Below the pieces are notes generated by a model. That model worked only from the letters and a program-made list of their open reading frames with translations, searched no databases and had not been told where the DNA came from. This document shows positions 1 through 64,000 of a DNA stretch of 64,000 nt, one piece after another (the stretch's first letter is position 1; each line of letters opens with the position of its first letter). The DNA lies in the NCBI RefSeq assembly GCF_040938485.1, contig NW_027271001.1, positions 3,906,001-3,970,000 of the forward strand. The letters are read 5' to 3'. The position numbers and the translations under genes are program-made. Origin of the DNA: Diadema antillarum. Taxonomy: Eukaryota.

Positions 1-587
1 TGCAGTTCATCGAATTGTAACCCCTCCCCACGTTATTTTGCTTTGCTACGGGTGTAAACAAATATTTATCATCAATCTGCTACGTATTTGAATGCCTCAT
101 ATCATCTGATAATCATCGTAGATATTCAGTCCCTTCTATGCAAAACCACGGAGGTATTAGGCACGCCCTTGGTAAAACATAATCTACCAGGGAGGTGCCT
201 CCCTGAATTTACCCAGCCCCCGTCCGTTTTCAACGGCTTACAGGCATGAGACACCCCAGTACTCTGCCATACTCCTTGTCTTCACATTGAGCACAGAAAA
301 ACAGTAAGTTCTAATTTGTCTCTCACTTCGCGGCTCCTTTCTTACTTTCGTTCTCATTTCACTTTCTTTTTCTGTCTCTCTTCCCGTATTCTCTCTCTTT
401 CTTTCTTTTTCTCTCTTTGGAAATGACGTCATGCACTATTCAATTAATACATTTTATATGCATTTATATTTTTTCTTCTCTTGCTTCTTTCTTATATCTC
501 TATTTCAATTGTAGTCTTATATATATATATATCTATATATATATATATATATATATATGCGTATGTGTGTATCTCTATCTGTCTATC

Positions 588-780
588 NNNNNNNNNNNNN
601 NNNNNNNNNNNNNNNNNNNNNNNNNNNNNNNNNNNNNNNNNNNNNNNNNNNNNNNNNNNNNNNNNNNNNNNNNNNNNNNNNNNNNNNNNNNNNNNNNNNN
701 NNNNNNNNNNNNNNNNNNNNNNNNNNNNNNNNNNNNNNNNNNNNNNNNNNNNNNNNNNNNNNNNNNNNNNNNNNNNNNNN
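588..780. other. Assembly gap; others at 23498-23642, 42457-42716, 50810-50937, 57574-57810
   Basis: Runs of N of variable length, mostly next to microsatellites or inverted repeats. Confidence 1.
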
Positions 781-955
781 NATTTACCTCTCAATATAAC
801 TTGGAACATGCATTACAAATTTGCATATTGCCAAGCTGTAGGCCCTACATATTTATCAGCATTTATCTGTGATTCATGATAATGATAATAATCCTAATTT
901 TGGAATCTAAGTCTGTATCGCTTGAGAAACTTAGTAGATTGAAGATGTTACTAAG

Positions 956-958
<3 letters not shown>

Positions 959-1035
<77 letters not shown>

Positions 1036-1044
1036 ATATATATA
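959..1044. repeat. (TA)n microsatellite; others at about 518-558, 23335-23389, 23822-23861, 50579-50650, 52432-52474, 53146-53196, 53409-53448
   Basis: Direct reading of the sequence. Confidence 0.95.
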
Positions 1045-1923
1045 AACAAGAGACCCATAGTATCCAATTCTTTATTATGTTATATATATGATATATATAC
1101 AAAATTATATATACACATATGCCTAATAATTATGCATACATGCATTCATACATGCACAATTATGAGTATATCATATGTACTTATATATACGCGTAAATAT
1201 GTAGATATATGTTTATGAGTGTGAAGTTTTTTTTTGTGTGTGTGTGTGTTTGTGTCTGTGTCTGCGTACGTCAGTACGTTAATACTGTATGCGTCATTAA
1301 AGTAATGTTTTCTCATTATTTTCAAGGATCAGCGAAGGTAAATCACACGGCACCAGTGTCTTTCACAATATTTTATTGACTTTTGCCCATAACAGGACAT
1401 CACGAAACATACGTAGAGTCAACACTTGCACAATATTTCAACATAATACAAATCATAATAATTGCATGGTCACCGTGTTTACACGGAATAATCATCATTA
1501 CGTTATTGCATAATTTTCAAAATGCGATCTTACGGAACGTAGAGGGAGTCCTCACAAACTGAGCGGGAAGTCGTAGCAGACTGCGCCAAATGTGGGACCT
1601 CTAGGTTACTCGTAGAAAGACATTGGCAAGAATTACATAGCATTTCTTCTTCTTTCTTTTTTTGTTTCTTCATGATCTACTGAACACTTAAGAACATCTA
1701 AAAACGTGAAAACAAACAAACAAATAACCAATTAGATGATCTGAAAACGACTGAGGAGGCACAAACAAACATGCATATGTGACGAAGAATGATGTAATGA
1801 CTTTGGTGCAGTATGGTTAATTAATTCAGTGCAGGTGGTGGTTTCAAACGTGCAGCGTTGTTTGTTCAACGAATGGTGCAGGAAGACTTCGTGCGTTCCC
1901 CCGGGGAGATTGTCACGCTTGGT

Positions 1924-10621
<8,698 letters not shown>

Positions 10622-10799
10622 GTTGACTGATTAGGATGATGTTACACCGACTGGAAAAAAGACAAGGAATTGCTCAGAGTGAGATGATGATCGTCTGGTC
10701 TGGTTAATTCTTCTGCTTCTCAGCGCCGAGTTCGATGCGCGGACCAAGAAGAGAGAAGGCCAAACGGGTAGGAAAGTTTCCGACCCGACCGATAAGTTT

Positions 10800-10860
10800 G
10801 GTGAAAGATAAGTGAAGCAAAATCGGTGGATCGCGTCGGTTTTATTGCAACTTCCGGGGT
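10800..10860 (-). promoter_or_regulatory. Candidate core promoter of copy 1: Ets-type CCGGAAGT (10857-10850), AATAAAA (10846-10840), Inr-like TTCACTT (A at 10813)
   Basis: CpG-rich stretch about 190-240 nt upstream of the inferred ATG exon; TATA-like element 33 nt from the Inr-like site. Confidence 0.35.
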
Positions 10861-12430
10861 ACAAGCAACGTGCGCAGCGCACTCGGCGTGCACGCTTGTA
10901 TTGTCATATGATTTGGGGATGCGAGGAAGGAGCGCGTACGGCCTTTCGTGGTAAAGCTGGTAAGAAAGGAAAGTTGCGCCAACAGAACAAAAAACTGTAT
11001 AATTGAGGTTTGTAATTCTAATGAGAACAACACAAACAACGAAGGAAACAGGAACGGCTGACACCATATAGCCGGAAATTTGATTGCAAACCGACCGACC
11101 ACGTTGGCGGAAGTGACAGTAAGATTTAGGTGTAAAGCACGAGATTTTGCAAGACAGCAGGAAAGGAGTAGATAAATATACAGTTAAACATAAGAAGGGG
11201 ATATATTACTTGCTTAAACATAAGGAAAGAAAGAAACCAACAAGGTTAACTGAATCATTAACCAGTAAATTATTTATTAGAAAAAGAGTGTGAGAGAAAG
11301 ATATAAATGATGAAGAAAATGAGAAATGATAAGAGGGAGAGAAGGAGAGTGAGTAAGTGATAGAGAGAGAAGAGAGAGAGGGAGAGAGTTAGAGGAAATG
11401 GATTGGTTTAGCAGACAATCTGGTAGTGGCATAGCCATACCAGGAAGAGAGTCCCGTTCCTATGATAATTCATATCGCATCGCAGCTGTACCGTGTGCCA
11501 ACGAGTCCGATACCCTCCCTTTCCCTTACTCAAGCTTTGCCGCCCTCTGTCGTCCATATGTTGTAAGTGCAGTCATACATCATCTTTGCCTAACTGTGAT
11601 GTGCAAGCAAGTCTCGTGTTGTACATAGACAGTGATGGACATTACAAGTGGTGCCAATGCAGCTCAGAGAATGCAAGTATTCCATTGAACATTTCACACA
11701 CTTGCATTGTGCATGGCTATGGTAAAATACAACGCTCTCACGTCGGTTCGAGTTAAGGCTTTGGAAAGTCATTATTTTGTATATCATATCTATCAATGGG
11801 TATCTGTGCTTGAGGAACCCACAAACAACTGAAATGAAATAGCTTGCAAGTACACAAAGAAACTCACAAAGAAACACACTGTCACTATCTGGAAGATGTA
11901 CTTCAATTTTTGTCTTTGTTTTTAGACAACATACATTGTTTACTCTGTTGAGCTTCTTATTATAGTGCCGTCTTCTAAATGTCGTTTTTAGACAATGTAC
12001 ATTGTTTATTTGTTTTGCTCCTTATTAGTACCGCGGAGCTAAATATATCCATGTCAGTAGATTGGTTGTCTTTATGCAGTTAAACAACACAGAAGCAGAT
12101 AATATTCAAGACTTAGATTGAACAAAAATCACTAATACTGTTCATCATGTTAAGGAAAATGCTCACCCCTCTCCAATCACAGATACTCAAAAGAGTGTAA
12201 ATCATAAGTAATGTGGAAAAAACCACAACTATAACGTGCTCTGTATGATAGGCCTAATGAGCAGCTGTTTCTGTGCCAGTGTAATTGGGTATATCATGGA
12301 ATACAATGTGCTACACCACACACCATAAGTACGTGTTGTTGATATAGGAAGGCAGAACTCATTCTTCTTCCATCTTGCGGCAGTTTATCATTCTTCACTC
12401 CCCTTCTGTCTACGCATCGCAAATGTTTAA

Positions 12431-12809
12431 AGGGATGATGCAGTTTCGGTTGAGATGGGGCTTCAGGTTTTTCAGCATTTTTTTGATGATGATTTCTTGA
12501 AATAATGAGAAACCTCTTATGAAACATGAAAGAGCATATGATTCTACAAGAAAAATTCAAAGTTTGTTTGATGAAGGTATCCCCAAAAAGCATCCCTAAA
12601 ACGGTGGGACCCACTTAGAATTGCTTTGTTTTACTTTGTTTTGGGATATTTCAGCCAATTCAAAACCGATTGTCATCGAATACTCTTTGATTTCCTTTCA
12701 GAATTTTATGCTCTTTGTAGTATCATATAGTGGTTTCTCATCCTCGCAAAAAAAAAAGGTTAAAAAAAACCCCAAACCCGGAATCCTCATCTTAACATAT
12801 GCCATCCCT
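12431..12809. mobile_element. TTAA-flanked MITE family B, copy 1
   Basis: TTAA|agggat...atccct|TTAA. Shares ataatgagaaacctcttatgaaa(c/t)atgaaagagcat and gtgggacccac with 39247-39627. Confidence 0.8.
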
Positions 12810-13006
12810 TTAACCCCCTATGTACTGAGTATCCTGTCGATTTAAAACACCGTTGCAACACAATGCAATTGAATGCAGTTAGCAGTGATAGCAAAAGTGT
12901 AAAACCCAATCTTGATTGGCACGTCTTCCACGAAGAAAGGCATACAACACAGCGAGACACATGCGAGTTTACAACTCGAGTAATAGTGCCTGGTACATAA
13001 TAATTA

Positions 13007-13190
13007 CGAGTGGACTCCCGTAACAACGATGCCCTCGGAACTGATTTCTTTCGTTATATCAAAATTTCGTCATAATCGAACATAGAAAAAAAACAAGCAA
13101 ACATAGAGAGGATAGTGTTTGAGCCTGAATTCCTATTTCGTTATAACCGGAATTTCGTTAGACTGTGTTTGTTACAACGGGAGTGCGCTG
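13007..13190. mobile_element. Tc1/pogo-type MITE with TA flanks
   Basis: TA|cgagtggactcccgtaacaac...gttacaacgggagtgcgctg|TA; internal ttcgttata repeats. Confidence 0.65.
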
Positions 13191-16100
13191 TATTACAATT
13201 ACAATTACAATTACATTTCCATTGAACTGCACGAATGCAGTTCAATGGGAATGTACGACAGTACATTATCCAGTAATCATCGTATAATATAGTAAAATTG
13301 ATAAACGCAGTTTAATTGTTACTTTCGTGAAATACAGGCAGATAGTGCACTTTCTTCTATTCTATATTAATTTGCCAGAGCCAGCAAAATAGAAACCAAA
13401 ACCGTCTCTTAAAGCGGATAAGTATCTCGGAGACTGCTGTGTGGTTGGGAAAAAGCACCTCGTTCATATTCAAGGCACTATCATGACGTGGAGGAAGTAT
13501 AATTATACGTTGCAAAACAGCATAGTCAATTCGTCCATGTTGATTAACGATTCAATTTCACTTCGCTTGTTTCGATATCATAGGATTATGATTTATGGAG
13601 AGCCTCGACGCGGGGTGTCGTCTGACAATACCAATACAGGATTGAATGCCGTGTTTATGAATTAGCATGATTTGTGTCTGTACAATAGAGTGTGCGTCTA
13701 GGCTTTCGTTTGTGTTTAGATATAAACTAGGAAGTTATCTTCAAATTCGTGGTACCATAATGGCGGCAATATGCATGATATATTGTATCAGTGCTTGTTT
13801 GTTGGTGAGATGAGTCACGTTTTGTATTTCTACTAAAAGTCTCACCACTCTATCCGGGGTATTTGTTATACAAAATTCATAAGAAACAAGCAGAATAAAA
13901 CACAAAAGCGGGCAGATATGATAATTTCTGTTTACTGTGTGTGTGTGACAGTGTGTATATCATTTGAATTGAACTACTATTGAAAAAATAAAGACTATAG
14001 TGTATGTATGGTGTGTTATATAGCTCCCTTATCAAACCAAACGCAGATATGTGTATAGGGAGGGGGGTCCAGAGATAGAGTCACCTATGGCAGGCAGATA
14101 ATTCATGCTGTTTAATGTTTTTGTCCTTGTTTTTTTTTCTCTCTCATTCGCGCTGTAGCAGTTCAGAATATTATCGTGTTATTTTGAAGATGCATTAGTG
14201 CTTCTTTTTCTTTTTGCTTTTTGTGTATAGGACCTGGAGTATAGGAGTTTGGTATCGCTATTATAGTCCTACTCTCAACAGCAAATTATGTGATTACAAT
14301 GATTTCCTGCAATCTCCAGACATCACTTGTTACGTTTGGGAAATGCAATGTGTTTTCATATTTTTGTTTCTTGTCTCTTTTTTCTTCTTTGTTTGTATCA
14401 TTCCTATAACACAGCATTCTATATCTGTTTTATTCTAGAATATGTCTGAAATGAATGAATGGTCGTACAAGTGAACAAAATCATCTTTTATACATCGGAT
14501 TAAATAACATCAACATTGGATATATAATTATAGTATACAAAGAGAGACAGGACTCCAGTAGACCGGTTAGCAGAGACTCCAACTCTCCCGCCGAAAGCCC
14601 ATTTTGCACAATCTCCCGTTCTCCCGCTTGAGATTTGATTTCTGAGATTTTGAGTAATGTGCAGATTAATGCCCCGTCACTGACCAGGGACGCTTACCTG
14701 GAAACATTAAACTGCACATTACTTGAATATGAGACCATTCTGAAGCAAATTATTTTCACACAAGAATAGATATATAATGTACTCTTAAATGAATCCCACA
14801 AGGATTGGAACAATCATCCCTCAGCATTCCCACTGATTCCCACTGATCAGTTACTAGCCATCCCCTTTAAAGAGCAGCGTGTTCTTTTTGGAACCGGAGC
14901 TCTTATCCATACGACATCCGGTGTGCCCTAATGAGTGTGCCTAATGAGAACCGAGCCGGAAAAGCAAATTTCGCCCTCTCGTGGCAAATATGTCTCCAGC
15001 GTTTTCCTTTTTGCCTGTCTGTACGTTTTTACATGAATTAATATTTATTTTATCATAAAGTTTATCAACCTCAAAGCGCCACATTACTTAATTTTTGTAA
15101 TATTTTCCTTCTTACTTCCTAGTCACATTACGTGGTATTTGCAGCACTTTATTACGTCTGCCATTTTTTCTAAATCATCATGGCGAATTGCAATATTTTA
15201 GTGCTGTGTTAAAATGGTTGTACTCTTCTCTTTTTTTTTTCAGGCCACCAAATCATGCATTGTCTGGCCATCTGAAAATAAAATTTGATGAATTTGTCGG
15301 CCAAAAGGGCCATGGATATATATATATACACGGTTCTTTGGCATTTATTTATAATCAATATCATTGTATGACGCAGTGTCAGGTAATTATAGATTATGTC
15401 AAATTACTTGTTTTGCGTGCATCAGGTGGCTTAGACGTCAACTGATACCATCAGTTGTTATCACATCGAAACCATATACTCAAAAAGTCGGACGTCAGTT
15501 TCTTTTATTTTAACTCCTGTAGAAGGATAATGTAAGCCCACACACATACACACACTCACTCTGACAAGCACTTGGGTAATGAATATTTCGTCCCCGAGTC
15601 GAAAATTAAAAGTCTTCCTTCACTAACGGGCTCATCTACTGCGTTGGGTTCCAGCTCGCTCACGTTTTGTATGCGTATGATAGCATCAGTTCGATGATCC
15701 TACCAAAATATTATGTGAAATAATTACACAATTTATAAACAAGTGGCACATTTACACATCACAGGATTTTATTATCGGCATTAACACAACACCAACTGGC
15801 ATAAGACAAGACAATGATGAATAAATAGATAAACAGGAATATTGATTTGAAGAAACACAGAAACTTACAATACCGAGTAAACTGATCCTGCATTCATTCA
15901 CGATATTGCAATACAAGAGATTCTATGTACGAGGCAAGTTTTCCTTCTCTTTCCAAGGTCTGTCGTGTTTTGCGGGTTTTTTTTTCTTTATAGTGAATCA
16001 TCTAACAGATTATCCTGTAAGCCTGTTTGGGAAGCATAACATTGAACATGAACATTAAACCATGGGATGTAAACTCATTACGTAGTGAATTAATGAGTCT

Positions 16101-16941
16101 TAATCTAGGGCGATGCCATGAAGAATTTTACTCGATCTGAGTCGAAAAGTTTCTCTAGAGCATTCTGTGGTTGCGTTTCAACACAGACTGGTGGAATAAA
16201 AAAAAACCGGGTACGTTTACGGATCAGCAGAATCGGGCATAAAAGAAAAAGGGCAAAGTACCAACTCTTGACCTTGAAGGCATACAAAGTCGAGGAGTAT
16301 GTCCGCTGGGCACAATTCCACAACGGATTAACAGGCAGTGTCCCTTGGAATTAATGTGAGTATGCTCACTTGCTATGAACATGGAACTGGAAATGGAAAT
16401 GAATATGATAATCTTTATATTAGGATTTCTCGAAAAAAGAAGATGCCAATTGATATTTCTATTTTTCAAGAATCGCGCAGCATTTTAGTATTTACCCACC
16501 CTGAGAGACAGGAAAGGTACATTCCTGCATGAAAATATTAGATGAAGGAAAACACATTTTGATACGCATGAAATAATGGGTAGGCCCTACTCCAATAACG
16601 TTAGATTTCGTAATAATTGACGTTCGAATGGTCAAGAGGGTGAATTTTGGTCCTTTTTGCAGTGACTGAATAGAAGTTATTTCACCTTCTCCACTGTAGC
16701 CATTTCGTAAATGGTAGTTAGCAAAAAGAAAATAACAATAGTCAAGCCAATTCGAACATAATGCATGAGAAATTCGAAAATTGTGACTCTTACAATACAA
16801 TTAAAATGAGGGGCATGCTATGCGAGGAACAGACATTTGCGCGTGAACTCGGGCGCTCAACGCTTGAATAGGAGCTTGCAAGAGCTTCTAGTCGGGTAAA
16901 GCTGGTTTAGGTACAAGCTTTTCTTAGAAATCATAAATGGT

Positions 16942-21342
<4,401 letters not shown>

Positions 21343-21400
21343 TGTTCCTGACGATTAGTACACTCCAAGAAAACTAGAGTCAAAATGCTGAGCCGAGGGA

Positions 21401-21447
21401 TTTTATAAACGCGAAGAGCCTTTTCCTTCTCCTGTGTTGATGGCAGG
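21401..21447 (-). promoter_or_regulatory. Copy 2 promoter region: consensus TATAAAA (21407-21401) and hairpin motif 21431-21447
   Basis: TATAAAA lies 65 nt upstream of the ATG; the hairpin motif is homologous to those of copies 3-5. Confidence 0.55.
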
Positions 21448-23333
21448 GGCTGAAAGAGAATCTGTTCGGTACTCAGTAAAGTTGTCTGCCGAATCACAAT
21501 CATTTAGCCTAGGTGACCAAATCGATCCGTGTGCAAGTCAATGTACGTGGCGCCTTCAAGCATCACACACACACACTCATATACACATAATAATACAGAC
21601 AACCGTGCGGAGATGATGCTCATCTGAATGGCAATAGTTCATTAACAGGTGTTCGGGATCCCAAGGCGCGGTGGTGTCGTTCAGTACATCTGACTCGATG
21701 GGCCAGCTCGATGATACAATTATTCAAATTTAGTCTCCATTCTTTCTTCTCACTCTCTCACAATCATTATTCGTTTTTCCCGATCACTGGGAAATAAGCA
21801 GAGACACATTCATAGACTGTTCGGGTAATGTATTCAAATTCATGCACATTTCTTTTCTTACAGCCTCGTAAGAAATAATTCCATTCACCTGCTCCCGCCA
21901 ATTATGTTTGTTGGGCAGGAATTCACATAGCAAATCACTCGTTGTTGCTAGGTATAGACCGATCAAGCCTCCAGCAAGCTTTGTGGTTCTTATTAAAGGC
22001 AATTCCTATGAACAAAGAACGCGAAGAAATATTTGTATTCTTTACAGAAACGGTCTGTCCATTCAATACTACCTTGATGATCAAATTGACGTCATTAGTA
22101 AGTTGCTGCGTTGGGCAAGCTTCGAGTAAGCTTCATGGCTAGCGGGAATGACGTTTGTTGTAAATGTATGCCTGGAATGATAATGTTTTAATATAATTTA
22201 TGCGATAACAAACAATGACGATACTAGGCGTTTTCACATCAGCCCGATAAAAATCCAAACTCGAGATATTTTTCGCAGAAAATAGTCAGCAAAATAGCGC
22301 GCTATTTCGAAACATCGGGCTGATGTGAAAACGCCTATTGTGATAATAGGATCGACGTCTCTAGTTAGCTTGTAATACATACACACATTTACAACACAGC
22401 TTCTATCATGGATGGCCAGAAGTCTACCTGAAGGTTTGCCCGACATGGAAAAGCAAATTAATTGTGTAAGCTGGGTTGCAAGTATTTTAAACAGGATGCA
22501 GTTGAAAAGATGTGGCAGTGAGCATGTCACACATTCTGTGTAGTAGGTAATGAAAAATATTTTTAATAATAATATCAAAAATGTAATTAAACTCACTTGT
22601 AAAGTCATCCAATGGAAGGAAATCAGGAGAATCACACCAAATTAGAGTACTGCTAATCTCCAGTGGTGTAACAAGAGTGTCTTTTTCAGTTATATAGACA
22701 TTGCAGTGTCTGTAATTACAAGTGAAATCCGACGAGTGGATTGGCAGAAGTTTTGTCACAGTCAGACTTGAAATAAAAAGGTTCTGAAATTGTAGACAAT
22801 GGTAGATGTTCAAATATGCTTTCATGGATCAATGTTAGTGAACACAATTAACTGAAGTGATGACGTCATCAACTAACAATTCTCACATTCGTTTACGCGT
22901 ACACACAAAAGAAATAATAATGAAAATCATGTTTTGGGAGGATTATTATAAACAGAAGCGACACTTCTCCTTGTACGGTCATCATTATTAGACAGCAAAG
23001 ATTTATTGAGTTGGATTTTTTTTTCACGCTATCATTGGAAATTTAGTGGAAGTTTTGGTGAGCCGAGACCATGATACTGACACACTTTTGACGTCATAAT
23101 ATCATCCATCACCTTTATGTTATTTCGCATAAATTGGCATTCGTCGTATATTAGATGTCATTCTTTCGTAAGTTAATCATGTGACAATTGGAAAATTCTA
23201 TCACTTTCATAGCATCATATAGTACCAATTTTGATGGAAACTTTACCATTCTTCTTTGTTTGATTTAACGCCATCAAATTCACCTTGAATGTGGGGCGGA
23301 ATTACACTTAATACACACACACACACACACATA

Positions 23334-23388
<55 letters not shown>

Positions 23389-23783
23389 CACCTGAGTGTG
23401 TGTAGCATTACTGTGTTGAGGTATAATACTGATATCTGCAGCAATGGATTTTGTCATCTTTGGAGCGTATTTCATCTGTCATAATTATAGTGACTACNNN
23501 NNNNNNNNNNNNNNNNNNNNNNNNNNNNNNNNNNNNNNNNNNNNNNNNNNNNNNNNNNNNNNNNNNNNNNNNNNNNNNNNNNNNNNNNNNNNNNNNNNNN
23601 NNNNNNNNNNNNNNNNNNNNNNNNNNNNNNNNNNNNNNNNNNCATATTATGGCGTCTGTTTTATGACATGTTCCCATCTGTGTCCAATTATATAGAACTA
23701 TTTTGTTTCAAACTTCCTCACGCATTTATCACGCGATTTCTATTTGAATGTTAATTTTGTTTGTTCAATTGTACGTAATACAT

Positions 23784-23865
<82 letters not shown>

Positions 23866-24263
23866 GCAGTATTCTGACAATTAGCAATTCATTGTTTGGT
23901 ATGACAATTATCACTTGACTGAGGTAGTGGTCCTTACAGTTTCATTACTTGTCGGACATTGGCGATCACTTGCATTTGGTACGTTTTTGTTTTGTTTTGT
24001 TTTGTTTACACTTGGCCAAAATCCAGCAAAGCTATAATCATGTTCTTAATCTACACGACCATACACACAGCGTGATCATCTCGCATCTCGCATCCTTCAA
24101 TCTTCCATCTAAATTTCGCGTCAAACTTAATCATACTCTCATTCTCTTATAAAAAAAAACAATGTCCACCATCACGCAAATAGAACACACACTTATGACA
24201 AATTATCACTGTAAAAAAAAAAAAAAAAATCCAAAGAAACGCACTAAGCAAAACTTCTGATAG

Positions 24264-24281
24264 CACCTGAGCAGCTTTATT
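24264..24281 (-). terminator. Polyadenylation signal block of copy 3
   Basis: Sense AATAAA-N4-CTCAGGTG about 190 nt after the stop; aligns without gaps to copies 4 and 5. Confidence 0.55.
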
Positions 24282-24476
24282 CTCTTCTTGGGGGGGAGGG
24301 GGGGTTGACATTGCCATTTATTGCGTATGTTATCACCTGAGCATTTTCATTTTAGAGTTTACGAAAGCGTTTTTTTCAATCGTTGTCGTCATCGTCGTCG
24401 TCACAGCCGTGGTAACTTCAAGTCATTCATCAGACGCTGTGAAAAGTCACTGTCACTGGAATTCAGCTGTCGTCTA

Positions 24477-25491
<1,015 letters not shown>

Positions 25492-26015
25492 TCAGCTCCT
25501 TGCCGACGTGTAGTGACCACGGGCGTAGTTGTTGGCGGCAGTCCTCCTTGCCAGTGATCAGCTGTTCGGGGGTGGAAAAGCTGGCGGTAGGTTCCGGTAC
25601 GGACTTCATCTGCAAGGGTAGAAAGAAGTTCAAATCATCCATGAAATTATTTATTGTGTCGGGCAATCGTTGGGTAATTGTGTCACGATTGTTATTTTAA
25701 AAAAAAAACTGTAATGAGAAAATCATTTATTTAGACTGTTTGCAATCTTTAAATATTTTCAGTGTACCCTGATGAGATGATCCTAGAATAACGACATGAG
25801 TTTTCACTAAATTTCATAGATGAAATGACTGATCAATCTCCTTGACATTGATATAGCTAAGAAAAGAAAATAACAAGTAATAATATACTACACATAAAAA
25901 CGACATATCCCATTGAAAACTGATTTATTGAAAATATGATTTCATCAGTTGTATGATGATCCTAAAAGCATAAAAGTGGTTCTACTCCACCCTCTTCTAC
26001 AACATGACAGCATCA

Positions 26016-26258
<243 letters not shown>

Positions 26259-26293
26259 TCACGCTGTAGGGAAAAAAAAAATTGGTAATCAAA

Positions 26294-26785
26294 GAATTGA
26301 ATTGAATTGAATTGAAGTTTATTTGTTCAGCATAAAAAACAGCAGCTAAAGACATCGATGAACAATCATGACAGACAGAGTAAAAACAGAACTTTGGAAT
26401 ACATAAAGCCGAAGGGAAGCAGCCAACGAGGAATTAAAAATTTCATTAAAATCTGGCCGACTCAGATAATCAATTAAAAAATGCATTGGTGGAAAATTAT
26501 TTCATATTTATAAAAAAAAACCGAGATGAACAAATATACAGTTGCAAGAACAAAACAAAAAGCAATACAGCATGTTACACAAAACACTACATGTACATTA
26601 CGAAGACAGGACAAACAAAGTGAGTTACAATCATTAGATAGAATACATGTAATGCCAGCCAAGCATGTCAAGAACTTAGGAATGATAATTTTGTATAAAA
26701 TCCTCCTTAAGTTTACGTTTGAATACATTAAAAGAGGTAACTTTACTATTTACGAACATCATCTGGTCGATGTAACTTCGAGAAA
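26294..26785 (-). mobile_element. 3' end of a non-LTR retrotransposon (L2/CR1/Crack-like), in intron 1 of copy 3
   Basis: Minus strand reads ...PDDVRK / KVTSFNVFKRKLKEDFIQNYHS* (stop 26676-26678), the typical ORF2 C-terminus, followed by a 3'UTR, AATAAA and a (TTCAA)4 tail at 26294-26316. Confidence 0.75.
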
Positions 26786-27901
26786 TTGAACAAAAGCAGC
26801 TAGGGCCAAAAATTGCTCTCCCCCTCTCTTATCATTAAGGCAATGTCTCCCCCATGACGCTGTAAATTGCTTTATGCTTTGGGTTGTTCATTTTTTTGTC
26901 TTTTTTTTGGCTGCAAAATTGACCTCGATGACATATGAGCGCCGTTGGAGAAGGGTTCACACCTGACAGTGTATTGCAGCTTAAAATTGACACAAATTAC
27001 CCAAAAGAGAACTCATTACACCGATATCAATTATCAAATTTTCCAAAGACTCATTCAAGAATTCGTTCTTGCCAACACGCCAATAAAAAACACAAAACAA
27101 AGAGAAAATAATGGCACTTGTGCTGGAAGAAGAGTAAGTTATATAGGGATGCACTATCACAGAGAAGGACTCGGTGCCAATGGATAACTGAAGTGGACCA
27201 TGTTTAGATACCATTTATTTCATAAGGTTTTTGTATTTTTGTCTTTAAAATGGGGAAGATTTTCTCCTATGCATCTTAAGCCATGATTTATCGTATGAAG
27301 CCATCAATATTGAGCGACTTCTATGCTAGAGGTATTTCAGTTTCAACATTTTGCTTGCAATCTGAGTACGTTTTTGTTTTTCAACAAAAAAAAATGATGA
27401 AAACGCCTGAAGGCCTAAATTTCTCAGGTTCGTTGTTTAGCAGCTATGGAGTCCCGTATATTCTTAATATGACAGCTATAGGTCATTGGAAATTGTCAAC
27501 GTTTCATGAGACATACCCTCAAATCCAGCTATAAACCTTGAGGCATTCTCTTCCGTGTCGTATACAAAAATAGTTTAGGAGCCCTATGTTTAGCAAGTAA
27601 GAAAATATGATTTGGGAAAACATATAAAAGCGAGACATTTTCTCCTTCTTAAAAGTTGAGAGAAAAATAGTGGAACATTGACTTAATTGTAGCACACAAT
27701 CAAAACTGCAGTTGAAGATTTATACAACATTTAAACCATCATTTTGTTTGTTTGTTGCTTTTTATCTTTTCAAACCCTGAGTTCTTAGGAGGACGCTTTC
27801 TACAGTTGGAATGCCAAAATTTAGTTTTCAGGAGTTAGCGTATTGAATCCATAAAAATCGTCTATGGGTTTGTTTTCCTAGCTACCATCACATTGTTGAA
27901 A

Positions 27902-27958
27902 GAAGAAGAAGAAGAAGAAGAAGAAGAAGAAGAAGAAGAAGAAGAAGAAGAAGAAGAA
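27902..27958. repeat. (GAA)19 microsatellite about 20 nt into intron 1 of copy 3
   Basis: 57-nt perfect GAA run. Confidence 0.95.
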
Positions 27959-28038
27959 TTAATAGTTTTCAAACTCACCATGTTGGATGCTTATGTCTTT
28001 AAGAGTATCTGAAGTTTTTGAAGGACGCTTCTTCTCCT

Positions 28039-28194
28039 CCTATGTTGATGGTAGGGTATGAAAGAGCCTTTGTGGTATTTACTTGGAAACCACCTGCCTA
28101 TATACACTGATATAGAACCCTTACTTCTAGGATATCGATTGACCCGATTGACCAATGGAGAGAGCGAATAAAACACATGGCTGAGCGCGCCAAT
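28039..28194 (-). promoter_or_regulatory. Copy 3 promoter module: CCAAT boxes, TATA (TATATAG 28104-28098), predicted TSS about 28073, hairpin 28039-28055
   Basis: Aligns with the same module upstream of copies 4 and 5. CCAAT at 28152-28156 and 28190-28194 (plus strand). Confidence 0.6.
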
Positions 28195-28942
28195 CTAAAT
28201 GATAATGCCAAATGCAAGGTGGTTTACTTTCAAAAGAATATCCCTTCTTTGGTTTTTGTCTCCTTCTACGACACGCTGCTCAGAGAGGCATGTTTTTTTT
28301 TTAATACTTCAAGTGGCTTCACAGTCAAGTGCGTCGCATCACAACTTTAAAAGATGCTTCTTGGACATGAATGATTCATGAGAAACGTTGGCGTCTCTCG
28401 TTGATTTTGCCTTGGCAACTAACCTATGCGTCTTTACACACTAGCAATGAGCACATACCTGCGGATTGACACAAAACACAAGAAATTTGCAGTGATGATA
28501 CTTACTTCTCGTTTGACATTGCATTTCATGCATTCTTCTTTAGATAAATGACACCCGGAGAGGCCATAACCTTTGCCGATTACGCTTTATGGTAACTGCT
28601 CACGCAACCCTTCCAAAGTTTACATTAAAGCTGATTTTTATACTCACACAGTACCGGGTAAATTAAAACCTACACAGGTAGGTGAATATTTCTCCGATGA
28701 CCGAGATTTGTATCCATAGTTGTGTGCGTCATCTGTTCGCAATAAATACATTCAAATACTGTGAACTCAGTACAAATACTTAAGCTACCAAACAAACAAA
28801 CAAACAAAAAACACACGAACAAATAGTACAGATTTTTGATCATTGGAAAGCAAAGGCCCTGCAAGGAATATAAACGCGATAAACTTGGCCCAATAGAACT
28901 TCTGCCAAGGTGTTACATAATCTGTAACTTAGCAAACCAACT

Positions 28943-29230
28943 ATTATTATTATTTATTATTATTTATTCGGCATTTGCAAAACAATACAAGTGATAACAG
29001 AGAAACAGAATAAACAAACAAAACACAAGAAAACAAAGTGTCAGGCTTTCCCTGTTGAGCTTCCCGAAGGAGCCGGGTTGGAAAAAAGCAATCAAAATCA
29101 CTATGACCCTTGGGCCTCTCCAACCAACTTAAGGAAGCACATCAGGGAACTGTTGAACATAAAAGAAAAGAAATAATACCATTTTGAATTAAGCGTCTTA
29201 CCCTGTTCAGTTTCCACCAACTATGATCTT
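28943..29230 (-). mobile_element. Probable LINE 3'UTR remnant with (AAT)n tail
   Basis: Minus strand is T-rich and ends ...gccgaataaataataataaataataata; no coding part recognised. Confidence 0.35.
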
Positions 29231-30869
29231 ACATGGTGGAAATCCAGAGCTAGAGGAAGTAATAACAGTGAAACAAAATGAAATCCTTGGGAAATATAAA
29301 CAAGTAAGCTATAGGTTACTATTATGCACGAGGATTCTGTGTCTTATGTAACCAATGATAACCAAGTAATGACCAAAGTATGCAAACTAGTTTCTGATTA
29401 AACGAAAGAAAGATATTATTCAGAGGGGTGAAGGTTCCGATGCGAGTTTCGTCACTTCTTGTCTCCCTCTACAAATTAAATTTGTTAAGATCGCAACTGA
29501 GGTTTCTGATTGCTCACCCCCCCCCCCCCATCTTAAAAATGTATTCCAACACAGCCCAACTTGAGCTACATTTTTGGCGTTTTGTACGCGATACGATGTA
29601 AGAAATCAGAAAATCCCACAAAATTTCTTTTTTTTTTTTTTGGAGGGGGGAGGGGAAGGAAATCTACACATTCCTGCTCCTTGTTAGAGACATACGTTGA
29701 GGGTAACATGCCCCCTGTTCCTGAAAGAGGCAAATCAAGTGCTCTCCTATCATGCTGGGAAAGCAAAAACGTGATGAATTTACTTCATGTTTTCTTTTTA
29801 TCGTTTCCATACGTGTAAGAAAAAACCCTTTTTACTTTGTTTGTAATATAAAATTGCACATTTTATGAATTATCTGTCAAACTTGACGAAATACTCGAGT
29901 CAGGACCGGCAACATGACCTCATCTAATTTGCATATACGTCATTGCTACAGTTATATCATTAGTTCGAGAATTCATTCAAAACTTGAGAATTTCCTAACT
30001 TGTATAGTTTTAGGGTTACTTTCATGAAAAAATTGAGTATTTGTTCAAATGATCTAACACTTTGAAAGCCACCATTAACATGGTATGGAATGACATTTTA
30101 GTTGTAATATTTGTATATGCATATATGTGTGTGTGTGCTCAATTGTGTTTTTACAACTCCTTTAGCTGGTTGTATTCTGAGCAATTAGCAGTTTCACTGT
30201 CTGTATGATTTTACCGAATTGTCAATGTTTTGTCACCAGTAACACCATCAGTTGAGTTGAGATTGCTTTTTGGTATAATGAAAAGTATATCGAACTAATT
30301 TGTCCTAATGAATCGCCACATCAAAAGTGCAACATCGAACATCGTTGGATTTACTAGTGACCTTTTACAAATGGAATGATTTGCGCTAAAATCCAAGAAG
30401 GGGGTATCATGTCCCCAAACTACTACACAGTCACACACACGGCTTCATTTTCCTTTGTTGTGAACACGTTTGAATGAAATTGAATTTGTCATGGACATAA
30501 AGAAATTTGAAATGTACAATCTTTCTATGTAGGCAATTATTGTGTCAATTCTTGAAATCCTGAAAAGTGCTTTTAGATGTGACCACTGAGTAGCAGTATC
30601 TGAACGGAGCAAGATTACTTGGCACCGATGGATTTTAATGCCTTTCTAAGGGCTAATCTAATTAGAAATGAACACCGCAAACACACATGAACACACACAC
30701 GCGCGCGCGCACACGCACACACACACACCCATACACTATCATACAAACGTACGGTCATGCACGATATGCGCGTAAACTATCATTTCCTGCAATTTCATAC
30801 GAATGACAAATCCACTTTAAATGCTGCTAAACAGGAAAACACATTGGAAGTTGGAACAAATATTGATTA

Positions 30870-30887
30870 CACTTGCGTAACTTTATT
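30870..30887 (-). terminator. Polyadenylation signal block of copy 4
   Basis: Sense AATAAA-N4-CGCAAGTG about 155 nt after the stop. Confidence 0.6.
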
Positions 30888-31041
30888 TTCTTCTCGGTCG
30901 TAGAATCATTGTTTACGTACGCGACCACCTCCGTATTTTTTAGTTTTCAGTTTATGGAAAGATTTCTGCCTCTGTTTTGTAGTCATCATATTTGTGATGA
31001 GTTCTGGTTGAACTTGAAGGGCTGTGGAATTCAGCTGTCGT

Positions 31042-36877
<5,836 letters not shown>

Positions 36878-36957
36878 TTTGGTTGCTTATGCTGTAGAAA
36901 AGCGTCGAGATATGTTGAAGTGAAAGGCAGCAAAGTCCACGAGAGAGCTCTTCTGCT

Positions 36958-37090
36958 CCTATGTCGATGGTAGGGCCGAAAAGAACCTCAGTGGTTTCTA
37001 CCTAGAAACCGTCTGGCTTATATCCGTTGAGCTTGTCGTCTCGCATTACAAAGAAAGCCATATGCCCCAGCGCGCCAATCTGAATGATAA
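36958..37090 (-). promoter_or_regulatory. Copy 4 promoter module: CCAAT 37075-37079, TATAAG starting 37022, predicted TSS about 36992, hairpin 36958-36974
   Basis: Shared block GCGCCAATCT(G/A)AAT(G/A)AT(A/T)AT; TATA 30 nt upstream of the aligned (c/t)cAc start. Confidence 0.6.
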
Positions 37091-37667
37091 TGAGTTGTGC
37101 GTGCCAGGAAAGGGTGTGTCCATAGGTTTCTACAACGTGCTCGCTGCTCAGTACATGCGTTTGATTTCGTACAGGTGGCTTCGCGGTCAAGAGCGCCGGA
37201 TTGATTTAAAAAAAAATACCGCTGGTATCGATGGTTGTTGTTTATTCTTTATTGCCGACATACATTCCATTCTACAAATTCTTCTTTGAATATGCAAGCA
37301 AGGCCGCCAATCTTCCTGGGCCTTGCCCAACTCATGAGGCTCCTCCCACTATAGGCGGGATTGCCTATATAATTATGCAAATTCAAATTTATAGATGGGT
37401 GCTATTTTAGCGAATTAGTCGGGTGCACGAGTTTCTAATGAATAGAGTATTGTGAATCAAGCGTGTATACACGAGTCGTTGCTGTGACTACCAAAGCAAA
37501 ACAAATAAACAAACAAACAAGCAACAACTTAGCGCGAAACAGGTGAATTCATGATTTGAAAGCACAGACAGACATGCAGTGAGGAATGCAAGGGGGAAAT
37601 AAGGAAACAATTCAGAGTTTACCAACGGTGATGTTACATAACCTGTAATGATTTATCCAGTAGTTAA

Positions 37668-37965
37668 AGGGGCCCTGAAATCCAAATGCATGTTGATCTG
37701 TGTCGATTCATAATACCCTCAACATCACTTTTGCGGTGAAACGAATATCTAGAAACATTCCATATATTTTTAATGATTTTTTTCTTCTATTTTTCTTCAG
37801 ATTACTTGGGAACGCCCATAAAAAAAATCCTTTCATACCAATCGATATTCATATTCTTGAGATGACATCATTTGTCAATCATTGCTAAAGTGTTGAAATG
37901 TTTAACAAAATCAAAAGCCATTGGAATGCACCTTCCCCTCGACTCAGCATAACTTGCATGTTTCA
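37668..37965 (+). mobile_element. TTAA-type MITE family C, left-end copy
   Basis: TTAA|aggggccctgaaatccaaatgcatgttg; body matches 61005-61369. Confidence 0.75.
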
Positions 37966-39246
37966 GTCGTATTAATGTGACGAACAAAAGACATTGCGAG
38001 GGAACATGTGCACATGGACTTATCCCAAGCTCGCTTTATTTGAGATGTACATTTATAGCCTACATAGTTTTGCCTGCTGCACAGGCTAAATGGGCCTAAT
38101 CTGACAAAACTACATTACTTTACTTACGTACTTCTGTATAAAAAAAAAAAAAAAAATCCGAATGGTCACCGAACAACGTATGTCAAGTTACGAAGTTTTT
38201 TCCTGCCTAATGACCTCATAATTTTCCTTAGGTAGGCCTAGATAGAAATTTACGAGTCTTTTAATCTACAAAAGTTACTACACTAAACTACTACACTATA
38301 TTTGGACATTCTTGACACGACGTTTTGTAAAACATCAATGATAAGAAGAAAATGTCAAAACTCGAAACGTGCAGTGCTCTCCTAACATTGTCCCGACATT
38401 GTCTGGGTAAGGTCTTTTAAAACATGGCTTTGAATAACAAATACTAGTAATATTCGCATAGCATGAAGCATACAATTATCTATTACAAAACTATCATTTC
38501 AATTGAATGTAGCTATACAGCACCTCAACTTGCGCCTAAGTTTCCCTATATCTTCATTTTTAGTTGCTCTTCTCTGCTAAAAACAAACCTGTGTATGTAT
38601 ACTAGTAATTGAAAATGGGTTTATTGTTTACACAAGACTCTATCATCGCAATGCTCTTTCCCGTTGACGTCCCCCCCCCCCTTTATCACAAACTCAGTGC
38701 CGTTTCATTCGTTTTTCGTTGTTATTGCCCCTTTCTCAGATGTAGTCATACAAGTGTGTAATTGTTATATATTTGTTTGATCTCTTTATACGAAGGCATG
38801 TTCCAACTGTACAATTGTTTTCTTTCTTTATGATAATGGGAAATAAACTTGAATCTTCGTATTGTATTTGGGCAACTGCAAATTCAATCGCCGTTCCAGC
38901 AATCTACAATACAAGATCATGATGATTATTGCTTGCATTAATCGTCATTAACGTTTCATATAGCTTGTTGAGCGTTGGTATCGACGTCCAGTTGGCTCTG
39001 TTTACTGGCCACCTGGAATCTTCGCTCTTTTTTGTAATGTTTATACTTGTTTAAATGAAATCGGATTTGTCACAAACATGTAGAAATTGTGTTTTTTTAC
39101 AGTACATAGTTTTTCTGTGCAGGTAATTTTCCCGTCAGTGTTTGAAATCTTGATATTGTGCTTTTATTTAGATTGAGCGCTGATCTGTCGAACTTCTTGC
39201 GATAAGAGTATACTTGGCGCCGACCTTCTAAGTACTTATGTCTTAA

Positions 39247-39627
39247 AGGGATCGTATAGTTTTGGTTGAGACCTAATTTCAGGTTTCTAACATTTTTTGG
39301 TGAGATAATGAGAAACCTCTTATGAAATATGAAAGAGCATGTAATTCCATGAGGAATTCAACATTTATTTGATGAAAATTGGTTTGGAAATGGCTGAGAT
39401 ATCCAAAACAGAGCGATTCTAATAAGTGTGGGACCCACACTTTATTACGATCGCTTTGTTTTACTTTGTTTTTGGATGTTTCAGTCATTACAAACCCGAT
39501 TTTCATCAAATAAACTTTGAATTCCTCTTAAAATGGTATGCTCTGTACTATATCATAAGTGTTTTGTTCGTATCTCACAAAAAGTTAAAAGCCCAATTTT
39601 CATCTCTACCAATACTGTACCATCCCT
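39247..39627. mobile_element. TTAA-flanked MITE family B, copy 3
   Basis: TTAA|agggatcg...catccct|TTAA, with internal inverted arms. Confidence 0.85.
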
Positions 39628-40687
39628 TTAACATCACAAATACTAGGTGTTACAAAAACATTTCCAACTTTTGATTCTTAATAGTTCAAAGACTATATAT
39701 CAGATAAAACTGTCATTGATATGAGTTACAGCTGAATGGTGTACAATTTAGTTGGAGGTGATATGAATATGAAAACCTATATTAGTTTCATGAAATCAAT
39801 GATTTATTTCAATGTTAGGTTCCAGATTTTGAGCAAATTTTAACCCTCTGTACAAAACTGGAACTTTACACAGGAAACAATGATGTGTACATGTATGTGA
39901 GTGTGTGTTTACAATGACCCTGAACAATGGACATGGCTATCATACCACCTGTTCAGAGCTCTGCTGCAAGCCACATGAATACTTTATTAATGATTCATGT
40001 GGATTACCCCGAGCACCGCTAGTCTGAATTTATGACACAAGGTGAAAAGCATGCACATGAGAAAAATGAGCATAATATGTTTCCATGTGCTTGCATACAC
40101 CGCATTTGGTTGAAAATAGAGCAAAATCTGAAACCTAACTGAAAAATTACTGTTGAATTTTACGAGACTGAATCATTCTTTTATTTTCAAATTACCTCCA
40201 ACAAAATTGTACACTATTCAGCTTATTGTTCATATCAATGTTAGTGTTATCTGATATATAGTTTTTGAACTATAAAGGATCGAAAGCGGGAAATATTTTT
40301 GTAACACCTAGTACACACCGCACAAATATACAATCAGGCATACACGCAATTGCAACCCAAACTCATACATACGTTTACTCATGTACACACACATTAACCC
40401 ACACCTTGTGTTTGCAAAGGCACGTGAATGATGGATGTGTAGATGTTTAAAATCCGTTTGAACTAATCCTAACCAGGACAGGCATTCAAAACTTGGAAAA
40501 CAACCATACTGAAAGAGAAAAGAATAGAATAAAAACAATTTGACACACTTCCACGTCGCAAGACCCCTTTTTCATAATCAAACTCAATGACTCTCTGTAG
40601 AATGACGGTCTTAGTTGTTTATAAAATATAAGGAAACAAAATGTGACTAACACAACGACACACTTTTGAACAATTATTGATATATAG

Positions 40688-40705
40688 CACTTGAGTGGAT
40701 TTATT
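40688..40705 (-). terminator. Polyadenylation signal block of copy 5
   Basis: Sense AATAAA-N4-CTCAAGTG about 125 nt after the stop. Confidence 0.6.
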
Positions 40706-40829
40706 TTTTTTCCGGTTCTTTCGATATACTTGAGTTTTTGGAAGCATGTCTGCGTCTGCTTGTGCCATCATGATTATTTCAAGACACCTAGGTCGTCAAC
40801 AATCAGCGCTGTGGAAAGTCCGTCGTCTC

Positions 40830-44610
<3,781 letters not shown>

Positions 44611-44678
44611 TTGGGCTGTGGAAAAGTGTCGAAATTTGCTGTAACGGAAAGTACGTTTATCAAGGGTGTTCTTCTTAT

Positions 44679-44830
44679 CCTACGTTGATGGTAGGGCCGA
44701 AAAGATCCTATGTGATGTTTGCTACGGAAATCACCTGTCTTTGTAAGTCAGGCGCATATCGACTGATGTTATTGGTCAATGGAGAACACAAATAAAGCAC
44801 ATGCCGGAGAGCGCCAATCTGAATAATTAT
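44679..44830 (-). promoter_or_regulatory. Copy 5 promoter module: CCAAT 44814-44818, TATA variant TACAAAG starting 44745, predicted TSS about 44713, hairpin 44679-44695
   Basis: Same block order and spacing as copies 3 and 4; Inr-like TCACAT at the predicted TSS. Confidence 0.55.
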
Positions 44831-45885
44831 GCAAAGAGCGTGCTTGCATTTCAAGGGTGTGCCTATACAGCTTTCAACAACGTGCTGCTTTGTGGGGCAT
44901 ATCATAAATGTTTGATTTTAAATGTCTCCGCGGACTAGAGCGCTCAATTGATCATGGTGATTGATTATGAAAATCACCACTTCAACCATTTATTTTTTTC
45001 TGTATTTTAACTTTGCTGTCTACAGTTTATTCTATGTTGACGAGTATAACGGGGGGAAATCAACGTTAATGCAAATCATTGCTCATTTTACATTGCATAT
45101 TATGCATCTTTCTCTTACTGTGACACCGAGGGAGGTTAGTAACCTGCTCATTAAGCCCCTCCCACAGGGCGGGTTTAATTGCGAAGTAAATTCGAATTTG
45201 TTGGCATGTGAACATTTCTCCGATGAATTGTTAGCGAACAGACAATTTCCGTAGTGTATTACAATTCATGGATGTTTCTTTTCCTGCAGCAGTCTATAAT
45301 AAGCCAGTTCACAGTTAGCTCATGGACAAATTGGTACAAAGATCTTTATTTTTTCTCAATTGGTTAGGCACTTCACTCGTTAATAAAGCAGCGTGATGCA
45401 TAAGCGTGCTCACAATTTATGGAATTCACGTTCAAACAAAGAATGAATTTACGCAGAGCAGGTGACAAGAATATGGTCTGTCAATTGACACTCCGGCAAG
45501 CATTCATTTTGTCGTTTTGTGTTGAATGCATAAACAAACTTTTTCTACCAACATTGCTAAATACCAGGCTTGCTGTAAGGTGGATATTCTGGTAAGCACC
45601 ATTCATAAGGGTCACATGAATAATCATTACATCAGGGATGCTTATCTCAGTGAATAAAAAAAAACAAAAAAAACCAACGTACCTGATTGTACAAATGACC
45701 TTTTTCTGCTCATGCACAAAGTGGAACTGTAAACTGGCTTATAGCAACGAAGCATTTTCATTCACCTAGTGCTCCCTCCAGCATAGGTCCTCAGACAAAG
45801 AAAAAAACAAAAGTAAACAGACAAAAAAAATCACCCTATGGTTGCTAGGTAGGGCAAGCCTCCGACCGGCTTTGTGGGCGTAGTG

Positions 45886-45927
45886 TTAACTCTTAATGTG
45901 CCAGGCCCAAAACCCCTAACGTGCCAG
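45886..45927 (+). repeat. piggyBac left end: TTAA, 14-bp TIR and inner repeat TAACGTGCCAG (45917-45927)
   Basis: TAATGTGCCAG (45894-45904) recurs as TAACGTGCCAG 23 bp inward. The inner copy matches the right TIR exactly over TAACGTGCCA. Confidence 0.7.
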
Positions 45928-48900
45928 AGATTTTTAGCCAGTGCTCGGAAGCTCCGAATCTGGATAGACAGGGTAATTTCAAACTGTCATATCTCTGTAA
46001 TTACTGCTTGTTTTGAAATGTTGTCTGCACAAAAAATGTGGAGAAATGGTAGTTCTTTCGTGCCATGTCGTCAGTTTGCAGTAATATTTATCCTAATTTG
46101 AAATATTGCTGAAAGAAATCATATCATAAAAAAATTATTAAGAAATTTTGGGTAGCATGAAAAGGAAGAATTAATTGTGAATTTTCTTCAATAGAACGTG
46201 TGTTTGACTCTGTGACAAAGTTTTAGATATACATTTTTTCTTTCGAATGATACCACATTTGTCAACTAGAGTCGTATACTTTCCGAGATATTCGCAGTTT
46301 GTTTTGCCCATGCAATTTACTTTTTTGACCGAGTAGTTCATTCCCAAACTTTGGTTATTTAGTCCCGGTTCCTCTTTGAGAGTAAAGGTAATTGTCCCGG
46401 GTCTTGGAGGAGAGTCTTTCCACTCTTTTATCCATTTGAGCAGGAAGTGCCAACAGTAATCCCTCTTTTGTTAGTGTGAGGGGCGAGCGTGCCCTATTGA
46501 AATCGGCAGTCCTTTGTCGGTGAGGGGCTCGTTGGCGTGCGAGCCCATGGTCACAGGCGGAGATAATCCGAGGATGCCTTGAACAATGTGCTACACTGTC
46601 GGACCAAAAAATATCTTATTGACAATGCGGCGCATGCCTTCCTTATTATTTCATCAAAAGTCTACGAGTAATCGATCAATGGTCAGTTCCTTGTTTTGCG
46701 TAGCTACCCACCACCAAAGCGATCGCGGCATGACTAAAGTGTAACCTTAGTAACTTCATAACAACGACGCGTGTTTGGCTCACAACAAGCGATTTACTCA
46801 CAGCACCACGAGGACAGCCGCTGAAACCTGCAGTTGAAGCCACGTGCTTGTTGCGCCTAGCGCTGGTTGAAACCAGATACGTGGAACAAAGTGGAATTTG
46901 AAAATATAGCACTACACATATCTACATAATCCTCATTCTGAAACGTTCACCAGATTTTGAAGAGCAATCAGACCCTCATCTAGGTCTAATATTCCCGCGA
47001 ACTGTATGCGAACATCGTTTTGTAGGAATATGAAATTCTCAAACTAATTAGTCTATTTCAAAATGAAGGACATAATGGCACACAGACCAAGAACTACACA
47101 TCCATATGAAATAAACAAAGGTTACTGATAGTGCATTTGCGTGCACTGCAGTGCGGTGATTCGGGGGGGGGGGGGGAGGCGTAAAGAAAGGGAGAGAGTG
47201 ATTTTTGGTTTGCGTATTTCTGAATATTTCAAAAGATTTTGATCGGTAACAATATCATTGTTTACTGAAATTATTTTGGAGCTTAGTGAGTTTCATTTTC
47301 GTATCGCACCAATATTATGACCATGTGAAAAAACTATTACTTTGCTTTTTGACGTGATCGGTACATTGGGTGTTGGGTAACACTTACAAACAGAATATCA
47401 GCGATATTAGAGGTATCCCAGAAATTGTACTTCACTTCGGAAAAGTGTTTTGATGCTGGACCTTCGCATGACAGCAGATTCATTTCCCGACATTTTAACC
47501 GCTAACGTCTCACAACCTTAGTAATATCGGAGAAAACTGCAAAATCAGAATGTAAAGTCTAGCACTCATCCGTCGCGAAAGTCATGCATCCACACATCAA
47601 AGAATATGATCAAGTCAAGCACGCATCCTTATGTTTTGAAAAAAAAAAGAAAATATATATAAAATTGTTAAACATTATATGATTAGTATGATCACGTTAT
47701 TTGAGGTAAAAAAAAAAAAACATGAGGGAAAACATTTGAGGTGCAGTAAAAACTAAAATCTTTCCAACAAAATTACCATGATGCAAAATGATAGAAAGAG
47801 AGAATCAAAGGACTTCAAAAATCATCGTACCCGTGTAGCAGCTATAAAGAAGAAGGCAATGCTGGTAAGTGGGATTGAGCCGCCGGGGCAACAAAATATC
47901 AAGCAAAGAAACAAGATGTCAATCAATCAAACAAACAAACAACGAAAAGAAACTACAAACATAAAGACAACCTTTAGAAACTCTGCTAATGTGGGTTTTT
48001 TTGATGTCATTATCTCTCTTTTGAAATTACGTCTCCTTACTCGCTAATCGCTCCTGATTAGTTTACGTTATTCAGCAGTATAGTCAATACAGCTATCTTC
48101 TGTCGGAAGATCTGAGGCGCTTTTCTTATTGCTGCTAATTCTGTTCACTACACGTCTTGTAACTCAGAGTGTCATCTTTTTCTCTAGCAGAAACAGTATT
48201 TACACTCTATACTGTCGAAGTTCAGTCGTCCCGGTGTAGCGTAGAATGCTAGCTTCATTATTCATACTTTTCTTTATCAATTTTTATGATTTCGATCACT
48301 GATCGTGCCTTTGCATAAATCAAAGTATGTGCTCTGTCTCCCCCTCTCTTTCTCTCTCCCTCACTCTCTCTTTATATCTTGCCCCTCAACTTCTTCATTT
48401 CTGATCGTTGACTTGTTATTCACATTAGGCATAATTGACTGTGAAGTTACGATAATCTCAATGTCAATAGTAATCACTATCGCTGCAAAGGAAGGGGGAA
48501 GTTTTCGCCGTCTGGTTCATGAGTTCAATTAGATGCGCTCAATGATGATAATAATTATACATAATAAATGAATGCATGTACACGCCAAATACAGAATGAG
48601 CTGTTTTTCACGTTTGTAGTTTCGTATACACCCATGCAATCACTCGTATGCTGTAGGATGCATATAGGATGATGCTTCATTTCGCTACAAACTGAAGGGT
48701 TTCAAGGAATGAATGCAGAACACAGGTGGTACTGAAACTCATATTTTGTTGTGCACAGAAATGAAGCAAAATATGCTATAGGCAAAGGGAGTCGAAGTAA
48801 TTCCTGTCAAAGATTAATTTGGAAACGTGTTTTACTGACCTAAAAACTCAAACCATGTTCAATAAAGCGTAGGTGTCACGCTAGTATATAAGTTTCATTC

Positions 48901-49575
48901 ACAGGCTTCGACTATAACTATCATAGGGCTCTTCTAGTCTTCATAAAACATGTATCGTTTTCTTGCAGCTCCGCGATGCTCACTGCATTTGAAAGTCGAC
49001 CGAAAGAACTCTCACAAAAGGCGAAGTTTGTATATGCTTATACTGCGTTTATTCATGAACTAAAGCTTTCTTTGAACATGCAAAATCTTCACAACTTATG
49101 CTACCATCAGGGGAGGTCTCTTGAATTCTTGGTTTCTGTTCTGTACGTTGCTCTGATTGACTCTTCTTTCTTGGTAAAGACCCTATCTGCGCTAATGATA
49201 ATCATTTCCTATTTTTTCTCACAGTCCGTCGAAATCAGAGGCCTTCCTTCAACACCCTGTCATTACCACATTCTTCATACAAGGTACCCCACGTATTTCA
49301 AGTACCTGTATACAGCTTGTTGATTTTCTTTTTTTGATAACAATTAGATGCATTACTGACATAATCACTTCTTGAAAAATGTACACGAAAATCGTTGGTA
49401 CAATGCATACAGTCAATCCACGTTGCTATAGACATGATGGAGGATGGTTATGGAAATACATGTACGGACCCATCACAACAGCCACGTCCCACCGGTATCG
49501 AGACAGGAGTAATGCAACTGGAATGGACAGAATTTGAATCTGTTTTGAAAATTGAATAATACAGAGCTAAAAAAT

Positions 49576-50574
49576 GATAGTTTGATTTTTTTAAGAACAT
49601 GTGAATACCTCTAGTATCCAAAATTCACGGAAATGGGTATTGTACTGCACGCGATCTTCAATTCTGATCTGTGGTAACAGCGAGTTCTTCAGATCGGCGA
49701 CGCTAACATCAAGACGGCGCAGATTCCCGTGTTGGACAATGATCATGGCTGTTGGCTGTGTCGCGCATGTTCAGAACATAATGATCTGCCTGATTAGCGT
49801 CCTCTTAGCGTTTGCGAGGCAAATCTTTGGTTCGTGTTTATACCACTGTGTGGTCAAGATGAGAGAGATGAATTGCAAGTTTTATGATTGAAACTTGTCT
49901 GTGTTCTTTCTTTCCTTTTTCTCGCAAAAGCTGATTGCTTTTCTTATAGGCTACAACACGGTATTATGTATCCTGAAGAAGCTTTGCAAAGCGGAATAAA
50001 CAAAAAAATCTGACTGCAGCATGAAGGAGAAGCATTTTATGTTCTGCTTTACATGGTACATATTTTGTCCTATACTATTATGACAGAGAAGAAGCGCCGT
50101 CTTAGGTTATCAAGCGCAGTCGTTATAACATTATATATATATATACTTCTATATACATGTCGGTAGAAAAGATGAAGAAGTAGAATGGTAATGAATTTTG
50201 AAAGTCCGAATGTGCTAATAAATAGCACTGTTGGACTGTCAAAATGCATTACCACTCTACTTGTTTATCTTTTCTTTACTGGTACCAACACGCGGACTAC
50301 GAGTTTCATAATACATAATCATAATCTATATATATATAGCATACAAGGTGAAGCGGCTTGGCCTCCTACGTTGTGGGTGCTGCATTATATTCATGTGTAG
50401 GTGTGACGGGAAAGACTGCTCGCAGATGTTGCAGTAATGTTCACTAATAGCCTTTTACTCTCCCAAGCTTTCGACCGAGTTACCAGTCTTTTTCAAGGGC
50501 TTGGAACGTAAACACAAAAGCAGAAAAGCAACCAATTTGCATACATTTGAACAGAATAAGGCAAAATCGTATAT

Positions 50575-50653
<79 letters not shown>

Positions 50654-52428
50654 CAACAGTAGGTCAATATAAACTCCGTTGGAGACATAAATTTGACGCA
50701 TTTTCGCCCATAGGGCTTTGTCAAGTCAATACATTTGACACTTTACGTCTCCAACGGAGTTTATATTGACCTACTGTAGTGAATCTATACTTTCTTAGGA
50801 CTCCGAGAANNNNNNNNNNNNNNNNNNNNNNNNNNNNNNNNNNNNNNNNNNNNNNNNNNNNNNNNNNNNNNNNNNNNNNNNNNNNNNNNNNNNNNNNNNN
50901 NNNNNNNNNNNNNNNNNNNNNNNNNNNNNNNNNNNNNTCGACCTTGTACAGAACAAGTGTACATGTAGCTACTTCATTATTCATCCAGGGTGAGAAGATA
51001 AGGGCATTCACGAACGTAGTTCAACGAATGTGTGTATACGTGGAACATGTACGTTGAATTATCTATACGTCCATGAATGCCTTTATCTATTCCCACTCTG
51101 CATATTATGTATGTATGTATATCTTTTAAATCGACATGACAATGCTTTATTGAAATGAATATTTAATTTCTTTTCAATATTTAGTTCGTTGACATACTTG
51201 ATGAAACCTAGATTTACAGCCCACAATCAATTGCGCGATAATATAGTCTGTCACAATCATTCACGTGTTTGATTCTGCTGGCAGAAAAGGTACAATATGA
51301 CAGGGAAAAGGTAAGGTTGACATTCGCAATTGAGGTGTTGCCAGTTCAAAACACTCATTCCCCATTATTTTACGAGTGTTTACAGACCGATATTCTTGTT
51401 TCGACGGGATATGTTCATATATTTCCATAGTTTGACCAACGAAATACTGACACATGTTTTTCGAATGTAACAAACCATGACCAAGGTTGGATATCATGGC
51501 CTTCTTTTGTCTGAGGCGGTCTTTCGGTAGGCGCTTTCATCTATGCAAATAAGGCACTCTTATTGTATTCGCGGTGAGGTGGCGTGGCCATGAGACATCT
51601 ATTCACGCGTGCCGCGCCTTTATTATGGGCTAGGTTTTGGAAATAGGCGACACTCTTTCTTTTCAGGTCTTTCAAACGAAAGTTTTATTCTAGAGCTATA
51701 ATAACCTTTGCTTATACGTGATTGGCGAAGGTATCGAACGTTGATAGTTTTAATCCTGCTATTCTATCACCCGAACTGATCACATTGACTTACATAAGAA
51801 GGGGGAAATTGCCAGTGATCATCATTTATCTCGATCGATAGTGTGATTTTTTTATGCACATGTGAATACCTCTAGTATCCAAAATTCATGGAAATGGGTA
51901 TTCTACTACCCGCGATCTTCAATTCTGATCTGTGGTAACAGCGAGTTCTTCAGATCGGCGACGCTAACATCAAGACGGCGCAGCCTCCCGTGTTGGACAA
52001 TGATCATGGCTGTTGGCTGTGTCGCGCATGTTCAGAACATAATGATCTGCCTGATTAGCGTCCTCTTAGCGTTTGCGTGGCAAATCTTTAGTTCGTGTTT
52101 ATACCACTGTGTGGTCAAGATGAGAGATGAATGGCAAGCTTTACGTTTGAAACTTGTCTGTGTTCTTTCTTTCCTTTTTCTCACAAAAGCTGATTGCTTT
52201 TCTTATAGGCTACAACAACACGGTATTATGTATGCTGAAGAAGCTTTGCAAAACGGGATAAAAAAATCTGACTGAAGCATGAAGGAGAAGCATTTTTATG
52301 TTCTGCTTTACATGGTACATATTTTGTCCTATACTATTATGACAGAGAAGAAGCGCCGTCCTAGGTTATCAAGTGCAGTTGTTATAACATTGCTGAATTT
52401 ATAATTGTATGTAAGATACATATATTTT

Positions 52429-52477
<49 letters not shown>

Positions 52478-53146
52478 CTATATACATGTAGACAGAAAAA
52501 ATGATGATGAAGATGAAGACTGTCAAAATGCATTACCACTCTACTTTTTCATCTTTTCTATACCTACTGGTACCAACACGCGGACTAAACGTTTCATTAT
52601 ATATAATCATATATATACAACATATAAGGTGAAGCGGGCTTGGCCTCCTACGTTGTGGGTGCTGAATTATATTTATGTGTAGGTGTGACGGGAAAGACTG
52701 CTCGCAGACGTTGCAGTAATGTTCACTAATAGCCTTTTACTCTCCCAAGCTTTCGACGGAGTTACCAGTCTTTTTCAAGGGCTTGGGACGTAAACACAAA
52801 AGCGCGCAAAAAAGCAACCAATTTGCATACATTTGAACAGAATAAGGCAAAATTATATATATTATAAAGATACACATATGTGTATTAAAAATATGAATAT
52901 ATATACATATACATATATACATATATATATATATGTTGATAAGGTAGCCCACGTGTTGGCAAGATAAAAAGATAAGTAACAAAGCTGTAACAAAGTTCAT
53001 GCTGTATTCACCAACGGTTTATTTCTTCACACAAATTTTCGAGCGTCTCGCCGCCCTTTCTCAAGTGTTGATACTGAGAGAACAATAACAAAATTCATTT
53101 TACATTATTGTATTATTCATTGTATTTTTGTTACTTATCTTATATA

Positions 53147-53201
<55 letters not shown>

Positions 53202-53408
53202 GAGAGAGACAGAGCGAGAAAGAGAAGGCGCCTCGACCTTGTACAGAACAAGTGTACATGTAGCTACTTCATTATTCATCCAGGGTGAGAAGATAAGGGC
53301 ATTCACGAACGTAGTTCAACGAATGTGTGTATACTGTATATACGTGAAACATGTACGTTATCTATACGTCCATGAATGCCTTTATCTTTTCCCACTCTGT
53401 ATATATGA

Positions 53409-53453
<45 letters not shown>

Positions 53454-54176
53454 TGTGTCTTTTAAATCGACATGGTAATGGTTTATTGAAATGAATGTAC
53501 TTCATTTTATTACAATGTTTAGTTCGTTGACATATTTGATGAAACTTAGATTTACTGACTAAAATCAACTGCATGATAATTATAATTTGTCACAATTATT
53601 AACGCGTTTGAATCTGCTGGGAGAAAAGGTACAATATAACAGGGAAAAGGTAAGGTTGACATTCGCAATTGAATTACTGCCAGTTCAAAACATTCATTCC
53701 CAATTATTTTACGAGTGTTTACAGACCGATATTCTTGTTTCGACAGGATATTTTCATGTATTTCCATAGTTTGACCAACGAAATACTGACACATGTTTTT
53801 CGAATGTAATAGACCATGACCAAGGTTGGGTGTCAAGGCCTTCTTTTGTTTGAGGCGGTCTTTCGGTAGGCGCTTTCATCTATGCAAATAAGGCACTCTT
53901 ATTGTATCCGCGGTGAGGTGGCGGTGGCCATGAAACATCTATTCACGCGTGCCGCGTCTTTATTATGGGCTAGGTTTTGGAAATAGGCGGTACTCTTTCT
54001 TTTCAGGTCTTTCAAACGAAAGTTTTATTCTAGAGCTATAATAACCTTTGCTTATACGTGATTGGCGAAGGTATCGAACGTTGATAGTTTTAATCCTGCT
54101 ATTCTATCACCCGAACTGATCACATTGACTTACATAAGAAGGGGGAAATTGCCAGTGATCATCATTTATCTCGATC
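49576..54176 (+). repeat. Head-to-tail tandem duplication of about 2.3 kb (copy A 49576-51836, copy B 51837-54176)
   Basis: Both copies start gatagt(t/g)tgattttttta and end ...gccagtgatcatcatttatctcgatc. The last about 185 bp are identical; spot-checked 60-bp blocks elsewhere differ at 3-6 positions. Confidence 0.95.
50657..50776. mobile_element. 120-bp MITE with about 30-bp TIRs (CAGT...ACTG ends, Tc1/mariner-like)
   Basis: cagtaggtcaatataaactccgttggagac / gtctccaacggagtttatattgacctactg|ta. Present only in duplication copy A, next to (TA)n. Confidence 0.75.
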
Positions 54177-54263
54177 TCTCCTGCGATTCAACAACGTTAC
54201 TGCTTCATAATCTCTAAATACTCTATCAGTCTCTCCTGAATGAGCTAAAGTGTGCTCGCTTCT

Positions 54264-56111
54264 ATGGCTCCACCGAGAAAACGGCGAAGGCGTGAGTTCA
54301 CTGCCGAGGAGGTCCGTGATTTCATGTTGGACTCTGACTTCGAAATCGAGGATATTGTAGATAACAACTGGGAAGAAGACACGCAATCATCTCGTAGCAG
54401 TGAAAGCACAGAAGAACGTGATTCCTCACGTCTTCTCCCGGAGTTTGAAGAGCACGGTGAATCACTGTTTGAAGACTCGTCAGGCGACGAAGCTGATGGA
54501 GGTGACGATGACCACCTCAATGATCTACCTCCGCCTCATCCAACAACTCATGCTGAACCACTCTCCGATCACGATTGGCGGAGACTTGAGCCTGACGAGC
54601 GATTCAAGTCAAGTCGACGAGTGTATGACGACCAACCCAGACTACTTTTCGACGCTGAAGGATTGGAGCCAGTGGACTTTTTTACGAAGTTCTATCCGAC
54701 TCCCATCTTTGCCCACATAGCAGATGAAACGAACAAGTATGCGCAACAATTCTTCGATTGCCCAGCGCCCCTCCCAGAGGCTTCTCGATTCGGCGTATGG
54801 CTGGACACCGATGAGGAGGAGATACGCGCTTTCACCGCACTTCAAATAGCGATGGGACTGGTGTCAAAGCCATCTGTGCCTCAGTACTGGGAAACGAACT
54901 CCGACATCTTAGTGACTCCTGGGTTTGCCGACGTCATTTCCAGGAATCGATTTCAGCTATTGAACACCTTCCTTCATTTCAATGACAACGAGAAGCTCGT
55001 GCCCCGTGGACAGCCCGGTTTCGACCCCCTTCACAAGACGCGCCCCCTCATCGATATGTCCCAGCCGACGTACCTTGAGCATTTCCTTCCCGGGGGATAC
55101 CTGTCAATCGACGAGAGCTTGGCGCCGTTCAAAGGAAGAATCTCCTACAGACAGTACATCCCAAACAAACCACGGAAATGGGGGATAAAATTCTGGATGC
55201 TCTGTGACGCCCAAACGGGATTTTGTCTGCGGTGGCGGCAGTATGTCGGAGCCGAGGGACAAGACAATGGGGACAGCGCCACTGAAGCCCTGGTGAAACA
55301 GCTGACGGAGCCATTCTACAACACGGATCGCGTGATCGTGATGGACAACTATTATAGTTCCGTAAAGCTCTACGAGGATCTGTCACGGAACGGACTTGGA
55401 GCCTGTGGAACGGTGAGGAGCAACCGACGAGGACTTCCAGAAGAGATCCGACGTGGTGGTCTGCACCTTGCGAAAGGTGACGATCCCGTGTTTTTCGCCA
55501 AAGGGAGGGAGATGTCAGCAGTGACTTGGCATGACGTGAAACTCGTGAACGTGCTGTCGACCGTCAGCAGCAACGATCTCAAACAGAAGCAGATACGGAG
55601 TAAGAACGCCGAAGGAGGTCGCCGTACGATTCAGAAGCCAGCAACTGTTGACGTGTACAACAGGTTCATGAACGGCGTGGACAAAATGGATCAACGCATG
55701 TCCTACTACCGCTACCCTCATAAGAAAATCAAGGGATACCGCGTAACCTACCACTTCACCATGGAAGTAGCTCTCGTGAACGCTTACATCGCATTTCGCA
55801 TGGCTGGCCACAAGATGTCCACGCGCGACTTCAGATGTCGGGTGATTGAGGGTCTGCTGAACGGCTACAGAGCATCTCGCTATCGTCGGACACCGTCACC
55901 TCCCATCGCCGACAACGAGGCAAGACTGACTGAGCGCCACTTCCCAGCAGAGTTCGAAGATCGACAACATCGTCCTGACTGCTACGTGTGTTCGGACCGC
56001 AGGAGGGGAAGGCGAAGACAGACGAGGACATACTGCCGACAATGTGGACTTGCTATGTGTTGCATCCCGTGTTTCGAGATCTACCACACCAGAAAAGATT
56101 TCCGATCATAG
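54264..56111 (+). CDS. piggyBac-family DDD transposase, 615 aa from first ATG, intronless and intact
   Basis: Acidic N-terminus. Catalytic motifs LSIDESL...FKGR...YIPNKPRKWGIKFW, VMDNYYSS and YNRFMNGVDKMDQ. C-terminal Cys-rich domain CYVC...CRQC...CCIPC...H (7 Cys + His). GC-rich relative to flanks. The ORF track starts at GTG 54252; the first ATG is 54264. Confidence 0.95.
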   Translation: MAPPRKRRRREFTAEEVRDFMLDSDFEIEDIVDNNWEEDTQSSRSSESTEERDSSRLLPEFEEHGESLFEDSSGDEADGGDDDHLNDLPPPHPTTHAEPLSDHDWRRLEPDERFKSSRRVYDDQPRLLFDAEGLEPVDFFTKFYPTPIFAHIADETNKYAQQFFDCPAPLPEASRFGVWLDTDEEEIRAFTALQIAMGLVSKPSVPQYWETNSDILVTPGFADVISRNRFQLLNTFLHFNDNEKLVPRGQPGFDPLHKTRPLIDMSQPTYLEHFLPGGYLSIDESLAPFKGRISYRQYIPNKPRKWGIKFWMLCDAQTGFCLRWRQYVGAEGQDNGDSATEALVKQLTEPFYNTDRVIVMDNYYSSVKLYEDLSRNGLGACGTVRSNRRGLPEEIRRGGLHLAKGDDPVFFAKGREMSAVTWHDVKLVNVLSTVSSNDLKQKQIRSKNAEGGRRTIQKPATVDVYNRFMNGVDKMDQRMSYYRYPHKKIKGYRVTYHFTMEVALVNAYIAFRMAGHKMSTRDFRCRVIEGLLNGYRASRYRRTPSPPIADNEARLTERHFPAEFEDRQHRPDCYVCSDRRRGRRRQTRTYCRQCGLAMCCIPCFEIYHTRKDFRS

Positions 56112-57483
56112 GTCACAAACACTGAGTCTTCTGATGACATGAACTCTAAACAATGTCATGAACTTGTCGTGTATAGGCCTGTCTACCGTTGCTTATAGAA
56201 TATGCATGTTCAAATTACAGCTCACAGATGGCAAGCATTTCCAGGTGCATGATTCATTGTAATTACATGGACATTATTGGTTTTACGATCCAAGACTGAG
56301 ATGTATTGAAGTATAATCGCGATATCTGTCTGAACTTCACCCCAAAAGAAACGTTCCGTGTACTCTCACTTGTACTCATTTGCATGTACACAAAACCAGG
56401 TGGTTATTGTCTGTCAAATCGATCCCAATTACCAATGATTATGTCATTAGCCAGGGTAACGTGAAATCTTTAGACATGAATTTCTCTGCCAAGTTATCTC
56501 TCATATTACATTGCCTATTTACAGTGTACACACAATGTATGTACATTTCAATAATGGTGATATTCCCGTAATTGTAAGGATTGGTTATTTATTATCCGTA
56601 AGTCTTCGAAATAGTAATTAATAGCATTAAAAAAAATCAAATACTGTACAAAGAGATAAACGTTCATATTGATGATATGGTTATACACAAAATATCAATG
56701 ACAATGTGATAATTTATTGAGATGTAGCTCACAAGTTCTTGTATTATCAGAAAAGGTTGATATTATGGGTCAAATCGATCCCCATGAGTAACCAGTGATA
56801 TGCCAGTGATTGTGCCACTAGCAAGTTTATTATCAACTTGTACTAGTAATTTATTTTGTATACATACATATGTCCGACAAATTATGGAATTATGGATTTG
56901 TGTAGTGCTCATTACACTTACAATGTATACTTGTCAGTGGCAATTCTGAATCTCGATGGTATATTGTCGTGTTTATGAATTCAATGGTGTATCTTATCAA
57001 ACTTTAGATTATGTGGGGTTATTTATGTCATTGTGTAATTATTCCTTGGCTCTTCAACAATAAGTAGCCGCTGTCATGATTTTACAGCGAGTTCCACGAT
57101 CGCATTTGAATAAGTAATTGTCATATCACCACATATTACATGCATGTAAGTTGTCAATGTAAGAGCAGTGAATTCTTTTCCAGATATCACTAGTCATCGT
57201 GTGAATGAGGAATTGAAAATAAAGCATTATTCACAGTGACGAGTGAAAGAGATAAACTATACTCATCTGTTTCTTATTTGTAATTTAATCAGCGTTGCTG
57301 AGTGTGTAATGTCAGATCAAAGCTGATCAATTATAGTGAGATTGCAAAACTGAAGTGTATGTAACTACTGAAGGATACTAGTAGTATCTAGAGTTATTGA
57401 CGAGAGAAGGTGCAATGTATATTCAGTAACAGGTTGTATATGTGGAGTGAGATCAGTTTGAAGAGAGAATACTATTGCCAGAA

Positions 57484-57487
<4 letters not shown>

Positions 57488-57523
<36 letters not shown>
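57488..57523. repeat. (AG)n microsatellite; another at about 58251-58281
   Basis: Direct reading of the sequence. Confidence 0.9.
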
Positions 57524-57527
<4 letters not shown>

Positions 57528-58250
57528 TGACGAATGGAAATGGAACTCGACGTTCCAAAAATAGTTATCTATGNNNNNNNNNNNNNNNNNNNNNNNNNNN
57601 NNNNNNNNNNNNNNNNNNNNNNNNNNNNNNNNNNNNNNNNNNNNNNNNNNNNNNNNNNNNNNNNNNNNNNNNNNNNNNNNNNNNNNNNNNNNNNNNNNNN
57701 NNNNNNNNNNNNNNNNNNNNNNNNNNNNNNNNNNNNNNNNNNNNNNNNNNNNNNNNNNNNNNNNNNNNNNNNNNNNNNNNNNNNNNNNNNNNNNNNNNNN
57801 NNNNNNNNNNGGTCGTCAGTTTCTTCTTCGCCTAAAAACACAAAATCAAATAAACAACCGACAAACAAGACTCAAAAGCACACATACAAACAAAGCAAGA
57901 GTATGATTATTAGCACACTTAGTTGCATGTAAGGTTGGAAAAGTATAATAAGCGAAGCTGAAAACATGCACAACAAAGGAATTCATCAAATCATACACTC
58001 CATGCAAACGTACTGTACAACAACGTCAACATGTAAGCTAACAGTTTTTATATCCGCATCAAATCATACGAGACGCAAGGTACGAAGAAACAATGCACGA
58101 AGCCTTGTACAGCAATTCCTCTTTAGAGTATATAGTTCTCCCCCCCCCCAAAAAAAAAAAAAGAGAGAGAGAGAAAAAAAAAAGAAGAAATGAAATTCGC
58201 CAATAGGGTATTAGTAACAACAAGAGTTTGAGAGACAAAGCGATTCTGTC

Positions 58251-58281
<31 letters not shown>

Positions 58282-60835
58282 AGGGACAGGTGGATATTGA
58301 GGTTAACGTTACAACAATAATTTGAAGTTATTCATATATCATAGAGAGATATAATAATTTTACCTCGACTTCTTCACTTATTTTGTGAAGTAAAGATTTG
58401 AGTTAACGACATTCTTGTATGACCAAATTGCACCAATTATTGAATATTGAAAAAGGCTGCGTCTTGATCGTTTGTATGGATAGTACCCCTCCCCCCCCCA
58501 AAAAAAAAAGAACACACACACACACACACACATATCAAACAACACACAAACAAGAATCAAGGCAAGTTCCACAACAAAAGGTTTGATTATACGGGTACAC
58601 TTAGTTCTATCTTAGATTAGAACAAAAAAGCTAAGCTAAAAAAAGGTCAAAATCACGTTGCACTTTGCACAAATTACGTAAAACAGCGTCAGGTGTCAAG
58701 TAAGACAGCCTACAGTACTGTGATCTGTTGTATTTGCCAAATTTATTCACGAAATTTTGTAGAAGAGGAAGTGCAAGAGAGTTGCTCGCCAAGTATATGA
58801 GGAGCTCATTGATACACAACAACAATAAGAAGAAATAAAGACATATCGCGGTTCGATTCATTGCCCAGAAATGTCAAAAGTAATATCTTTATTTTGTATT
58901 TCCGATGGATTTTTCACCGAGTCAAAAATCCGTTATAAAACGATCCTCAGAAGTGTAACGTCATAATAATTTGCAGCCCTCGATACGTACGATAACAACA
59001 ACAGAAATGAAAACACGGCGCACTACGCGGTGCAGATAGCAATAAGGTTCGTAAGTCCACAGGGTTTTAGTGAGAGTTTAGTCAGTTTGAATGACTTCCG
59101 CTATCTTGGAAAGTCCTTCACGTACGTTTTTGGATTTGATCAATGTCAACATTGGAATTCCTTTTGTTGACTAGTTTTGTTGAGCACTTTACTATTTTGC
59201 AAAACATGGGACACTTATCGTCAGAAGAAAGTACACAATAAACGCATACAAAGGGCCAAAAAGATAGGACATTAGCTATCGCGATGTGTGCTTTGTGAAT
59301 GTCTATGAATCGTTTACTATGTATACAGTAGGAGAGCGGATCGTATCACCGAACGCCTTTTTTGTGGCTTTGAATTCAGCACAAAGTGGATGAAATGTCT
59401 GCAAAAAATAACACCGGTTATTCACAAAGTCCTGAAAATACGAATTCAGCAAAAGTACGCAAATTATTCACTCAGGTTTTTGGAGAATAGGCTTCAAGTA
59501 TATCTTTCTCTCCAAAAATTTAAAAAAAAATCAAAACTGAGTTGTCTTTTACAACCGCAAAAAAAAAATCGCATTATAATTAGGTACATGATTTTCGTAA
59601 TGACATAGTCAATGCTTTCACATCTTGTTCTTGCACCAGAACCACAATTCTTACCCAAGGTTCACTACATGTACCTACTAGTATTCTTACCGAGGGGAGG
59701 ACAAAGAGAAAAAGAATCGGCTAATGAGGCTCATTTTTTTTTCTCACCGCAAAATGTCTAATACGAACATTTTGAATAGTTCCCATGATAAAATCTTGCG
59801 ATAAATCGACATCTTCTTCTAAATCTGAGGTAAAATGTGAATTTCTTAACGTTTTTGCATTTTTGTGTTGCATTCTTTTTTTGCGGTTTCGGTCCTTATA
59901 AACGATTTGTGAGGCCAGTCTACGAGGTCCCGCGAGTATTGAAGATCGTAAGTACGCAGAAATATGCGTACGAAATTACTATGATGTCGGGCACTACCAT
60001 ACCAGCTGCATTATGTATTCAGTACTTCCCTTTCTCAAGGTGTGTATATCGAACTCTTTCTAGCGCTAATGATATTATGTAATGACACATTCATACACAA
60101 ATGGGACTATACCTGGGTATTTTTATACCCTTTTCACCTCCCCCTCTTTTTCTACCATTCTGTCTTTAGTCCTAAAGTACGCCAACCTAAATTTCTCCTG
60201 GTATTCACTTTCATTTGAACAAGGAGACCGGCAATGACAGGCTAAAAACAATGACGATCACGTCAACGCAAATTATATGGATGTGCCGTGCGGCTTAGTT
60301 CACGAGTCAAGTTTTCGCTTGCTGGTACGCGTGCATACACAAGGACAAAGGCGTTTTCTTCTTTTGTATCTGATTGTATGTAAGCGTCGGGACGATTACA
60401 GTACATCAAACAGACAAAAGGATGAAAGGCTTGACCGTCAAAATAAAAGCTGACCTTCTCTGAGGGACAAAATGAAAGCATGCTTTCAGCCGTCCCGCAG
60501 GACAGCATCCAAGCGGAACAAGACGACTGGAACCTCATAGAAAAGACACGCAGACTCAATAGCGTACACACGCGTGGTTTACCAATGAGACTTTTGATTT
60601 ATACACAGCTCACAGAGGGTGCGCTCACGCCGAATTTTCCCGGCGCGAAGAAAACATACCTTGTCGAAAAATCATGAATTTACTCTAAAAAATCCTATGT
60701 AAGCATACACAAATATTTAGTTCAAACGATAGATACACTTATCTGCTATCATTATATATCAATGGCAGTTTCATAGTGCAAGTAATTATGATACCACAAA
60801 CATTTTAATGAGCAGGAGTTTTCTTGCTCTTCTTA

Positions 60836-60907
60836 GTCGCCGATCGGCGACCATGGCACGTCAGGACTATGGTCGCCGATCGGCGACCATGGCACGTTAA
60901 GAGTTAA
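60836..60907 (+). repeat. piggyBac right end: two 25-bp direct repeats containing a perfect palindrome, TIR and TTAA
   Basis: GTCGCCGATCGGCGACCATGGCACG at 60836-60860 and 60872-60896. Perfect 22-bp palindrome ATGGTCGCCGATCGGCGACCAT at 60869-60890. Confidence 0.8.
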
Positions 60908-61004
60908 AGGCAATTTTTGTGAAGAAAGTATATGCATGAAATTCCAATGCATCAACGAAACGGTCTATAATATCATTACCTTTCTTCTGACGTGGACCCC
61001 TTAA

Positions 61005-61369
61005 CCCTGAAATCCAAATGCATGTTTATTTGTGTTGATTTGCGTCACTTTTGCTGTGAAACGAATATCTAGAACATTCCATATATTTTTAACGATTTTT
61101 TTTCTTCTATTTTTCTTCAGATTACTTGGGAACGCCCACAAAAAAATCCTTCCAAACTAATATTCCTCAGATGACCTCATCTGTCAATCATTGCTGAGTT
61201 CTGAAATGTTTAACAAAATACATTGGAGTGCACCTTCCTATCGACTCAGCCTAACTTGCATGTTCCCTCGCCATGTCTTTTGTTAGTCACATTGATATCA
61301 CAGAAACAGTGATGTTAAGAATATCATAAATCAACACAAATCAACATGCATTTGGATTTCAGGTGCCCT
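61005..61369 (+). mobile_element. TTAA-type MITE family C, near-complete copy; a third degraded inverted copy lies at about 62400-62590
   Basis: ccctgaaatccaaatgcatg...catgcatttggatttcaggtgccct|TTAA. Shares ttcttcagattacttgggaacgccc with 37790-37817. Confidence 0.75.
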
Positions 61370-64000
61370 TTAACATGTTTAAAAACTGTGAATCAGTGTG
61401 TAGGCCCCATTGAACAAGTTGTTGCTGCTATAGTTTCCCAACATTGACTGAAACAACATCAAAAAGATAGCACTTTGCATGCAATATATTATTTTTGATG
61501 ATTTGAAAGAATAGACATGAATGAGTGACCATCAATGCAAAAGATTCTTTAATTCGTCGAAAGCCAACCTGAAAGTCGGGAACAACCTGTGATTTTGAAG
61601 AGCAAACAGTGGGGAATGTGTATATAAAGAAGACTCTTGACTGGGTTGTCGTGGGGTGGTGTAGAAGTGACTGAAAAAGGCAGGATCTGGCGCAGCAACG
61701 ATACTTTCTGCCTGTTTGTTAACAACATCACACAAAAGCAACACAGGTAAAGTATAAATATGTTGATGTATATAATTCATTTCGTATATTATATGAATTT
61801 TTTGTAAAAGTTTAGACAATATCATTTCACGATATGTATACTTTGTATCACGTTTTGATTTTCGTTGATTGGAAATAAACTATGATTGAACTGAAGTAAA
61901 AAATTGAAATAGCATAGCCTGATTTCTCCTATAACATACAGAAATATGACCAAGCTCAACTTTTGTTAGTGTAACGACATAACTGCTTTTGACTTGAATG
62001 TCATCTGAAAGGTGTTTCCAAGTTTCACTGAGGCTTGTCTGACATAGCAACAAGAATGTACACAATTTGTTGTGATACAGTAGAAATTAACCACTTTGAA
62101 ATGTCTGCACGTTAAATGAAGAGTGAGCATTTCCGCCGAATAACGTACACGTTGCATACAAATTGTATGCACACTTTGAAAAAAAAAACTGTTCGTGGCA
62201 TCCAAAAGGTTTACCTGAGGGTTCCCACAGACTTGCCTGACATAGCAATATCCAATGTATGCAAACTGGATTCCACGTGTTGAAAGGCATAGGGTATGTA
62301 GACCTTCAGGTGAACATAGTGAATGGGATAGTGATTCTGCACGTTTCTGCACGTTTCCATGTTACTAATGTGGTTAACTAAAGACATTGCAGGGTAACAA
62401 TCTTATGCAAGTTATGCTCAGTCTCTGTAGGGGAAGGTGCATTCCATTGTCGTTTGTTAATCGCATTGGTCCAGTTTCAACACTTTTACCGATGACTGAC
62501 AGATGACGTCACGGAAAGAACCTTGGTGTGTTTTTTTCTTTCTGGCGTATCCCAGAAATCTGAAGAAAATAGCAGAAATATTGTTTTACATTACAATACG
62601 GTACATATTGTTTAGATGATTCTTTTGGCCGCAAAAGTAATGATCAGGGTATAGCTTATCATAAAGCAATACAAGTCAACATGTAGTAGCTCTCCCTGAC
62701 TTGCCTGAAGAGTACAGGCCAACAAATTTTTCGACCTGTTCGATCCAAATAATTATATAAGCTCCGGTTACGTTATCATTTAGCTTTTGTTTTTTGTTCT
62801 GGTCTCACTATCAAAACCCCATCCCTGTTTATAAACTCTCCTGACTGTCATTGTTCATGTCATCAAGAGGAAATTCATCTGAAATAAGCATCAAAATCCC
62901 AACGGGTATATGCACCTTACTTTGACTAATTCACAATAGTATAGGTGTTACAGAACTACATTTCAGAGACTATACATATAATTATGATGACAGTCGTTGC
63001 TGATGGCATGCATCAGGAAAAGATATGAAATTGTGTTGTACGACCCCGGCCTGGTTAAAGTATTGCATAATCAAATGACCAAGATTCTGATACATATTTC
63101 GAGCAAATAAATCATAAGTAAAATTTATACCATGGACAACATAAGGAATTGGACATCAGGGGGCATTTACTTTTGAAACAAGAACACAGGTTGGGAGAGT
63201 ATTCACGAAAAATGATGAAAATCGATAATGAAAGTCAAGCTGCACATGAAACAGTGGTATAAACCATGATCAAATTAGATATAAGCATAGGTGATCGTCA
63301 TAGTGTATAAGGTTCCCAGAGGCCTGGATATAAAATCTCTACCGAAGTTCCTTTTGTCGTTGTTGTTGCAGTTGGAATGGATCAAAAGCAATAAATTTAT
63401 CATATCAAAAGATTGTGGAGTTGCGATGAATTATCAGTGGTGACTTTTGAGAGGAGAGAGGTTGTCGTTACTCAATCATAGAGCCATAATACTGTAATAT
63501 TTCTAAGGTCTGTGGAAAGCAGAGGGCAAACAATAATTCATAGGACAGAGGTGATGACGTCATCACGTGATATAGTTGTCTATGCAGAATTTAATTGTCT
63601 CTTACAACTCTTCAGTGAAAATATGTGAAACTTTGGATTTTCGTAACGTTCTTATCTTTAATGCAAAGTGTAATGCAGCTTATACCATTCAGTTTCCGTG
63701 AGTTTATATTCCACTGACCAGTCATCTGTTATCAACGTGAAACTGAAATAGCGTTGCATTTGAACCATTCGGCAAGAGAGCTCAGCCATGCTAGCTTCAA
63801 TGTAGGTAAAAATAAGATTATACCGGTCATTTTTTACTGTAGTCATTAGTATCATTATTATAGATGTGGCTGTTCTATCTCAGTCCTTCTCAAACCAGTC
63901 TGACTATACCCTCTTCTTCTCGGCTGCCACTTCCGCGTCTGTATAAACGGAGGGTATAACATCAAAAACACCATCGAATGCTGCCAACGCTCTATGAGAC

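Follow-up and report, generated by a model that had tools for sequence, protein, structure and literature searches.

Within the 64,000-nucleotide stretch of Diadema antillarum DNA analysed here (the window), a unit of 15,014 bp, counted from one flanking TTAA to the other, encloses a single-exon piggyBac transposase gene, flanked within the element by 8.4 kb of DNA upstream and 4.8 kb downstream (Table 1). The terminal sequences CTCTTAATGTGCCA and TGGCACGTTAAGAG are inverted matches at 13 of 14 bases, or 17 of 18 once TTAA is included, and both ends begin with CTCTTA, which fits the consensus for the first six bases of piggyBac terminal repeats, C[C/A/T][C/A/T][T/G/A][T/A/G][T/G/A] (PMC5381638). 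The subterminal repeats are of two kinds, the left set being unlike the right; each 26-nt repeat on the right contains a 16-nt palindrome, GTCGCCGATCGGCGAC, its end being TGGCACGT. When the 18-mer terminus was sought in the window with up to 3 mismatches, two places were returned (expected 0.11), both of them ends of this element, and neither a closer partner end nor internal terminal repeats were found within the window even at 3 mismatches. On re-reading the letters, the inverted repeats and TTAAs that the initial annotation had placed at 45886 and 60907, with a 17/18 inverted match, were reproduced exactly; its further claims of distinct subterminal repeats at each end, of no nearer partner end, and of an intact transposase lying between the two termini hold as well.

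Table 1. Features of the element, in coordinates of the window
Feature	Position	Strand	Basis or context
Left TTAA target-site duplication	45886..45889	.	Same position in 20/20 other copies with unrelated flanks
Left terminal inverted repeat, CTCTTAATGTGCCA (T variant)	45890..45903	+	Directly after left TTAA
Left subterminal direct repeat, TAAYGTGCCAG x2, 23 nt apart	45894-45904, 45917-45927	+	Within 45894..45927
Left arm, unique DNA, no detectable coding sequence	45904..49575	.	Pfam, Rfam and tRNA scans empty
Tandem repeat unit 1, ~2.3 kb, includes gap 50810-50937	49576..51848	.	Self-comparison
Tandem repeat unit 2, ends ~75 nt upstream of transposase ATG	51837..54188	.	Self-comparison
Single-exon piggyBac transposase gene, 615 aa + stop	54264..56111	+	PF13843 match; ORF 54252-56111
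Right arm, no detectable coding sequence, (AG)n tracts, gap 57574-57810	56112..60835	.	Family scans empty
Right subterminal perfect 26-nt direct repeat, GTCGCCGATCGGCGACCATGGCACGT x2	60836-60861, 60872-60897	+	Within 60836..60897
Right terminal inverted repeat, TGGCACGTTAAGAG; minus strand CTCTTAACGTGCCA (C variant)	60890..60903	-	Followed by TTAA
Right TTAA target-site duplication	60904..60907	.	Same position in 20/20 other copies

Paired ends, copies and empty alleles

In the genome searched, an uncollapsed diploid Diadema antillarum assembly of 1.75 Gb, the unit was found at least 40 times with 99-100% identity, both ends lying on one contig, in the same orientation and mostly 14.6-15.3 kb apart. 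Likewise, a search with the transposase ORF gave 43 first-look candidates, every full-length one of which lies inside a paired-end unit. TTAA and unrelated flanking DNA were present at all of the ends that were read (20/20 left and 20/20 right), and about 25 distinct insertion loci were told apart. For two copies an allele without the element was recovered: C1225, the allelic contig for the C429 copy, and C736, that for the C477 copy, each pass from left flank through a single TTAA into right flank. Such empty alleles were possibly never occupied and are therefore no proof of excision. Insertions are polymorphic within one individual. Variant copies also occur, including one on C98 that has been shortened by deletion to 5.7 kb but retains both ends, and a subfamily of about 12 copies in which 58856-59043, about 188 nt, is missing.

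The conclusion that the two ends bound one mobile unit, transposing whole, is supported. The opposing notion, that the ends are unrelated solo termini or that the unit reflects segmental duplication or misassembly and not a transposon, could be entertained from the window alone and is extremely improbable: end spacing is constant on about 40 independent contigs, the flanks are unrelated and always start with TTAA, the empty-allele junctions fall at exactly these boundaries, and even the C98 deletion derivative has both ends. Solo termini had been offered in the initial annotation as the alternative to its giant piggyBac of about 15 kb; paired ends, TTAA flanks and empty alleles refute the former, and the latter, together with the prospect of further genome copies sharing the same boundaries, is confirmed by about 40 copies with ends paired at about 15 kb. 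The empty site that it had called for was recovered in part, as single-TTAA alleles at the two other copies (C1225 and C736) and not at the window's own insertion.

No empty allele of the window's insertion is present in the assembly, where its flank occurs only on C113 and C587. It is the one locus found on two contigs; the flanks on C587 are 100% identical to those of the window over 3 kb, and C587 may represent the same haplotype assembled twice. From the insertion point it is 2.55 kb downstream to the second exon of an alpha-tubulin copy (MRE[CV]I, used as a motif for the first tubulin exon, gave no match, and exon 2 was mapped instead), and no paralogous empty site was found within the tubulin array. 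The left flank of the insertion is itself repetitive.

The transposase and the activity of the family

The 615-aa protein matches PF13843 (DDE_Tnp_1_7) with an E-value of 1.4e-86 over profile positions 2-349 of 349, and its residues D283, D361 and D473 align with the T. ni catalytic DDD triad, D268, D346 and D447 (6x67_C). Residues 572-613 (CYVCS...CRQC...CCIPC...H) align weakly to the C-terminus of piggyBat (whole-database E 3.2); PF13842 is not reported for the protein itself, but it is reported for its relatives. In the Diadema antillarum annotation this exact protein is named piggyBac transposable element-derived protein 4-like. A domesticated piggyBac-derived gene (PGBD), which would be single-copy, sit at an orthologous position and lack terminal repeats, was considered and rejected in view of the approximately 40 copies, the intact terminal repeats and the unrelated, polymorphic sites. 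Among the same 14 copies, 6 of 1859 ORF positions vary versus 39 of 3238 in the arms (Fisher p 0.0009), a level about 4 times lower in the ORF, and synonymous changes account for five of the six in the ORF (binomial p 0.003). The transposase is intact and under constraint, the selection evidence for the ORF consisting of these six variable sites, with diversity figures computed on 14-20 copies.

Exact matches to the 18-nt terminus number 1052 in the genome (530 forward and 522 reverse; control 0 and 1). These termini also bound about 485 shorter elements that have no transposase ORF and share only 75-82% identity with the 15 kb element in the subterminal 500-700 bp. A relative both compact and autonomous, ending in these termini, was sought in the genome and not found, elements of 3.3-5.5 kb with these termini being without a transposase ORF; the other piggyBac families checked there have 26-32% protein identity and are without this terminus. 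In the mechanism proposed, the 615-aa DDD transposase would bind the terminal inverted repeats of 14 bp together with the subterminal repeats that contain GTGCCA, excise the entire unit and reinsert it at TTAA, which would be duplicated in the process; the same transposase lineage would presumably also mobilise the approximately 485 short elements.

Taken as a whole, the 15 kb unit is very probably an autonomous cut-and-paste piggyBac DNA transposon that has recently amplified, has long non-coding arms and is maybe still active. Judged from the copies themselves, which differ pairwise by 0.06% over the ORF and by about 0.4% over the arms, the family appears to have amplified very recently in Diadema antillarum, its copies apparently moving as whole units, and it may perhaps be active today. 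Whether the family has instead just become extinct, leaving copies that are young and polymorphic and yet immobile now (for example through host silencing), must be weighed here, and this is possible though unlikely: no run on record as RNA contains the sequence, as extinction would have it, whereas 31 of 41 copies have an open transposase frame, divergence between copies is far below the allelic heterozygosity of the species (2.52%; PMC13511894), and nearly every locus is found on a single contig only.

The long arms and the search for cargo

The roughly 12 kb of extra DNA in this very probable transposon consists of long arms without detectable coding sequence, including the 2.3 kb tandem duplication and microsatellites. 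Left-arm sequence is almost confined to the approximately 40 copies. The tandem units (49576-51848 and 51837-54188) are 82-100% identical in blocks, and the copies on C477 and C961, which are without repeat unit 1, measure 12.45-12.66 kb; this single-repeat-unit form (12.5-12.7 kb) accords with the figure of about 12.7 kb originally put forward for the element without its internal duplication. Both runs of N (50810-50937 and 57574-57810) lie outside the transposase ORF. Compared by coordinates alone, the span across the first gap, 50500 to 54252, is 3752 nt here versus 3744 (C587), 3671 (C429) and 3724 (C725), and that across the second, 56111 to 57900, is 1789 nt versus 1787, 1765 and 1772 in the same three copies; the C98 locus, which spans the equivalent of the second gap, was likewise used for coordinates alone. 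The spacing agrees with that of other copies, which shows the sequence on either side of each gap to be collinear.

The only ORF of more than 143 codons in the element is the transposase. A Pfam scan of the cargo ORF pieces (27 submissions, a few of them overlapping) reported no family at the cut-off, and no herpesvirus gene (DNA polymerase, terminase or capsid protein) was found in the element. An Rfam scan of the arms found no family at gathering score and a tRNA scan found none; microRNA-like Rfam matches in the arms, far under gathering scores and on TA-rich palindromes, were treated as chance. No splice joints were seen in contigs covering 45900-50800, no language-model match was found for the arms, and a protein-atlas search with the two longest cargo ORFs yielded nothing of use. 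Since neither a protein nor an RNA family, nor any tRNA or splice joint, turned up in the extra 12 kb, gene cargo is not supported. The description of the element as cargo-bearing is thus apt for the extra DNA and not for genes, and the accompanying remark that no recognisable gene is visible survives Pfam, Rfam, tRNA, language-model and read-based checks.

These absences apply to ORF pieces of at least 60 aa, to family scans and to contigs whose library type is uncertain; in the arms, exons that are short and spliced, or a non-coding RNA, would escape them. It might be proposed that the arms carry cargo that was missed, whether a spliced gene whose exons are short, a non-coding RNA, or regulatory DNA acting in cis that is required by the element or of benefit to the host. 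Relatives in Lytechinus and Strongylocentrotus have homologous ends and at least one apparently long arm each, and this recurrence of long arms lends the proposal some weight: in L. pictus a homologous left terminus, with the TAAYGTGCCAG motif kept, lies 5.6 kb upstream of the ORF, and in L. variegatus and S. purpuratus homologous right ends lie 2.0-2.4 kb downstream, with no left end within 10 kb upstream. Weak translated matches to L. pictus in the block upstream of the ORF, at 53902-54024 and 51544-51684 (E 0.002-0.007), and small contig sets of unknown library type that cover the left arm, point the same way. The arms, however, are the more variable part of the element, as above; the largest ORF of the tandem units is 98 codons long in one and 142 in the other, and the four differences from organism B in the 143-codon ORF all fall at codon positions 1 or 2. 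With the cargo ORF pieces below the Pfam cut-off, the Rfam and tRNA scans empty and splice joints absent from 45900-50800, missed cargo is quite improbable. In L. pictus, a TTAA-flanked pair of 14-nt inverted repeats 16,855 bp apart was rejected as an element boundary because inverted similarity runs through it, as part of a separate repeat array.

Known systems and implications

The transposon reading places the Diadema element beside several characterized systems. T. ni piggyBac (IFP2; PDB 6X67/6X68) is alike in its DDE_Tnp_1_7 domain with an aligned DDD triad, TTAA duplication, short terminal repeats starting with C, and asymmetric subterminal repeats; its cysteine-rich C-terminus has a candidate counterpart in residues 572-613 of the Diadema protein. 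It differs in being about 2.5 kb rather than 15 kb long, and the two proteins are distant (E 5e-37). The canonical T. ni terminus starts CCCTAGAAAGATA; the terminal sequence of the Diadema element is CTCTTAAYGTGCCA. The best solved-structure match is piggyBat of Myotis lucifugus (PDB 9C0F; E 7.5e-45, catalytic core aligned and, weakly, the cysteine-rich tail). It too belongs to a family that is naturally recent, present in multiple copies and accompanied by non-autonomous partners, but it is a compact element of a mammal. Teratorn of medaka, a piggyBac-alloherpesvirus fusion of 41-182 kb (PMC6431247), is also a very large unit with short terminal repeats that is moved by a piggyBac-type transposase, but it has about 90 genes, including those for herpesvirus replication and capsid, whereas in the Diadema element no viral or second gene was found.

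Further parallels are the long piggyBacs of two surveys, which are non-viral and owe their length to untranslated arms (the most variable part in length of piggyBac elements; PMC5381638, PMC10813416); the sea-urchin relatives are of the same clade as the Diadema element and have homologous ends. The Diadema element is the largest non-viral piggyBac found in the searched literature, the maxima of the surveys being 8.5 and 9.5 kb: 8,451 bp in one (PMC5381638) and, in the other, which also counts Lytechinus variegatus among its long cases, 9.51 kb for an element of Argiope aurantia (PMC10813416). It is about 1.6 times the longest of these, and its approximately 40 near-identical copies contrast with two intact copies of the Argiope element (PMC10813416).

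A review attributes the shortness of DNA transposons in nature to a loss of transposition efficiency with length (PMC6431247); a 15 kb unit that has nonetheless spread to about 40 copies puts this limit to a natural test. It is conceivable, though improbable, that a sea-urchin piggyBac clade has kept its long arms as a functional trait, with cis or non-coding RNA roles, rather than as accumulated junk, and that the transposase is adapted to moving substrates of more than 10 kb efficiently; were this so, the enzyme would be a natural high-capacity transposase. The published Diadema antillarum genome paper contains zero occurrences of "piggyBac" or "transpos", and this recently active repeat family is unmentioned there. 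More broadly, the transposase with its matching ends is a candidate large-capacity system for sea-urchin transgenesis, and the young insertion polymorphisms are usable for the population genetics of a keystone reef species struck by mass mortality.

Boundaries, copies and empty sites of the 15 kb element

The initial annotation proposed a giant piggyBac element enclosed by matching termini, with two unrelated solo termini as the rival reading. The ends and their TTAA lie where it placed them, and the 18-nt terminus, with up to three mismatches allowed, has two sites only in the window, both at the element ends (0.11 expected). Searches of the genome with 400 bp of each end recovered at least 40 copies per end at 99-100% identity, left and right ends sharing contig and orientation and lying mostly 14.6-15.3 kb apart. 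TTAA adjoins unrelated flanking DNA at 20/20 left and 20/20 right ends read, and every full-length match among 43 first-look candidates for the transposase ORF sits inside such a paired-end unit. The two ends thus bound a single element, as opposed to solo termini. The copies on contigs C477 and C961 measure 12.45-12.66 kb, with about 1404 nt between position 50500 and the ORF start (3752 in the window); they therefore hold a single repeat unit, not two, and they agree with the predicted 12.7 kb for a form without the internal duplication. These single-unit copies show that the tandem duplication is a trait of the family and not an artefact of the window locus.

Coordinates of features in and around the element
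Feature	Window position	Strand	Remarks
Left TTAA	45886-45889		followed by CTCTTAATGTGCCA
Left subterminal repeats	45894-45904, 45917-45927		TAAYGTGCCAG, spacing 23 nt
Tandem duplication, about 2.3 kb	49576-51848, 51837-54188		ends about 75 nt upstream of ATG
Sole long ORF	54252-56111	plus	ATG 54264; 615 aa; PF13843, E 1.4e-86
Right subterminal repeats	60836-60861, 60872-60897		perfect 26-nt repeats, spacing 36 nt
Right terminus	60890-60903		TGGCACGTTAAGAG
Right TTAA	60904-60907
Alpha-tubulin main exons	1963-3562, 16945-18093, 24516-25616, 31045-32181, 40833-41969	minus	five-copy tandem array, 1963-43330
Element of about 370 bp	61005-61373		36-nt terminal inverted repeats, 61006-61041 and 61328-61363

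Continuity across the two assembly gaps, whose N runs both lie outside the ORF, was judged from coordinates alone. Across the first, 50500 to 54252 measures 3752 nt in the window, and the copies on C587, C429 and C725 give 3744, 3671 and 3724; across the second, 56111 to 57900 measures 1789 vs 1787, 1765 and 1772. The tandem-unit offset is 2286 nt ahead of the first gap and 2295 nt beyond it. Sequence on either side of each gap is collinear, and the gap lengths as estimated are roughly correct.

The published genome is a 1.75 Gb uncollapsed diploid hifiasm assembly (haploid about 0.7-1.0 Gb, heterozygosity 2.52%), and the paper describing it contains neither "piggyBac" nor "transpos" (PMC13511894). 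The flanks of two sister copies, used as genome queries, led to allelic contigs with the single-TTAA empty sites that the initial annotation had suggested looking for: C1225 (...caatttgtgca TTAA atataagact...), allele of the 14.9 kb copy on C429, and C736 (...ccatatgaac TTAA tatggggcta...), allele of the 12.66 kb copy on C477. In both the element is absent and the two flanks share just four bases, TTAA, at their junction. These data establish the boundaries, TTAA duplication, copy number and polymorphic empty sites of the element. For the window locus no empty allele was found in the assembly, its flanks occurring only on the window contig (C113) and C587, with the element in both; given that the C587 flanks are 100% identical to it over 3 kb, C587 may be the same haplotype assembled twice. 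Among about 25 distinct insertion loci with flanks read, no locus other than the window's is present on two contigs. In an assembly with 84% of BUSCO genes duplicated, the one-contig loci indicate that most insertions are hemizygous.

Several variant copies and neighbouring sequences were also recorded. A 5.7 kb copy (C98:1966936-1972595) with TTAA on either side retains 45886-47974 and 57268-60907 at 99% identity and is without transposase; it is a young internal-deletion derivative, resembling a newly formed non-autonomous copy. About 188 nt of the right arm (58856-59043) are missing from about 12 copies (e.g. on C37, C237, C2063, C727, C1974 and C134), an absence that marks a subfamily, and the left arm of the copy at C1957:339857-342453 is broken near window position 47252 by about 590 nt of foreign sequence, probably a nested insertion. 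The left flank (45300-45850) consists of high-copy repeats, with summed contig depth reaching from hundreds up to tens of thousands in whole-genome runs, and with many joints and loose ends. On that side, exon 2 of the last alpha-tubulin copy starts near 43330, 2.55 kb from the element; the copy at 24516-26244 is probably a pseudogene because it is only 69% identical and carries stops and frameshifts. Just right of the piggyBac, the 693-bp flank containing the element of about 370 bp gave 1,887 first-look genome candidates; with two exceptions, the contigs scored match that small element alone, at 81-91% identity.

Long arms around a constrained transposase

The initial annotation called the element cargo-bearing; the extra DNA takes the form of long arms in which no gene was detectable. 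The longest open frame outside the transposase has 143 codons, Pfam scans of arm ORF pieces (27 submissions, some overlapping) returned nothing at cut-off, no tRNA was found in the arms, no Rfam family came near its gathering score, and the protein atlas returned nothing usable for the two longest arm ORF pieces. The arms are 28-49% G+C, with (TA)n and (AG)n tracts, and the ORF 50-56%. Segment 46600-48600 has 74 genome candidates, almost only within element copies, and no joints inside the element appeared over 45900-50800 in contigs from four public runs. In a 2986-nt contig from organism B, a second species label, 42 letters differ (about 1.4%), and the four listed differences within the 143-codon frame all fall at codon positions 1 or 2. 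We conclude that the arms are without detectable coding capacity; short spliced exons or non-coding RNA could still be present. A TA-rich palindrome at 50157-50285, with a paralogue in unit 2, has a match to itself on the other strand in each copy and gives weak microRNA-family matches (35 bits vs a gathering score of 70).

The transposase, on the other hand, is intact and constrained. It matches the solved structures of piggyBat (E 7.5e-45) and the T. ni transposase (E 5.2e-37); D283, D361 and D473 align with T. ni D268, D346 and D447, and there is a weak alignment between its cysteine-rich tail and the C-terminus of piggyBat. A six-frame PF13843 scan found an uninterrupted 620-codon frame in 31/41 copies. 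Across the same 14 copies, 6/1859 ORF columns vary vs 39/3238 in the outer 1.9 kb of the arms (Fisher p 0.0009), mean pairwise difference being 0.06% in the ORF and 0.38% and 0.44% in the arms, and 5/6 ORF variants are synonymous (chance expectation 22%; p 0.003). By their shared variants the copies fall into at least three sublineages, all of them with several insertions. Arm divergence, at about 0.4%, is far lower than the allelic heterozygosity of 2.5%, which makes the burst a young one. The element may be active today.

As first described, the left and right ends carry different subterminal repeats. The right 26-nt repeats each contain a 16-nt palindrome and end in TGGCACGT; with repeats at both ends, there are therefore two GTGCCA motifs per end, unlike in spacing, an asymmetry similar to that of canonical piggyBac ends. 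The transposase would presumably bind the terminal inverted repeats and these GTGCCA-containing subterminal repeats.

Relatives within and beyond the genome

The genome contains 530 forward and 522 reverse occurrences of the exact 18-nt terminus (control 0 and 1), which amounts to about 526 elements across the diploid assembly. The majority measure 1.15-1.26 kb, with some of 3.3-5.5 kb; among the short-element pairs listed, a T variant stands at one end and a C variant at the other, and no transposase ORF was found in the short elements. Over the subterminal 500-700 bp they share only 75-82% identity with the 15 kb element and 84-99% with one another. A perfect terminus beside adjoining sequence 20-25% diverged suggests that one transposase lineage may serve the 15 kb element and the short ones alike, and the short elements may be cross-mobilised. 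Other piggyBac families checked in the genome share 26-32% protein identity with the transposase, and the 18-nt terminus is absent from them. Such families lie on C714, C640, C198, C456 and C515, on C109/C287 and on C718/C1226; in one of them a 597-codon frame is open in seven scored copies, and another three are shortened or stop-bearing. Pairs with 700-, 586- and 584-codon frames could be allelic pairs or domesticated genes. Representatives with 597-, 700- and 586-codon frames are 26-30% identical to the transposase.

A word-based protein search placed the closest non-Diadema relatives in other sea urchins and one marine-metagenome group: Lytechinus pictus (53% transposase identity), marine metagenome contigs (53%), L. 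variegatus (47%) and Strongylocentrotus purpuratus (46%). In L. pictus a left terminus of clear homology, TTAA CTCTTACTATGCCATGCCCAATACCCCTATAGTGCCAG, stands 5.6 kb upstream of the ORF, with no matching right end found within 10 kb downstream. The L. variegatus and S. purpuratus right ends are homologous (...ATGGCATGTTAAGAG TTAA and ...GGTGGCAGCTTAAGAG TTAA), 2.0-2.4 kb downstream of the gene with several TGGCAC motifs ahead, and no left end was found within 10 kb upstream. Each of these three urchin relatives, judged from a single locus with one end located, thus appears to possess a long arm on at least one side. In the L. pictus locus (CM073236.1:337827-359692) the transposase relative lies between inverted arrays of a separate repeat (locus positions 1535-2865 and 18570-20230; at least 1.3 kb each, unit about 100-250 bp, 16-18 kb apart), and its piggyBac left terminus, at 4376, falls within the array-to-array span. 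The metagenome group (ENA, including a TARA sample) comprises a 609-aa transposase on 13 contigs of about 4 kb, in which no terminus of the 15 kb element's type was found.

Placement among piggyBac elements

Surveys put piggyBac-like elements at 1,721-8,451 bp (mean 2,813 bp), the untranslated arms being the most variable part (PMC5381638), and piggyBacs at 1.23-9.51 kb, with L. variegatus among the long ones (PMC10813416). Natural transposition efficiency drops above about 6 kb of cargo, and Teratorn, a herpesvirus fusion, reaches 41-182 kb with about 90 genes (PMC6431247). The 15 kb element has the PF13843 domain, DDD triad, TTAA duplication and terminal inverted repeats of a piggyBac, and differs from Teratorn and from a domesticated piggyBac-derived gene in the features that define each. 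The reading as a giant piggyBac is therefore supported, the sole correction being long arms without a detectable gene in place of gene cargo: the element is a piggyBac of unusual length and no new kind of element.
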